From: an uncultured Ignavibacteriales bacterium
Lineage (GTDB): Bacteria; Zixibacteria; MSB-5A5; GN15; JAAZOE01
Length of the DNA: 64,000 nucleotides
Assembly: GCA_964611355.1 (NCBI GenBank)
Contig: CAZSYD010000009.1
Coordinates: 1 to 64,000, forward strand
Direction of reading: 5' to 3'
Both the position numbers and the translations under genes were made by a program. A model generated the notes under the pieces. The model searched no databases, had not been told where the DNA came from, and worked only from the letters and a program-made list of their open reading frames with translations. Shown piece after piece: positions 1 through 64,000 of this stretch (its first letter is position 1; each line of letters starts with the position of its first letter).

Positions 1-691
1 TGTTTCTCCGTGTTTAAAATTGATCTACGCCGGTCATGGTGGGTCTCTTTTTGTTCTGATATCTGACCAAAGCCGCACTCCGATGATAGAATATAACAGC
101 GGTGTTTGCGAAGGGCAAGAAAAAACCCCAGCGACCACCGGGGTCAATATCTATGGCCGGCCTTACGTGACGAGTTTCTAAAATCACGGGTGGCTCACCG
201 CTTGCGGTGAGAATAATATTTACAAAACCCCCGGCAAGGCCGCGGGCCGCCACGAAAATTTATCACACCTTCAGGTATCCCGCCGGGTTGGTGATCCGGC
301 CGGTGCCACGCACCCCACAGTTTATTATGCATTTCTATTCTTACGTTATCAACATACAACCAATGTTATTTCATAACCTCACCCTATTAATGGATAATTA
401 TACCGGGGATATAAATATGTCTGTAGGCAAAAAACGACTCATCGCCAACCGCCGCAACGGCCCCAAACAGACCTTTGGCCGCATCTTCAGGGCTGCTGTC
501 AGGCGGAATCACCACAAAACCGATACAACGAAAAGTAAAATATGATGGAACAAACCCATTTCCCCCTAACCAATGGAAACATATCATACTTTATCCGGAT
601 AACGAATCTCATGGCCGGCGGAAATCTGCGTTTTTACCCTGACCCGGCCGGCGGGCACGGAGAGGCAAAGCGATATATCACAACTTTTTAC

Positions 692-718
692 TGTAACGGG
701 CTTGATTTCTGCCGATAT
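692..718 (+). promoter_or_regulatory. possible sigma28 (FliA) promoter of motAB
   Basis: GCCGATAT at 711-718 is a good -10. The -35 (TGTAAC, 692-697) is a poor match to TAAA. Confidence 0.4.
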
Positions 719-771
719 CCTGAATAATCAGGTGAATTGCCGCAAATAGCGGCCAAAACAGCATTGGCGAT

Positions 772-1533
772 ATGGATATAGCAACTATAGGCGGATTGAT
801 AATCGGCGTGGGAGCGATTGTTGTCGCTTTCATAATTGACGGAGGGAATCTGGGAGCGGTTGCCCGTACCTCGCCCATGATCCTTGTCATCGGCGGGACG
901 ATCGGGGCCGCGACGATTACGACCTCATTCAGGACAATCCGCAATATCCCCGGACTTCTCCGGATAGCTTTCAGGGGCAAATCGCCAGATTCGATAGGGA
1001 CTATTGAACGGATTGTGTCGCTCTCCGAAAAAGCGCGGCGCGAAGGCGTCCTCGGGCTGGAGAAAGATGTCGAGAATATGAACAATCCGTTTTTCAAGAA
1101 GGCGTTGCAACTGGTTGTCGATGGCACCGAGGCGACTCTGATTCGGCAGATTCTGGAAACCGAGGTCAATTACCTGACCGAACGCCACCGCCAGGGGATT
1201 GGTCTTTTCAAAGCCCTGGGCGGTTTCTCGCCGACGCTGGGCATTATCGGGACGGTACTTGGTTTGATTCATGCCCTGTCAAGTACTTCCGACGCTTCCC
1301 GAATGGCCGGCGCCATCGCCGGAGCCTTTATTGCCACCCTTTGGGGCATCGGCATGGCCAACCTGTGCTACCTGCCCATCGGCGACAAGCTGCGCCTGCG
1401 CCACGAAGAAGAAGAGGCCAACCTCGAACTTATTATAGAAGGATTAATCGGTATTCAATCCGGTGATAACCCCCGGATTATCCGCACCCGGTTGATGTCC
1501 TTTGTCGAGCCCCAGGTAAGGCGGGAAGTGTAA
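772..1533 (+). CDS. motA: flagellar stator protein MotA
   Basis: MDIATIGG N-terminus, REGVLGLE, GFSPTLGIIGTVLGLI and GIQSGDNP motifs, hydrophobic TM segments. Confidence 0.95.
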   Translation: MDIATIGGLIIGVGAIVVAFIIDGGNLGAVARTSPMILVIGGTIGAATITTSFRTIRNIPGLLRIAFRGKSPDSIGTIERIVSLSEKARREGVLGLEKDVENMNNPFFKKALQLVVDGTEATLIRQILETEVNYLTERHRQGIGLFKALGGFSPTLGIIGTVLGLIHALSSTSDASRMAGAIAGAFIATLWGIGMANLCYLPIGDKLRLRHEEEEANLELIIEGLIGIQSGDNPRIIRTRLMSFVEPQVRREV

Positions 1534-2352
1534 TTGTTTTTCAGAAGAAAGCGCAAAGACGATATCCCCCAGGATAATCCCGATCGGTGGCTTTTGACCT
1601 ATGCCGACCTGATTACCCTTCTTCTGGCCTTTTTCCTTGTCATGTATTCCATGTCGGTGATGGATGCCAAAAAATTCGGCAAAATGACCGAGGCCCTGAG
1701 GGGAATTCTGAAAGGCGGCCCTTCCGTTTTGCGGAATCAGGATATCGAAAATATCGGCGACGGTCACGGCCTTCTTCGTGTCGGCAGCCTGCAGATGCTC
1801 CAGTCAAGTATTTACGGCAAGGCCGAGAAAGTCGGGCGAGACGGAGAGATTATAGCCGAAATGAACGAGCGTGGCCTGACCATTCATATTATGGAATCGG
1901 CCCTTTTCGATGAAGGCCGGGCTCGTCTCAAGCCAAAGGCCATGGAAATCCTCAACCTGGTGGTCGGTGATATCATAAAAATGCCCAACCATGTTCGGGT
2001 CGAGGGACATACCGATGATCGTCCGATAAATAACGAACGTTTCCCGTCCAACTGGGAACTATCGACCGCCCGCGCCACGAATGTCGTCCGGTATTTTATT
2101 GATAACTACAGTTTTCCGCCGGATAGAATAGCGGCTCTGGGTTATGCCTCGTATCGACCGTATATGCCCAATAACAGCATCGAAAACCGGGCAAAAAATC
2201 GACGCGTCGATATCGTCGTGCTTACCATGGAGCTTTCGGCGGCGGAACCGGCCTCGGAGATAGACGACTTTGCCCGGCAGCAGATCAATGTTTTTCGCAG
2301 CATGGTACGGGAAATAGATTCCGTATCAAGTGGCAATAATTTCCGTTTCTGA
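1534..2352 (+). CDS. motB: flagellar stator protein MotB
   Basis: WLLTYADLITLLLAFF TM with the conserved Asp; OmpA-like domain (EGHTD, SNWELSTARA, NRRVDIV). TTG start directly after the motA stop. Confidence 0.95.
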   Translation: MFFRRKRKDDIPQDNPDRWLLTYADLITLLLAFFLVMYSMSVMDAKKFGKMTEALRGILKGGPSVLRNQDIENIGDGHGLLRVGSLQMLQSSIYGKAEKVGRDGEIIAEMNERGLTIHIMESALFDEGRARLKPKAMEILNLVVGDIIKMPNHVRVEGHTDDRPINNERFPSNWELSTARATNVVRYFIDNYSFPPDRIAALGYASYRPYMPNNSIENRAKNRRVDIVVLTMELSAAEPASEIDDFARQQINVFRSMVREIDSVSSGNNFRF

Positions 2353-2433
2353 AGTTTATATTCCTTTATCCATCCTTTCAAATTCTTCGATAACGTCTTA
2401 ATTGGCAACCGATTACCGGTGCGGTGCGGTCTT

Positions 2434-2449
2434 TGGCATCGGGGTTGCT
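2434..2449 (+). promoter_or_regulatory. sigma54 -24/-12 promoter of the flgB operon
   Basis: TGGCAT-cgggg-TTGCT, exact GG-N10-GC spacing, 22 nt before the flgB ATG. Confidence 0.75.
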
Positions 2450-2471
2450 TTCTGATGGTTCGGAGAAATAT

Positions 2472-2885
2472 ATGGGCAATGTCATCAATAAACTGGTCTG
2501 GGACAAGACCGGCGTCAATAAGTTCAATAAGCTGCTCGATCTGACCGCTTATCGGCATAAGTTAATCTCCGGCAATGTTGCCAATTCGGCCACTCCCGGA
2601 TATGCCGCCAGGGATATAGATTTCCAGGCGGAAATGGACAAGACTCTTGGTTCGGGACCGGTTTTGAAAATGGAGACAACCAGCCCCAATCATCTCGGAA
2701 ATGCCGGTCCCAACAGCAGGATCAAGGTTATCGAGCATCGTGCGGAGTCGGATGATGAACTCAACGGTGTCGATATCGATACCGAGGTTACCAATTTGGC
2801 TGTCAACCAGATGAGATATTCCATCGGGGCGAGGATTCTCCAGAAGAAATTGTCCTTCTTAAGAAAAGTAATAACAGGCAGGTAG
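2472..2885 (+). CDS. flgB: basal-body rod protein FlgB
   Basis: ISGNVANSATPGY and NGVDIDTE motifs. ATG at 2472 preferred over the ORF-track start (GGAG upstream, downstream of the sigma54 site). Confidence 0.9.
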   Translation: MGNVINKLVWDKTGVNKFNKLLDLTAYRHKLISGNVANSATPGYAARDIDFQAEMDKTLGSGPVLKMETTSPNHLGNAGPNSRIKVIEHRAESDDELNGVDIDTEVTNLAVNQMRYSIGARILQKKLSFLRKVITGR

Positions 2886-2893
2886 GATAGGGT

Positions 2894-3388
2894 ATGGAAG
2901 GGGTTTTTTCGTCGATTGATATATCGGGTTCCGGTATGTCGCTTCAACGCCGGAAGATGAACGTGGTGGCCGAGAATATCGCCAACGCCGAGACCACTAA
3001 AACCGAAGACGGAGGGCCGTATCGCCGTCGCCGATTGCAGGTGAACTCCGATTCGGAGAAATTGCCTTTCAAAACGATTCTGAATAACAGCCGGGCGGGT
3101 CTGGCCAGAACACACAAATCGCATATGACAGGCGCGCCGTCGGTAACCGGTAATTATGAATCAGTAGTAACGGCAAGGTCGAAGGAGATCATTGCCGGGG
3201 AGGACGAATATCGGCTGGTTTATGACCCGGGCCACCCTGAAGCAGACGAGGACGGCTACGTAAAGATGCCGGACATCGAAATCATAAATGAAATGGTTGA
3301 TATGATATCGGCCAATCGCGCTTATGAAGCCAATGCCATGGCTATCTCAGCCTCAAAAGATATGCTGAAAGGCGCACTCGAAATTTAG
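2894..3388 (+). CDS. flgC: basal-body rod protein FlgC
   Basis: AENIANAETT, GPYRRR, YDPGHPEAD, EMVDMISANRAYEAN. Confidence 0.95.
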   Translation: MEGVFSSIDISGSGMSLQRRKMNVVAENIANAETTKTEDGGPYRRRRLQVNSDSEKLPFKTILNNSRAGLARTHKSHMTGAPSVTGNYESVVTARSKEIIAGEDEYRLVYDPGHPEADEDGYVKMPDIEIINEMVDMISANRAYEANAMAISASKDMLKGALEI

Positions 3389-3417
3389 ATTGCCTTAAAG
3401 AGGAGGAGGAACAGGAC

Positions 3418-3756
3418 GTGACCATTAAGGCGGTTCCGGTCGAAGCATACCGGCAGGCCAATAATTATTCTGCCGCGAAGAGCGAGACCGGAAAGAAAGA
3501 AGAGCTTGATCCGAAAAAAGCCTCACGATCTGATAAAATAACTCTGCCGGGCGTTAACGACGCTCAGGTCGGGAGCATTAAGCTCGAGAAACCTCCATCT
3601 CTATTGAGCGGGGTTCTTTCATCGGAAGAAAGAGACCTGCTCGTTAAATATTTTGCCCGGTTTGGCGATACGCCGGAATCATCTCAGATTTACGGTACCG
3701 ATGCCCGGACATCCAAGACGCCTGCAACCGGCTTTAAGGTGGATTTGAAAGGATGA
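3418..3756 (+). CDS. hypothetical protein between flgC and fliE
   Basis: 112 aa, GGAGG-rich RBS, GTG start, stop overlaps the fliE ATG; C-terminal GFKVDLKG. Confidence 0.75.
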   Translation: MTIKAVPVEAYRQANNYSAAKSETGKKEELDPKKASRSDKITLPGVNDAQVGSIKLEKPPSLLSGVLSSEERDLLVKYFARFGDTPESSQIYGTDARTSKTPATGFKVDLKG

Positions 3757-4055
3757 ATGGAATAAAAATTACGCCTCAGTCGATAATTCCTTCTTTTCCC
3801 GAAGGGAAGCCGGCCCAAATAGGGGCTGGAGAGAAGGAAAATTTCGGCGATTTCCTGACAAAAGCGATCAATGATGTTGAGGGCCTGCAGAAGGGAGCCG
3901 AGGAGGCTCAGGACATGCTTGTCCGAGGTGAAGCGGCCGAACTCCACCAGGTGATGATTGCCGCCGAGAAGGCGGGCATCTCCTTTGATCTGCTTCTGGA
4001 AATCAGAAAGAAGCTGCTTGACGCCTATCAGGAAATAATCCGGATGCCGGTTTAG
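3753..4055 (+). CDS. fliE: hook-basal body protein FliE
   Basis: LHQVMIAAEKA...IRKKLLDAYQEIIRMPV C-terminus. Confidence 0.93.
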   Translation: MNGIKITPQSIIPSFPEGKPAQIGAGEKENFGDFLTKAINDVEGLQKGAEEAQDMLVRGEAAELHQVMIAAEKAGISFDLLLEIRKKLLDAYQEIIRMPV

Positions 4056-4090
4056 GCGACAGTTGATATTCGTTTCAAATAGGACTTGAT

Positions 4091-5680
4091 ATGGAATATC
4101 TCAAAAGAGTTTTTGAACGGCTGGCTGAAATCGTCAAGAGAATGTCGGTCAGTCAGGTGGTTATGCTGGCCGCCATTGTGGTCGGTACCGTAATTGGTAT
4201 GGTCGTTGTCGCCGGCTGGCTTGGCAAGGTTACTTATCAACCGCTGTATGCTGATCTTGATCCGTCCGAAGCGGCCGAAATTACAGGTTATCTGGCCGAT
4301 AAAAATATCCCTTACCAGTTAGGCGCCGGGGGTACCACCATTGAAGTGCCTCAGTCCGATCTTTATGAAGCTCGTCTGGCGCTCGCTTCCCAGGGATTGC
4401 CGCATTCCGGAAGCGTCGGTTATTCCATCTTTGACGAGACAAACCTTGGCATGACTGATTTTCTGCAAAGACTTAATTTCAAGCGGGCCCTGGAAGGGGA
4501 GCTGGCGCGTACTATCTCGGCATTAAACGAAGTACGGGCGGCGCGCGTTCATATTGTCATCCCCGAGGATCGACTATTCGCCGAGCAGCAGAAGGAGGCA
4601 ACGGCGTCGGTGGTTCTCAAGTTGAAACATCGCGGCGGGCTATCCAAGACCCAGGTCAATGGCATTGCCCACCTGGTGGCCTCGTCGGTCGAAGGACTGG
4701 AAGCGAGTAGTATTACCATTATCGATTATGACGGCAATCTGCTGTCTTTGGATAAGACCGGTGGCGAACAGGCAAATCTCACTGCGACGCAGTTGGATGT
4801 GACGCAGGCGGTGGAGCAGGGTCTTGAAAAGAAGGCGCAAACCATGCTCGACGGCGTCCTTGGGCCGGGCAGGTCGATTGTTCGGGTTACGGCTGAGTTG
4901 GATTTTCGGGAATATTCTCGAGAATCCGAGAATTATGATCCAAACCTGGTAGCGGTTCGGTCGGAACAGAAGACCGAAAACTCTGACGTGGCCACTAAGA
5001 AAGGAAGCGAAAACGGCGAGGATAAGCAGGATAACCGATCCGATGTAACGGTAACCAACTACGAAGTATCCAGGACCGTTGAGTCGGTTAAAAATGCGGT
5101 CGGCACCATAAAGCGGTTATCGGTTGCGGTAACTCTCGACGGCACCTACAGTCTTATTAAGAATGAAGGTGGTAATAAAGAAGAAATCGTCTATGAACCG
5201 AGGCCACAGGATGAGATAGACCGGCTATCGGCTATTGTGAGGAATGCAATCGGTTTTTCCTCGGAGCGCAATGACCAGATTGAGATCGTCAATATTGCTT
5301 TTGATAAAACCTATTTGACCGATCAGCAGAAGCAGCTTGATGAGCAGTATAAGCGCGAGTTTTATTATAACATAATCAAGCAGGCCCTGATGTGGGGGGC
5401 GGGATTGCTGATCCTTTTATACCTGCGCAAGAAGATAAAACGATTCTTTGCCGGTCTGGCCAGGATATTGCCGCCCAAGCGAGCGCGGACCAAACCGGCT
5501 GCGCGAAAGGCGCCGGGACTCGAAGCGATAGGAGAAGAGGAAGAGGAAGAGGAAGAGGAAGAGGAACCGGAGATGGTTATGGAAAAACGCAGGCCGAGGT
5601 TGATTGACCATATGCAAGAGGCGGCCAAAGATGAGCCGGATGAAATCGCCAGGGTAATCAGAACCATGATGGTGGAATAA
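4091..5680 (+). CDS. fliF: MS-ring protein FliF
   Basis: RALEGELARTI, ARVHIVIP, ATASVVL, IKRLSVAV motifs; two TM segments. Confidence 0.95.
   Translation: MEYLKRVFERLAEIVKRMSVSQVVMLAAIVVGTVIGMVVVAGWLGKVTYQPLYADLDPSEAAEITGYLADKNIPYQLGAGGTTIEVPQSDLYEARLALASQGLPHSGSVGYSIFDETNLGMTDFLQRLNFKRALEGELARTISALNEVRAARVHIVIPEDRLFAEQQKEATASVVLKLKHRGGLSKTQVNGIAHLVASSVEGLEASSITIIDYDGNLLSLDKTGGEQANLTATQLDVTQAVEQGLEKKAQTMLDGVLGPGRSIVRVTAELDFREYSRESENYDPNLVAVRSEQKTENSDVATKKGSENGEDKQDNRSDVTVTNYEVSRTVESVKNAVGTIKRLSVAVTLDGTYSLIKNEGGNKEEIVYEPRPQDEIDRLSAIVRNAIGFSSERNDQIEIVNIAFDKTYLTDQQKQLDEQYKREFYYNIIKQALMWGAGLLILLYLRKKIKRFFAGLARILPPKRARTKPAARKAPGLEAIGEEEEEEEEEEEPEMVMEKRRPRLIDHMQEAAKDEPDEIARVIRTMMVE
5534..5566 (+). 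repeat. in-frame (GAAGAG)5.5 microsatellite encoding 11 Glu in FliF
   Basis: Perfect hexamer repeat read directly from the sequence. Confidence 0.9.
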
Positions 5681-5699
5681 ACCAGGGCGGGATATTTTA

Positions 5700-6710
5700 A
5701 TGCAATATGAGGATTTAACAGCCATACAAAAGGCGGCCATAGCGCTGGTTGCTTTTGGAACTGAGGTTTCCTCGTTGGTTTTGAAAACCCTCAATGAGGA
5801 CGATCTCGAACGGATTACGGTCGAAATTGCCAATCTTCGTGAAGTCCCTCCTGATGTTGAGGAAAAGGTCATAAAGGAGTGCCATGAGATATTCATGGCT
5901 CGAAAATATGTTTCCCAGGGCGGAATAGATTTTGCAAAAGGCTTACTGGAAAAAGCGGTTGGTTCCAAAAGGGCGGTTGAGGTTCTCAACCGGCTGGAGT
6001 CATCGCTTCAAACATCCGGCTTTAACCTCCTGAAAAATATCGATCCCGCTCAGTTGGTTAATTTTATCAGGAACGAACATCCTCAGACAATTTCACTGAT
6101 TCTGACTCAGCTTGTTCCCCCACAGGCTGCGGCCGTCTTATCGGAACTGCCGCCGGAATTGCAGGCCGAAGTGTCCCTGCGAGTGGCTACTATGGAAAAG
6201 ATATCACCCGGCGTGCTAAAAGAAGTGGAGGCAACCCTGGAGTCTCATTTCAGCGATACGGCCGGTAAAGATCTGTCGGTTTCGGGCGGTGCCAAGACTA
6301 TTGCCGAAATCCTGAACATCATCGAAACATCGGCCGAGAAAAATATTCTGCAGGCGATTGAAGCCGAAGACGCTGACCTGGCCGCGGAAATAAAAAACAT
6401 GATGTTTGTCTTTGATGATCTGATCCTGCTTGACGATCGCAGCGTACAGAGGTTGCTAAAGGAGGTCGAAACCAAAGACCTGGCCATCTCGCTGAAGGCT
6501 GCTTCGGAAGAAGTAAAAAGCAAGATTTTCTCCAATGTATCGGAGCGCGTTTCCGTTTTGATCAAAGAAGAGATCGAATTTATGGGGCCGATGAGACTCT
6601 CCGATGTGGAATCGGCCCAGCAGCGGGTTGTCGAAACCGTCAGGCGACTTGAGGAAGAAGGCCAGATAGTAATATCCGGGCGTGGTGGAAAGGATGATGT
6701 CATTGTCTAA
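5700..6710 (+). CDS. fliG: motor switch protein FliG
   Basis: QKAAI, GGIDF, EHPQTI, MFVFDDL, GPMRLSDVESAQ motifs. Confidence 0.96.
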   Translation: MQYEDLTAIQKAAIALVAFGTEVSSLVLKTLNEDDLERITVEIANLREVPPDVEEKVIKECHEIFMARKYVSQGGIDFAKGLLEKAVGSKRAVEVLNRLESSLQTSGFNLLKNIDPAQLVNFIRNEHPQTISLILTQLVPPQAAAVLSELPPELQAEVSLRVATMEKISPGVLKEVEATLESHFSDTAGKDLSVSGGAKTIAEILNIIETSAEKNILQAIEAEDADLAAEIKNMMFVFDDLILLDDRSVQRLLKEVETKDLAISLKAASEEVKSKIFSNVSERVSVLIKEEIEFMGPMRLSDVESAQQRVVETVRRLEEEGQIVISGRGGKDDVIV

Positions 6711-7431
6711 TATTCGTTCCATACCCCCGGGAAACGGCAAAGTACTGGTTGGTGAGTACTGCGTCGATCAAAAGGCGGAAAAAGAAGCCGAAACAATTCT
6801 GGCAACCTCTTATCCGGAGGTAAAACTCTTCACCACGCCGGAAGGAAAAAAAATCATCCCTTTGCAACAGCTTTTAATTCTCGAAAACAGGTTCCAATCC
6901 GAAAAAATGACAATCTACGAACAAAGGTATAAAGAGGGACGCGAAGAGGGATACTCGGCCGGGCATGCCGCCGGGTTGGAGGAAGGGCAAAAAGATGCCC
7001 GCGAGGCGGTGGCCTCGCTGTCCGGGTTGCTGAGAGATGTCACCCGACAGCGGCACACATTGCTTGAAGAAGCCAAACAGAAAATATTGGAGATGGTTCT
7101 TAAGATATCCGCTAAACTGACTTTTACTGCCGCTGCCGTTGATCCGGAAATTACCATGTCGATTATATCCGGCGCCATCGATCAGCTTCTGGATAAGAGC
7201 AAAATCAAAGTTAAAGTTAATCCCGATCATCTCCCCGAAATTGAACAACATATCGATAACTTCCGTGGCCGGGATACGGCGATCAAGGAGTTCAAACTGG
7301 AAGCGGACCCTCGCGTGCAAAAAGGTGGCTGCTTTATCGAAACATCCTCCGGTGACATTGATGCCCGGCTGGAGTCGATGTACGAAGTCATCAAGCAGAC
7401 TATCCTTGGCGGGGAGGACGCGGTTAGTTGA
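6697..7431 (+). CDS. fliH: flagellar export protein FliH
   Basis: GxxxG repeats (EGREEGYSAGHAAGLEEG), VNPD, GGCFIETSSGDIDARLE. Start uncertain (6682/6694/6697). Confidence 0.88.
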   Translation: MSLSNIRSIPPGNGKVLVGEYCVDQKAEKEAETILATSYPEVKLFTTPEGKKIIPLQQLLILENRFQSEKMTIYEQRYKEGREEGYSAGHAAGLEEGQKDAREAVASLSGLLRDVTRQRHTLLEEAKQKILEMVLKISAKLTFTAAAVDPEITMSIISGAIDQLLDKSKIKVKVNPDHLPEIEQHIDNFRGRDTAIKEFKLEADPRVQKGGCFIETSSGDIDARLESMYEVIKQTILGGEDAVS

Positions 7432-8777
7432 AAATCGCCTACGACTATTACCTGGACAGGATCGAAACGGCCCGGCTAATCAAACAGTACGGAACCGTCT
7501 GCCGAGTGGCCGGTTTGATAGTGGAATCGAAGGGCCCGGCAGTGCCGGTAGGATCGCTGTGCCATATCGAAGCGGCGGATTCCGGCGATCCCGTTTTGGC
7601 GGAGGTGGTCGGTTTCAAAGAAAACGTTATCTTCCTGATGCCACTGGGAAACATTCGCGGGATAAATCCCGGCTCCATCGTTACCAGCACCGGCCGGCAA
7701 CTAAGTGCTTCGGTCGGTGATCAGCTTTTAGGACGAGTGGTCGATGGCCTGGGCCGGCCGATTGATAATAAGGGGCCGTTGATCACAACCAAACATCGTT
7801 CTCTAAGTGCCGATCCTCCACGAGCTCTTGAACGCCAAAGGATAGTTGAACCCCTTTACACCGGCATCCGGGCCATCGACGCCCTGTGCACCTGCGGCAA
7901 GGGTCAGAGACTTGGCATATTTTCCGGTTCCGGAGTAGGTAAATCGATACTTATGGGGATGATTGCCAGAAATACCAGCGCCGACGTTACCGTTATCGGT
8001 TTGATCGGTGAACGCAGTCGCGAGGTAAAAGAGTTTATTGCCAAGGATCTCGGGGAAGAGGGGTTGAAGAATTCCATTGTCGTAGCGGTGACTTCCGATG
8101 AACCGGCGCTCATCCGGCTCAAGGGAGTCATGACGGCCACAACGCTCGCCGAATACTTTCGCGGCCAGGGCAAGGACGTTATGCTTCTGGTCGATTCCAT
8201 GACCCGCGTAGCCATGGCCCAGCGCGAGATAGGACTGGCCATAGGGGAACCGCCGGCGACAAAAGGGTATCCGCCGTCGGCGTTTGCCATGCTGCCCAAG
8301 ATCCTCGAAAGGTCGGGCCCGGGAGCAAAAGGTTCAATCACCGGTTTGTACACGGTTCTGGTGGAAGGGGATGATTTCAACGAACCGATATCCGACGCCG
8401 TCCGGTCCACCATCGACGGTCATATCGTCCTTTCGCGGCGGCTGGCGGCGAGAAACCAGTATCCCGCGATTGACGTTCTCGAATCGGTCAGCCGACTGAT
8501 GCTTGACGTCATCACGCCTGAACATGAAAAGGCAGCCGGTGAAATCAAGGAATTGCTGGCTACCTACCGCGAGGCGGAGGATCTTATAAATATCGGCGCC
8601 TACGTGAAGGGATCGTCGGAGAAGATTGATCACGCCATCGAATGTATTGACGGGATAAATCAATTTCTAAAACAAGGTATTTATGAGAAATGCGATCCCG
8701 ATGATGCGATTGCCGCCCTGCCGAGCCTGATTGCCGGGACTCAGGCTGAAACGGAAACCAGGGATGAAAAGGTTTAG
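7428..8777 (+). CDS. fliI: flagellar export ATPase FliI
   Basis: Walker A GSGVGKS, GERSREV, DSMTR, GEPPATKGYPPS, DGHIVLSR. Confidence 0.96.
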   Translation: MKIAYDYYLDRIETARLIKQYGTVCRVAGLIVESKGPAVPVGSLCHIEAADSGDPVLAEVVGFKENVIFLMPLGNIRGINPGSIVTSTGRQLSASVGDQLLGRVVDGLGRPIDNKGPLITTKHRSLSADPPRALERQRIVEPLYTGIRAIDALCTCGKGQRLGIFSGSGVGKSILMGMIARNTSADVTVIGLIGERSREVKEFIAKDLGEEGLKNSIVVAVTSDEPALIRLKGVMTATTLAEYFRGQGKDVMLLVDSMTRVAMAQREIGLAIGEPPATKGYPPSAFAMLPKILERSGPGAKGSITGLYTVLVEGDDFNEPISDAVRSTIDGHIVLSRRLAARNQYPAIDVLESVSRLMLDVITPEHEKAAGEIKELLATYREAEDLINIGAYVKGSSEKIDHAIECIDGINQFLKQGIYEKCDPDDAIAALPSLIAGTQAETETRDEKV

Positions 8778-9195
8778 GTTTCGCTTCGAAAAGATACTGG
8801 CCTTTCGTCGCCACCAGGAAAAGCAGAAGCAGCGGGAATTCGCGTCAGTGCAAAATATGGAACAAAAACAAAAAGGGAAACTGGCGGCCATTGCCGATGA
8901 CTTCGCTGTTTGTCAGGACGACGAAAAAAAATATCTGGTGGGAAAGATCAACCCCAATCGGTTAACAGAGTATTCACGCTATTTTCTGCTTTTGAAAAAA
9001 ATGGAACTTTCCGGTCGGGAGGTCCTCCGGCAGATATCCCGAGAGGTAGGTAAGAAACGGGATGAATTAATCGGAGCGACCAGGCGGAAAAAAATATATG
9101 AAAAATTGAAAGAACGCCACCAGGAAAAACATATTCTGGAGTTAAACCGGCTGATACAGAAGGAAAATGACGAGATAGGTCAAACCCACCGGTAG
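8764..9195 (+). CDS. fliJ: flagellar export protein FliJ
   Basis: MKRFRFRFEKIL start, coiled coil, QKENDE C-terminus, position after fliI. Confidence 0.88.
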   Translation: MKRFRFRFEKILAFRRHQEKQKQREFASVQNMEQKQKGKLAAIADDFAVCQDDEKKYLVGKINPNRLTEYSRYFLLLKKMELSGREVLRQISREVGKKRDELIGATRRKKIYEKLKERHQEKHILELNRLIQKENDEIGQTHR

Positions 9196-9246
9196 GCCTA
9201 CTCGCCAGACAAAACAGTAGTTCGTCCTTTTCTATTTCCTCTCAAC

Positions 9247-9275
9247 AAAAACCCCGGCTCAGGCCGGGGTTTTTT
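9247..9275. terminator. intrinsic terminator, potentially bidirectional
   Basis: AAAAACCCCGGC-tcag-GCCGGGGTTTTTT. Confidence 0.88.
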
Positions 9276-9296
9276 AACGGGCGATGCCGCGGCTAC

Positions 9297-9324
9297 TTTA
9301 GCTTTTCTGAAATGTTTCCGATAA
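9297..9324 (+). promoter_or_regulatory. putative sigma28 promoter of the Cys-rich orf
   Basis: TTTA-N16-TCCGATAA immediately after the fliJ terminator. Confidence 0.5.
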
Positions 9325-9344
9325 TCTTAAAACGAGGAATTATA

Positions 9345-9593
9345 ATGAAAGAAACTCGAGAAAAACAGAAAAGTGAAATCTGCGCTTATAAGGAATGCTG
9401 CTATTTGGCCGAGGCGTTGGAATGTTTCGGTTATAAACTTGATTGTGTATTATACCGTAAATCGAACAACCGTTTCTATACTCGTAAGAGCTTTGATGAA
9501 GCGATTGACCGGTTGATCAATAAAGCCAGAGCCAAATATGAACTCCTCAATCCCGAACCATTCGATGCGAAAAAGGCCCCGAAGGAAAAATAA
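9345..9593 (+). CDS. small Cys-rich hypothetical protein
   Basis: GAGGA RBS then ATG at 9345; C-x4-CC-x7-C-x6-C cluster followed by a predicted helix. Confidence 0.7.
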   Translation: MKETREKQKSEICAYKECCYLAEALECFGYKLDCVLYRKSNNRFYTRKSFDEAIDRLINKARAKYELLNPEPFDAKKAPKEK

Positions 9594-9716
9594 TCGAGTC
9601 CCGCCCGGATAATATTTCCGAATTTATCCTTGCCGTGTCATCACGAGCATTTTGTGTCATGTCGCATCCTATTGTCCCGTAACGAATAACCCGAACGGAC
9701 ATTTTCCCGCGATTTG

Positions 9717-9732
9717 CGGCACACCAATTGCC
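9717..9732 (+). promoter_or_regulatory. sigma54 -24/-12 promoter of the flgF operon
   Basis: CGGCAC-accaa-TTGCC, GG-N10-GC, about 25 nt before the flgF ATG. Confidence 0.7.
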
Positions 9733-9756
9733 AATAGATCAAGTGGAGGAATAGGT

Positions 9757-10494
9757 ATGCTTAAAGGTATCTATAAAGCCGCTTCGGGGATGATCCCGCG
9801 TGTGAAACAGCAGGAGATCACGGCCAACAACATCGCCAACGCTTCCACCGCCGGATACAAGAAAGATTCGATCTTTCTTCAGGAACTGAATGCCGCGCGG
9901 CGAGCCAGCCTGCCGCGTAAGTCAGACTGGGAACAGCCGATGATCGACCAGGTATATACCGATTACTCGCAGGGAACCTTTGAAAGAACCGGCAATTCCC
10001 TTGATGTGGCTATTAACGGCGAGGGATTCTTCATTTTGGAAAGTCCCGAAGGCGAGGGTAGGATTTATACCCGTAACGGAAGTTTTTCCACCGATCTTGA
10101 CGGCTTCCTGGTCAACAGTGAAGGATTTCACGTCCTCGGCGACGGTGGCCCGATTGAGATCGGTAACGGCGCTGTGACGGTAAGTGAAACTGGCGACGTG
10201 CTGGCCGACGATAATCAGGTCGGACGAATCCAGGTAGTCGAGTTTGCGGATAAATCAGTATTGGCCAAGAAGGGCACATCAGGTTTTGCCGCCGACGATG
10301 GAATCGAACCGACGCTCTCCGCCAACTACACCGTCCGGCAGGGTTTTCTGGAGCGGGCCAATATCAACGTCGTCAAAGAGATGGTCAGAATGATTATTAC
10401 TCTGCGCAACTACGAGACCGGCTCCAAGGCGATTCAAATGCAGAATGATTCGCTCAATGTTCTTTTTAACCAGGTCGGTAGAACGAGAATGTAA
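9757..10494 (+). CDS. flgF: basal-body rod protein FlgF
   Basis: ANNIANASTAGYK, TGNSLDVAINGEGFF, YTRNG, QGFLERAN. ATG at 9757 with a GGAGG RBS. Confidence 0.9.
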   Translation: MLKGIYKAASGMIPRVKQQEITANNIANASTAGYKKDSIFLQELNAARRASLPRKSDWEQPMIDQVYTDYSQGTFERTGNSLDVAINGEGFFILESPEGEGRIYTRNGSFSTDLDGFLVNSEGFHVLGDGGPIEIGNGAVTVSETGDVLADDNQVGRIQVVEFADKSVLAKKGTSGFAADDGIEPTLSANYTVRQGFLERANINVVKEMVRMIITLRNYETGSKAIQMQNDSLNVLFNQVGRTRM

Positions 10495-10511
10495 ATAAAA
10501 AAGGTAGTACC

Positions 10512-11300
10512 ATGATTAAAGCGATGAACACGGCCGCCACCGGCATGGCGGCGCAGCAGATGAATATCGACAACATAGCCAACAACTTGGCTAACATTAA
10601 CACCACCGGTTTCAAGAAAGGCCGGGTGGAGTTTCAGGATATTCTCTATCAAAATTTCCGAAAGGCGGGCACCGCTTCAGCGCTCGGCGCCATGATTCCA
10701 ACCAATCTTGACATAGGGCATGGGGTCAAGGCGGTTGCCACAACCCGCGAGTTTTCGACCGGCGCGACATTGATTACCCAGAACCCGACTGATATGGCTA
10801 TCGCTGGTAATGGTTTTTTTCAGGTGCAGATGCCGGACGGCACCACGGCTTATACCCGGGACGGTTCCTTTAAGATTGCCTATGACGGCACTATCGTTAC
10901 GGCCGACGGCTTTGCCATGATACCGGAGATTACCATTCCCGAGGATGCCACCGATATATCGGTCGGTATTGACGGCGAGGCGTTTGTCATGGTTGCCGGC
11001 AGCGAAGCGCCGCAGCAGATCGGTCAGGTGGAGCTGGCCAAATTTATTAATCCTGCCGGGCTTTCCGCCGTAGGGCACAATCTCCTTCTGGAAACGCCCG
11101 CTTCCGGCGCCCCGATAACCGGCACTCCGACGACTGAAGGATTGGGCCGAATTGATCAGGGGCATCTGGAGAATTCCAATGTTTCCGTGGTGGATGAGAT
11201 GGTCAACATGATACTGGCGCAGCGGTCGTACGAGATCAACTCCAAGGTCATTCAGGCGTCCGATGAAATGTCTCAGATCACCAATAATCTGAAGAGGTAA
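10512..11300 (+). CDS. flgG: distal rod protein FlgG
   Basis: ANNLANINTTGFKK, FQDILYQ, YTRDGSF, LENSNVSVVDEMVNMILAQRSYE. Confidence 0.96.
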   Translation: MIKAMNTAATGMAAQQMNIDNIANNLANINTTGFKKGRVEFQDILYQNFRKAGTASALGAMIPTNLDIGHGVKAVATTREFSTGATLITQNPTDMAIAGNGFFQVQMPDGTTAYTRDGSFKIAYDGTIVTADGFAMIPEITIPEDATDISVGIDGEAFVMVAGSEAPQQIGQVELAKFINPAGLSAVGHNLLLETPASGAPITGTPTTEGLGRIDQGHLENSNVSVVDEMVNMILAQRSYEINSKVIQASDEMSQITNNLKR

Positions 11301-11983
11301 TGATGCGTAGATTTCTTATTGTTCTGGCCGTGCTGGGGCTGGCGGCTCCACTCTGGGGCGGCGGAAGTCTGGAGCAGTACCTCGTTGAAAAGCTGTTGAG
11401 CGATTATCAACTTGATCCGGAATATGTCAAGATTACGCTTCACCGATCCGGCCTGGCGCATGATGACATGACCGGATTCGAGGTCAAAGCGTATCCTCTG
11501 ACCCAATCCGCTCCACGTGGACGCTTTCCGATGAGGGTAGAGCTGTATCGAAACGGCGCTTTGGCGGATAAAGGTTCGGTTTCACTTGATGTGCGCCTTA
11601 AGGCAGACTTTCCGGTTCCGGTGCGAAACATCAAACGTTACGAAATTCTCACTGCCGATATGTTCACCATCAAACGATTTGACATTACTTCCCTGACGGA
11701 AAAGGTATTGACCGACTGCTCGCATCTGGAGGGGTGCCGGGCCAAGCATAATCTCATTGCCGGAAGGCTTGTTTCAATGTCGCGTATCGAAAAAATGCCG
11801 GTTGTGGAAAAAGGCGCAACCGTCGCCATTGTCGGCAGAAGCGGACGTCTTGAAATACGGGCCCGGGGAATCGCTCTGCAAAACGGGAATATCGGCCAGA
11901 CGATTAAGATCAGAAATATAGATTCCCGCAAGATTGTGGCGGCCAGGGTGGCCGGTTCCGGCACGGTGGAAATTGATCTTTGA
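11300..11983 (+). CDS. flgA: P-ring formation chaperone FlgA
   Basis: Signal peptide, SAF domain, GIALQNGNIGQTIKIRNIDS. Confidence 0.88.
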   Translation: MMRRFLIVLAVLGLAAPLWGGGSLEQYLVEKLLSDYQLDPEYVKITLHRSGLAHDDMTGFEVKAYPLTQSAPRGRFPMRVELYRNGALADKGSVSLDVRLKADFPVPVRNIKRYEILTADMFTIKRFDITSLTEKVLTDCSHLEGCRAKHNLIAGRLVSMSRIEKMPVVEKGATVAIVGRSGRLEIRARGIALQNGNIGQTIKIRNIDSRKIVAARVAGSGTVEIDL

Positions 11984-12000
11984 GGGTTATGGAGGACGGG

Positions 12001-12588
12001 ATGAACATAAAAAGGATTTTAATAGCAACTTTGATATTCGTGCTGCTGCCTTTTACGATAAAGGTAATGGGCGGCGATTTCGGGCAGTCAGCTTCGCTTT
12101 TTACCGATATAAAAGCGCAAAAAGTGGGGGATATTCTGACGGTCAACATTTACGAAAATACGCAGGCGACCAATAAGACCGAGACCAAGACCGAGAAAGC
12201 CGGCAAATTTTCGACGTCTGGCGGGCCGGGGACCGGCATCCTCGATTTTATCCCTCTCTTTGGAGCCCAAGGTGAAAATAAGAACAGTTTTGACGGCAAA
12301 GGCGAAAATCTCCGCAATCGCAACCTGAGGGCGCGGATGTCGGTGACGGTCGTGGCGGTCAAGGAAAATGGCGATCTGGTTATCGAGGGAAGCCGCACCG
12401 TGGGTATCACCACCGACCAGGAAACGCTTAACCTGACCGGCGTCGTCCGGCAGCGCGACATCAATCCGGATAACAGCATTGATTCCTATTTAATCGCCGA
12501 CGCCAAGATTACATACCGCGGCAAAGGCGCGATCAGTGACGGCAGCCGGCCCGGGCCGATTATACGGTTTCTTAACTGGCTGTTTTAG
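12001..12588 (+). CDS. flgH: L-ring protein FlgH
   Basis: SLFTDIKA..VGDILTV, NGDLVIEG, GVVRQRDI, IADAKI. GGAGG RBS before ATG 12001. Confidence 0.92.
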   Translation: MNIKRILIATLIFVLLPFTIKVMGGDFGQSASLFTDIKAQKVGDILTVNIYENTQATNKTETKTEKAGKFSTSGGPGTGILDFIPLFGAQGENKNSFDGKGENLRNRNLRARMSVTVVAVKENGDLVIEGSRTVGITTDQETLNLTGVVRQRDINPDNSIDSYLIADAKITYRGKGAISDGSRPGPIIRFLNWLF

Positions 12589-12596
12589 GGGATGAC

Positions 12597-13706
12597 ATGA
12601 AGATCGTAAAACGTATTCTGGCGATAATCATTTTGCTTTTGTTCTGCGTCGGCAACTTGTCGGCCAGTTCGGTTCGCATCAAGGATATCAGCTATTATCA
12701 GAATGACGCCGAGATTGATCTGATCGGATACGGCCTGATTATCGGCCTTGACGGAACCGGCGACGGCAAGGGAACGCAGTTTACCATTCAATCGCTGGTA
12801 AACATGATGGAAAGGATGGGGCTGACGGTTGACGCGAAACAGGTCAAGGTCAAGAACGTCGCCGCCGTGATGGTAACCGCCAGGATCAACTCATCGCATA
12901 AGCCCGGCTCCCGAATTGATGTCACCGTTTCTTCCGTGGGCGACGCGTCTTCTCTTCAGGGTGGTACGCTGCTTATGACGCCGCTTTCCTCTCTCGACGG
13001 AACGGTCTACGCCGTGGCGCAGGGGGCGGTCTCCATCGGCGGCTTTAACGTGCAGCTCGAAGACGGTAATAAAATCGTGAACAATTATACCCTTGTGGGC
13101 CATATCCCCGGCGGCGCTCTGGTGCAAAAGCAACCGCCGGAAACCGGCAGCGGTAAAGATCTTTATCTGGCCCTGATTCATCCCGACTACACAACCGCTT
13201 CACGGATCGTCAATCGGATCAACCGCGAGTATGGTTTGACCGCTTATGCCGTCGATGAAGGCGCTGTCCGGGTCAGGGTGCCCGATTCACTGTCGCATCC
13301 CAACGACCGGATCAGGTTTCTATCCACTATTGGCCGCTTGCGTGTGTCGCCGGACGCTGTCGCCAGGGTAGTTATAAACGAAAAGACCGGAACCATTGTG
13401 GCCGGTCAGCATGTTTCCATTGCGCCCGTGGCCCTGGCGCACGGCAACCTGACTATCAATATACGCACCTATCCGGTGATTTCTCAGCCGAACGCTTTCT
13501 CCGAGGGCGAAACGGTGACTACTACCGAATCGCAGGTGACGGCCAAGGAAGAAATCGCGCGGGTATTGAAATTCCCGGAAGTGGTCACTATTTCACAAAT
13601 CGCAACGGCCCTCAACAATATGGGAGTAACGCCGAGGGATATCATTGCCATTTTCCAGGCGTTGAAGGAAACCGGGGCCTTGCGGGCGGAGCTGGTGTTA
13701 ATGTAG
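12597..13706 (+). CDS. flgI: P-ring protein FlgI
   Basis: RIKDI, LIGYGLIIGLDGTGD, KNVAAVMVTA, SLQGGTLLMTPL, INEKTGTIV. Confidence 0.96.
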   Translation: MKIVKRILAIIILLLFCVGNLSASSVRIKDISYYQNDAEIDLIGYGLIIGLDGTGDGKGTQFTIQSLVNMMERMGLTVDAKQVKVKNVAAVMVTARINSSHKPGSRIDVTVSSVGDASSLQGGTLLMTPLSSLDGTVYAVAQGAVSIGGFNVQLEDGNKIVNNYTLVGHIPGGALVQKQPPETGSGKDLYLALIHPDYTTASRIVNRINREYGLTAYAVDEGAVRVRVPDSLSHPNDRIRFLSTIGRLRVSPDAVARVVINEKTGTIVAGQHVSIAPVALAHGNLTINIRTYPVISQPNAFSEGETVTTTESQVTAKEEIARVLKFPEVVTISQIATALNNMGVTPRDIIAIFQALKETGALRAELVLM

Positions 13707-14609
13707 ATGAAAATACCGGTGCAACAATTTCATCCGGTCTCTCCGAACGGGTCGAAAGTGAGATCTATAAAGGACGCCGGGGATTCGCTTAAGGCGAAGA
13801 AGATGCGTCTCAGTAAAGCCACCCGGGAATTCGAGTCGTTTTTCATCCTGCATATGCTCAAAGCGATGCGCAAGACTATTCCCAAAACTAATCTTATGGG
13901 GGGTAGCCTCGGTCAGGATATTTATACTTCGCTTTTCGACGAGGAACTGTCTAAAAAGATGGTTGGTAATTCGTCCCGCAGCCTTGCCGATGTGCTGTAT
14001 AGATCGCTCGAAAAGCATTTAGAGGCTTCGGAAAGCAAAGAGTCGGATGCTGGTCCGGTCGAAATCAATACGAAAATCGAGGATAAAGGTTTTGAACATC
14101 TCGCATCCGGCCGTCGGTTTGCCGAAACGTCGCCGGTTTCCACTGAAAACGCAGGAAACTCCCCGATAACTCCGCCGGGTCTCTATAAATCAAAACCGAA
14201 AACCTCCGCCGATCCTGTCCTGGAAAAGTATGGTTCAATTATTGAGAAGGCATCACGGAGTCACAATGTTGATCCCCGTCTGATCTATTCGGTTATCATG
14301 GCTGAATCGGGCGGCAAAGCCGATGCCATATCATCCAAAGGCGCCAGGGGGCTGATGCAACTGATGGACAGTACGGCTTCGGAAATGGGCGTCGCCGACA
14401 GCCTGAACCCGGACCAGAATATCGTAGGCGGCACCAAATATCTCCGTCAGCTTCTGGATAGATACAATGGCAATATAAAGCTGGCGCTGGCGGCTTATAA
14501 CGCCGGACCGGGGGTTGTTTCAGAATACAACGGTATTCCACCTTATTCTGAAACAAGGCATTACGTCGAAAAAGTGTTGGGAAGTCTCTATAGTCTCAAA
14601 AAACGATAG
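13707..14609 (+). CDS. flgJ: FlgJ-type rod-binding domain fused to an SLT lytic transglycosylase
   Basis: N-terminal FESFFILHMLKAMRKT rod-binding motif; C-terminal AESGG..AISSKGARGLMQL and ALAAYNAG SLT motifs. Confidence 0.85.
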   Translation: MKIPVQQFHPVSPNGSKVRSIKDAGDSLKAKKMRLSKATREFESFFILHMLKAMRKTIPKTNLMGGSLGQDIYTSLFDEELSKKMVGNSSRSLADVLYRSLEKHLEASESKESDAGPVEINTKIEDKGFEHLASGRRFAETSPVSTENAGNSPITPPGLYKSKPKTSADPVLEKYGSIIEKASRSHNVDPRLIYSVIMAESGGKADAISSKGARGLMQLMDSTASEMGVADSLNPDQNIVGGTKYLRQLLDRYNGNIKLALAAYNAGPGVVSEYNGIPPYSETRHYVEKVLGSLYSLKKR

Positions 14610-14627
14610 GTCAATAACGGTTTGGGC

Positions 14628-14655
14628 TAAAGGGAATTAGATAAGATACCGAAAA
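14628..14655 (+). promoter_or_regulatory. putative sigma28 promoter of flgN-flgK
   Basis: TAAA-N16-ACCGAAAA. Confidence 0.55.
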
Positions 14656-14662
14656 ATAATAT

Positions 14663-15169
14663 ATGGATGGATCCCTGGAAAAACTATTGGACAAACTCAT
14701 CAGTGTTATCGGTGAAGAGGCGGAGCTGTTCGAAGAGTTCCTGCAACTTCTGGAACAACAACAGAAGGCCTTGATTAACAATGACGCCGAGAACCTGAAA
14801 AATGCAACCGGTCAGTTGCATAACGTGGTGGCCCGATCCCAGCAGTTGGAAAAAGACCGCGCTGATGTCGTTGAAGAAATCCGCCTTCTCAACGGCGCCG
14901 AGGATGACCTGAACGTGTCGAAAATATGCGACATGGCCGATTCGCAACGCTCGGTGCAACTCAGGAACCTGAGAGAAACTATTCTCAACCTGTACGGCAG
15001 TATAGAAGAAACGCGGATGCGCAACGGACTGCTGGTGGAGCAGTCGTTGGAACAGATTCGGAATACGATTGAAATTATGGGTCGAATTCCGGCTCGTAAG
15101 GATACTTATAAAAAACAGGGAGGCGTTTCGAGAGAATATGTCCCCCTGGGAGTTGACAGGAGAGTCTAA
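14663..15169 (+). CDS. flgN: flagellar chaperone FlgN
   Basis: Helical protein with the family pattern (LLEQQQKALI..D, N..LVEQSL), directly before flgK. Confidence 0.82.
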   Translation: MDGSLEKLLDKLISVIGEEAELFEEFLQLLEQQQKALINNDAENLKNATGQLHNVVARSQQLEKDRADVVEEIRLLNGAEDDLNVSKICDMADSQRSVQLRNLRETILNLYGSIEETRMRNGLLVEQSLEQIRNTIEIMGRIPARKDTYKKQGGVSREYVPLGVDRRV

Positions 15170-15171
15170 GG

Positions 15172-16566
15172 ATGGCGGGACTTTTTCAGGCCCTTGAGAT
15201 TGGTAAGAGAGCCCTTCTGACCCATCAGTTATCAATGACCACGATCGGCCACAATGTTGCCAACGTGAACACGCCCGGCTATACCCGGCAGAAGACACGG
15301 GTAACCGCCGCCCAGGCGATTGAACTTGGAGCCTTTAATATCGGCAATGGAGTAACCGTCGATGAGGTTTATCATGTTCGTGACCTTTTTCTGACCGACC
15401 GGTTTCGCAGGGAAAACAGATCACTCGGTCAATGGTCTTTTCAGGAAAAGGCGCTGACTCAAATTGAGACTTTCTTTGCCGAGCCGAGCGACGATAGTTT
15501 GGGAAATATCCTTGACCAGTTTTGGGAGAGCTGGTCTGCGTTGTCGAATGATCCGGAATTGCAGGCGGCGCGGGCGGCCGTCATATCCCAGAGCAAGACG
15601 CTGGTAAATGCTTTCCATTCGCTTGACCGGCAACTGCGAGAACTTCACGATTCCACCGATAAGACTCTGGAAACGCAAGTCGGGGAAATAAACCGGATTA
15701 CCGGTCAGATTGCCGATCTCAATCGTCTAATCGTCGGGGAAGAACTTGGCGGCCAAAAAGCCAACGACCTGCGCGACCGCAGGGATTACCTTATAGACGG
15801 GCTTTCAAAGCTGGTCGATGTTACAACGCGGGAAGAGCCCAGCGGTTCCGTCAGTGTCTATATCAGCGGTTTGGCTATTGTCGAAAACGCCGATACGTTT
15901 GAGCTTGGGACGAAAATCAACTCTACCGGCAAACAGGTCAGGCGTGATATCGTCTGGAAAGATACCGACACCCAAATCAGAATCACCGGCGGCGAGTTAA
16001 AAGGCATCCTGATTGCAAGGGACGAGATTATTCCCGATTGTATGGATCAGCTTGACGACCTGGCGGCCACTATCGTGAGCGAGGTAAACTCTCTCCACCG
16101 CGCCGGAACCGATTTGAACGGTATGACAGGGTTAAACTTCTTTAATTCTGCCTACGCTGAAGCTGGTACGATCAGACTGGAAACAAACATTGAAAACGAT
16201 CCGTCAAAAATCGCGGCCTCATCAAGCGGTGAACCTGGGGATAATGCCAATGCGCTGGCCATACATGCTTTGCGCTACGAACAGGTCATGTCCGGCGGCA
16301 AAACCAATTTTGCCGGGTTTTATAATTCGATGATCAGTTCCATTGGCGTTTCATCGAACGAAGCGAAAACATACAAGGGAAATTTTGAAGTAATGATTCA
16401 GCAGATAGAGAATTCACGCCAGTCGGTGCAGGGCGTTTCATTGGACGAAGAAATGGCCGAAATGGTCAGGATGGAACACGCTTTCAATGCTGCGGCCAGG
16501 CTGATAACCTTCATCGACGAAGCGCTCGGCGACCTTATCCAGGGAATGGGTGTCGTCGGCCGATAA
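15172..16566 (+). CDS. flgK: hook-associated protein FlgK
   Basis: GHNVANVNTPGYTRQ, ANDLRDRRD, GVSLDEEM. Confidence 0.95.
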   Translation: MAGLFQALEIGKRALLTHQLSMTTIGHNVANVNTPGYTRQKTRVTAAQAIELGAFNIGNGVTVDEVYHVRDLFLTDRFRRENRSLGQWSFQEKALTQIETFFAEPSDDSLGNILDQFWESWSALSNDPELQAARAAVISQSKTLVNAFHSLDRQLRELHDSTDKTLETQVGEINRITGQIADLNRLIVGEELGGQKANDLRDRRDYLIDGLSKLVDVTTREEPSGSVSVYISGLAIVENADTFELGTKINSTGKQVRRDIVWKDTDTQIRITGGELKGILIARDEIIPDCMDQLDDLAATIVSEVNSLHRAGTDLNGMTGLNFFNSAYAEAGTIRLETNIENDPSKIAASSSGEPGDNANALAIHALRYEQVMSGGKTNFAGFYNSMISSIGVSSNEAKTYKGNFEVMIQQIENSRQSVQGVSLDEEMAEMVRMEHAFNAAARLITFIDEALGDLIQGMGVVGR

Positions 16567-16606
16567 TAAATAATATCGTTCCGCTTGTGGCGCCACGGAG
16601 GGTGAT

Positions 16607-16921
16607 GTGCTGATATTAACACGGAAGTTGGGGGAGTCGATTACCATTGGCGACGACATAAAGGTAACCGTCCTGGGCATATACGGTCGTCAGGTAAGGC
16701 TTGGCATCGAGGCTCCTTTGAAGGTGGTGGTTCACCGCGAAGAGATTTATGTCAAGATTCAAAATGAAAACCAGAAAGCGGCCAAAACAATTAAGGAAGA
16801 CCTGGCTAACGTGATGCAGGCGCTTAAGGGAAAGCTGAAGAAAGGGGAAAGCCGGGCCGGTAAATCGCCGGAGATTAAGTTTAGGAAGGACAATGAACGG
16901 GGATCGCATCCTCGCAATTGA
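16607..16921 (+). CDS. csrA: carbon storage regulator CsrA with C-terminal extension
   Basis: [18 protein letters not shown]...VHREEIY; GGAGGG RBS, GTG start. Confidence 0.95.
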
Positions 16922-17109
16922 TGAAGATGGGAATATTATTCGGTAAAAACAAGAAGAAATTATCTACGGGTGAAGACCCCGTAGCCGGGTACGGCAGGTT
17001 GCTGCGCCGGAAAAAAGAAAAAACCGGTTTTAGCCGGGAGAAACCCTCGTTTCTGGCCCGAATTTTCAGGTCGGGCTGTGACCGGGACTTCGTCTATTAT
17101 GAAGATTAA
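16921..17109 (+). CDS. small basic hypothetical protein
   Basis: ORF fills the csrA-flgL gap; ATG overlaps the csrA stop. No motif recognised. Confidence 0.4.
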   Translation: MKMGILFGKNKKKLSTGEDPVAGYGRLLRRKKEKTGFSREKPSFLARIFRSGCDRDFVYYED

Positions 17110-17124
17110 GACGAAAGGCAGCCG

Positions 17125-19116
17125 ATGCGTATAACCAGTCAGATGATAATGGACAGGACGATTTTCAACCTGTCCCGAAATGTGGCCCGGTTAATGGAGA
17201 TCGAAAGCATGCTTTCCACCGGGCGGCGGATTAACACTCCCTCCGACGATCCGATAGGAACTCAGTACACTCTCAATTACCGGACCCGCCTGAACGAAAT
17301 AGCCCAGTATCAGGCCAACATCAATAAGGGTATCGGCCGTTTGTCGGTCTATGAAGAGGGCCTGAATGATTTCAATGATTGCTTTAGTTCCGCCAATCAA
17401 CTGGCTATCGAAATGGTCAATGATTCAAACGATGCGGAGGCTCGCGAGGCGGCCGCCAACGTTGTCGATTCGCTTTTGCAGCAGGTGATTGGAATCGTCA
17501 ACTCGCAGGTTGACGGGCGATATGTCTATTCAGGTCATAAAACCAATACTCGATCCCTGGACATGGGCGTCAACGGGGTAACCTACAAAGGCGACAACGG
17601 GAACATCGACATGGAAATCGAAGTCGGCATGCGTGTCAAATCGAACCTGATCGGTAGTGAAATATCCTTCAAGCAACTACTTACTCTCGGCGAAAACGCC
17701 GATCTCAGGGTCGGGCTCACAGGAGATACGCTGATTGCCGATCTTAATATGGGCGCCGGCGTTGAATCCACCCCGGGAACATTTCGAATCGTCGATAACA
17801 ACGGCGTAAATCCGCCGATAGATTTGAATATCAATGTTCCGCCAAACAGCACCGTCGGCGAAATTATAAATGATATAAACGGGCAGTTGGCCGGCAACGG
17901 CAATATTCTTTCGTTGAAAATCGCGGATTTGGGAGGCGCTCTCGAATGGGTTACATCCATCACCGGCGATACCCTGCTGGCCAACCTGAATGACGGAGCG
18001 GGTGTTGATCAGTCGGCTCCGGGAACGTTTCGTATTCGCGACGGAGCGTCAACTTTCTCTATTGATATTGACATTTCGGCGGCCGTAACCGTTGGCGACG
18101 TTGTCACGGCTATCCAGACCGCGCTGGATGCCGATCCAAATGTACCGGCCGGTTCCGTCACGGTCGAAATAAACGAGACCGGCACGGGGCTGGTTATCAC
18201 CGATACCAATCAACCACCGCTGGACCTGCTGGTGGAGGATATCGGGGCCGGTACGAAGGCGGCCGACTTGGGAATCATCGGCAATATCGATCCGGTTCTG
18301 GCAGGAACCGACCTGATCAGTCCTCCGGATTTCGATATCAGCGATATCGGCGCGCAAATCACCGGCGCTGATCTGGGTTTGTTGGGCAATATCACAAAGG
18401 ACACGACAGGCGAGGATATTTCACCCCAACTTGCTCTTATGACAACCCTCGCGTCATTGAACAACGGGCTGGGGTTCAACCTGGGCAAGATAAAAATTTC
18501 GCAGGGAGATCAAACGAGTGTCATCGATTTGAGCAATATTGCCGATCTGGACTCCGATGGCAATATAACCGTATCCGACCTGCTGGCCACGATCAATAGC
18601 GAACCCGGACTTCTGATAGAGGCTTCCATAAACGAAGCTCGCACCGGTATTCAAATCGTGCCCACTATAATTGACCCTGATACCGGCCTTGAGATCGTTT
18701 CCGATGTGGCTGACCGGTCGCTGATAATCGAGAATTTCAGCGCAAGCGATGATACCGCCCGGGTTCTGGGCATCGAAGGCTCGCCGGATAAACTCGGTTC
18801 ACTCATACTTCTGGGCACTGCCCTGCATCAGAATGATAATGACCTGATCGGTAAACTGATCAATAATATGGATGTATCGATGGGTCACCTGCTGGCCGCA
18901 AGGGCGGAAGTCGGGGCCAGAATGAAAAATATGGAAACCACGCTGCATCGTCTGGAAGATACCGACGTTCATGTCACCAAAATGTTGTCGGACGTTCAGG
19001 ATGCGGATATCATCACGCTGGTAAGCGATCTGGCGCGGGAAGAAAACCTGTATCAGGCGGCTCTTCTGGCCAGTTCCAAAACCATTCAGCTGTCGCTTGT
19101 GGATTTCTTGATATAG
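17125..19116 (+). CDS. flgL: hook-associated protein FlgL with a large repeat insertion
   Basis: LSTGRRINTPSDDP, GRYVYSG, RAEVGARM, YQAAL...QLSLVDFL. Confidence 0.92.
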   Translation: MRITSQMIMDRTIFNLSRNVARLMEIESMLSTGRRINTPSDDPIGTQYTLNYRTRLNEIAQYQANINKGIGRLSVYEEGLNDFNDCFSSANQLAIEMVNDSNDAEAREAAANVVDSLLQQVIGIVNSQVDGRYVYSGHKTNTRSLDMGVNGVTYKGDNGNIDMEIEVGMRVKSNLIGSEISFKQLLTLGENADLRVGLTGDTLIADLNMGAGVESTPGTFRIVDNNGVNPPIDLNINVPPNSTVGEIINDINGQLAGNGNILSLKIADLGGALEWVTSITGDTLLANLNDGAGVDQSAPGTFRIRDGASTFSIDIDISAAVTVGDVVTAIQTALDADPNVPAGSVTVEINETGTGLVITDTNQPPLDLLVEDIGAGTKAADLGIIGNIDPVLAGTDLISPPDFDISDIGAQITGADLGLLGNITKDTTGEDISPQLALMTTLASLNNGLGFNLGKIKISQGDQTSVIDLSNIADLDSDGNITVSDLLATINSEPGLLIEASINEARTGIQIVPTIIDPDTGLEIVSDVADRSLIIENFSASDDTARVLGIEGSPDKLGSLILLGTALHQNDNDLIGKLINNMDVSMGHLLAARAEVGARMKNMETTLHRLEDTDVHVTKMLSDVQDADIITLVSDLAREENLYQAALLASSKTIQLSLVDFLI

Positions 19117-19136
19117 TCGGGAAATAGGGGAAAGAA

Positions 19137-19616
19137 ATGAAAATCGTTACGTCAAGATTCGGTGAACTTGAGGTTCCTGAGGAGCTGGTAATCAAAATGA
19201 CAAAACCGGTTCTGGGCTTTGAGATGCTGCGGAAATACGTGATTGTTGAAACCGAGGATTTTGAACCGTTTAAATGGTATCAATCAATTGACGATCCCGA
19301 GGCCGCTTTTGTCATCGTCAATCCGCTCTTGTTTTTCCCCGATTACGCCGTAGAGGTCAATCCCAAAGAGATTGAGGAATTAGAAGTCAGGGATACCGGC
19401 GATATTGTTACCTACGCTATTGTCACCATCCCGGCCGACTATACCAGGATGACAGCTAATCTCCAGGGACCCCTTTTGATCAATACTCGAACAAGGATGG
19501 CCAAACAGTTGGTCCTGGTGAATTCCCGGTACGGGATCAGGCACCGGTTGTTCGAAGGCCGGATGATCGACCGACAGGATAAAAAGATCGCCAAAAAAGC
19601 GGCGGTACCGGTTTAG
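19137..19616 (+). CDS. fliW: flagellar assembly factor / CsrA antagonist FliW
   Basis: TSRFGE, WYQS, FVIVNP..FFPDY, TANLQGPLLIN. Confidence 0.93.
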   Translation: MKIVTSRFGELEVPEELVIKMTKPVLGFEMLRKYVIVETEDFEPFKWYQSIDDPEAAFVIVNPLLFFPDYAVEVNPKEIEELEVRDTGDIVTYAIVTIPADYTRMTANLQGPLLINTRTRMAKQLVLVNSRYGIRHRLFEGRMIDRQDKKIAKKAAVPV

Positions 19617-19638
19617 TTACCGGCTGATCCGGCTGCAG

Positions 19639-19658
19639 GCCGATGTTATCGGCGTTTT
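19639..19658 (+). terminator. possible weak terminator after fliW
   Basis: GCCGAT-gtt-ATCGGC followed by GTTTT. Confidence 0.4.
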
Positions 19659-19820
19659 GATATTGAAAAACCTAAGCAGGATGCATACCCGGAATGGATG
19701 CCGAAATTATTACCCCCCAGGTTTTTGCTCTTTATCTGAATCAGTTATATTTCTCGGCAGACCATAAATAGTCCCGTATGCATTCTCCAAGGCATTTCGA
19801 AAATCATAGATAGGCAGGCA

Positions 19821-21911
19821 ATGAAAAAGCGGAAAAAGACAAAAGCCAAACAAGGAAATATCAGATCGAAGTCAGCCGGCGAACTTCTCAAACAGGGACT
19901 GAAAACCCCGCCTTATTCGCACAATTTGAAAAGAATGGCGAATGACAACCAACGAGGGGCGACAATTTCGGTCTGCATGATTGTCAAAAACGAAGAAAAA
20001 CTCCTTCCCCGTTGTCTGAAATCAATTCAAAACCTGGCCGATGAGATAATCCTGGTCGATACCGGCTCGGAAGACAGAACTGTTGAGATTGCCGAAAGAT
20101 TCGGCTGCAGGATATATAATTATCCCTGGCGGGGTGATTTTTCCTCCGCCAGAAATGAATCGCTCAAGTATGCCGCCAAAGACTGGATATTTATCGTTGA
20201 TGCAGACGAGGAATTGGCGGCCGGGGAAATCGACAAGATTAAATATTTCGTCCGACAGCCAAATATCAACATTATCTCTATGTCCGTATTTAACGAGTCC
20301 CTTGAAACGGGGGAAGTATCGTCATTCCTGCCGTCGATCAGGCTGTTTCGGCGCAAGTTGGGATTCAAATACGAGGGTATCGTTCATAACCGTCTTGCCA
20401 TTTTGCCGGGATCCGCAGTGGCGCGCTGTAATATCAGACTCAATCATTACGGCTATGATCTTTCGCGGGACGAGTTGGAAAAGAAGCTGGCAAGATCACG
20501 GGCGTTACTGGAAAAACAAATAGGGGACAACCCCGATGACATATATGCCAATTTCAATATGGCCCAGCTTCTGCGCGGAACCAAAGAGGCTCACAGTCCG
20601 GAAACCAACCGACTTATCCTGGAACACGCCGGCCGAGTTGTAGAAAACCCGCAATCTCGATCGGAAAAATACTTCGGGCAATATATCATGGCCCACCACC
20701 AAATAGCCCTGGCCCACTTTAACTTGAAAGAGTATAACGAGGCCGAAAAATATTGTCTTAAAGCTCTGGAACTGAAGCCCGACTATATCGACCCGATGCT
20801 GACCCTGGGGAATACCTGTTGCGCCATGGAAAAACTTGATAAAGCCGGAGAGTATTATCATAAGTATCTGGAACATCTTCAAGCATATAACCCGGATGAT
20901 GAAACGCATAATATCATTATGATCTATCTCGAAAGCCGCCATATCGCTTGGTATGGTTTGGGTATTATTGCGGAAAGAGAAAGTGAGACCGATGAAGCTA
21001 TTCAATGTTTTCTTGAAGCCCTGAAAGCGCGTGATAACTATTTTGACAGCTACGTCAGGCTTGGCAGGCTGTACCTTGATAAAAAAGAACCGGCCCAGGC
21101 GGAACGAATGTTTGGTCGGCGACTTGAATGTGACAACGACTCGGCGGAAGCCCATTTCGGATTGGGAGAAGCTCTTTCGATGCAGGGCGATGAGACGAAG
21201 GCGTTGACGCATTTTAACCAGGCCGTCGAGCTGGCGCCGAATAATGCTCATATCCGTTTCCGGCTGGGCAAGACATTGGTAGGAGTGGGAAAATCGCGCG
21301 ACGGCATCGGTCATCTTATCCGGGCAACGGAGATAGCCCCGGGCGATCTTTCGATCCTTCTTGAGGCAGCCGGTATTTTGTTCGATTCGGACGAGGCTTC
21401 AAAGGCGGCCGATATCTATTTAAAAGCTTTGGAGATCAAGCCGGAACACGCTGACGCTCTTAACAATTTGGGCAATTGTTATTTCAGGTCCGGCGATTAT
21501 GAGAAAGCCGGTTCCGTTTATGAACGGATTATTGAAAGAAATCCGGGTTATATGCTGGCCTATCGAAACATGGGCCTCGCTTATGCCCGTCAGAACAAGA
21601 GGGGAAAGGCTCTTACGGTTTTAACCAAATACGCGGAAAATATGCCTGCCGATTTTGAGGTCTTTCGGGTTATCGGCGAGCTGTTCTCAACCATCGGGCA
21701 TTTTGGCGATGCAATCGGCTGCTACGAAAGATACCTGAAAAACTCCCCTTATGATCAGGCCTGCCTGCTGAATCTTGCCGAAGCTTATTATCACCTTGGT
21801 TTTGCAGATGCTGCCGCAGTGGGATACAAGCAGGTTTTGAATATTGACCCTTCCAGTAATCTGGCCAAAGAACGACTGGCCTCTCTTGCGCCTTCGGAGA
21901 AGGTCGTATAA
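19821..21911 (+). CDS. GT2 glycosyltransferase with TPR repeats, probable flagellin glycosyltransferase
   Basis: ISVCMIVKNEE, DTGSED, DFSSARN, DADE, HYGY, then multiple TPRs; adjacent to fliC. Confidence 0.9.
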   Translation: MKKRKKTKAKQGNIRSKSAGELLKQGLKTPPYSHNLKRMANDNQRGATISVCMIVKNEEKLLPRCLKSIQNLADEIILVDTGSEDRTVEIAERFGCRIYNYPWRGDFSSARNESLKYAAKDWIFIVDADEELAAGEIDKIKYFVRQPNINIISMSVFNESLETGEVSSFLPSIRLFRRKLGFKYEGIVHNRLAILPGSAVARCNIRLNHYGYDLSRDELEKKLARSRALLEKQIGDNPDDIYANFNMAQLLRGTKEAHSPETNRLILEHAGRVVENPQSRSEKYFGQYIMAHHQIALAHFNLKEYNEAEKYCLKALELKPDYIDPMLTLGNTCCAMEKLDKAGEYYHKYLEHLQAYNPDDETHNIIMIYLESRHIAWYGLGIIAERESETDEAIQCFLEALKARDNYFDSYVRLGRLYLDKKEPAQAERMFGRRLECDNDSAEAHFGLGEALSMQGDETKALTHFNQAVELAPNNAHIRFRLGKTLVGVGKSRDGIGHLIRATEIAPGDLSILLEAAGILFDSDEASKAADIYLKALEIKPEHADALNNLGNCYFRSGDYEKAGSVYERIIERNPGYMLAYRNMGLAYARQNKRGKALTVLTKYAENMPADFEVFRVIGELFSTIGHFGDAIGCYERYLKNSPYDQACLLNLAEAYYHLGFADAAAVGYKQVLNIDPSSNLAKERLASLAPSEKVV

Positions 21912-21960
21912 TCCGTTATTGTTCAGAAGATTAAAAAAACTTCCAAATAGCAAAAAAGTG

Positions 21961-21987
21961 TAAAGTCTCGGCATGTTTTGCCGATTT
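21961..21987 (+). promoter_or_regulatory. sigma28 promoter of flagellin
   Basis: TAAA-N15-GCCGATTT. Confidence 0.85.
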
Positions 21988-22016
21988 ATATCTACAGAGA
22001 AAGGCAGAAATATATC

Positions 22017-22175
22017 AAGGATGAACCGTTAAATGAGGAAAGGAGGATCGGAAGAAATATAATCGAATCAAAGCAGTTCGACTATAAATAGGACGATTGG
22101 CCATGGACAGGCAGCAACGGTAATCTTCAGCAAGCTTTTGCGGGCAGGGATGTCTCGCAAACCGCTCAAGGAGGA
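22017..22175 (+). promoter_or_regulatory. CsrA-binding sites in the fliC 5' leader
   Basis: Ten GGA motifs; hairpin 22137-22161 with CAGGGAUG apex; GCC-AUGGACA-GGC at 22100-22112; AAGGA overlapping the SD. Confidence 0.75.
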
Positions 22176-22182
22176 AACCTAA

Positions 22183-24345
22183 ATGTCACTCAGAATCAAT
22201 AATAACATTGCTGCCATTAATGCACATCGAAACCTGACGCTGACTACCCGCCAGCTTTCCAGTTCCATGGAGAAGCTGTCGTCAGGTTTCCGCATTAACC
22301 GCGCCAGCGATAACCCGGCTGGTCTGGTGATTTCAGAACAGTTCCGGGCTCAAATCTCAGGATTGAATCAGGCGATTGCCAACTCGGAAGGGTCAATCAA
22401 TATGATTCAGACCGCCGAGGGAGCTCTCAATGAAATCAGCAACCTGCTGGCGTCAATGAGGCAGTTGGCTATTCATGCGGCCAACGAAGGCTTTAATGAT
22501 ACCGATCAGTTGGCCGCCGACCAGGCGGAAATTTCCAACGCGATTGCCACCATCGATCGTATTGCTGCCAATACCCAGTTCGGCACCAAGAAGCTGCTTG
22601 ACGGCACGAAAGACAATATCGCTACCATCACCAGTTCGAATTCGACCGGAATTACCATCCTCAACAGTGGTATGGTGAACGGTTCGCACTCGATTCAGGC
22701 CACCAAAACAGGCGATTCGTCAGCCACCCTGAATACCACCTCGCTTGGAATTTCGCTGGCCGGTACCGCCGGCGACCCGTATAACCTGACCGAAGGCATT
22801 CATAATGTCGATGTTCTGCAAGCATCGGGTGCGGCCGAAAGATTGACCGGTTCCGTCGATATTACCGACGGCTTCGGCAACGGTTTTATCATTAACGCCA
22901 CCCAGGCTGCGGCTAAGCATGCGTCAGGTGGAAATCTGGTAACTGCCACAACCTCTTCGGCCGGTTCCTACAATGTCGTCCTGAACTATCAGGAGAACGG
23001 CGAAGCGGTAACCGGCGACCAGACCATTACCGTCGCCATCGCTTCCGGTGACCTCGCCGCGGCTCAGATCAGCAAGTGGAATACCGCCATCGGCAATAAT
23101 ACTGCTTTGGCCGGCAAGGTTGAAGCGGCCATAGAAACCGGTGCCCTGGTCTTCAGAGCCACCAATGTGGGGACACAGTATTCGTTGAAATTGACCAGCT
23201 ATGGAGGTGTTGATACGACCAACCTGTTTGGCGGTCTCACTGTTGCCAGCAACCGCGGCGCTTCCAATGGAGCCTTGAACTTTACAGTCAATACTGTTGC
23301 CAACGCGAATACCACGTCTGCTGTTACGATCACCGATGGTACCTATACGTCTCTTTCGGCGTTGATTACGGCCGCGAACACGGCCCTGACTACAGCTTTT
23401 GGTACTCTTGGTGCCAGTATCCAGGATATCACGGCGGTTGCTCAGGGTACCGACAAGGTCAATTTTTATAGCGCTGACGAAGGTTCGACCTACTCCATTA
23501 AGATGAATACGGTTGGTTCCGAAACTTACCGGCTTGAGAAAGCGTTAGGCATGACCGCCGACACTGTGGCTATTGCCGGTACGGACGCTATTGTCAGCTT
23601 TGATAATTATTCGACTTCGATCACGTCGGTCAAGTACCTGACCACCGGATCAACGACGCTGTATAACAAGGCTTCCGGAGAAACCGGTCAAGGGTCCATC
23701 GATTTGACCCTTGCCACGGCTCCAAACGGCCTTAATATTGGTAATCTGTTGTTGGATGTCACGGCGGCGAAGTTTGACGTTCGCCTTGACGCTGGCCCTG
23801 CCACATCAGTGACCGCCGGTAAGGACACTGTCCTGTATAATGCTGACCGCAGCCAATCGCTCAAGGTCAGGATGGGTCTGACTTCAACCGGCGGTACCGA
23901 GACGATTCAGAACACCGATTCGTCCCTGGTCTTCCAGATCGGCGCCAACGTCGGCCAAACGGTTAAGATCGGGGTCAAGAACATGGCGGCTTCCGCGCTG
24001 GGCCGCAACCTCGCCGGCAACATGTTCCTCAACCTGTCTCAAATCGACGTGACCACCGTCCAGGGCGCTCAAGATGGGCAGTCGGTTATCGACGCCACCA
24101 TTAATGAGGTTTCGACCATGAGAGGTACACTGGGAAGCTTCCAGAAAAACTCTCTGGAGTCGAACCTGAGAAACCTCAGGATCGCGTCACAGAACCTGTC
24201 TGCGTCGGAATCGAATATTCGTGACACCGACATGGCAAGTGAAATGTCGAATTTTGTCAAGTATCAGATTCTGTTGCAGGCCGGTACGGCCATGCTGGCT
24301 CAGGCCAACCAGGTTCCGCAGGTTGTCCTGTCGCTCTTTGGCTAA
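22183..24345 (+). CDS. fliC: flagellin, 720 aa
   Basis: SLRINNNI, EKLSSGFRINRASD, IQTAEGALNE, FQIGAN, IRDTDMASEM, MLAQANQVPQVVLSL. Confidence 0.97.
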   Translation: MSLRINNNIAAINAHRNLTLTTRQLSSSMEKLSSGFRINRASDNPAGLVISEQFRAQISGLNQAIANSEGSINMIQTAEGALNEISNLLASMRQLAIHAANEGFNDTDQLAADQAEISNAIATIDRIAANTQFGTKKLLDGTKDNIATITSSNSTGITILNSGMVNGSHSIQATKTGDSSATLNTTSLGISLAGTAGDPYNLTEGIHNVDVLQASGAAERLTGSVDITDGFGNGFIINATQAAAKHASGGNLVTATTSSAGSYNVVLNYQENGEAVTGDQTITVAIASGDLAAAQISKWNTAIGNNTALAGKVEAAIETGALVFRATNVGTQYSLKLTSYGGVDTTNLFGGLTVASNRGASNGALNFTVNTVANANTTSAVTITDGTYTSLSALITAANTALTTAFGTLGASIQDITAVAQGTDKVNFYSADEGSTYSIKMNTVGSETYRLEKALGMTADTVAIAGTDAIVSFDNYSTSITSVKYLTTGSTTLYNKASGETGQGSIDLTLATAPNGLNIGNLLLDVTAAKFDVRLDAGPATSVTAGKDTVLYNADRSQSLKVRMGLTSTGGTETIQNTDSSLVFQIGANVGQTVKIGVKNMAASALGRNLAGNMFLNLSQIDVTTVQGAQDGQSVIDATINEVSTMRGTLGSFQKNSLESNLRNLRIASQNLSASESNIRDTDMASEMSNFVKYQILLQAGTAMLAQANQVPQVVLSLFG

Positions 24346-24358
24346 TTGCTATCCGGCT

Positions 24359-24386
24359 TATCGGGGAGGGGATACCCTCCCCGATA
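24359..24386 (+). other. 12-bp perfect hairpin after fliC, no U-tail (stabiliser or partial terminator)
   Basis: TATCGGGGAGGG-gata-CCCTCCCCGATA. Confidence 0.75.
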
Positions 24387-24409
24387 GCTGAGAAAAGAGG
24401 TGAAGTATC

Positions 24410-24805
24410 ATGCAGTTGGAAGATATGAATTCGACTGCGGCCCACTATAACCCGGCGGCAAGCCTGGTTTGTGAACGAGCCCTACGAAGCGAAGTTCCGC
24501 AGGTTAAAAGGGGTGCCAATGATACTGTCGAGCCGGGAGTGGTTGACCGGATGGAAGAAATCGACGTGAATAAGAACGTTGACGCCGATGAATTGCAAGA
24601 AGCGGTACGGGAAATGAGAAAGTACCATGGATGGGGGAATTTCAACATAGATTTTGAGCGAGACGATGAAACAAACAGTTTGATCGTAAAGATTATCGAT
24701 CGAAATACCGGAGAGATATTAAGGCAGATTCCACCAGACCAGATATTGAAGATGAGGCATCATTTGCGTGAAGCGTTGGGTTTGGTTTTTGACTATATGG
24801 CATAA
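24410..24805 (+). CDS. flaG: FlaG protein
   Basis: VKIIDRNTGEILRQIPP and GLVFD; located between fliC and fliD. Confidence 0.9.
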   Translation: MQLEDMNSTAAHYNPAASLVCERALRSEVPQVKRGANDTVEPGVVDRMEEIDVNKNVDADELQEAVREMRKYHGWGNFNIDFERDDETNSLIVKIIDRNTGEILRQIPPDQILKMRHHLREALGLVFDYMA

Positions 24806-24838
24806 ATAGGATATCACTTTTAAACATGGGAGTTAACT

Positions 24839-27184
24839 ATGTCGGGACTGAATTCAATTGAGGGTTTGGCGTCGAATCTGAATACGACAGATATCATAAA
24901 CGCAACAATTACTTATGAACGCCAGCCGGCTGTCCTGATGGAACAGCGACAGGCCGAGATAACCAAAGAAATATCCACGTTCAATGCTTTGTCGGCAAAG
25001 CTCCTGGCGTTGGAAACCAGTATCAAAGTCCTCAACAGCAGGACCAAGTTCAGCCAGGCTTCAATCCTGGTATCAAATGAGAGCTTATTGACGGCCACGG
25101 CTGAGGATGCGGTCGGTAACGGGACGTATTCGCTGAATATACTCTCGCTGGCCGGGAACCATCAGATCGCCTCGCAGGGTTTCGATGACCCGACCGGGAC
25201 CGTCATGGGAACCGGCACAATAACCGTTGCTTTGGGGGATCAAAGCTCGACCGTAATAAATATCGACCAGGGAGATAACTCCCTGGTTGATATTAAAAAC
25301 GCCATAAACGACGCTAATACCGGTGTTACCGCCTCAATCATAAATGACGGTTCCAGCTCAAAGCCCTATCGTCTTGTCCTGACCGGTAACGAAACAGGTT
25401 TGACCAACAAGATTTCTTTCACCAGCTCTCTCGCGGGTGGACTGGATTTCGATTTTGAAAGTGCATCTTTTGATAATCCGGAGGAGTTGAATTTTTCCGC
25501 CCAGGCGACTTCGACCGTTTCGCTGGGCGCGACGGCCGGTTATACCGGCGCTACAAATAAAGCCTATATTTTTACCGTCGGCGGTAGCGGCACGCAAACC
25601 GTCGGCGATGGAAATATCACTATCAACTGGGTCGATTCGACCGACCCGGACAATTCCGGATCGATTATCGTCGATCAGGCGGATAAAATTATCGAGGGCG
25701 GCCCGGAAGGCCTTACGCTCACTTTTGGCAGCGGGGACCTGGTGGCCGGCGATACTTTTCAGTTAACCGCCTTCGCGCCTCTTCTGCAGCAAGCCTCGGA
25801 TGCTCAAATCTCGATCGGGTCCAGCGCAGGCGGCGCCTCGCCTATTGTTGTCAGTTCGGACACCAATCAGTTTGAGGATGTCATTCCCGGTCTGAAACTT
25901 GATATCAAGGGTGTTACCACCGAAGACAGCGGACCGGTAACCATTAAAACCGGAATGAACGTCGAGGGGATCAAGCAAAACATCGATTCGTTTATTTCCG
26001 CTTATAATGATGCCATGAGTTTTATCGACGATCAAAATAAGTACGACAGTGAAACCGAAGAAGCCGGCGTCCTGATGGGTGATCTGACCTTGATGACCAT
26101 ACAGTCTCGGCTGCACAACATGATTGCCGGTCGGGTCAAAGGGCTGGACTCCTCAATAAATACATTGTCCGGGGTCGGCATTCGCACGGGCGCCACGGGG
26201 CGGTTGTCACTGGTGGAACCGTCAAAACTCACCGAGGCACTCGAAGATGATTTCGAAGCCGTTCTCAACCTGTTTGTGGACAGCGGCTCTTCATCGACTA
26301 CCGGCATATTGTTTGTCAACGGCTCGTCCGAAATCGAAGGCGGAACAACTTTTAAGGTTGACGTTACGCAGGCCGCTACTCATGGTTATCTCGAAGGAAC
26401 AAGTCTTGACGATTTCGCCTCAGGGGGTCTTACTCTGACGGAAAACAGCAATAAAATTAAACTCCGGGTGGATGGATTGCTGTCCGAGGAAATAGTATTA
26501 AGCGCGCGGACATATTCCACAAGCAGCGATCTGGTAAGCGAGTTGCAGACAAGAATTAATGCCGACAAGAAAATCGGTGACCGCGGTTTACTGGTGAAAT
26601 GGCTCGACGAGGGCGGGAATAACGGGCACATAGAGATCGTCTCCTCTTCTTATGGTTCATTCTCAAAGATTGAGACTATCGCTTCGATTGCCAACAGTGC
26701 CTATTCCAAACTTGGCCTGGCTTCCGCCACGGTAATTACCGGCGACGACGTAGCAGGGACTATTAACGGAGAAAAGGCAACCGGAAAAGGCCAATTTTTA
26801 ACGGGAAATGAGGGTAATTCCACCACCGATGGTTTGAAGCTGCTAATCACGCTTGGTTCGTCGCAGATCGTCGATGGCGAAGAAGGTACGGTCACTTTTG
26901 CGAAGGGGGTATCCTCTATTCTGGGCGATGGTCTGGAGAGTATCACCAAATCAACCGACGGCGTTATTGGCCGCAAAACCGAAGGCCTGGAAAAAGAGGT
27001 TGAGAATATCAAGACTTATATAGAGGATTTTGACGAGCGCCTGATGCTTCGCCGCGAAAGATTGGAGAAGATGTGGGCGGATTTGGAAACGACCCTGTCT
27101 CTGCTCCAATCCCAGGGGGATTTCCTTACTACTCAATTAGAACAGATTTCCTCCAATATGTCATATATGGTCGGAGGGAAATAA
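24839..27184 (+). CDS. fliD: filament cap FliD, 781 aa
   Basis: GLASNLNT, GVTASIINDG..YRLVLT, IPGLKL, FISAYN, C-terminal coiled coil. Confidence 0.93.
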   Translation: MSGLNSIEGLASNLNTTDIINATITYERQPAVLMEQRQAEITKEISTFNALSAKLLALETSIKVLNSRTKFSQASILVSNESLLTATAEDAVGNGTYSLNILSLAGNHQIASQGFDDPTGTVMGTGTITVALGDQSSTVINIDQGDNSLVDIKNAINDANTGVTASIINDGSSSKPYRLVLTGNETGLTNKISFTSSLAGGLDFDFESASFDNPEELNFSAQATSTVSLGATAGYTGATNKAYIFTVGGSGTQTVGDGNITINWVDSTDPDNSGSIIVDQADKIIEGGPEGLTLTFGSGDLVAGDTFQLTAFAPLLQQASDAQISIGSSAGGASPIVVSSDTNQFEDVIPGLKLDIKGVTTEDSGPVTIKTGMNVEGIKQNIDSFISAYNDAMSFIDDQNKYDSETEEAGVLMGDLTLMTIQSRLHNMIAGRVKGLDSSINTLSGVGIRTGATGRLSLVEPSKLTEALEDDFEAVLNLFVDSGSSSTTGILFVNGSSEIEGGTTFKVDVTQAATHGYLEGTSLDDFASGGLTLTENSNKIKLRVDGLLSEEIVLSARTYSTSSDLVSELQTRINADKKIGDRGLLVKWLDEGGNNGHIEIVSSSYGSFSKIETIASIANSAYSKLGLASATVITGDDVAGTINGEKATGKGQFLTGNEGNSTTDGLKLLITLGSSQIVDGEEGTVTFAKGVSSILGDGLESITKSTDGVIGRKTEGLEKEVENIKTYIEDFDERLMLRRERLEKMWADLETTLSLLQSQGDFLTTQLEQISSNMSYMVGGK

Positions 27185-27185
27185 G

Positions 27186-27674
27186 ATGAAAACAGGGTGT
27201 AAGACATACGAGACAATTAACACCATGAGCATGTCGCAGTTGGATTTGATTTTGGCCGTGTATGGCGGAGCCATTGGTTATCTGGAACAGGCCAAAAAGG
27301 CCTTTGGCGAGAGTGATTTCAACAGCGGCCGAATGGCCTGCGACCGGGCCCGCAAATGCGTTGTGCATCTGTACACTACTCTGGATATGGATAGGGGGAA
27401 AGAGATCGCAAGGCATTTGGGGCATTTATATGCTTACATGATAGAACAGATCGACCTGGCCGTCGCCAGCAAGTCGCTGCAACGGATCGATGACGTTATC
27501 GGAGTCTTGAACACCCTGAAGGAAGGCTGGGAAGCTTTAAAGGGAAATCAGGAAAAAACAACCGCCGAGCCGGATCAGCCGCAGGTCCGGGTTCAAGAAG
27601 AGTTGCTCGAGGCGAACCCCTCCGGCCCACTGATGCCGCCTTCCGAAAGAAATCATATAACCGTTTCCGGATAG
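27186..27674 (+). CDS. fliS: flagellin chaperone FliS
   Basis: YGGAI, TLDMDRGKEIARHLGHLYAYM, LKEGW. Confidence 0.92.
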   Translation: MKTGCKTYETINTMSMSQLDLILAVYGGAIGYLEQAKKAFGESDFNSGRMACDRARKCVVHLYTTLDMDRGKEIARHLGHLYAYMIEQIDLAVASKSLQRIDDVIGVLNTLKEGWEALKGNQEKTTAEPDQPQVRVQEELLEANPSGPLMPPSERNHITVSG

Positions 27675-27689
27675 GATAGGATCAACCTT

Positions 27690-28142
27690 ATGGAGTATAA
27701 TGCAATCAGCAATTTGGAAAAGGAACTTTTACGAGTCCTGAAGGAAGAATATTCTTTCTATCAATCTCTTTATATCCTGATTGACAAACAGAAAGATTTG
27801 CTTAAATTTGATAAGGAAGAAAAGCTGCTCGATATTTATACAGAGGTCGAACGGTGCCATAAACGGATAATTGAATCCGAGAAAAAGATATCCACCCTTC
27901 GCCGGGATAATGCCAAGCTTTTCAACTTGGCCGCGTCGGCCCCCGAGATAAGAAAGGTGGCTCAGTGTATCATCACCCTTATTCGCAAGAACTTGGATAT
28001 TGTCCGTGAAAATGAAAGTTACGTGCTGAGTCGTCATGCCCGGCTTCAGGAGGAGCTAAAGGAGCTTCAGCGGTCGAGTAAATTAGTTAAGTACATAAAA
28101 GACTTGGAAATAGGGCCGCAATTCGTGGATAAGAAAAATTAG
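27690..28142 (+). CDS. FlgN/FliT-like helical chaperone
   Basis: Coiled-coil protein in the usual fliT position after fliS; ends FVDKKN. Confidence 0.6.
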   Translation: MEYNAISNLEKELLRVLKEEYSFYQSLYILIDKQKDLLKFDKEEKLLDIYTEVERCHKRIIESEKKISTLRRDNAKLFNLAASAPEIRKVAQCIITLIRKNLDIVRENESYVLSRHARLQEELKELQRSSKLVKYIKDLEIGPQFVDKKN

Positions 28143-28149
28143 TTTTTTC

Positions 28150-28177
28150 TAAAGAATCGGAATTTCACCGTCGATAG
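28150..28177 (+). promoter_or_regulatory. putative sigma28 promoter of flgM
   Basis: TAAA-N16-GTCGATAG. Confidence 0.7.
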
Positions 28178-28193
28178 GATTAATAGAGGTGAA

Positions 28194-28571
28194 ATGATGA
28201 AGATAGGACCTGTTGACAACCGGGGTCAGCCGTCCGGGGCGAATGACCAACAGAAGAGCAAGATTCAACCGGAATCCGGTTCGGAAAAACCAGGGCCGGA
28301 GCCTTCAGAAGATTCGGTGGAAATCTCCCGCTCAGCCAGGCTTATGTCCGAGCGGATTCGCTTGTCGGAGCAGTCGAACAGGACTGACAAGGCCGGCCGG
28401 GCGCCCTCGCGAGAAATGATTGAACGGGCCGAAGGCGCCGAATTAGACGAAACCGAGATTCGCCAGGATAAAGTTGAACAGGCCAAAAAAAGGGTCGAAT
28501 CCGGACATTATGACAAGCCCGAAGTCAGGGAAGAAATTGCGCGCCGGATAACCGATGATTTTGTTGGTTGA
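28194..28571 (+). CDS. flgM: anti-sigma28 factor FlgM
   Basis: DSVEIS..AR and IRQDKVEQAKKRVESGHY...IARRI. Confidence 0.9.
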   Translation: MMKIGPVDNRGQPSGANDQQKSKIQPESGSEKPGPEPSEDSVEISRSARLMSERIRLSEQSNRTDKAGRAPSREMIERAEGAELDETEIRQDKVEQAKKRVESGHYDKPEVREEIARRITDDFVG

Positions 28572-28602
28572 ATTACTCCAAGGGTGGGAGCGGCAGTAAT
28601 AT

Positions 28603-29511
28603 ATGTCAACTCAGGTGACGACGGGAGTGGAGGAGAAAATTGCGCCCCTTATCGGGGGCATTAACAATTTGCCGACTCCTCCAATAGTATTTTCCCAGAT
28701 ACAGAAGGTATTGAGCGATCCGAATACCTCAGCCTATGAGATAGGTTCGATTCTGCAGGAGGATCCGGCCATCACGGCCAAGGTTCTCAAATTGACCAAC
28801 TCCGCTTACTACGGATTGTCCCAGACCGTGGAATCGGTCAGGCAGGCGGTTGTTATCGTCGGCCTCGAGGCTATTAAAAATCTGGTTTTGTCGGCCTCGA
28901 TGTTCAAAGCCTTTTCCAGTGATCAAATTGACCGGGAGTTTCAGGATTATTTCTGGCGGCATTCGCTGGCGACTGCCTTTGGTGCCCGCCTTTTGGGTCG
29001 CACTCTCAAGAGTCGGCAGACCTTTGACGCCGAGTCGGGGTTTTCGGCCGGGTTGCTTCATGATATAGGAAAGATGGTAATTTCTGTATATATGATTGAG
29101 CAGGCCCGGCAAATCAAGGATTTGAAAGCAAAAAACCCAAAGCGACCTGATCGCGAGATTGAGGAGGAAATATTAGGGTATGATCATACCCATATCGGGG
29201 CGCTTCTGGCTGAGCATTGGAAACTGCCGGCCAAGTTGATCGAGGCCATCAAGTTCCATCATTTTCCCCAGTTGCGTGAGAATGAGGATAATAACCTGCC
29301 GTTCCTTGTGAATATGGCTAATTATCTTGCTACCCTTACGTTTGATGTCGATCTCAATGAAGGAAAAAAGGCCGGTATTGAACTGGTGAGAGAGGAAACT
29401 CTTGCCTTCGTTGGCATTTCCAAAGAAAAATTAAACGCGTTTACATTTCATCTCCGCGACGAGTACGCCAAAGCTGAAACTTTTATGGAAATGGCCAAAG
29501 GAGCGGCCTGA
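28603..29511 (+). CDS. stand-alone HDOD domain protein
   Basis: [51 protein letters not shown]. Confidence 0.92.
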   Translation: MSTQVTTGVEEKIAPLIGGINNLPTPPIVFSQIQKVLSDPNTSAYEIGSILQEDPAITAKVLKLTNSAYYGLSQTVESVRQAVVIVGLEAIKNLVLSASMFKAFSSDQIDREFQDYFWRHSLATAFGARLLGRTLKSRQTFDAESGFSAGLLHDIGKMVISVYMIEQARQIKDLKAKNPKRPDREIEEEILGYDHTHIGALLAEHWKLPAKLIEAIKFHHFPQLRENEDNNLPFLVNMANYLATLTFDVDLNEGKKAGIELVREETLAFVGISKEKLNAFTFHLRDEYAKAETFMEMAKGAA

Positions 29512-29512
29512 T

Positions 29513-29896
29513 TTGAAGGGATTATCGCAGGCAGAACTGGTTCTGGTCAAGGGCATGATCGATGAACTTGTCGTCGATGGCGGAATCCTCGATCTCAATA
29601 AACTCAAAATCTCATCGGACAATATCGACGTCAACAGACTGACCAATATCGCCTGCCAGTATTACCGGATGATACGGGAGGGTTGCCTTTCTTTTGACTA
29701 TTCCGATATTGAAAAATATCTTCACCTGATAAACCGGCGCGGTACAGGGCGGCCGGCTAAATTTCGCTGTTTTTCCTGCGGAGCCGGGAAAAAGGTTACG
29801 GCAACGCAGGAAAGTTCATTTATACCTCTGTGTCAATCCTGCCACAGCAAGCTCGATACTGATATTTCAATTATATCGACACTCATGCCGGAATAA
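29513..29896 (+). CDS. hypothetical protein with a C-terminal Zn-ribbon-like motif
   Basis: CFSC...CQSC; TTG start 1 nt after the HDOD stop, AAGGAG upstream. Confidence 0.65.
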   Translation: MKGLSQAELVLVKGMIDELVVDGGILDLNKLKISSDNIDVNRLTNIACQYYRMIREGCLSFDYSDIEKYLHLINRRGTGRPAKFRCFSCGAGKKVTATQESSFIPLCQSCHSKLDTDISIISTLMPE

Positions 29897-29995
29897 AGAG
29901 CGGCGGAAGAAATCGCGCCGGTTTTCATCCCGTAACATCGGAATCGACCGCCATTTGGTCGTAAAAATACCGGTAAAAAAAGTAGAGCTTTGCTA

Positions 29996-30022
29996 TTCAA
30001 ATTTTGAACAGTTTGCCGATAG
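29996..30022 (+). promoter_or_regulatory. putative sigma28 promoter of the glycan-tailoring locus
   Basis: TTCAA followed by GCCGATAG at 30015-30022 (14-15 nt spacer). Confidence 0.6.
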
Positions 30023-30175
30023 AAATAAAGAGCGAAGGTTCAAAGTGAAACGTCTGTCAATGGATTGAACAGGAGAAATGGAAATCAACCCGGGTCGCTC
30101 GAGCATATTATTTAACCGTCGGAACTAATCCGAAAAAGGGTAATTTGGCTATCCTCGGTCATGGAGTGAGGTTTT

Positions 30176-32245
30176 ATGACAAATGGAGTATTGCAGGGAG
30201 AAACTTTTTACGCGGAAGGAAAGATTGAAGAAGCCGAAAAGCGGTTTCTCGATCTCCTCGAATCGAACCCGAATAATAAGGAAGCTCTCAATAATCTGGG
30301 CGTGATTGCCTTTGGCCGGAACAAACCTGGCCGGGCGGCGGACTACTTCTCGCAGGCTATTAAAGCCGATCCGTTTTATCTCGAGGCTATCTTCAACTAC
30401 TGCAACCTGCTCCGCGCGACAAACAATATGCACAGGGGCCTGCCGATATTGGAAGTGGCGGCCGCCAAATACCCGGAGAACGAAGAAGTAAAGACGCTTA
30501 TAAATCAGGCCCGGCTGTCTCGGCAGACGGCAGAAATTGTTTCCCCACCCGTGGAAGTAGAACCCATATCTGACGCATCAGACGAAACCTCTGCCATCGA
30601 ATCAAACGTCAGGGAAAAGGAAAGCAATAGCGACGTTTGCGTTGAACCTGTCGAGGCTGCTCTTCAAGAGAAAGAAGGGAATAACGTCCGGCGATACACG
30701 AGTCAGGCGCTGGAACAGGACCCTTTCAACAAAGAGGCCCATGACAGACTTGCCGTATTATTAAAAGAAGTTGATTTCAATGATCTCCAAAATAAACCGG
30801 AATATGCCTGGTTATATTTAATTCACGCCTTTATGGGCGACCGGATGGAACCGAAAGACGCCGCTCTGCTTCAAAAAGTCGTATCCTCGCTGACCGATGT
30901 CCGAATAGAAAGACTTATCGAAGTCCTGATGGCAAAAAAACAACCTGACTCAAAACAAGCTATTCTCTTCCTGCTGCAGGCGGTGAAAAACATATCTATT
31001 GATCTGGCCAACAAGCTTGGTGAATGGATGGACGCAGTTGATCTTTTCCGCACCTACCGCGATACGGTCGAAATGCAGATTTGCCTGAAATGTTCCGATG
31101 ACGATATTGTGCGAAGGATCGCCCGCCGCGAATCTGCTTATCGTCCTCCCTCGTACGTTGTTCCCGGATTCGAAACCTATCCCCGGCGATTGACTGAAGA
31201 TGTTCCGCCCGATGACCCGTTTATGAAACTTGTTCCTGATTCGGCCCCTTCCAAAAAACACGGGCTTCGTATTCTGGTGATTTCCGATTTCAATATCGCC
31301 GGACAGCATACCCGTCTGATGCGGTCGCTTAATAAACATACCAATCATATGGCGCGCTGCGTGATCTTTCAGGATGATTATCTCTCCTATGACAAAGACA
31401 TTTTAGTTCGAGATCAGGAAGGAAACATATCTGAGAACGATATGCAGGAGGCTGCGGGACTGATACGCGGGGCTGACTTCTTTCATATCGGGCGGCAATT
31501 GCTCCCAATTACGGGAATAAAATGGGAAAAGTATATCTCGCCGCGCAATGCGGTATTCCAGTATCACGGCAGCCATCTGAGAAACAACGGTCCGGCTATA
31601 GCCGAATTTCACGCCAAATACGGTTTCGAGGCGGTTACCTGCGTCGATTGGTCGATTTATAAAAAACTGCCGACCAGTTTTTACCATTTGCATCCCTGTA
31701 TATTGGATATGGATGAATTGCCTTCGAAAGAGATGGATTTCACCGGAAGGTTGCGGCTTTGCCATGCGCCGGCCGGCTCGAATTATCGGAAAAACAAACG
31801 CAGTGATATTATCATCGATACCATGAATCGTCTTACCGCGGAAGACCTCCAGGTCGAAGCGGTGGTAATTGAGAACGTTCCCAATCGCAGGTGTCTTGAG
31901 CTTAAAAGCGAATGCCATATTCACCTGGTATCGCTTCTGATGGCGTTCGGTCTCAATTGCATCGAGTCGGCCGCAATGGGAGTTGTGCCGGTCACGACGC
32001 TGGATAATTTCACGCGTTTTATTTTTCACGATACGCCGGTTGTGCACGCAACCAAAAATAATATCTACGAAGTAACCAAGGAATTGATCTCAGATCGCAG
32101 TCGTCTGAAAGAGCTGAGTGAAAAATGCCGCGCCTGGGCCCGGCTAAAATTCGACGCGCGGATCGTGGCCGGGCAATACGCCTACCTCTATGACTTAATT
32201 TATAACGGCCTGTCGGTTGATTATCCGGAGGTGTTCAAGAATTGA
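30176..32245 (+). CDS. TPR protein with a C-terminal GT-B-like glycosyltransferase domain
   Basis: N-terminal TPRs (EALNNLGVI); C-terminal YHGS.LR, HAP, FGLNCIESAAMGVVPV. Family assignment is tentative. Confidence 0.65.
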   Translation: MTNGVLQGETFYAEGKIEEAEKRFLDLLESNPNNKEALNNLGVIAFGRNKPGRAADYFSQAIKADPFYLEAIFNYCNLLRATNNMHRGLPILEVAAAKYPENEEVKTLINQARLSRQTAEIVSPPVEVEPISDASDETSAIESNVREKESNSDVCVEPVEAALQEKEGNNVRRYTSQALEQDPFNKEAHDRLAVLLKEVDFNDLQNKPEYAWLYLIHAFMGDRMEPKDAALLQKVVSSLTDVRIERLIEVLMAKKQPDSKQAILFLLQAVKNISIDLANKLGEWMDAVDLFRTYRDTVEMQICLKCSDDDIVRRIARRESAYRPPSYVVPGFETYPRRLTEDVPPDDPFMKLVPDSAPSKKHGLRILVISDFNIAGQHTRLMRSLNKHTNHMARCVIFQDDYLSYDKDILVRDQEGNISENDMQEAAGLIRGADFFHIGRQLLPITGIKWEKYISPRNAVFQYHGSHLRNNGPAIAEFHAKYGFEAVTCVDWSIYKKLPTSFYHLHPCILDMDELPSKEMDFTGRLRLCHAPAGSNYRKNKRSDIIIDTMNRLTAEDLQVEAVVIENVPNRRCLELKSECHIHLVSLLMAFGLNCIESAAMGVVPVTTLDNFTRFIFHDTPVVHATKNNIYEVTKELISDRSRLKELSEKCRAWARLKFDARIVAGQYAYLYDLIYNGLSVDYPEVFKN

Positions 32246-33249
32246 ATATTTCGATGCCTGCAAAAGAAATCGCATCGATAAAGGTTGAAAGGTCAATTGT
32301 CCTTTCGGTCCCCGAAATTATTCACCGGCTGGAAAGCGCCAGTTTGGAATTTGAAGTCAGAGGCGATTATTCTCTGGTGTGCGATCATCCGGCTAATCTT
32401 TCCGACGCAGGCCCCGGATCCGTCTGTTTCTATAATGGAGAAGACAGTAATAAAGTCGCTCATTTGCGCGAATCGGTTCTGATATGCCGAAATGAGTTTG
32501 AGACTGTGGATTCCACGGTTGTGCGGATTATCTGTGATCAGCCGCGGCTGGCTTTTACCGTTCTGGCGCAGGCTTTCGCGCCGCCGATCCCGCCGCCGGG
32601 AATTCATCCGACTGCCGTTGTCGATTCCAAAGCCGAAATTGACCCGACGGCTTATATAGGTCCTTATTGCGTTCTCGAAGAATGCCGGGTCGGCCCGCGC
32701 TCGGTTCTGTATTCGCATGTTACTGTTTTTTCAAAAACATATATCGGGGCCGACACGGTCATCGAACCGAATGTCTGTATCGGACAATTCGGGCATGGTT
32801 TCGAATGGGGCCCTGACGGACGCCAGTGGGTCATGCCGCAGTTGGGCGGAACGTTAATCGGCGATCATTGCTATATCGGAGCATCGTCGGTTATTTCCCG
32901 GGGCGCGATGCAGGATACTATCCTTGAAAACCGGGTGCGAGTCGCCGAAAATTCACTTATTGGGCACAACAGTCATCTTGGCGAGGGCACCTTTGTCGCC
33001 AATGGAATTGCGATGGCCGGTATGACCACCGTCGGACGGCGCTGCTGGTTGGGAACCGGTTCGTCATACTGCAACCAGGTGACCCTTGGCAATTTCATTA
33101 CCGTCGGGGCCGGGACGGTAGTGACGAAAGATTTCCGCGAAGACGGACTGGTGCTGGTAGGCGTACCGGCAGGAATACATAAAAAGAAAACGAAAGGCGC
33201 CAACGTCCGCGTTGACCTTCGTTACGACGACTTACAGGAGAATCGATGA
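32242..33249 (+). CDS. LpxD-like hexapeptide-repeat acyltransferase
   Basis: PRLAF, GIHPTAVV, PQLGG..IGD, SRGAMQDT, IGHN. Confidence 0.8.
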   Translation: MNISMPAKEIASIKVERSIVLSVPEIIHRLESASLEFEVRGDYSLVCDHPANLSDAGPGSVCFYNGEDSNKVAHLRESVLICRNEFETVDSTVVRIICDQPRLAFTVLAQAFAPPIPPPGIHPTAVVDSKAEIDPTAYIGPYCVLEECRVGPRSVLYSHVTVFSKTYIGADTVIEPNVCIGQFGHGFEWGPDGRQWVMPQLGGTLIGDHCYIGASSVISRGAMQDTILENRVRVAENSLIGHNSHLGEGTFVANGIAMAGMTTVGRRCWLGTGSSYCNQVTLGNFITVGAGTVVTKDFREDGLVLVGVPAGIHKKKTKGANVRVDLRYDDLQENR

Positions 33250-34031
33250 AAGATATTCCCCTTGATTATTTTGCCTGCCCGGTGACCAAGAAGCCGCTGA
33301 GAATAGAGGGCAAGACTCTGGTTTCGCCTGCCGGGGAGGTATATCGATACAGGGATAATCATTATTGGTCGTTTATCCCACCGATTGACCATGAAAACGA
33401 TCCCAAATGGAAAATATGGAATGCCCTGCAAAAAAACGGCGAGATAGCATACCCGGCTGATCCCGAACATAACCTGGGAGTAAACGAGCGGGCCGATCAC
33501 ATTGCCTTCGGGGAGTTCTGCGACTTTCACGGGCTGGTTCTCGATATCGGTTGCGGCCCCCAGAAGAACCCGACTCATTTCCGGTACTGCGCTCGCCCGG
33601 GAGCGGTCTTTTTGGGAATCGACCCGCTTGTCGGCGAACAACCTCGCGATTATTTGTTTGTGCACGGCCTGGGCGAATACCTGCCCTTCCGCAATGACCT
33701 CTTTGACCAGGCTTTGTTTGTTACTTCGCTTGACCACTTTATTGAACCGGTGGAAGCTCTTCTGGAAGCCGGACGAGCCATAAAACCGGACGGGGAAATC
33801 TGCGTCTGGATCGGCGAAAAGGACAAAAACACCCCCAAACCCAGAGAAAGCCCGGAGTGGTACCGGGAACTTAAAATTCCGGAAGGCGCCGAAGATCCGT
33901 TTCATATAAAAAGGTTCACGATGGCTGAGTTCGAAGGTTATGCGGACAAGGCGGAACTGAAGATAAGGGAGAAGAAGATAATGGCGGTTGATCGGTACCG
34001 CAAAAATATCTTCTACAAACTTGAGAAGTAA
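33246..34031 (+). CDS. class I SAM-dependent methyltransferase with a Trm112-like N-terminus
   Basis: ACPVTKKPL, VLDIGCG, GIDP, LPFRNDLFD, IKPDG. Confidence 0.85.
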   Translation: MKDIPLDYFACPVTKKPLRIEGKTLVSPAGEVYRYRDNHYWSFIPPIDHENDPKWKIWNALQKNGEIAYPADPEHNLGVNERADHIAFGEFCDFHGLVLDIGCGPQKNPTHFRYCARPGAVFLGIDPLVGEQPRDYLFVHGLGEYLPFRNDLFDQALFVTSLDHFIEPVEALLEAGRAIKPDGEICVWIGEKDKNTPKPRESPEWYRELKIPEGAEDPFHIKRFTMAEFEGYADKAELKIREKKIMAVDRYRKNIFYKLEK

Positions 34032-34043
34032 AACGAGATTCCG

Positions 34044-34799
34044 ATGATATTCAAATATTCCGAATTACGAAAATTCCTTGCCTGTATGGCAGAGCGAGTG
34101 CCCGTTGTATCGCTGGGCGACTGGAACGGTGAAAACGCAGTCGTTCTGCGGCACGATATTGATCTGGATATTCAGCCCGCTTTCGAATTGGCCGAAATTG
34201 AAATGGATTACGGCATACGTTCCACGTTTATGGTTATGATTACCTGTTGCGCATATAATCCCGCCTCGCCGAAGAACAGGAAGATGCTCCGTGATATGTC
34301 GGAATGGGGTTTTGAGATCGGCCTGCATTTTGATCCGAATGTTTACGAAAAAACCAATCAGTCCTGCCTGGAGCGGGAAGTCGATAACGAAGCGGAGATT
34401 CTGTCCCGGATAATCGGCAAAAAGATTCGCTCGGTCAGCCTTCATGATCCGTCGGGTTATGGGGAAATACCCATTTTTGAAGGGTACGCCAACGCCTACG
34501 ATAAGAGAATATTCAATGATGAACATTACCTGTCCGATTCCCGAATGCTTTTCAGGAATAAAAACCCGTACGCGATTTTGGAAAAGGTTAAAGACGCCCC
34601 CATTCAAATCCTTTTGCATCCCTGTCATTATACTAAAGACGGCGCAACTTATCCCGATATTTTCACCGGGATTGCCCGACGATACATGGATGGCATCGAC
34701 AATTGGTTCCGGGTAAATTCGACCTATGTTGAACAGATGGAAAATGACCTATTCAGTTATATGATAGAAAACCAGAGTGTATGCGGAGAGAGAAAGTAA
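34044..34799 (+). CDS. polysaccharide deacetylase family protein
   Basis: LRHDID, EIGLHFD, SLHDP, YLSDS, ILLHP. Confidence 0.75.
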   Translation: MIFKYSELRKFLACMAERVPVVSLGDWNGENAVVLRHDIDLDIQPAFELAEIEMDYGIRSTFMVMITCCAYNPASPKNRKMLRDMSEWGFEIGLHFDPNVYEKTNQSCLEREVDNEAEILSRIIGKKIRSVSLHDPSGYGEIPIFEGYANAYDKRIFNDEHYLSDSRMLFRNKNPYAILEKVKDAPIQILLHPCHYTKDGATYPDIFTGIARRYMDGIDNWFRVNSTYVEQMENDLFSYMIENQSVCGERK

Positions 34800-34805
34800 T
34801 CAATC

Positions 34806-36839
34806 ATGTGCGGAATTGCCGGCTTATATCATCTTGAACGGGAACCGGTCCCGGCCTATTGCCTGAAACCGATGTGTGACTCGATGGTGCATCGCGGTCC
34901 GGATGACGAAGGATATGTTTTCTTCAAAGTGATGGATGAACCGTTCAAGAACGAAGGATACTGCCTCGAAATGGGCCCCGATATTCCTCCGGCGTCAAAT
35001 GGCGAGGATTGGCGGCGATATTTCGACGGCAACGGCGATTTCAACCTGGCGCTGGGACATCGACGGCTGGCGATAATTGATCTGACTTCCAATGGTCATC
35101 AGCCGATGTCGAACCGTGCAAATGGCATCTGGGTTACCTATAACGGCGAAATATATAATTTCAAGGAATTGCGGCGCGACCTGGAGGGTAAAGGACATCG
35201 GTTCTTTTCCCATTCCGATACCGAAGTAATCATCCACCTTTACGAGGAACATGGCGTCGAAGCCATCAGTTATTTGAATGGGGTTTTTGCTTTTGCTCTC
35301 TGGGATGGTCAACGCAACCGACTGATTCTGGCTCGCGATCGATACGGCGTCAAGCCGCTTTACTATACCGTTCGCGCCGGTTTGCTCAGTTTTGCATCTG
35401 AAGTAAAGGCGTTGCTGCAGGTGGACGAGAACGGAACACGGCTGGATGAACAGGCTCTCTGCGATTATTTCACCTTCCAGAATACCTTTGGCGATAAAAC
35501 GCTTTTTGACGGTATCCATCTTCTGGAGCCGGGACATTATATGGTCATCGAAAACGGTCGTATTACCAAGCGCCGCTATTGGGATTTCAAATTCCGCGAA
35601 GCCGAAGACAGGGGAGAGGCTTATTATGTCGAAGGTCTGCGCGAACTGTTTGGTGAATCGGTTCGGCGGCAGCTTGTCTCCGACGTTCCGGTAGGCAGTT
35701 ATCTCAGCGGCGGACTCGATTCCGGCAGCATTACCGCTTTTGCTTCCCGGCATATTCGGCGTCTCATGACCTTTACCGGCGGCTTTGACGTGGCCACCGC
35801 GATAAGTATTGAAAACTTTTTCGATGAGCGCGAAAAAGCGGAAATCATGTCGCGCACTTTCGGCACCGAACATTACCAGATGGTTATTCATGCCGGTGAT
35901 CTGGAATGGGCGCTTCCGCGGGTCATCTGGCACGCCGAAGACCTGCGCGTCGGGATGTCGTACCCGCATTACTATTTATCGCAACTGGCCGGGAAGTTTG
36001 TTAAGGTAGTGCTGGCCGGAGCCGGTGGAGATGAAACTCTGGCCGGCTATCCCTGGCGGTATAACCTGGTTGCCGGCTGCCGTACTCCGGAAGAATTTGA
36101 AAATGTTACCTATCAGTACTGGTCGCGTCTGGTAAAAGATCAGGATAAAAAGAATTTCTTCAACTCAAAGATGACAAATCGGCTGACAGGCTATTCGCCG
36201 TTCGAATCCATGCGGAAAGTGCTTGACCATGACGTTGCGGAAACACCCTTAAAGAAAGCCCTTTATTTTGACGCCAAGACGTTTCTGCATGGAATACTCG
36301 TCATTGAAGATAAGCTCAGTATGGCGCATTCCCTGGAATCACGGGTGCCGTTTCTGGACAACCGGCTGGTCGATTTCACCACTTCCATTCCCGGCAAGTA
36401 TCTCTTAAGCGATTCGTGGACAGGCGCCGCCCGAGAAGACGCCAACCTGACTGGCAAATTTGTCCTTCGCCGCGCCATGGAAAAAATTCTTCCCGCAGAG
36501 ATTATAATCAACCGCAAACAGGGCTTTTCCGCGCCGGATCAGTCATGGTATATGCAGCAACTGGTGGAATATATTAAGGGGGTCATCCTTTCTGAAAGAA
36601 GTCTTGACCGCGGTTATTTTCAGCGCGCTTATATTGAAAAGATACTTGAGGATCATATTGCCGGCCGGGTTAATAATCGGCTTTTAATCTGGTCGCTTTT
36701 GAGTTTCGAATGGTGGAACAGGCTCTTTATAGATGGAGAGAGGATTGAATACCGGAAAAGACAGACCGACGGTATCCGCCGTAAACTGCGGTTTCAAACC
36801 ACCGGTCACGTCCGATTTCCCGAACCGAGTTACGGTTGA
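34806..36839 (+). CDS. asnB: asparagine synthase (Gln-hydrolysing)-type amidotransferase
   Basis: MCGIAG, HRGPD, GHRRLAIID, NGEIYN, RDRYGVKPLY, LSGGLDS, GGDE, ESRVPFLD. Confidence 0.92.
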   Translation: MCGIAGLYHLEREPVPAYCLKPMCDSMVHRGPDDEGYVFFKVMDEPFKNEGYCLEMGPDIPPASNGEDWRRYFDGNGDFNLALGHRRLAIIDLTSNGHQPMSNRANGIWVTYNGEIYNFKELRRDLEGKGHRFFSHSDTEVIIHLYEEHGVEAISYLNGVFAFALWDGQRNRLILARDRYGVKPLYYTVRAGLLSFASEVKALLQVDENGTRLDEQALCDYFTFQNTFGDKTLFDGIHLLEPGHYMVIENGRITKRRYWDFKFREAEDRGEAYYVEGLRELFGESVRRQLVSDVPVGSYLSGGLDSGSITAFASRHIRRLMTFTGGFDVATAISIENFFDEREKAEIMSRTFGTEHYQMVIHAGDLEWALPRVIWHAEDLRVGMSYPHYYLSQLAGKFVKVVLAGAGGDETLAGYPWRYNLVAGCRTPEEFENVTYQYWSRLVKDQDKKNFFNSKMTNRLTGYSPFESMRKVLDHDVAETPLKKALYFDAKTFLHGILVIEDKLSMAHSLESRVPFLDNRLVDFTTSIPGKYLLSDSWTGAAREDANLTGKFVLRRAMEKILPAEIIINRKQGFSAPDQSWYMQQLVEYIKGVILSERSLDRGYFQRAYIEKILEDHIAGRVNNRLLIWSLLSFEWWNRLFIDGERIEYRKRQTDGIRRKLRFQTTGHVRFPEPSYG

Positions 36840-37749
36840 ACTGACCAATAGATGTAACCTGCGCTGCCCGATGTGCCCGCGTCACTTGATGAAGGGCAGG
36901 TTGGGGAATATGTCGTTTGACCTTTACAGAAGAATAATCGATGAAATCGCAGGATATCCGAAAACGGCGCTGATTCCGTTCTATCGGGGCGAGTCGATGC
37001 TGCATCCGCAGTTTATTGACATGCTTGCCTATGCCAGGCGAAAAAATATCCGCCCGATTCAGTTTACCACCAACGCTACGCGGATGAAACCGGAGATTGC
37101 CCGCGCCCTGATCGATCTCGAAATCGACTTCGTATCTTTCAGTGTCGATTCGATTAATCCTGAAACGTACGCCTCTATCCGCAAAGGCGGCCGGCTCGAA
37201 GAGGTATTGGAAAATATAGAATACTTCTGCGAATATAAGAATTTGAAGGCAAAAGCGAGACCGGAAATCCAAGTTTCAGTGGTAAGGACAGATGATAACG
37301 AAGATGAAATTGCCGATTTCGTAAAATACTGGCGGCGGCGCGTTGATCGCGTGCGCGTGTTTGAGCGGCATACGGGCGACGGCAATTTCGGGTCGGTCAA
37401 AGCGCCGGCAAAAGAATACAGTTTCGAAAAAAGGCTGCCATGTTTGAAGGTCTTCAATGAAATTTCCATTTATTGGAACGGGCAGGCGGCGTTGTGTTGT
37501 CACGACTGGGATCGAACCCGGCCGATCGGCGATGTCAGCAGAAACAGCATCAGAGAAATTTGGCATAACGAAGCCTATGAATTTATCCGGCGGACCCATC
37601 TGAAAGATATTGACGATATGGAAGAACTTTGCAAGAATTGCGACCAATGGAAAGCGTATTACCTGCCGCAGGGAGTCGGTGCCATCGGGGAACTGTATAT
37701 CCATGAGCCGGAAACTGCAGAAAGAGAGAGTTTGGGAACTTTTACTTAA
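36733..37749 (+). CDS. radical SAM protein with a SPASM/twitch domain
   Basis: CNLRCPMC (CxxxCxxC), GE, TTNA; C-terminal C...CC.D...C..C. Alternative TTG start at 36745. Confidence 0.9.
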   Translation: MERGLNTGKDRPTVSAVNCGFKPPVTSDFPNRVTVELTNRCNLRCPMCPRHLMKGRLGNMSFDLYRRIIDEIAGYPKTALIPFYRGESMLHPQFIDMLAYARRKNIRPIQFTTNATRMKPEIARALIDLEIDFVSFSVDSINPETYASIRKGGRLEEVLENIEYFCEYKNLKAKARPEIQVSVVRTDDNEDEIADFVKYWRRRVDRVRVFERHTGDGNFGSVKAPAKEYSFEKRLPCLKVFNEISIYWNGQAALCCHDWDRTRPIGDVSRNSIREIWHNEAYEFIRRTHLKDIDDMEELCKNCDQWKAYYLPQGVGAIGELYIHEPETAERESLGTFT

Positions 37750-37810
37750 TTAGCGATAAAATGGCGGGGCCTGGATTTCATCGGCAAAGTACCTGATCTC
37801 AAGAATTCGC

Positions 37811-37839
37811 TTGACAAATACGATATTTTGATATAAATA
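37811..37839 (+). promoter_or_regulatory. sigma70-type promoter of tRNA-Val/thrS
   Basis: TTGACA followed by an AT-rich -10 region (TATAAATA, 37832-37839). Confidence 0.6.
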
Positions 37840-37876
37840 TATTGGCTCGAAAGGTTTAGGTATCACATTGACTTAT

Positions 37877-37953
37877 GGGCGATTAGCTCAGTTGGTTAGA
37901 GTGCTTGCTTGACATGCAAGAGGTCACTGGTTCAATTCCAGTATCGCCCACCA
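37877..37953 (+). tRNA. tRNA-Val(GAC)
   Basis: Acceptor stem GGGCGAT/ATCGCCC, anticodon arm CTTGC-ttGACat-GCAAG, T-arm GGTTCAATTCC, encoded CCA. Confidence 0.97.
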
Positions 37954-37963
37954 TGTTTGCGGG

Positions 37964-37993
37964 AGCCCTTTACCGGAAAAGGGTTTTATTTTT
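37964..37993 (+). terminator. terminator-like hairpin between the tRNA and thrS
   Basis: AGCCCTTT-accgga-AAAGGGTT then TTATTTTT. Confidence 0.55.
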
Positions 37994-37998
37994 AGACT

Positions 37999-39957
37999 GT
38001 GGCTGAAATAACAATACAACTGCCCGACGGCAGCAGTAAAACATTTCCTTTCGGCGTGACCGGATTTGATATTGCCAAATCGATCTCGCCCCGGCTGGCA
38101 AAAGAGGCTATCGCCGCAAAGGTTAACGGCAAGGCCATTGATCTTTCGCGTTCTCTTGAGTCTGACGCCGAAGTACGGATACTGACCTGGGATGACCGGG
38201 AAGGAAAAGAAATCTTTTGGCACAGTTCATCCCACGTTATGGCCCAGGCGGTAAAAGAGATTTTCCCTGACGCCAAACTGGCTATCGGCCCGCCGATTGA
38301 CGAGGGTTTTTACTATGATTTCGATGTGGAGAAGCCGTTCTCGCCGGAAGATCTGGAAATGATTGAAAAGAAGATGACCGAAATCGTGGCCGAAGATGCG
38401 CCGTTTCATCGCGAAGTATACGATAGAAAAAAGGCTCTGGAAAAATACAGGGCGGAGGGCGAAATCTACAAGGTCGAGCTTCTGGAGCAGATGCCTGAAG
38501 GCGAAGAGATCACTATATACGAGCATTCCAGGTTCGATGATCTTTGTCGGGGACCGCATATTCCCTCCACCGGCCGCATAAAAGCGTTCAAGTTGATATC
38601 ATCGTCCGGCGCATACTGGCGTGGCTCGGAAAAGAACAAGATGCTTCAACGGATTTACGGCGTCACCTACCCGAAGAAAAAGTTGCTTGATGAATATTTG
38701 AAGCGGATGGAAGAAGCCGAAAAACGCGACCACCGTAAGCTGGGCCGGCAACTGGAGTTGTATCTGATTTCCGAAGAAGTAGGTCCGGGGTTGGTACTCT
38801 GGCTTCCAAAAGGATCAGCGATTCGTAACGAAATTGAAAATTTCTGGCGCGAGGAGCATTTTAAGGGCGGATATGAGTTGGTTTATTCGCCGCATATCGC
38901 CAACCTTGAACTCTGGCATAGAAGCGGCCATACCGATTTTTACAGCGAGGATATGTATTCCCCTATAGAGGTGGACAAGGCAAAATACCAGATTAAGCCG
39001 ATGAATTGTCCCTTCCATATCGCCATGTATGCTTCCCGTCCCCGCTCGTACCGGGAGTTGCCGCTTCGCTGGGCCGAACTCGGCACCGTTTATCGGTATG
39101 AGCGAACCGGAGTGTTGCACGGTCTTATGAGGGTGCGCGGCTTCACTCAGGACGACGCTCATATTTTCTGCCGGCCGGACCAAATGGAAGACGAACTGAT
39201 CCGGTTGGTCGATTTCTGTCTGCATATTCTGCGGGCCTTCGGATTCGAGGAATATGATATCTATCTTTCCACTCGCCCGGAAAAGTCAATCGGCGAACCG
39301 TCCGACTGGGAAGCAGCTCAAAACGGCTTGCAAAAAGCCCTGGAATACCATAAATTGGATTATCAGGTCAATGAGGGCGGAGGTGCCTTCTATGGCCCTA
39401 AAATTGACATTGAGATCAAGGATATGCTTGGACGGTCGTGGCAATGTTCCACGCTTCAGTTTGATTTTACCCAACCGGAACGTTTTGATCTTACCTACGT
39501 GGATAGGGACGGCGAACGGAAACGGCCGTTGATGGTTCATCGCGCGTTACTCGGTTCTCTGGAACGGTTTTTCGGTACCCTAATCGAGCATTATGCCGGA
39601 GATTTTCCACTCTGGCTGGCTCCGGTGCAGGTACGCATTCTTCCGGTCACCGATCGGGCCAACGCTTACGGTTCGGAACTGGTAGATAGATTCAGAGAAG
39701 CGGGCATCCGGGTGGAATTGGATGATCGCTCGGAAAAGATCGGGCATAAAATTCGTGAAGCGGAGCTTGCCAAAGTGCCGATAATGCTTATAATAGGAGA
39801 CCGCGAGGTCGAATCCGGCCGGGTCTCGGTAAGACGCCGCAGCCTCGGTGACCTTGGCGCGTTTGATGCCGGTGAGTTGCTGAACCGTATGCGCGAAGAA
39901 ATAAGAATTAGGTCAAATTCGCCGTTGGTCGGCAAAAAGAAGGAGGAATTGGTATAA
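37999..39957 (+). CDS. thrS: threonine--tRNA ligase
   Basis: TGS domain, DLCRGPH, RDHRKLG, KPMNCP, GLMRVRGFTQDDAH, GAFYGPK. Confidence 0.98.
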   Translation: MAEITIQLPDGSSKTFPFGVTGFDIAKSISPRLAKEAIAAKVNGKAIDLSRSLESDAEVRILTWDDREGKEIFWHSSSHVMAQAVKEIFPDAKLAIGPPIDEGFYYDFDVEKPFSPEDLEMIEKKMTEIVAEDAPFHREVYDRKKALEKYRAEGEIYKVELLEQMPEGEEITIYEHSRFDDLCRGPHIPSTGRIKAFKLISSSGAYWRGSEKNKMLQRIYGVTYPKKKLLDEYLKRMEEAEKRDHRKLGRQLELYLISEEVGPGLVLWLPKGSAIRNEIENFWREEHFKGGYELVYSPHIANLELWHRSGHTDFYSEDMYSPIEVDKAKYQIKPMNCPFHIAMYASRPRSYRELPLRWAELGTVYRYERTGVLHGLMRVRGFTQDDAHIFCRPDQMEDELIRLVDFCLHILRAFGFEEYDIYLSTRPEKSIGEPSDWEAAQNGLQKALEYHKLDYQVNEGGGAFYGPKIDIEIKDMLGRSWQCSTLQFDFTQPERFDLTYVDRDGERKRPLMVHRALLGSLERFFGTLIEHYAGDFPLWLAPVQVRILPVTDRANAYGSELVDRFREAGIRVELDDRSEKIGHKIREAELAKVPIMLIIGDREVESGRVSVRRRSLGDLGAFDAGELLNRMREEIRIRSNSPLVGKKKEELV

Positions 39958-40580
39958 GAAAGCCTCTAATACGGGTCAACAAGATGATTCGGGTTTCCCC
40001 GGTCAGGCTGATTGGCCCTGGTGGTGAGCAAATCGGGATCATTCCCACAAAAGAAGCTCTTGAGAGAGCGCGGGAGGCCGGACTGGATTTGGTGGAAGTG
40101 GCGCCTAACTCCCGCCCGCCTGTTTGCCGCATCCTTGATTATGGCAAATACAAATACGATCAGGCCAAAAAAGCCAATATATCGAAAAAGAAACAGCATT
40201 CCGTCGGTCTCAAGGGGATGCGCTTTCGGCCTAAAATCGAGGAGCACGATTACCAGTTCAAGAAAAATCATGTTTATTCCTTTTTGGAACAAGGCAATAA
40301 GGTCAAATGTTTTGTTCTTTTCCGGGGACGGGAAAAGGCCCATACGGAGTTCGGGGCGAGAATTCTCAACCGCCTGGCCGAGGATCTCGAAGATATAGCC
40401 GCCATTGAGAATCAACCGAAAATGGAAGGAAACAGCATGACAATGTTGCTTTCTCCCGCATCGAGCGGCGGCAAAAAAAGCGGCAGAGATAAATCGAGAA
40501 AGAAGCCGCAACCGTCATCCGAACCTCCCGAACCGGTTTCTGCTCCGAAACAGGCCGTTGCCGAGGAAGAAAAAAGTTGA
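39954..40580 (+). CDS. infC: translation initiation factor IF-3, probable ATA start
   Basis: DLVEVAP, PPVCRILDYGKYKY, FRGRE. AGGAGG at 39941-39946, then an in-frame ATA 7 nt later that restores the RVN..IR N-terminus. Confidence 0.93.
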   Translation: MRKPLIRVNKMIRVSPVRLIGPGGEQIGIIPTKEALERAREAGLDLVEVAPNSRPPVCRILDYGKYKYDQAKKANISKKKQHSVGLKGMRFRPKIEEHDYQFKKNHVYSFLEQGNKVKCFVLFRGREKAHTEFGARILNRLAEDLEDIAAIENQPKMEGNSMTMLLSPASSGGKKSGRDKSRKKPQPSSEPPEPVSAPKQAVAEEEKS

Positions 40581-40602
40581 TCGTCAGACTGGAGAATAGA
40601 AA

Positions 40603-40797
40603 ATGCCCAAGATGAAAACGAACCGGTCGGCAGCCAAAAGAATAAGAAAGACCGGTACCGGGAAACTAAAAAGATATAAATCACAGCATCGGCATATTTT
40701 GACGAAAAAATCGCCCAAGCGGAAACGCAACCTGCGTTCATCCACTCTGATTCACAAAACAAACGTCAAACAAATGAAGGTTATGCTTCCTGATTGA
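40603..40797 (+). CDS. rpmI: 50S ribosomal protein L35
   Basis: MPKMKT..AAKR...HILTKKS.KRKR. Confidence 0.96.
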
Positions 40798-40855
40798 GCG
40801 ATTTGACTCTGTTTCTGATCCCTATTTCAACATGATGTAACAGGAGAGTGTTGCC

Positions 40856-41203
40856 ATGCCGCGAGCAGTCAATAATGTCGCCGCCAAGGCTCGACATAAA
40901 AAAGTACTCAAAAAGGCGAGTGGAAACTACGGCGGTCGCAGCCGCCTGTACCGTACCGCGCTGGAGACGGTGCACAAGGGATTAAAGTACGCCTACCGTG
41001 ATCGTCGCAACCGAAAGCGGGATTTCCGCCGTCTCTGGATTACCCGGATATCGGCTGCCGCGAAGATGTGCGGCATGAATTACTCTACCTTCATGGCCGG
41101 GCTCAAGAAATCGGGCATCAATCTTGATCGAAAGACGCTGGCTGATATCGCCGCCCGCGATATGAGCACGTTCGAGCGTTTGGCGGAGATGACCAGGGCC
41201 TGA
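40856..41203 (+). CDS. rplT: 50S ribosomal protein L20
   Basis: YAYRDRRNRKRDFRRLWITRI, LDRKTLA. Confidence 0.97.
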   Translation: MPRAVNNVAAKARHKKVLKKASGNYGGRSRLYRTALETVHKGLKYAYRDRRNRKRDFRRLWITRISAAAKMCGMNYSTFMAGLKKSGINLDRKTLADIAARDMSTFERLAEMTRA

Positions 41204-41204
41204 T

Positions 41205-42227
41205 GTGTCAATGGATATAGTTGACCAACTCCGCCGGATTGAAAAAAACGCCACCCGAGAGTTCTTGGCAGCCAAGTCAATCGATTCCATAGAACAGCTT
41301 CGCGTCAGGTATTTGGGTAAGAAAGGCGAGCTGATCGCCATTCTGCGCGGCCTGAAAAATCTTCCGGCAGAAAAGAAGCGGGAAATAGGCGGCCAGGCCA
41401 ATCGACTCAAAGCCTCCTTCGAAGAAATCATCGAGCAAAAGCGGGATGAGTTCTCACGCGCCGTTCCCGGCCGGCTAACCATTGATTATACTCTGCCGGG
41501 CCATCCGTACCGCCATGGACATCGGCATCTGGTTACGCTTGTGATGGATCAGATCGTCGGAATTTTTCAACGTATGGGTTTTGAAATCGCCGACGGCCCC
41601 GACATTGAAACCGATTATTACAATTTCGGCGCTTTGAACTTTCCTCCCGATCACCCGGCTCGCGACGAGCAGGATACCTTCTATGTGGAAGATGATTATA
41701 TTTTGCGTACCCACACTTCCGGGGTACAGGTGCGTGAGTTCGAAAAGCGTACGCCTCCCGTAAAGATCATCGCCCCCGGACGGGTTTTTCGCCATGAGGC
41801 CGTTAACGCGCGGAGCTATTGTGTATTCCATCAATTGGAGGGGTTTTACGTTGATACCGACGTTTCCTTCGCCGACCTGAAAGGAGTGCTGGAGGCTTTC
41901 TGTTACGAGTTTTTCGGAGAGGGTGTCAAACTCCGGTATCGACCCAGCTTTTTCCCATTCACCGAACCGTCGGCCGAGATCGACATTCGTTGTTTCCTTT
42001 GCGGCGGTCAGGGGTGTCCTCTGTGCAAACATGAAGGTTGGCTGGAAATTTTGGGGGCCGGTATGATCGACCCCAGCGTGTTTGACGCCGTTAACTACGA
42101 CAACGAAAAATACACCGGGTATGCCTTTGGCATGGGCGTCGAACGTATCGCTCTTCTGAAATACCAGGTTAACGATATCAGGCTTCTATATGAAAATGAT
42201 ATCAGGTTTATCAGGCAATTTCGTTAG
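41205..42227 (+). CDS. pheS: phenylalanine--tRNA ligase alpha subunit
   Basis: HPARDEQDTF, LRTHTS, FPFTEPS, GYAFGMGVER; CxxC-x4-CxxC insert. Confidence 0.97.
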   Translation: MSMDIVDQLRRIEKNATREFLAAKSIDSIEQLRVRYLGKKGELIAILRGLKNLPAEKKREIGGQANRLKASFEEIIEQKRDEFSRAVPGRLTIDYTLPGHPYRHGHRHLVTLVMDQIVGIFQRMGFEIADGPDIETDYYNFGALNFPPDHPARDEQDTFYVEDDYILRTHTSGVQVREFEKRTPPVKIIAPGRVFRHEAVNARSYCVFHQLEGFYVDTDVSFADLKGVLEAFCYEFFGEGVKLRYRPSFFPFTEPSAEIDIRCFLCGGQGCPLCKHEGWLEILGAGMIDPSVFDAVNYDNEKYTGYAFGMGVERIALLKYQVNDIRLLYENDIRFIRQFR

Positions 42228-42234
42228 ATAAGAA

Positions 42235-44613
42235 ATGAAACTTCCCTGCAACTGGCTGAAAGAATTATCGGGACTGGACTGGCCACCTGACGAGATGGCG
42301 CAGAAACTGACCCGATCCGGCAGCGCCGCGGTTGTTGAAAAGCTGTCGCCGGACCACTTCAAAAACGTCGTCATCGGGCAAGTAATAAAACTGGAAAAAC
42401 ACCACAACGCCGACAAGTTGAAAGTGGCGGAGGTTGATACCGGCGACGCCGTGCACACGATTATCTGCGGGGCGCCAAACTGCGAAAAAGGCCAAAAAGT
42501 TGTGGTGGCTCTCCCCGGCGCAAAGTTGCGCGGCGAGTTTCGGGTAAGCGAAATAAATATGCGGGGCGTGAAATCGGCCGGGATGATTTGCGCCGAGGAC
42601 GAGTTGGGTCTTTCTGACGATCATTCGGGAATAATCGTCCTTGAAGATGACGCCCCCATTGGCCGGCCGGTTTACGAGTACATGGGACTTGATGACGCCG
42701 TTCTTAATTTTGAGATAACGCCGAACCGTCCCGACTGCCTTTGCGCTGTCGGAATCGCACGCGAATTAGCGGTTCTGGCGCAAAAGGATTTCAAGTTTGA
42801 CCCTGTCTTTCCGCCCGAAATTGAAGAAAAAGCGTCTGATCTGGTAAGCGTCGTCATTGATGATCCCAAGGCCTGCCCTCGGTACGCCGCCAGAGTTATT
42901 CAAAACGTCAAGATCGGCCCATCGCCATGGTGGTTGCGGAAACGGTTAACTGCCTGCGGGGTGCGCCCGATCAATAATATCGTTGACATTACAAATTACG
43001 TCATGCTGGAGACGAATCATCCGCTCCACGCCTTTGACTATGACCGTTTCGGTTCAAAAGAGATTATCGTCCGCCGCGCCGTGGAAGGCGAAAAGTTTAC
43101 CACTCTCGACGGGCAGGAACATACGCTCGATAACGCAGTCCTTCTTATTACAAACGGCAGGAAAGGCGTCGCTGCCGCCGGCGTCATGGGCGGCCTTGAA
43201 TCGGAAGTAACCGATACCACGACTACGGTGCTTCTTGAGGCAGCCTGTTTTAACCCATCCGTCATACGCAAGTCGGCCCGCAAACTGGGGACCGCTTCGG
43301 AATCGTCCTATCGGTTCGAGCGTGGCGTTGACCCCGACGGCGTGGTAAAAGCGGCCGACCTGGCGGCTGCCCTGATGGCTGAGCTGGCAGGCGGCAGGGT
43401 TCTGTCGGGCGTGGTTGACAACTACGCCCGGAAGATAGAACCGGTGCGGATTGAATTGCGACCCGAAAGGGTTAGAAAACTTCTTGGCCTTGATATTCAG
43501 GTGTCGTTCATGGAGGCGACTCTTCGCGGTTTGGGTTTGGATGTGGAATCAGGTTCGATCCTTAAGATCACGGCGCCGACTTTCCGCCCCGATATAACCC
43601 GTGAAATCGACCTGATCGAGGAAATTGCCCGGATTTACGGCCTCGATAATATACCCGTTACTCGACGCAATGCGGGACCGTTATTTACGCCAACGCACCG
43701 GCGTGATACGATTAAAGACGAAATCCGCAACATTGTGACCGGGCTTGGCTTTGAAGAAACTCTCGGCAGCGGCCTTGCTCATCCTGATCGAATGATTAAA
43801 ATCGATAACACGATTGAACCTGTCAGGATATTGAATCCTCTATCCGATGAGTTCGCGGTGATGCGTTCGCGGATGCTCTATTCGCTGTTATTGTCGGCCG
43901 GCAATAATATCCGCCACCGCAATATGGATGTGAAGATTTTTGAGATCGGGCGGGTATATTTAAGAGAAAATTCCGGTTATGGTGAGCCCGAATATTTTGG
44001 ATGCCTGGTAACCGGCCGGCGGGAAGATACCTATTGGAAAGCCAAACCGGAGGAAAACGACCTGTTTGAAATTAAGGGCGCGATTGCCGCCATGACGGAT
44101 AGTCTGGGTTTGGGTATGATATCGCTTGAGCCGGCGGTTAAACCGGGATATGATCCCGATCAGTCGTACGAAATAGTCGCAGGCGATGGAATCCTTGGTC
44201 AGATCGGATGCGTGGATCGAAATATTTGCCGAATGTTTGATATCAAGCAGGATTGCTTCGCCGCCGAGTTGAAACTGGATATGCTCATCAAGCTGCACCG
44301 GGGGATTCAGCCGTTTCGCCCGTTGCCGAAATACCCCGCCTCCGGCCGTGATATTGCGGTTGTGGTTGACAACGACGTTCCCGCGGCGAAATTACTGGAG
44401 GAAATCACCACAACGGGAGGAGATATGGTCGAATCGGTCGAGATATTCGACCTGTTTGCAGGTGATCCGGTGCCGGAAGGGAAAAAGTCGCTGGCTTTTT
44501 CAGTCAGCTACAGATCGGCGGATAAGACACTGGAGGATGTGGAAGTTGACCGAGTCCATAACCGTATCGTGGCCCATTTGAAAGAGAAGTATAAAGCCCG
44601 TCTAAGGGAGTAG
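42235..44613 (+). CDS. pheT: phenylalanine--tRNA ligase beta subunit
   Basis: CGAPN, TPNRPDCL, INNIVDITNY, RFERGVD, DLIEEIARIYG. Confidence 0.97.
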   Translation: MKLPCNWLKELSGLDWPPDEMAQKLTRSGSAAVVEKLSPDHFKNVVIGQVIKLEKHHNADKLKVAEVDTGDAVHTIICGAPNCEKGQKVVVALPGAKLRGEFRVSEINMRGVKSAGMICAEDELGLSDDHSGIIVLEDDAPIGRPVYEYMGLDDAVLNFEITPNRPDCLCAVGIARELAVLAQKDFKFDPVFPPEIEEKASDLVSVVIDDPKACPRYAARVIQNVKIGPSPWWLRKRLTACGVRPINNIVDITNYVMLETNHPLHAFDYDRFGSKEIIVRRAVEGEKFTTLDGQEHTLDNAVLLITNGRKGVAAAGVMGGLESEVTDTTTTVLLEAACFNPSVIRKSARKLGTASESSYRFERGVDPDGVVKAADLAAALMAELAGGRVLSGVVDNYARKIEPVRIELRPERVRKLLGLDIQVSFMEATLRGLGLDVESGSILKITAPTFRPDITREIDLIEEIARIYGLDNIPVTRRNAGPLFTPTHRRDTIKDEIRNIVTGLGFEETLGSGLAHPDRMIKIDNTIEPVRILNPLSDEFAVMRSRMLYSLLLSAGNNIRHRNMDVKIFEIGRVYLRENSGYGEPEYFGCLVTGRREDTYWKAKPEENDLFEIKGAIAAMTDSLGLGMISLEPAVKPGYDPDQSYEIVAGDGILGQIGCVDRNICRMFDIKQDCFAAELKLDMLIKLHRGIQPFRPLPKYPASGRDIAVVVDNDVPAAKLLEEITTTGGDMVESVEIFDLFAGDPVPEGKKSLAFSVSYRSADKTLEDVEVDRVHNRIVAHLKEKYKARLRE

Positions 44614-44617
44614 CGTT

Positions 44618-44884
44618 ATGAATACGGATTCGTTATCCAGACTTGAAGAACGAATTAACAAAGCTATTGCGCACATAGAAAGACTTACCGAGAAAAACCA
44701 TCGACTTGAAACCGAAAACAGGGAATTGAAAGAAAAGATAGAGAGATTTAAGAAGGAACTGAAGAGCAAAGGCGAGACCCTGAATCGTATAGAGGATAAA
44801 TCAACTCGGGTCTCAGAAGGAGTCAGGGATAAAATTGAAAGGCTTCTGGATAAAATCGACAATTACGACAAAAGCAGCCTTTAA
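44618..44884 (+). CDS. zapB: cell division protein ZapB-like coiled coil
   Basis: LEERINKAI..IERL heptad pattern; conserved pheT-zapB-zapA synteny. Confidence 0.7.
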   Translation: MNTDSLSRLEERINKAIAHIERLTEKNHRLETENRELKEKIERFKKELKSKGETLNRIEDKSTRVSEGVRDKIERLLDKIDNYDKSSL

Positions 44885-44892
44885 ATTTTTAC

Positions 44893-44922
44893 TTGACAAG
44901 GCTATGAAACTGAGCCTATATT
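44893..44922 (+). promoter_or_regulatory. sigma70 promoter of zapA-rny
   Basis: TTGACA-N18-TATATT. Confidence 0.65.
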
Positions 44923-44993
44923 ATTAAGTCATTGAAGGAGAGAGGGTTAATAAAAGACGAAAAGGGCCCGGCCGCCAAAGGCCTGTTTTTGAA

Positions 44994-45296
44994 ATGGAAT
45001 CGTTAAAAAGCAAAGTGCGTGTTAATATATATGGCGAAGAATATGCCCTCCGTTCGGAAGGTGACGTGGAGTATATTCGCGAAGTAGCCGGATTTGTCGA
45101 TCACAAAATGCGCGATATGGCTGAAAGAACTTCGAATAAATCGCCATCCCGTGTGGCTATCCTGGCCGCCCTTAATATCGCCGACGAGTTGTTGACCGAA
45201 AGAAAAAAGGGCGACAGCAAACTTTCAACGGTAGAGAAGCGCGCCAACGATATCATTTCCATGCTGGATACGAAACTGGCCGAAACGGTCGAATAA
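44994..45296 (+). CDS. zapA: cell division protein ZapA
   Basis: VNIYGEEY, VDHKM, AILAALNIADEL. Confidence 0.93.
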   Translation: MESLKSKVRVNIYGEEYALRSEGDVEYIREVAGFVDHKMRDMAERTSNKSPSRVAILAALNIADELLTERKKGDSKLSTVEKRANDIISMLDTKLAETVE

Positions 45297-45394
45297 CCGC
45301 CCGATTGGGGACGATTGATTTCCCCCGTCTTTCATTCGTTTTTCTCTCCTCAGCCTTAATATAGATTGCTCTGTCAACAAGAAGGAGCAGACCC

Positions 45395-46960
45395 ATGGAA
45401 ACATCAGTTTTGGTTATCCTGATTATTGTTATAGCCGTTGTAATATCCTTTTCTCTGGCCTGGTACCTTTCGCGGCGAATAGGCAGCCGGAAGCTGGCCA
45501 ATGCGGAAGAAACTGCCAGAAAGATTATCAAGGAAGGAGAAAAGGAAGCCAGAATAAGGAAGAAAGAGGCTGTTCTCGAAGCCAGGGACGAATGGTATAA
45601 AGCCAAACTCGATTTTGAAAGGGAAATTCAAGGCAAAAAAGCGGAACAGACCAAAATCGAAAGAAGGCTGGCCGACAGGGAACTGGACCTGAATCGAAAG
45701 GCCGAATTGATCGGCGATCAGGAAAGAAAACTGTCTGATCGCGATAAGCGGATGTCCGCCCGGGAAAAAGGTATAGGCCAACGCGAGCAGGAATTAGACC
45801 GGCTTATTGGCGAGCAGAACGTAAAGCTGGAGCAGATATCCGGGATGTCGACCGAGGAAGCCAGGCAATTACTCATGGAAAATATAGCCGGCAAAGCTCG
45901 TATGGAAGCTGTGGCCCTCGCCAGGGATATAAAGGATAAGGCGGAACGGGAGGCTGAAAAGGAAGCCAAAGAAATTATCATTCAGGCCATTCAGCGTTGC
46001 GCCGCGGACAATACTGTTGAGTCGACCGTCTCCGTGGTTAATCTGCCCAATGATGAAATGAAGGGACGTATTATCGGCCGCGAGGGACGCAATATCCGTT
46101 CCCTCGAGACTGCAACCGGTATTGATGTTATCGTCGATGATACCCCGGAAGCCGTCATCCTGTCGGGATACGACCCCGTTCGGCGAGAGATAGCCCGCAT
46201 GGCTCTGGAGAAGCTGGTGGCCGATGGCCGTATCCACCCAACCCGCATTGAGGAAGTGGTAGCCAAGGCGGAAAAAGACATGGAGGCTATTATCCGGGAG
46301 ACAGGCGAGCAGGCCGCCTTTGAAATCGGTATCCACAGTCTTCGCCCCGAAGTAATCAATCTCCTGGGCAAGCTGAAATACCGTACCAGTTACGGTCAGA
46401 ATGTGCTCAATCATTCCCGCGAAGTGGCGGTGCTTGCTGGCATAATGGCGTCGGAACTGGGTCTCGATGCGATGACCGCCAAGCGGGCCGGCTTGCTGCA
46501 TGATATCGGCAAGGCGGTCGACCGTCAGACGGAAGGTACCCACACCCAGATCGGAGCGGAATTGCTGCGGAAGTATAACGAGAACCCAATCGTTATCAAT
46601 GCCGTTGAGTCGCACCATGGCGACGTGCCGACTAATACGCCTTATTCGGTTCTTATCCAGGCCGCCGATGCTATCTCCGGATCGCGTCCCGGGGCCCGTC
46701 GTGAACCGCTGGAAAGTTATATTAAAAGGCTGGAAACACTGGAGGAACTGGCCGACAGCTTCAAGGGCGTTTCCAAGGCTTATGCCATCCAGGCCGGGCG
46801 CGAAGTTCGTGTTATCGTGGAATGCGACCAGATGGATGATTTGGCTTCGTCTGTTCTGGCGACCGATATAGCCGAAAAGATCGAGAAGGAAATGGAGTAT
46901 CCGGGCCAGATAAAGGTAACCGTGATTCGTGAACTACGGTCTGTGGAGTACGCCAAATAA
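45395..46960 (+). CDS. rny: ribonuclease Y
   Basis: N-terminal TM, coiled coil, KH domain ([13 protein letters not shown]), HD domain (GLLHDIGK), [12 protein letters not shown]. Confidence 0.97.
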
Positions 46961-47832
46961 TGGGGCAGTTTAAGGTATTGTTCATCGCCGACGTTGTCGG
47001 CAAACCGGGGCGATATATCCTCTCCCATATGGCCCGCCGACTGAAATACAAATATAGGGCTGATCTCGTCATTGCCAACACCGAAAACGCTGCCGGGGGA
47101 TTTGGTATTACGCCCGAGATGGCCAGCAAAGTTTTTGCCTATGGAGTTGATTGCCAGACCTCCGGCAATCATGTTTGGGATCGAATCGATATCATTGAAC
47201 TTTTCGGGAATGATCCGCGCCTTATTCGCCCGGCCAACTACCCCGACGGCGTCCCCGGACGCGGATATTATATCGCCCAGGCAGGCGAATACAAGATCGC
47301 GATTATTTCACTGATGGGCCGGACATATATGTATAATATCGATTGTCCGTTCAGAACCGCCGATCGTATTCTGGAAAACCTGGATGACGCCAATATTATT
47401 ATTGTTGATATGCACGCCGAAGCGACCTCGGAAAAACAGGCCATGGCATACTACCTCGACGGACGTGTAACGGCCGTCATCGGTACCCACACTCACGTCC
47501 AGACCGCCGACGAACAGATTTCCGAAAAGGGAACAGCCTATATTACAGATGCCGGAATGACCGGAGCTTTTGATTCCATTATCGGTATGAAAAAGAAACA
47601 TGCGCTTGGACGGTTTCTAACGGGTATGCCGAAAAGACTTGCCGTGGCGGAAGATGACGTGCGGATTTCCGGTGCGATAATCATCGCCGATCCGGAAGAT
47701 CGCGGCCGGGCCGTTTCGATTGAGAGGTTTTGTTTACCGATTGATTTGTCAATGCCAATAAAGGATCCGGAGGAGGAGACTACCGATGCAGGGAAAGCTG
47801 ATAGACGGCAAGGCGATAGCGAGGGAGATTAA
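46960..47832 (+). CDS. YmdB-family metallophosphoesterase
   Basis: DVVGKPG, ENAAGG, SGNHVWD, DMHAEATSEK, GTHTHVQT. Confidence 0.93.
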   Translation: MGQFKVLFIADVVGKPGRYILSHMARRLKYKYRADLVIANTENAAGGFGITPEMASKVFAYGVDCQTSGNHVWDRIDIIELFGNDPRLIRPANYPDGVPGRGYYIAQAGEYKIAIISLMGRTYMYNIDCPFRTADRILENLDDANIIIVDMHAEATSEKQAMAYYLDGRVTAVIGTHTHVQTADEQISEKGTAYITDAGMTGAFDSIIGMKKKHALGRFLTGMPKRLAVAEDDVRISGAIIIADPEDRGRAVSIERFCLPIDLSMPIKDPEEETTDAGKADRRQGDSEGD

Positions 47833-48676
47833 AGAAGAACTTAAAAAAGATATCGAAGACCTTAAAACCAAAGGTATAACGCCGGGGCTGGCGGCTGTTC
47901 TGATCGGTGATGATCCGGCCTCTCATATCTATGTAAAAAATAAAGCCAGGGCTTGTAGAAAAGCTGGAATTTACAGCGAGGTTATAACGCGCCCCGCTGA
48001 AACCACTGGCGATCAACTTCATGATCTTATTGAGGAGCTTAACAATCGCTCTGATATCCATGGTATTCTTATTCAATCGCCTCTCCCGAAACATCTAAAC
48101 GAGCTTGATGCCGCAACCGACATCAACCCTCTCAAGGACGTCGACGGTTTTCATCCGGTCAATATGGGATATATGCTTTTGGGTTCACCCGTCTATCTGC
48201 CATGTACGCCGTTCGGCATTATTCAGATTCTGAATCATATAGGAGTCAATCCGAAAGGAAAAAAAATTGTTATCCTCGGACGAGGCAATATCGTCGGCAA
48301 GCCGCTGGCGGTTATCCTTATGCAAAAATGGGAAATGTGCAATGCGACCGTTACCGTTTGTCATACCGGAACGGCTGATATTCCGGCCGAAACCAGACAG
48401 GCTGATATTCTCGTAGCCGCCATGGGTAAACATGGTTTCGTAAAGGCTGAAATGATTAAGGAAGGAGTCGTTATTATCGACGTCGGTGTTAATCGTGTTG
48501 ATGATCCTGAATCGGAGAAAGGGTACCGTATCTGCGGCGACGTGGATTTTGACGGCTGCATTGAAAAAGCTTCAAAAATAACTCCTGTCCCGGGCGGTGT
48601 AGGTCCGGTAACTATTGCGATGCTGCTTTACAATACTGTTAGGGCTTCTAAATTTCTATCAAACAAGAAAATATGA
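47786..48676 (+). CDS. folD: methylenetetrahydrofolate dehydrogenase/cyclohydrolase
   Basis: IDGKAIA, YVKNK, KDVDGFHP, PCTP, TPVPGGVGP. Confidence 0.97.
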   Translation: MQGKLIDGKAIAREIKEELKKDIEDLKTKGITPGLAAVLIGDDPASHIYVKNKARACRKAGIYSEVITRPAETTGDQLHDLIEELNNRSDIHGILIQSPLPKHLNELDAATDINPLKDVDGFHPVNMGYMLLGSPVYLPCTPFGIIQILNHIGVNPKGKKIVILGRGNIVGKPLAVILMQKWEMCNATVTVCHTGTADIPAETRQADILVAAMGKHGFVKAEMIKEGVVIIDVGVNRVDDPESEKGYRICGDVDFDGCIEKASKITPVPGGVGPVTIAMLLYNTVRASKFLSNKKI

Positions 48677-49040
48677 TAGCTATTTGAATACTTGGATTAA
48701 ATATGATGGAATTTGCCAACCCTGATTAATCTCAATGGCACGGTAAATGTTTGCATCCTTCTTTGTTTCTTTTGATGAAGATTTGCCTGTTAAATGCAAG
48801 CGGGTGCACATGATAAAATCGAAATGATATTCAGGGTATTAAGGCTTTGTTTAAGCCAAAACATACAGATAATTGCGATTTAGTAATAGATTATGGGGCA
48901 ATAGATTATAAATAATCCGTATTATTATCATATATGTTACACTAATAAGATTAATGTTTTTTTTTCGGGTTAGACGGTCGTCGTAGCGGGGGCATATCTT
49001 TTGCTTATCTTGGCGGCGGATAAGTATATTGGCCGTCGAT

Positions 49041-52000
49041 ATGAATATAGCCCGTAACATATTGTTAATCATAGTAATAGGCTTCTTTGTATCAAGTTCC
49101 CTGTTAGCTCAGGATTACGGCATAACATATATCGACGAGCCTTATCAGTCGCAACCATATTCAAAAGATAGCCCGGATAAATGCCCTTCATGTCCACGAT
49201 TACCGGTTCAGCTGAATTCGGTTACCGACAGTTTATCTGACAATACCGTCGGCCATATCGCTTCTCATCAGGTAGGTTTTCTCATTCCCGATTACGCTTT
49301 TTGGCCGTATGGACTTCTGCGCGGCCGGCAGATTGTAATAACGCTCCCGCCGGATTTTGATGTTACCTCGGTAACATCGGTTACCTATCGCGATACCGAT
49401 GATGATTCCGACGATCCGAAAATCGCCTGGGTTTATATTTACTCCGAATCGGTAGTAATAAGATTCAACGACGCCATGCCGGGTCCGGACGGCGATTATT
49501 TTGTCTACATTACTCTCCACTCCATAGCCAACCCGATTACCGCCGGTCAGTTTCGGGCCGTGGTCAAGGTGGACAACATATTTGGGCAGACGATCGCCGG
49601 CCCCAACTTCAGCGAGCCTTTTCAGGTTATCCCCAATGAGCCGAATGCTGTCGAGATAACTCCCAAAGAAGATTTATTCCTGAAGGCTGGAGACGGCGTT
49701 CAGTTTGAAGGTCTGGTGATTGATCAATATGGTAATCAAATTGAAGGAGCGCAACTGAATTGGGGTCTTCATCCGGAGTTGGATCAGATCGGAATAATGT
49801 ACGGTTCCTTTCTTCAAACGACGACATCGGGCATCGGCCGGGTGCGAGTTGAATACGGCGATCTGGCGGCCAGTTCCGGCCTGATTACGGTTACGCACGG
49901 AGAAGCTCAGGCTATATCTATCATATCCGAACCTGATTCGGTTACGGCCGGGCAGGGGTTGAATATAGATATCGAGATTGAAATTCTCGATTCGTATGAT
50001 AATTTGGTGGAAGATTACCAGGGAGCGGTCTGGTTCAGTTCCGATGACCCGCAGGCGGAGATAGAGTATGATGAAGAAAATCCTTATCAGTTTACTCCGG
50101 AGGATCGGGGGCGAAAGGTCTTTTCTGGTGAGCAGTTTGTTTTCAAGACCGCGGGTCAGAGAATCCTAACGGTTACCGACAACGAAATAACCAATACCAA
50201 GGATAATATCTATGTTTTTTCAGCCGGATTGAGTCAGGCTGAAATATCTTATCCGAAAACCATAAAGGCGGGAAAGCCGTTCGATTTAACCGTAAGCAAC
50301 GCCGGTGACAGCTACGGCAATCCGTTTACCGGCCGCATTTATGTCGAGGGCGGCATTATTTCTCCTGATGGTACTGCTCCGATTGTTCCCGATATCGAAG
50401 TTATTGAAGGCCGGGGGAGCGTTCAGGTCTGGCTGTTTGCCGCCAACGGCACCAATCGTCTGTTTTTGACCTCCGGCGATTTTTCAAGAGAAATCGGTGT
50501 CGATGTTCTTCCGGCGGATTTGGCGGTAATAACCCTTGATGTAGAAGAAACTCAATTCGTCGATTATCCTTTTCTTGGCAGCTCTTACCTGCGAGTTTAT
50601 GATCGATATCAAAACCAGAAGACCGACATTTCCACCACTGATATAGAATTTCAACTTTCGGTTGATATGGGGGCTGTAAGCCCGGCCATTATTATGGCTG
50701 ATCAGTTCCCTTCCGGTGAGGCGGCGTTGATTGTTCCTGAAATGATCTATACCGGCGACCCGGGTACAATAACAATCACTGTTTCGGCCTCAGATAATGA
50801 AGCGCCTGTTGAAACCTCAGTTGCCTTTTACGCCAATGGTGTCTATGCGGAAATCGACGACGGGCATCAGGTAGCGACGCTGATTCCTCAGAATTGGGAG
50901 GTGCGCGTTTACGGCGACATCAGGAACCCGAGCGATCTTACGCCCGTTGAAGTGCAATATCGTTCCGGGTTTTTGGTGAACGGTGAATTGGTACCGAGCG
51001 AAACGCTTGAACTTCATTGTATTCCTCTGCCTTTTAATGGAAAGACGTGTCGCTTGTCGGTGGCCCGTACTGCCGATATCGACCCGGGCGATTACGAGTA
51101 TATTACCATGTTCCTGGCTACTTATGAGTATGAAGATGATACGATTGTCACGGTTTGGTCTGTATCCGAAGATGTTGAAGTTGTTCCTTTCACCGACTTT
51201 ACCGTAGAGCCGGTGCAGCTTCCGGATGTTGGATTTCCTGCCGAATATATCGTCCCGACATCTTTTGTAGTGAACAACCAGAACTCCCTTGATGCTACCG
51301 CTCATCTTGGTGCTCAACTATTTATCTTTAATGATGATTATGAACTCTATCTGGGCAACAATTACATTGATTTCAATTGGGAACCGCAAATCGGGTTTGA
51401 TATCGATGGCCAATTCTCCAATAAAATACCGATCGGCATTTATACATACAAGCTCAGGCTATTTTTAGATATTCGTCGTGAATCAAGTCGTTATTTAAGA
51501 TATACTAAGGATGTCCCACTGGAGCAGACTATTGAAATATCTTCACGGGCTGAATATGCGGTCGATATTGAATCTATATCGCCCGCTTCGGCTTCAGCCG
51601 GTGCCGATGTTTCCTTCAACTTTGACCTCAACCTGATCGGTTCTTTTCCGGTTGTTATCGACGGAGAAAATAGTAAACTCAGCATAACAGACGGCTCGAC
51701 TACCGGCTCAGCAAGATTGGAGCAGGATCAATACGAATTGGTTCCCGGCGGCAACAGTCTGACATCAGGGCCGATATTTATACCTCCAAGCTGGAAAGGG
51801 AAGGAATTAACCGCCTATCTTCATCTGGTGGGTCGGGAAGCGGGTATTCTAAATGTTGATACTGAACTTGAATTCGCATTTCCGCTGACGATTGAAGAAG
51901 TGCCTGGCCTGCAGGTGCTTTCGCTTGAAGTCGAAGCCCCCAATGCGCCGTTTATTAACACCGGGCAACGGTTTGCGCTGGTGGCAAAAATCGTTAACCG

Positions 52001-53402
52001 TTCCTCCATGAACATAAATGAACAGATATATGTCCGTTTCACCTCGGACGGTCAGTCTATACTGCCGGATCAACCGATTGTCGCTATTATACCGAATATA
52101 ATCGCTCATGACACGATAACCCTGACGCCGACGGTTTTTGCCGATTCGATGCCGAATCCGGCCGAACAATTTTCCGTTGAAATTGAGCGGCCTTCCGGTG
52201 TTGAGGTTTTGCCGCCCATAGATGATAAAACGTTGATTATTATTCAGGAACCGGCCAGTGTCGATATTTCACCGGTAGTCGTCGATATTCCGGGAACGGT
52301 TCCGATAATCGATTTCTCCGAGCGGTTTAAGGTAAAGGCTTCGTTCGATAATTTTCATTTATTGCAGGTTGAGGGCGGATCGCTGGCGCTTGATTATTCC
52401 GGCCCGGGTGATTTCGGCGTTACTTTCCCGATGGTCAAACCTTTTGATTCGATAATAATCTGGGAATTGACGGCTCCTGCTGCTGATGTGATTTCCAACC
52501 TTGTCCTCGTCTGGAAGGAAGCGCCTGTTGATCTCAATACCGGCGAGCCGGCTAAAATCAGCGAAGAGCCGATTTTGATTCCTTTTATCGTCCGTGAGTC
52601 GGTAACCCGGCTGGTTGCGCGAGCCGAGGCGTCTCTGGAGACTCGTCCGTTGCAGCGCGGCGTTTCCGGCAGGTTGTTCGACCTGTCATTGGGGAACGCC
52701 ACCAATGACAACCGCAGCACGCTGAAACTGAATTCAATCCTCATAGAGTTAACCGACCGGGATAATAATAAGATCGACGCCCGCTCGGTCGTGGACACCG
52801 ACGGCTTTGATTTCTATGTAAACGGTCAACCGGCCGGTCAGGCTCGTTTTGTCAATGACAACCTGGGATACAAGTTCTCCGAGGCGATTATATATCCCGG
52901 ACAGGAACTTGTTCTCGAAATGAGGCTGACTCCCAAGGCAGGAACGCCGTTTGATTATTTCAATATGTTTCTGAACGGCAGTCTGATTTCGGCGGAGATT
53001 ATCGAAGGTCCTCGAACCGGTCAGAGTGTTCCGGTTAATAGTGTCGGCGATCAGGCGTTTGAGGTCAGCCTGCGTAAAGCGATAATCGCTGAAGATTTGG
53101 GCGAATCTTTCAAGAATTATCCCAACCCGTTTGATCCGACCCGGACTGCAACCGAGTTCAGATATTTCCTGGAAACTGATTCTGATGTTGATATATATAT
53201 TTTCACCGCCACCGGCGAGGAAGTCCGACGCTTGCATTTAGATATCGGAGGCAACGGCGGCGCAGCGGGAACGAATGATCAAATCTATTGGGATGGCCGT
53301 AACGGGGAGGGCGATGTTGTCCTCAACGGCATCTACATTGCGCTTATAGAAGTCGCCTCGACCGGTCAGAAGGCAAAGCTGAAAATAGCGGTGGTAAAAT
53401 GA
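49041..53402 (+). CDS. large secreted beta-rich (Ig-like) protein with a T9SS/FlgD-type C-terminal domain
   Basis: Signal peptide (LLA|QDY), acidic beta-strand-rich body, C-terminal NYPNPF...WDGRN..G..V.NGIY...KIAVVK. ATG 49041 preferred. Confidence 0.8.
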   Translation: MNIARNILLIIVIGFFVSSSLLAQDYGITYIDEPYQSQPYSKDSPDKCPSCPRLPVQLNSVTDSLSDNTVGHIASHQVGFLIPDYAFWPYGLLRGRQIVITLPPDFDVTSVTSVTYRDTDDDSDDPKIAWVYIYSESVVIRFNDAMPGPDGDYFVYITLHSIANPITAGQFRAVVKVDNIFGQTIAGPNFSEPFQVIPNEPNAVEITPKEDLFLKAGDGVQFEGLVIDQYGNQIEGAQLNWGLHPELDQIGIMYGSFLQTTTSGIGRVRVEYGDLAASSGLITVTHGEAQAISIISEPDSVTAGQGLNIDIEIEILDSYDNLVEDYQGAVWFSSDDPQAEIEYDEENPYQFTPEDRGRKVFSGEQFVFKTAGQRILTVTDNEITNTKDNIYVFSAGLSQAEISYPKTIKAGKPFDLTVSNAGDSYGNPFTGRIYVEGGIISPDGTAPIVPDIEVIEGRGSVQVWLFAANGTNRLFLTSGDFSREIGVDVLPADLAVITLDVEETQFVDYPFLGSSYLRVYDRYQNQKTDISTTDIEFQLSVDMGAVSPAIIMADQFPSGEAALIVPEMIYTGDPGTITITVSASDNEAPVETSVAFYANGVYAEIDDGHQVATLIPQNWEVRVYGDIRNPSDLTPVEVQYRSGFLVNGELVPSETLELHCIPLPFNGKTCRLSVARTADIDPGDYEYITMFLATYEYEDDTIVTVWSVSEDVEVVPFTDFTVEPVQLPDVGFPAEYIVPTSFVVNNQNSLDATAHLGAQLFIFNDDYELYLGNNYIDFNWEPQIGFDIDGQFSNKIPIGIYTYKLRLFLDIRRESSRYLRYTKDVPLEQTIEISSRAEYAVDIESISPASASAGADVSFNFDLNLIGSFPVVIDGENSKLSITDGSTTGSARLEQDQYELVPGGNSLTSGPIFIPPSWKGKELTAYLHLVGREAGILNVDTELEFAFPLTIEEVPGLQVLSLEVEAPNAPFINTGQRFALVAKIVNRSSMNINEQIYVRFTSDGQSILPDQPIVAIIPNIIAHDTITLTPTVFADSMPNPAEQFSVEIERPSGVEVLPPIDDKTLIIIQEPASVDISPVVVDIPGTVPIIDFSERFKVKASFDNFHLLQVEGGSLALDYSGPGDFGVTFPMVKPFDSIIIWELTAPAADVISNLVLVWKEAPVDLNTGEPAKISEEPILIPFIVRESVTRLVARAEASLETRPLQRGVSGRLFDLSLGNATNDNRSTLKLNSILIELTDRDNNKIDARSVVDTDGFDFYVNGQPAGQARFVNDNLGYKFSEAIIYPGQELVLEMRLTPKAGTPFDYFNMFLNGSLISAEIIEGPRTGQSVPVNSVGDQAFEVSLRKAIIAEDLGESFKNYPNPFDPTRTATEFRYFLETDSDVDIYIFTATGEEVRRLHLDIGGNGGAAGTNDQIYWDGRNGEGDVVLNGIYIALIEVASTGQKAKLKIAVVK

Positions 53403-55219
53403 TGCGGCGTCCGGCGGTCATATTGGTTATTCTGCTGACGCTCGGCCATGTCGTCGCGGTCGCCTCCGAAGACGGCGGTACCGAGTCGGTCTTTAATCTC
53501 GGAGCCGGCGCACGGGCCATGGGGATGGGCAACGGTTTTGTCGCCCTGGCCGACGACGCCACCGCAGTTTATTACAATCCGGCGATGATGCCGTATCTGC
53601 CATCGCAGCAGATATCGCTTCTGCACACCATCCTGTTTGAAGGAACGACTTACGATTACGTTTCATACGTATATCCGGGTAACAACCTTGGCGGTTTCGG
53701 CGTGGCCGGTATGCGCCTGGGCACCGATGATATCGGGCGGCGCGACGAGGTAACCGACCTGGGCAAATTCAGCGCGTCGCAGGTGCAGATGCTTCTCGCT
53801 TATGGCCGGAGCTTTGGCGGCCGTCTGTCAGCCGGCGCCTCTTTGAAACTTGCGCATCAGTCGATAGACGGCTATTCCGCCTACGGCTATGGTCTTGATC
53901 TTGGCGGGCAACTGCGGCTGAATGAAAATCTGCGCGCTGGAATTCTCTTGCAGGATGTAATCGGCCCGCGTCTGGAGCTGGGCAGCGCCGATGAGCGCAC
54001 GCCCTTTAATATAAGGACCGGTGTTGCCTGTCTTGTTAAACCTGATAACAGGCCGCTTTCCGCCGCGGTGACTTTTGATCTGGATAAGCCTGAGAAACGC
54101 TCTTTCAAGGTTCGCACCGGTTTTGAATTGATTCACAGCAGCGGCCTGATTCTGCGAAGCGGTTATGATCGGGATAATTTCACGCTTGGTCTGGGGATAC
54201 GCTATCAGGACCTGACTTTTGATTATGCTTATAAGTTCATCGATCGCCTTTCCGACAGTCATCGTTTTTCACTGACCTTTAATTTTGGCGCCACTCAGGA
54301 GGAAAAAGCTGCCCGTCGGGCCAATGCTGAGCGTGCCAACGGCCGGAGAATGCTTAATGAAAACCACAAGGCATCGCTGACTGCCGAATTGGAAAAAGCT
54401 GAAAAATATTACGCCGAAGGACAGCTTGACCTGGCACTCGCGGCTTATTATCGCGCCGATGCCTTTGCCGAGGATAAAACCGTCATCCGGTCAAGAATCA
54501 AAGTCGTCAAACAGATGATAGAGGCCGACCGTATCAGAGGACCGGTAATCATTGTTACTGACAGCGGCGCCGTCGGCGCGATGTCCGATCTTGAAAGCCA
54601 GGCGGGTGCGCTGTTCGAACGGGGGGCGCTGGTGGCGGCGCGCGATATGGCTTCTCTGGCAAGGCGGTATCAGGGAGCCACTCCCGATCTTGAAATCCTC
54701 GAGAAAGCCATCGACGCCGCTATCGCCAGGGAAATCAGCACCAACCTTATCAAGGCGGAAAACGCCTTCAATCAGGGTGATTATGTCGCCGCCTATGACT
54801 CGTATAATACCGTACTGATGTATGAACCGAATAACAAGCGGGCCAGGGGCGGTTCTCGCTCATCGGAGAAACTGTTAAATCTGGCGCAGCATCTCAACCT
54901 TGCTCTGAATTATTTTAATAAAGGCAAGTATATTTCATCCCAGCGTGAATTCAGCGCCGTATTGGAGCTTGATCCCGGCAACAGCACCGCCGTAGAATAC
55001 TTGGCTCGAATAGGGAAGATGATCAAGAAATCGACCACGCTGGAAGACCTGCAGAGAGATAGTCGTATCTGGCAGATTTATCTCAACGGGCTGGAAGCCT
55101 TCCGCAAGGGCGATTACGAAAAGTCGATTGAATACTGGGAAGACGTTCTCGAAGTCTATCCCAATAACCGGAATACCATTGAGAATATAGAGCAGGCAAA
55201 ACTGCGCCTGAATAGATAA
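53399..55219 (+). CDS. PorV/UPF0164-like outer-membrane barrel fused to TPR repeats
   Basis: Signal peptide, GARAMGMG..FVALADDATAVYYNPA, alternating beta strands ending HRFSLTFNF, then TPRs. Confidence 0.8.
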   Translation: MMRRPAVILVILLTLGHVVAVASEDGGTESVFNLGAGARAMGMGNGFVALADDATAVYYNPAMMPYLPSQQISLLHTILFEGTTYDYVSYVYPGNNLGGFGVAGMRLGTDDIGRRDEVTDLGKFSASQVQMLLAYGRSFGGRLSAGASLKLAHQSIDGYSAYGYGLDLGGQLRLNENLRAGILLQDVIGPRLELGSADERTPFNIRTGVACLVKPDNRPLSAAVTFDLDKPEKRSFKVRTGFELIHSSGLILRSGYDRDNFTLGLGIRYQDLTFDYAYKFIDRLSDSHRFSLTFNFGATQEEKAARRANAERANGRRMLNENHKASLTAELEKAEKYYAEGQLDLALAAYYRADAFAEDKTVIRSRIKVVKQMIEADRIRGPVIIVTDSGAVGAMSDLESQAGALFERGALVAARDMASLARRYQGATPDLEILEKAIDAAIAREISTNLIKAENAFNQGDYVAAYDSYNTVLMYEPNNKRARGGSRSSEKLLNLAQHLNLALNYFNKGKYISSQREFSAVLELDPGNSTAVEYLARIGKMIKKSTTLEDLQRDSRIWQIYLNGLEAFRKGDYEKSIEYWEDVLEVYPNNRNTIENIEQAKLRLNR

Positions 55220-55257
55220 GCCTCGACCGATACTGCGTTTTAACTTGAATTTTGGGT

Positions 55258-55284
55258 TCAAATCTGATATCGTTTTGCCGATAA
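55258..55284 (+). promoter_or_regulatory. putative sigma28 promoter outside the flagellar cluster
   Basis: TCAA-N15-GCCGATAA (perfect -10). Confidence 0.65.
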
Positions 55285-55345
55285 TCTAAGTCTGACGAAA
55301 AAGCTACTGCTTTGCCACCTGAGATTTTGTTAAGTTGGATAACGT

Positions 55346-57406
55346 ATGCTTCGCAAGCCGATAAGAGAAACGGTGGCCGCTTTTCCCGCCCGGGAAAGCC
55401 AGCTGGCCGGTATCCGAAAAACTGTCGAGGAGGTATGCCGGGAGGCCAATCTTTCTTCCAGGGAGATAAACAACATCATCCTTGCGATTGAAGAAGGGGC
55501 GACCAACATTATTCGTCATGCCTATGTATTAGGCGAAGGCGAAATTAGACTGAGGGTGGCTGTTTTCAGGCACCATATTATCTTTTCCCTTTTTGACAAC
55601 GGCAAATCTTTCCAGCCGCCCGATAAATCCCGGCTCGATTTGAAAAAGATGGTCGCCACCGGCCGCAAGGGCGGCCTTGGATTTTACCTGATTAATAAGG
55701 TCATGGATCGGGTGGAGTATTTCTCACTCGAAGGAGAAAACGAACTTCGCCTGACCAAATTTCTCTCTGAAAAGGGCGAAAAGGAGTTGCAATGGAGCGG
55801 CGGCGTTTCGCTGCGCATGAAGTTTTCCGCCTGGACGCTTCTGATAATCCTGATAATCGTGGCCGGAGCGTACTACTATATCAATTCTCGTTCTACGCGC
55901 TATATTCAGGCACGGCTGGATAAAACGGTCGATGCTTTATGCAATACGATTGCCGCGCAGGCCTATGGGTATATTATTAACCAACGTTCCGACGTCGAGT
56001 TTGATGAACTGGTTGTTTCTTACGAGCGCGCTAATGACGTCCTTACCTCTGTTGTGATTATAAATAAAAGGGACGAAATCCTGGCAGATTCCCGGGGGCC
56101 GAGTCGATTGCATACGATGTACGATTCCGACAAACTGCGGATGATTCACCAATCCGGCTCGGCGGTAGTCTTTACGCCCGAAGGAGCCAATCCGGTGATT
56201 GTCCGCAAGGTCAATCACGGCGGGGAATACCTGGGTTCCGTGATAATGAATTATTCATCCGAAGTCATGGAGACGGAACTCCGGCAGACGCGACGGGTTA
56301 TTCTTATAATCACCGCGGTTGGTCTTCTCATCGGTATTACCGGGATATATCTTCTTTCCAACTATTTCGTGCGGCCGATTGGACGAATCGTAAGCCGGGT
56401 CCGGAAATTCTCGGCGGGCGATCTTGACAGCCAGTTGCCTCTTACCGGCGCCGGGGAGTTTTATGAAATTTCAAAGGCGCTTAATGAGTTGATAATGCGT
56501 ATCCGACGGGACAGCAAAAATATCGTTGAACGGGAAATCCTGCACAAGGAAATGCAGATGGCCGAGGAGATTCAAAAGGCGCTTATTCCGAGTCGCCATC
56601 CGACCGTTCCCGGATTCGATATTGGTACGATATATAAGGCGGCCCGAATGGTCGGCGGCGACCTGTTTGATTTTGTCTGGATTGATGAGGTTACTTTCGG
56701 AGTGGTTGTGGCTGATGTTTCCGGCAAAGGTGTCCCCGGGTCGCTGGTAATGTCGATGGTCAGAACCGCTCTGAAACTGGAAGCCCGCGGCAACCGCTCG
56801 GCCCGAGATATCCTTATCAGGGTGAATGATTTTATCGCCGATCATACAAAGCGGGGCATGTTTGTAACAATCCTGCTGGCCGTGATCGATACACGTACGG
56901 GAAAGATAAATTTCGCTTCGGCCGGTCACAATCCGATTATACATTATATTACCAGTCGGAAGGAGGCCAGGTTCCTCAACACCCGCGGGGTTCCGGTTGG
57001 TATCAAGACCAAACGTGACGAATTCGCCGGCCTGCTGGAGTCGGCCAATATCACTCTGGCCGAGAACGACTTCCTGCTTATCTATACCGACGGCGTGACC
57101 GAAGGCCGGGGACGCAGCCGGAAAGCCTACGGTACTGATCGAATTATCGACATCATGAATGATAATGGAAATCTGTTAGCCAGGGAACTGGCCGGAGTTA
57201 TTGAAGCTGATATTGCGCGTTTTATCGGTGGAGAAGATCAACATGACGATATCACCATGGTTATCCTCAAAAACTGCCCGGCTGGTAAGGATGAGCCCGG
57301 AGACAATGGCAATAAATCGGAGACAGCCGAAACTGATTCGGATACCGGGCATCAACTTGATTCCATAACCGTCAGGTTCCATAAAAACTCACAATCAGGC
57401 GATTAG
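55346..57406 (+). CDS. membrane RsbW-like Ser kinase / sensor / HAMP / SpoIIE (PP2C) phosphatase fusion
   Basis: EEGATNIIRHAY (N box), DNGKSF (G1), GGLG (G2); two TMs; HAMP; VGGD, DVSGKG, YTDG, DDIT. Confidence 0.9.
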   Translation: MLRKPIRETVAAFPARESQLAGIRKTVEEVCREANLSSREINNIILAIEEGATNIIRHAYVLGEGEIRLRVAVFRHHIIFSLFDNGKSFQPPDKSRLDLKKMVATGRKGGLGFYLINKVMDRVEYFSLEGENELRLTKFLSEKGEKELQWSGGVSLRMKFSAWTLLIILIIVAGAYYYINSRSTRYIQARLDKTVDALCNTIAAQAYGYIINQRSDVEFDELVVSYERANDVLTSVVIINKRDEILADSRGPSRLHTMYDSDKLRMIHQSGSAVVFTPEGANPVIVRKVNHGGEYLGSVIMNYSSEVMETELRQTRRVILIITAVGLLIGITGIYLLSNYFVRPIGRIVSRVRKFSAGDLDSQLPLTGAGEFYEISKALNELIMRIRRDSKNIVEREILHKEMQMAEEIQKALIPSRHPTVPGFDIGTIYKAARMVGGDLFDFVWIDEVTFGVVVADVSGKGVPGSLVMSMVRTALKLEARGNRSARDILIRVNDFIADHTKRGMFVTILLAVIDTRTGKINFASAGHNPIIHYITSRKEARFLNTRGVPVGIKTKRDEFAGLLESANITLAENDFLLIYTDGVTEGRGRSRKAYGTDRIIDIMNDNGNLLARELAGVIEADIARFIGGEDQHDDITMVILKNCPAGKDEPGDNGNKSETAETDSDTGHQLDSITVRFHKNSQSGD

Positions 57407-57671
57407 TGCAGCGCTGCAGCTTTCCGGCAAAGGAGGCGCCTGGTCGCTCTTCGAGCGGCTTTGACTTAATCCTGCAATAGCAACCATCATTGACCGCATG
57501 CGCCTAATATGTTTATATTCCGCAAGTTATGCAGTATCCGGAATCGGCTTCCGGCCCGATACGGAAAATATTTATATTGACAAATATGGATGGTTTATTA
57601 TCCTGATTAAGGAGGGTATATCTATTATGAATCCGGTTATAGCAGGTAGGTATCATCAATGAGGGTATCGG

Positions 57672-59345
57672 GTGGTTAGTGTGACGGCAAATGTCATTCT
57701 TGGCGTTCTGGTGGTTATTCTGGGGTGGCTTTTAATTTCCCGGCATCGCCAGCTGAAAAAAGTCAATCCGATATCCAATCTCGATCAGGTGCTGGCAAAT
57801 CTCCAGGCAAACCTGGCTACCAACCGCGCCGAGGGCAAAATCCAGAAAGTGGCCGGTGAACTGTCTGATATTTTAATCAACAACCTTCAATCCGACAGGA
57901 TTCTTTTTTTCCGCAGGCAGCGCCGTTTTATGGAAATGAACTACGTTTACGGCCTTAGAAATATCCAGCGTTCCCAATATCGGATAAAACTGTCCAGTGA
58001 GCTGGCCAAAAAACTTACCGCCGCAAACCTGATTCATCATCCCGACGAGTTCGAGACTCTTTTGAGTGAAGAACTCCGCGGATTGCTAAAGCGGGAGCAA
58101 TTTAACATCGTTTTTCCGATATTTTGGCTGGACAATCTATTTGGGGTCTATTTTATCCGCACCAGGCTATCTGTCGATCATCCGCTGATTAAGACGTTTT
58201 TCCTTTACCTCAATCAAAACCTGTCGGCGGCTTATCAGATAAAGAGGCTGGAGTCAACCCGCCAGGTGCTGGAACAAAAAATCGAAAATGATCGCAGGAT
58301 CATTGAGCAACTCGAAGAAAACCGGGAACGGATTGCCGAGATTGATGAAAACCCCGGACACCTGATAGAAATGTTTAATCATAGAAAAATCGAAGATTTG
58401 ATGACCGGTCTTTTCAGTAAGGTTAAGGCTGGATTGAAGGCCGACAGGCTTGCTTTCTATTCGCCGCCGGCACGCGAGGGGCGCGATGATCTGAAATTCA
58501 CCCTGGGATTTGATCGGGACGGATTCAAACTCAATGGGGCGGAGTTTTCCAGGATATTCGGCGAGTTAAAGAAGCATAATCTTAGTGTTTATGATGCGGA
58601 ACGATTGCCGGAACTGTTGGGGACGGATGTTCTTAAAGAGAGCATGAATCAGTTGAAACTAAACAACGTTTCGGAATTCTCCCTTGCCGAAGATAAGCCG
58701 GGGCTGCTTTTCTGGTCGGGCAGAAGCGGAAATGTCGAGGGCGGAAAGCGCCTTTTGGACCGGTTGGAGAAGGTAGGCCGGAGGGCTCTGAAAAACGCCG
58801 TCGAATTTGAACGGCTGGAAGAGAAATCGTATACGGACAGCCTGACGGGGTTATATAATCACCGGTATTTTATAAAGCGACTCAGTGAGGAAATTCAGAG
58901 AGCTTCCCGGTATCGCCGTAGTCTTGGCCTGATGTTATTCGATATTGATGATTTCAAGCTCTACAATGATAAGTTCGGTCATCAATGGGGCGATGAGTTG
59001 CTGCGCCGGATGGGCTCTACTCTTGCGCGATCCTTGAGATCGATCGATATTGTCTCTCGTTACGGTGGAGATGAGTTCTGTATTATTATGCCGGAAGCGG
59101 ATAGATCGACCTGCAGTATTTTCATGGAGCGGCTGCGATATGCCATCGCCGTAACCGATTTTCGCGACCGGGCCGACGGTTTTGAAGGAAAGATTACCAT
59201 CAGCATCGGCAGCAGCATATTTCCCGACGACGCCGACAGCGCCGAAAAACTGATCTATTACGCTGATATGGCTCTTTTGCGTTCCAAGGCTCTGGGGCGC
59301 AACCGAAGTACCTGTTTTGGCCCTGAAATCCTTGAAGAACAGTAG
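57672..59345 (+). CDS. diguanylate cyclase with N-terminal TM and GAF-like regions
   Basis: DSLTGLYN, DIDDFK..ND.FGH, RSID I-site, RYGGDEF. Confidence 0.92.
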   Translation: MVSVTANVILGVLVVILGWLLISRHRQLKKVNPISNLDQVLANLQANLATNRAEGKIQKVAGELSDILINNLQSDRILFFRRQRRFMEMNYVYGLRNIQRSQYRIKLSSELAKKLTAANLIHHPDEFETLLSEELRGLLKREQFNIVFPIFWLDNLFGVYFIRTRLSVDHPLIKTFFLYLNQNLSAAYQIKRLESTRQVLEQKIENDRRIIEQLEENRERIAEIDENPGHLIEMFNHRKIEDLMTGLFSKVKAGLKADRLAFYSPPAREGRDDLKFTLGFDRDGFKLNGAEFSRIFGELKKHNLSVYDAERLPELLGTDVLKESMNQLKLNNVSEFSLAEDKPGLLFWSGRSGNVEGGKRLLDRLEKVGRRALKNAVEFERLEEKSYTDSLTGLYNHRYFIKRLSEEIQRASRYRRSLGLMLFDIDDFKLYNDKFGHQWGDELLRRMGSTLARSLRSIDIVSRYGGDEFCIIMPEADRSTCSIFMERLRYAIAVTDFRDRADGFEGKITISIGSSIFPDDADSAEKLIYYADMALLRSKALGRNRSTCFGPEILEEQ

Positions 59346-59468
59346 ACTCCCGTTTGCGCTGACGACTTAAACGGCATCTCCGTCCTGACGCATAATGTTG
59401 CCTGCCTCGTCAGCCGGTCGGGGAAGCAATTACCCTTGACATAAGATTTGAAAGCGGTTAAATACCTG

Positions 59469-59495
59469 TAAATTAATAATGAACGATGTCGATTT
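59469..59495 (+). promoter_or_regulatory. putative sigma28 promoter; a TTGACA also lies at 59436
   Basis: TAAA-N15-GTCGATTT. Confidence 0.45.
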
Positions 59496-59546
59496 TCTAT
59501 GATGGAAGGCTCTTATATAAAAGGTTAAAATCCTAAGGATATTGGT

Positions 59547-60677
59547 ATGGAAAGCTTTCGCCTAAAGAGCAAAGTCTCGGTAGATGACAAGGAATTCCTG
59601 GTTCAGACTGTCAATGACGCCAGCCAGAAATCGGTGGTTTCGTCGCTTTTCGTTGATGGGAAAATCCTGGAGATATCCCATTATCCCCATGACGAGGAAA
59701 TGACCGACCGGGATGTACTGAAGATTGTTCAAAGCACTCATAACGTGAAGAAATCGGAATTGGAACAGCTTCTTTCGATGCGCCAAAAGGTAACCGGTTC
59801 GGGGGACACCGACCTGATGCTCAACCTGGGAATAACCTTCTATTGCAAACGGATCTATGATGAGGCTCGTGAATTATTTGCCGCCATTCTGGAGATAAAG
59901 TCGGATCATCATCAGGCGGCCAATTATCTGGGCCTGGTCTGCCTGGAACAGGGCGATTTTGAGGAGGCGCTTAAAGGGTTGTCTCGGGCGGTGGAGTTAC
60001 GGCCTGCCTATGCGGATTATCACAATAATTACGGTGAGGCGCTTTTGGAGGCTGAGTTTTGCCAGCGGGCCGTTGAAGAGCTGGAAACCGCGTTGAAGCT
60101 CAATACTTATTACGCAGACGCCTATTTTAATCTCGGTATTGCCTATGTTTTCAATGCTATCAAGCGCGAAGATTTTGAAATGTACTCCAACATGCGGGAG
60201 AAGACTGCCGATCTTTTTGACCGGGCCGCCTTAATTTCGCCCGAGTTCAAAACGGTTCAATACGATGAAGCGCGGGAAGTGTTCCGACTGAATGACCTGC
60301 CGCGGGCTTTGAACCTGTTTAAGGCCGTTCGCGGCGGCAAGAAAGAATTAAGCCGACAGCGATTCTCCGGTTTTTACATCGGTTTTCTGCTTTATTCGGA
60401 TTGGGTAAATGAGAAGGTGGTAGAGGACAGGATCCGGTTCCTGAAAGAGAGAATCGCCGTAAATCCAAATTATGTTGACCTGCGCCAGGAACTGGCTTTT
60501 TGCCACCTTCATCAGGCCCGGCTTAACTGGAAAAAAGCAATTGATCAATTAAGTGAAGCTTGTGAAATGAATCCGCACCTGAGTAAAGCGGAAAAAAGCC
60601 TTGAATGCGCGGAGGAGTTCACGGAGACAATGAAAGAAGTCGTGGCGGAAATCGTCAAAACCGGGCAGAGTGAATAA
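59547..60677 (+). CDS. TPR protein with an uncharacterised N-terminal domain
   Basis: TPR motifs (YADYHNNYG, YADAYFNLG). Confidence 0.85.
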   Translation: MESFRLKSKVSVDDKEFLVQTVNDASQKSVVSSLFVDGKILEISHYPHDEEMTDRDVLKIVQSTHNVKKSELEQLLSMRQKVTGSGDTDLMLNLGITFYCKRIYDEARELFAAILEIKSDHHQAANYLGLVCLEQGDFEEALKGLSRAVELRPAYADYHNNYGEALLEAEFCQRAVEELETALKLNTYYADAYFNLGIAYVFNAIKREDFEMYSNMREKTADLFDRAALISPEFKTVQYDEAREVFRLNDLPRALNLFKAVRGGKKELSRQRFSGFYIGFLLYSDWVNEKVVEDRIRFLKERIAVNPNYVDLRQELAFCHLHQARLNWKKAIDQLSEACEMNPHLSKAEKSLECAEEFTETMKEVVAEIVKTGQSE

Positions 60678-60683
60678 TATCGA

Positions 60684-61406
60684 TTGGAAACAGGAATGGG
60701 AAAAGGTTCCAAAGGAATAGACTTATCCGATTATTATGATATGGAGTCGCCCTATTCGACCGAATTTCGCCGGCTTCTGCGTAATATTAACGGGTACGAT
60801 CCAAGTCGAGACTTAAAAACTATCCTGGTCACCTCGGCCATGCTGGCTGAAGGTAAATCCACCGTGACTGCTTTTCTGGCGCTTACGGCCGCCCACCATA
60901 GTAAGCACAAGATCCTGCTGGTAGATTGTGACCTGCGTCGACCAACGCTTCACCGGCTGTTCGCGGTGCCCCGCGATAACGGCGTTTCCGAAATCCTGCT
61001 GGAAGAGAAAAAAGTTAAGGATACTATTAAAGAAACCTCGACAAATCTTCTTGATATAATCACCGCCGGTAAGGTGGTTTCCCAACCGACGGCAATGTTT
61101 GATTCGGCTGCCATCAGTAAGCTGCTGGAAGAAGTCCGCTTTTATTACGACTTGATCCTTGTCGATTGCGCCCCGGTTCTGCCGGTTTCCGACCCGATGC
61201 TTCTGGCTTCGGAGATGGACGGGGTGATTCTGGTGGTCAAAGCCGGAACAACTCAGCGCGAGGTGGCCAAGCGAGCGGCCCTGTTGCTTCAGAACGACAA
61301 AACCCGCCTTCTCGGAGTTGTCATTAATAATCTCTCCAATGCCCTGCCGTATTATTACAATGAATCGTATTACGGCTACGAATACGGGCCGCGGGGGAAA
61401 TCATAA
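60684..61406 (+). CDS. CpsD/CapB-family BY tyrosine kinase, cytoplasmic half
   Basis: E.FR.L, EGKST, LLVDCDLRRP, ILVDCAP, Tyr-rich tail YYYNESYYGYEY. Confidence 0.9.
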   Translation: METGMGKGSKGIDLSDYYDMESPYSTEFRRLLRNINGYDPSRDLKTILVTSAMLAEGKSTVTAFLALTAAHHSKHKILLVDCDLRRPTLHRLFAVPRDNGVSEILLEEKKVKDTIKETSTNLLDIITAGKVVSQPTAMFDSAAISKLLEEVRFYYDLILVDCAPVLPVSDPMLLASEMDGVILVVKAGTTQREVAKRAALLLQNDKTRLLGVVINNLSNALPYYYNESYYGYEYGPRGKS

Positions 61407-61416
61407 TTTTCCGGTA

Positions 61417-62256
61417 ATGAAAAATATACTGACGGTTGATCTCGAAGACTGGTTCTCGGTCGAAACCTTTAATACCGTATTTAACCATGACACCTGGGAA
61501 GAACAGAAATCGGTAGTTGAGCATAACACCGAAAAAATCCTGGGGATATTCAGAAATCATCGGGTTAAGGCCACTTTTTTTGTCTTGGGATGGGTGGCTG
61601 ATCATTACCCTGATCTTGTTGCCCGGGTGGCTGAAGAAGGACACGAAATAGCCTGCCACAGTTATTATCACCGCATGGTCTGCTCGCTGACGCCGGAGGA
61701 GTTCAAAAAGGATACAGACATGGCCATCGAAGCTGTTGTCAACGCCTGCGGCCGGGCGCCTTTGGGGTATCGTTCTCCCAGTTGGGGTATGAAAGGCGAT
61801 ATGACCTGGGCCTATGAAATCCTGAAAGAAAAGGGGTTCAGCTATGATTCCTCCATATTTCCGATTCGGCATGACATATACGGCGACCCCGGCGCTCCCC
61901 GCGAAATATACCGTGTAACTCTGCCCTCAGGCGGCTCGATTATGGAGATTCCGGCCTCGACGGTTATGATATTCGGCCGCCGGTTTCCGATCGGCGGGGG
62001 CGGTTGGCTCAGGCAGTTTCCGTATTGGTTTACTCGGTGGGGTATCAGAAGACTTAATCGGGAAGATATTCCGGTCGTTGTTTATTTTCATCCATGGGAG
62101 CTTGATGGCGAAATCCCCCGCGTTAAGCTTGACCTGAAAAACCGCATCCGCCAGTACGGCGGTTTAAATACAATGGGGACCAAAGTCAAAAAGCTGCTTC
62201 GGGATTTTGATTTTATGCCAATTAAGGACTATATTAAGAGCCTCAACTCCCAATAG
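61417..62256 (+). CDS. polysaccharide deacetylase, DUF3473/PEP-CTERM-associated type
   Basis: TVDLEDWF, ATFFVLG, GHEIACHS, GYRSP, YDSS, YFHPWE. Confidence 0.88.
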   Translation: MKNILTVDLEDWFSVETFNTVFNHDTWEEQKSVVEHNTEKILGIFRNHRVKATFFVLGWVADHYPDLVARVAEEGHEIACHSYYHRMVCSLTPEEFKKDTDMAIEAVVNACGRAPLGYRSPSWGMKGDMTWAYEILKEKGFSYDSSIFPIRHDIYGDPGAPREIYRVTLPSGGSIMEIPASTVMIFGRRFPIGGGGWLRQFPYWFTRWGIRRLNREDIPVVVYFHPWELDGEIPRVKLDLKNRIRQYGGLNTMGTKVKKLLRDFDFMPIKDYIKSLNSQ

Positions 62257-62270
62257 GATGATAAGAATAT

Positions 62271-63110
62271 ATGAAGTCAAAAGTTGCTGTAATAAAAACC
62301 TCACCGGAAACGGTTATTGAAGATTATCACCGGTTGCTGGGTTTGGCTAATTACAGGGACGGACTCGATTTCGGTACCGATACCATCTTGAAGTTGAATC
62401 TGTCCTGGACCAAGTATTTCCCGTCATGTTCATCTCAACCGTGGCAGGTGGAAGGGGTCGTCAGGGCTTTGCTGGATGACGGTTTTCCGCCGGAAAGACT
62501 GCTTCCTCTCGAAAATAAAACAGTCGTAACCAATCCGATCAAGGGAGCCAAAAGCAACCTTTGGACGCCGATTTTGAAAAAACATAGTTTGCCCTTTATA
62601 TCTCTTCTGGAGCAGGAATGGATCGTCTATGAATTCAAATCGAAACTTTTAAGATTAAATGAGATATTCCCGGAAGGGATAGAAATCCCGAAGATGTACG
62701 TCGGTAAACAGATTATCCATTTCCCGACGGTTAAAACGCACGGTCATTCGGTGACCACCGGCGCCATCAAGAATGCTTTCGGCGGACTCCTGAAGGAAGT
62801 CCGCCACTATGCTCACAAGTATATCCATGAAGTTCTCGTCGATTTGATGCTGATGCAAAAGGAACTNNNNNNNNNNNNNNNNNNNNNNNNNNNNNNNNNN
62901 NNNNNNNNNNNNNNNNNNNNNNNNNNNNNNNNNNNNNNNNNNNNNNNNNNNNNNNNNNNNNNNNNNCTGGTGGTCTGGGCGCCGTTTGCTTCCAACGTTT
63001 ATCACGATTTATTCTGGTACCCGATTATTGGAAAGTCAATCATTCGCAGGTATAATCGGACCAAATGGGGGAAACTGTTCCGGCGTTACGAGGCCGGGGA
63101 TTTTTCCTGA
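62271..63110 (+). CDS. DUF362-like protein, interrupted by an assembly gap
   Basis: KLNL, PTVKTHGH..TTGAIKNAFG. Frame and length across the gap are unknown. Confidence 0.7.
   Translation: MKSKVAVIKTSPETVIEDYHRLLGLANYRDGLDFGTDTILKLNLSWTKYFPSCSSQPWQVEGVVRALLDDGFPPERLLPLENKTVVTNPIKGAKSNLWTPILKKHSLPFISLLEQEWIVYEFKSKLLRLNEIFPEGIEIPKMYVGKQIIHFPTVKTHGHSVTTGAIKNAFGGLLKEVRHYAHKYIHEVLVDLMLMQKEXXXXXXXXXXXXXXXXXXXXXXXXXXXXXXXXXXLVVWAPFASNVYHDLFWYPIIGKSIIRRYNRTKWGKLFRRYEAGDFS
62867..62966. other. assembly gap (100 N)
   Basis: Run of N. Confidence 1.
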
Positions 63111-63204
63111 TAAATAACAGAGTCAAATCATAAATCATTTGTATTATCAGATTGATTTTGAGTATAACCGGCAACTTTTTGGTTTGCATTTCGTCTGAGA
63201 AAAC

Positions 63205-64000
63205 ATGAGCGACGATTCAACCGCTATAAAAATATCCGATCTGTCAAAACGTTATAAGGGCGGTTTTGGCAAACCGGGTGTGCCGGCCTTGTCCGGTGTC
63301 AACTTGCAAGTAAAACACGGTGAAATCTTTGGCCTGCTTGGGCCCAACGGCGCGGGTAAAACGACCCTGATTAAAATCCTCCTGGGAGCACTCCGGCCTA
63401 CATCCGGGACGGCTTCGATAAATGGTTATGACATCAGTAACCGGTGTTCGCGCCGGGAGGCCGGGTTTCTTCCGGAAAATCATCGTTTCCCCCCGTATCT
63501 GACCGGTATGCAGATGCTTTTGACTTTCGGTGGCATGAGCGGTCTGTCTCGTTCGGAAATCAGATCGAAAGCTGACGCTCTGCTGGAAATGGTCAGGATG
63601 TCGAAATGGCGGAACACAAAAATAAAAAAGTACTCCAAGGGGATGATGCAGCGTCTTGGAATGGCCCAGGCGATGCTCAATGACCCGGAGACAGTATTTC
63701 TTGACGAGCCGACCGACGGTGTCGATCCGGTCGGCCGCCATGAAATCCGTACCATCCTGCTTGATTTGAAAAAACTTGGCAAAACCATATTTCTTAATTC
63801 GCATCTTCTCGCCGAAGTGGAAGCGATCTGCGACCGGGTGGCGATTCTTGATAAGGGAAAGCTAATCAGGACCGGTCCTGTTGCTGGTTTGATCGGGGGA
63901 AAGCCGGCTTATAGGGTGGAAACGGTCGCGCTCGATTCTGAAATTACTTCGAGGGTCAAAGAAAACTATTCCCAGGCGACAATCGAAGGCAATACTATTA
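63205..64000 (+). CDS. ABC transporter ATP-binding protein, 3'-truncated by the window, absent from the ORF track
   Basis: Manual translation: GPNGAGKT, YSKGMMQR, FLDEPTDG, NSH. Confidence 0.93.
   Translation, partial: MSDDSTAIKISDLSKRYKGGFGKPGVPALSGVNLQVKHGEIFGLLGPNGAGKTTLIKILLGALRPTSGTASINGYDISNRCSRREAGFLPENHRFPPYLTGMQMLLTFGGMSGLSRSEIRSKADALLEMVRMSKWRNTKIKKYSKGMMQRLGMAQAMLNDPETVFLDEPTDGVDPVGRHEIRTILLDLKKLGKTIFLNSHLLAEVEAICDRVAILDKGKLIRTGPVAGLIGGKPAYRVETVALDSEITSRVKENYSQATIEGNTI

Follow-up and report, generated by a model that had tools for sequence, protein, structure and literature searches.

In the stretch of DNA analysed here (the window, 64,000 nucleotides), the region just upstream of zapA is complementary to the spacer that separates zapA from rny, the gene for RNase Y, and the long-range helix formed by these two arms encloses the entire zapA ORF. 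The complementarity goes beyond chance, as expected of a 5'/3'-UTR interaction of the kind known from hbs and icaR. Across the Zixibacteria, an uncultured phylum, it is conserved and co-varies in a partner-specific manner, and in four families it overlaps an intrinsic terminator that precedes rny. The helix probably controls rny. Our best explanation overall, held tentatively and with slightly less than even confidence, is that zapA and rny form a co-transcript in which the leader-spacer helix is a functional RNA element that sets the fate of rny. RNase Y is the initiator of most mRNA decay in many bacteria and, to our knowledge, control of its level is understood only in B. subtilis. A phylum-wide RNA architecture ahead of rny gives a concrete hypothesis, open to mutational tests, for a lineage far removed from it.

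The locus comprises the following features.

44618..44884, + strand: zapB-like gene, 88 aa, the 5' neighbour (ORF; Pfam ZapB 43.8 bits, cut-off 31.5)
44893..44922, + strand: predicted sigma-70-type promoter of the zapA transcript, TTGACA-18-TATATT (11/12 matches)
44933..44959, + strand: purine-rich 5' arm of the long-range helix, paired to 45326-45352 in the minimum free energy (MFE) fold
44970..44983, + strand: local hairpin of the leader, GGCC-gccaaa-GGCC, in the MFE fold
44994..45296, + strand: zapA ORF, 100 aa, inside the helix (Pfam ZapA 72.6 bits)
45307..45325, + strand: local hairpin GGGGA-N9-TCCCC immediately inside the 3' arm, in the MFE fold
45326..45352, + strand: pyrimidine-rich 3' arm of the long-range helix, paired to the 5' arm in the MFE fold
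45361..45366, + strand: ATAGAT motif, 3' of the helix and 5' of the rny hairpin
45367..45389, + strand: hairpin with the rny Shine-Dalgarno (SD) sequence, UGCUCU ... GGAGCA, in the MFE fold
45395..46960, + strand: rny (RNase Y, 521 aa; Pfam RNase_Y_N 179.8 bits, plus KH and HD domains)

The promoter match predicts a transcription start at about 44929, and the 5' arm (TGAAGGAGAGAGGGTTAATAAAAGACG) begins roughly 3-5 nt past it. A -35 element, TTGAC, stands at the corresponding position in 30/30 loci of families f1 and f4, and 28 of the first 30 loci have a tblastn match to the window's ZapB-like protein 5' of zapA. The 3' arm (CGTCTTTCATTCGTTTTTCTCTCCTCA) lies in the 98-nt gap between zapA and rny, and a ymdB-like gene (Pfam YmdB 340 bits) comes next after rny. 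The heptamer GAAGGAG occurs at 44934, in the 5' arm, and again at 45381 as the rny SD, with TGCTCT at 45367. Inspection of the sequence found no SD close to the zapA ATG, and no terminator-like site was found on the + strand of the window. The genome itself encodes RNase III, an RNase E/G-family protein and RNase Y. A sequence-only reading of the window had placed the arms, the hairpins, the heptamers, TGCTCT and the gap at these positions and had remarked on the missing zapA SD; in all of this it was correct.

That reading had also seen a long-range helix enclosing zapA, and had staked it on arms that outdo shuffled controls and that are conserved and co-vary between genomes. The helix is real. 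The arms pair in the MFE fold of 44929-45394, and the fold as a whole is only mildly unusual (z -1.77, equalled by 3/100 shuffles). When the arms are co-folded, the gain is -22.7 kcal/mol, as against -13.6 +/- 3.5 for dinucleotide-shuffled 3' regions (z -2.63, 1/60 shuffles), which puts the pairing beyond the shuffled background. In fixed windows of 75 nt upstream and 80 nt downstream of a gene, the gain at zapA is -24.1 kcal/mol, a value that none of 700 other, randomly chosen genes of the same genome reaches (mean -7.0, sd 3.6, minimum -21.2 kcal/mol). The co-fold holds 31 inter-strand pairs, interrupted, with a longest run of 11 bp; a large two-sided loop comes after the helix. RNAduplex gives z -2.20 for the window, with 3/100 mononucleotide shuffles as good, and among its rows L001-L019 three (L007, L009 and L014) are no better than shuffles; co-fold energies serve as the comparative measure in its place. 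Among the relatives, roughly half of the f1 loci and only a few of the f4 loci have local hairpins inside the arms, so we do not regard the leader hairpin as a conserved part of the element.

Looking across the phylum, rny comes immediately after zapA, on the same strand, in 89/89 loci from 19 Zixibacteria families, at a distance of just 28-36 nt in families f9 and f14. These short gaps and the lack of a terminator-like site in the window both argue for co-transcription. Co-folds of all 30 loci of f1 and f4 contain inter-strand pairs (9-46 bp), with z-scores against dinucleotide shuffles that are negative in every case (mean -2.4). Most loci of the sister family f4 have 28-46 predicted base pairs, in rods zipped almost continuously with loops of only 1-3 nt. 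In f9 and f14 the helix measures 6-9 bp and is kept, about 10-15 nt from the rny SD. Pairing energy falls below the 5th percentile of the window's own genome in 53/89 loci and below the 1st in 33/89, compared with 17.3% and 7.4% of non-cognate pairs. The pairing signal is weak in families f7, f9, f11, f15 and f19.

Further comparative evidence comes from an alignment-free swap of partners among 78 non-redundant loci with 20000 permutations, in which samples are non-independent as the genomes are related. Cognate arms average -14.8 kcal/mol and permuted partners -8.7 +/- 0.37, and 0/20000 permutations reached the cognate energy; permutation within families gave the same outcome (-15.3 against -11.9 +/- 0.42; 0/20000). 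The arms are thus both conserved and co-varying, the second point on which the helix had been staked. The true partner ranks first for 21/78 loci and among the top three for 31/78. The arm sequences differ by family and, judged by this swap, their complementarity is kept by changes on both sides, as in the family-divergent pairs GAAGAUAAUU / AAUUAUCUUC, AAGAGAAUACAG / CUGUAUUCUCUU, GAUUUUGGG / CCCAAAAUC, UCAAGUUAAGUGG / CCACUUAACUUGA and GCGGGCGCU / AGCGUCCGC. The longest uninterrupted helix hardly discriminates (cognate 9.8, non-cognate 8.6 bp). RNAalifold on a MAFFT alignment of 13/16 f4 loci (near-duplicates L019, L023 and L029 omitted) recovered only the SD hairpin and not the long-range helix, because MAFFT misaligned the 3' region; the 3' region is misaligned in the same way in the f1 alignment, A1. 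Including the ORF, the element spans more than 400 alignment columns, and bulges shift its register between genera.

Complementarity of this kind could in principle reside in DNA. G-U asymmetry does not identify the strand (sense -14.9 versus antisense -14.5; 48 versus 41 loci, p 0.33), and in the window the antisense pairing is the stronger (-32.7 versus -24.1). A reading with no RNA element at all, in which the arms are a DNA inverted repeat (a recombination or protein-binding site) or a chance pairing of purine and pyrimidine tracts, would account for the nearly equal pairing of both strands in silico. It can also appeal to the promiscuity of such tracts, evident in a non-cognate mean that is already -8.7 kcal/mol, and to the frequency with which long helices containing G-U pairs arise by chance. 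We nevertheless consider it very unlikely. Chance does not readily yield a value matched by none of 700 background genes, or partner-specific complementarity across 19 families. Bulges, loops and an 11% share of G-U pairs are unlike recombinase repeats, and the arms coincide with RNA landmarks: the site where transcription is predicted to begin, the end of the ORF, and the foot of a terminator that has its U run on the sense strand. Invertons have near-perfect repeats and occur in both orientations; here the arms are imperfect, and no inversion joints appeared in contigs from four metagenome DNA runs, although contigs can miss rare forms. Strain variants in these runs spare the 5' arm. The sole variant of the 3' arm (45337 C>G) lies in a predicted internal loop; in the hairpin at 45307-45325, one pair is lost through 45310 G>A, and at 45322 C>T pairing persists as G-U. 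These changes are too few for a test of compensation.

Ten loci, from families f10, f11, f12 and f16, carry strong terminators between zapA and rny (-29 to -46 kcal/mol, with a U run). There the 3' arm is itself the 5' base of the terminator and the leader holds a copy of the terminator's 3' base, so the helix would be a long-range antiterminator in these four families. In folds of the nascent RNA, the leader takes up 6-14 of the terminator stem's first 15 nt at 10/10 of these loci. The sequence-only reading had given the 3' arm two alternative partners. In kind this idea survives, with the terminator as the second partner in four families; as an anti-SD in the window it is not supported. The window's family is without a terminator before rny, and the window itself does not have the arrangement of an attenuator.

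An alternative that we regard as possible, if doubtful, is that the panhandle serves zapA and does nothing for rny, which would simply be the neighbouring gene. It might protect the message, as in hbs, from nucleases that need a free 5' end or act at the 3' end, provide a site for excision of zapA by RNase III (the processing stem that the sequence-only reading had also suggested) or tune zapA translation. The geometry is inviting, as the helix brackets the ORF exactly, from a few nucleotides past the predicted start to just past the stop codon. The 28-46 predicted bp of f4 would suit RNase III, which is encoded, and pairing of the 5' end would be of consequence where RNase E/G-family and RNase Y enzymes are present. 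In f4 an inner helix covers a GAGGA located 15-20 nt 5' of the zapA start codon, and the 3' arm shows no co-evolution with the rny ribosome-binding site (RBS). Precedents are described for hbs, where a 14-bp 5'/3'-UTR interaction is reported to modulate RNase Y cleavage (PMC5737220), and for icaR (PMC3868564). Counter to this, leader pairing in the terminator families would open the terminator stem and so expose the 3' end of zapA; the 6-9-bp helix of f9 and f14 is too short for RNase III and yet is kept near the rny SD; and the window's zapA has no SD to hide.

The MFE fold of 44929-45394 holds the rny SD in the local hairpin 45367-45389. RNAalifold recovers the f4 equivalent of this hairpin, with changes on both sides in 5/6 pairs. 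The sequence-only reading had gone further and proposed a switch, in which cleavage or loss of the leader, by RNase Y or RNase III, frees CUCCU to pair with the rny SD (GAAGGAG), blocks translation and lets RNase Y autoregulate. One fold speaks for it: when the 3' segment of the window is folded alone, the MFE structure pairs UCUCUCCU with the SD. This alternative is minor (frequency 0.003, missing from the centroid) and no more stable than shuffles (z +0.82), and the computed accessibility of the window's SD is 0.31 with the leader and 0.30 without it. Over all loci, the leader raises computed SD accessibility by more than 0.05 in 54/89 and lowers it in 6/89. GAAGGAG is common to the 5' arm and the SD, and family f9 has UCCUCC for a 3' arm and GGGAGGA for a leader arm. 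Sequences resembling an anti-SD are described as acting on an RBS over hundreds of nucleotides in B. subtilis (PMC12697547), where RNase Y is reported to autoregulate, though by another route (PMC10303841). The 3' arm, however, shows no partner specificity towards the rny RBS (within-family permutation, 7733/20000). In the window it ranks 55/60 with its own RBS, so that 54/59 foreign RBSs pair better, and the SD is already inside a conserved local hairpin of its own. We therefore consider the anti-SD switch unlikely; beyond the one MFE fold, it is not supported by the accessibility values, the frequency of the fold or co-evolution.

A second conserved feature of the spacer lies between the helix and the SD hairpin. 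ATAGAT is found in the zapA-rny gap of 32/89 loci (shuffled gaps: mean 2.0, maximum 7), almost always 31-44 nt 5' of the rny start; it is invariant in 13/13 aligned f4 loci and stands directly 5' of the co-varying SD hairpin. As a -10 box it is a less likely reading, rejected as the main one: there is no -35 element at the right spacing in the window, association with TTGACA across the genome is 2.6% as against 5.5% for TATATT, and a start 5-9 nt downstream would cut the co-varying hairpin short. As a general hairpin-linked motif it was also rejected, since ATAGAT has no excess of downstream folding genome-wide. RNase Y of B. subtilis is reported to favour cutting at G/A (between G and A) in AU-rich unstructured RNA with a hairpin downstream (PMC11780869).

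The zapA-rny slot also invites comparison with 6S RNA, which follows zapA in beta- and gamma-proteobacteria according to PMC7641849. The Calditrichia MAG L091 carries a regular 6S RNA (52.4 bits) exactly between zapA and rny. The sequence-only reading held the 98-nt gap to be too short for a 6S RNA, and an Rfam scan agrees: no 6S match, not even a partial one, was found at E <= 10 in 43500-47000, and the window contained neither 6S at the gathering score nor any other relevant family. RF00013 was absent at E <= 1 from the window's own genome, and none of 41 genomes of the window's order gave a match; this is weak evidence because the model matches only 5/14 known genomes in the control. One may still imagine the rod as a 6S-like RNA that carries zapA in its tip and binds RNA polymerase. 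The slot occupied in L091, the missing RF00013 match in the order, a leader of about 65 nt and a 3' region of about 60 nt, close in length to the two outer strands of a 6S rod, and the large two-sided loop that follows the window's helix would all fit. We judge this extremely unlikely. The 6S model is unmatched even at the permissive threshold, the f4 rod is zipped and lacks a large central bubble, and the purine and pyrimidine skew of the arms has no counterpart in the L091 6S. The roughly 180-nt rod with a central bubble flanked by helices that characterizes 6S was not found here, and we know of no translated ORF within a 6S RNA. As the zapA-6S-rny slot is otherwise conserved, the finding does make one ask where 6S RNA went in Zixibacteria.

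Returning to the leader-spacer helix as an element that sets the fate of rny, we infer the co-transcript, its start, any cleavage and the sense in which rny is affected as follows. Transcription from the promoter 3' of zapB would yield zapA and rny as one transcript, whose 5' leader would pair over about 370 nt with the zapA-rny spacer and close the zapA cistron as a panhandle. The helix would occupy the upstream part of the rny leader, and its state would decide the fate of the rny part. In f10, f11, f12 and f16 it would compete with the intrinsic terminator before rny and prevent termination. In the window's family, it would most likely leave the conserved AUAGAU single-stranded between helix and SD hairpin, where an endonuclease could part an end-paired zapA message from a hairpin-capped rny message; candidates are RNase Y, cutting at G/A, or RNase III, cutting inside the helix. 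The helix may also keep the pyrimidine-rich 3' arm off the rny ribosome-binding site. Were the 5' leader lost, rny expression would fall, making feedback on RNase Y possible. Arguing against this explanation, the G-U asymmetry is neutral on strand, the leader leaves computed SD accessibility in the window unchanged, and the 3' arm does not co-evolve with the rny RBS. In addition, the helix should form by default because the leader is always made first, which speaks against a switch.

A bolder version, also possible but on the doubtful side, treats the helix as a long-range licence: only a transcript with its leader intact would pair with the rny leader and so escape termination or become productive. 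If this is true, RNase Y output would be set by how quickly the cell's own RNases strip off the leader. The result would be an RNA-decay homeostat that acts across a whole cistron, couples RNase Y to the cell-division gene zapA and has moved into the position occupied by 6S RNA in other phyla. More generally, bacterial long-range helices that span a whole ORF and have comparative support in many families are rare, and motif finders that scan single intergenic regions are blind to them.

Comparison with known systems helps to place the element. In attenuators, one strand joins either an upstream partner or the terminator stem of the regulated gene, and in f10, f11, f12 and f16 a strand likewise has this choice before rny. 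Attenuators find the partner within one leader, whereas here about 400 nt, a whole cistron, separate it from the terminator. No sensing element is apparent, and in the window's family the terminator is missing. No description of antitermination by a partner about 400 nt upstream was found in the literature searched. With 6S RNA the element shares the zapA slot and a rod closed by 5'/3' pairing; it differs in matching no 6S model, in having one strand 5' of zapA and, in f4, in lacking a conserved central bubble. In rRNA processing stalks, the flanks of a released RNA unit pair into a cuttable duplex. Long-range duplexes are reported as RNase III substrates in B. subtilis (PMC11780869), and here too flanks more than 100 nt apart would form a duplex open to cutting. 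A stalk of this type calls for about 20 bp or more; the window has 31 predicted but interrupted pairs. The unit enclosed here is a protein-coding cistron, however, and the f9 and f14 helix is too short for such cleavage.

Autoregulation of B. subtilis RNase Y likewise ties structure in the rny leader to the level of the enzyme, with decay said to start by cleavages in rny's own 5' UTR and early ORF; unlike the arrangement here, no upstream cistron or long-range helix is reported to take part (PMC10303841). In icaR of S. aureus, the pairing target is described as the gene's own SD (PMC3868564). The window's zapA lacks an SD near its start, its 5' arm lies 35-61 nt upstream of the ATG, and no 3' element directed at the SD of the enclosed gene was found in the window. 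A close likeness is to hbs of B. subtilis, also a small ORF (about 90-100 codons) bracketed by pairing between leader and post-stop sequence, in a host whose main decay enzyme is RNase Y and where the pairing is reported to modulate RNase Y cleavage in the leader (PMC5737220). By that account the hbs pairing covers 14 bp and its 3' strand is a terminal 3' UTR, whereas here about 25-45 bp are predicted and the 3' strand is an intercistronic spacer before rny (PMC5737220). In contrast to hbs, the present element is conserved with co-variation across a phylum, and its cleavage is putative. What is new here is a longer, phylum-conserved form of the known 5'/3'-UTR pairing, placed ahead of rny and probably controlling it.

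Pairing between the two flanks of zapA is, with high confidence, a real and selected feature of this locus. It joins a 5' arm in the zapA leader (44933-44959) with a 3' arm in the spacer between zapA and rny, the RNase Y gene (45326-45352), in the following setting:

Upstream of the zapB-like gene, forward strand: pheS and pheT
44618-44884, forward strand: zapB-like gene (Pfam ZapB, 43.8 bits)
44893-44922, forward strand: strong sigma-70-like promoter TTGACA-18-TATATT (11/12 matches), directly 3' of the zapB stop
44994-45296, forward strand: zapA (Pfam ZapA, 72.6 bits)
45361-45366, forward strand: ATAGAT motif in the zapA-rny gap
45395-46960, forward strand: rny (Pfam RNase_Y_N, 179.8 bits, plus KH and HD domains)
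After rny, forward strand: ymdB-like gene (Pfam YmdB, 340 bits)
After the ymdB-like gene, forward strand: folD

The promoter match predicts a transcript start near 44929. A 24-codon frame with a TTG start (44932-45006), seen by eye, begins at this predicted start and reads across the leader into the start of zapA, in a different frame. Among named relatives, the RNase Y is closest (76% identity) to that of a MAG titled Candidatus Zixiibacteriota, at a place that coincides with a genome of the same family.

Both arms, both local hairpins, the heptamer GAAGGAG at 44934 and 45381, TGCTCT at 45367 and the 98-nt gap lie exactly where the sequence-only reading had put them. The minimum free energy fold of 44929-45394 includes the long-range helix and, at 45367-45389, a local hairpin containing the rny Shine-Dalgarno sequence (SD). 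Taken as a whole, this fold departs only mildly from its shuffled versions (z -1.77; 3 of 100 equally stable). What stands out is the pairing of the flanks. Co-folding leader with spacer gains -22.7 kcal/mol; when the 3' region is dinucleotide-shuffled the gain is -13.6 +/- 3.5, and 1 of 60 shuffles reaches the native value. In fixed windows the gain at zapA is -24.1 kcal/mol, which none of 700 random genes of the same genome attains (mean -7.0, sd 3.6, minimum -21.2). The pairing energy thus exceeds the shuffled background of purine and pyrimidine tracts, the explanation that the earlier reading had itself set against the helix. Contigs of four DNA runs hold 21 variable sites within 44880-45420, too few for a test of compensatory change; none falls in the 5' arm and one in the 3' arm, at 45337, inside a predicted internal loop.

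Nearly all genomes searched have ZapA: 59 of 61 relatives and 147 of 151 sampled phylum-wide. The comparison of flanks covers 89 loci in 19 families, made up of the 30 best matches among relatives, the 19 new best phylum-wide, and 40 places picked to cover the remaining families, blind to the helix. In all 89, rny directly follows zapA on the same strand, across a gap that is shortest in f9 and f14 (28-36 nt), measures 47 nt in f19 and ranges from 59 to 184 nt elsewhere. All 30 loci of the window's family (f1) and its sister family (f4) carry a TTGAC -35 element 3' of the zapB stop. Their co-folds contain 9-46 inter-strand pairs, often with the entire leader zipped to the entire spacer, and z values against shuffles are negative in every case (mean -2.4). 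Outside the sampled Zixibacteria families, a Cytophagia-titled MAG carries perfect complements in leader and gap (TTACTTGCCAA / TTGGCAAGTAA) and so does an unclassified MAG, as a 13-bp leader/gap helix adjoining the ORF; overall co-fold gain in these two loci is not above shuffles.

Arm sequences vary by family yet remain complementary.

Arm pairs by family (5' arm / 3' arm)
f3: AAGAGAAUACAG / CUGUAUUCUCUU and CAGACCGGUUUGU / GCGAACCGGUCUG
f4: GAAGAUAAUU / AAUUAUCUUC
f5: GAUUUUGGG / CCCAAAAUC
f11: UCAAGUUAAGUGG / CCACUUAACUUGA
f12: AGGUGGGGUUGGAAG / UUUUUAACCCCACUU
f14: GCGGGCGCU / AGCGUCCGC

Because MAFFT misaligns the 3' region, co-variation was assessed without alignment, by co-folding each leader with each spacer in the 78 loci left after removal of 11 of the 89 at >=85% identity. 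Partners of the same locus average -14.8 kcal/mol and permuted partners -8.7 +/- 0.37, with 0 of 20000 permutations reaching the cognate value, a statistic in which related loci are not independent samples. When partners are exchanged only inside their own family (10 families, 64 loci), cognate pairs average -15.3 and permuted ones -11.9 +/- 0.42, again with 0 of 20000. The same answer came from an earlier run of partner swaps with 25 loci, the first 30 less 5 near-duplicates. The cognate spacer ranks first in 21 of 78 loci and among the top three in 31. The purine- and pyrimidine-rich composition of the tracts brings even non-cognate partners to about -9 kcal/mol, and the longest uninterrupted helix hardly discriminates cognate from foreign pairs (9.8 vs 8.6 bp). 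The signal is weak in f7, f9, f11, f15 and f19.

Does the complementarity act in RNA, and on which strand? The asymmetry expected from G-U pairs is neutral (sense mean -14.9, antisense -14.5; 48 loci favour sense and 41 antisense, p 0.33), and the window itself scores better as antisense. The case for sense-strand RNA therefore comes from context: the 5' arm begins where a conserved promoter is predicted to start transcription, the 3' arm begins past the zapA stop codon, bulges and loops interrupt the pairing, G-U makes up 11% of pairs, and in four families the 3' arm is part of a sense-strand terminator. No inversion joints occur in the contigs of the four DNA runs.

Those four families (f10, f11, f12 and f16; 10 loci) have strong intrinsic terminators between zapA and rny (-29 to -46 kcal/mol, followed by a U run); terminators of that strength occur nowhere else among the examined loci, and the window's family has none. 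Only 3-47 nt separate terminator and rny start, so rny in these families must depend on read-through. At every one of the 10 loci the 3' arm doubles as the 5' base of the stem (such as CCCCAC or CCACUUAA), while the sequence of the 3' base (GUGGGG or UUAAGUGG) recurs in the leader. When the nascent RNA is folded up to the tip of the terminator hairpin, the leader pairs with 6-14 of the first 15 stem nucleotides. This overlap suggests antiterminator logic with a partner about 400 nt upstream. For the helix in general, an action on rny expression seems to us plausible rather than probable.

In the window, the sequence-only reading had proposed a translational switch, in which loss of the leader frees an anti-SD. 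The isolated 3' segment does fold with UCUCUCCU paired to the rny SD, as a minor state whose stability does not exceed that of shuffles. Adding the leader leaves computed SD accessibility nearly unchanged (0.31, against 0.30 in its absence). Over all loci, 54 of 89 gain more than 0.05 in accessibility when the leader is present and 6 lose accessibility. Pairing of the 3' arm with the ribosome-binding site has no within-family partner specificity (7733 of 20000 permutations; the window ranks 55 of 60) once the four terminator families and gaps <70 nt (21 loci), then 8 redundant loci, are omitted. A translational switch in the window is thus weakly supported at best; the sequence-only interpretation as a whole is supported in part.

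The spacer may also contain a processing site. ATAGAT occurs in the zapA-rny gap of 32 of 89 loci (shuffled gaps: mean 2.0, maximum 7), almost always 31-44 nt upstream of the rny start; 30 of 89 loci also carry it in the zapA leader, close to the 5' end. A hairpin abutting or holding the rny SD follows the gap motif by 0-3 nt; in the sister family, 5 of its 6 pairs show changes on both sides. Across the window's genome, the frequency of ATAGAT in the 40 nt preceding start codons is roughly double that found further upstream, and the motif has no tie to a TTGACA box or to downstream hairpins generally. The same genome (96% complete) encodes RNase III and an RNase E/G-family protein; an RNase J C-terminal domain was not found in it. 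In Bacillus subtilis, RNase Y is reported to prefer G|A in AU-rich unstructured RNA, with a downstream hairpin stabilising the cut product, and long-range duplexes to be RNase III substrates (PMC11780869). Motif and hairpin conservation, these preferences and the encoded ribonucleases together suggest that helix and SD hairpin frame a cleavage site. A cut between them would yield an end-paired zapA message and a hairpin-capped rny message.

The helix might instead be a 6S-like RNA. A Calditrichia MAG has a regular 6S RNA (794-967; RF00013, 52.4 bits against a gathering score of 46.4) exactly between zapA (484-774) and rny (from 1005), where Zixibacteria carry the 3' arm, and 6S is reported after zapA in beta- and gamma-proteobacteria (PMC7641849); the helix thus sits in a slot otherwise held by 6S. 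The window's zapA-rny gap contains no 6S RNA, and RF00013 matches none of 41 genomes (the window's own and 40 relatives at order level, 36 of the 41 being >=90% complete; E <= 0.01), in a search whose control recovered only 5 of 14 known genomes. In this order 6S is either much diverged or missing. Given no model match and f4 rods that lack a central bubble, a 6S-like identity is unlikely.

In proteobacteria, 6S RNA is usually followed by the 5-formyltetrahydrofolate cyclo-ligase gene. In an Omnitrophota-titled MAG this gene (255-806; Pfam, 160 bits) lies directly upstream of rny, and similar-looking ORFs, judged by eye only, do so in three further loci (L051, L099, L102). Its place beside rny hints at an old zapB-zapA-6S-ygfA-rny-ymdB neighbourhood.

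A literature search, largely at the level of search results, found no published zapA-rny element. RNase Y autoregulation is reported in B. subtilis (PMC10303841), as is long-range action of anti-SD-like sequences (PMC12697547). The closest precedents, from what these reports describe, are the hbs 5'/3'-UTR interaction (PMC5737220) and icaR (PMC3868564). Long-range 5'/3' pairing is therefore known; what appears to be new is its phylum-wide occurrence, its span of a whole ORF, its position before rny and, in some families, its double role as a putative antiterminator.
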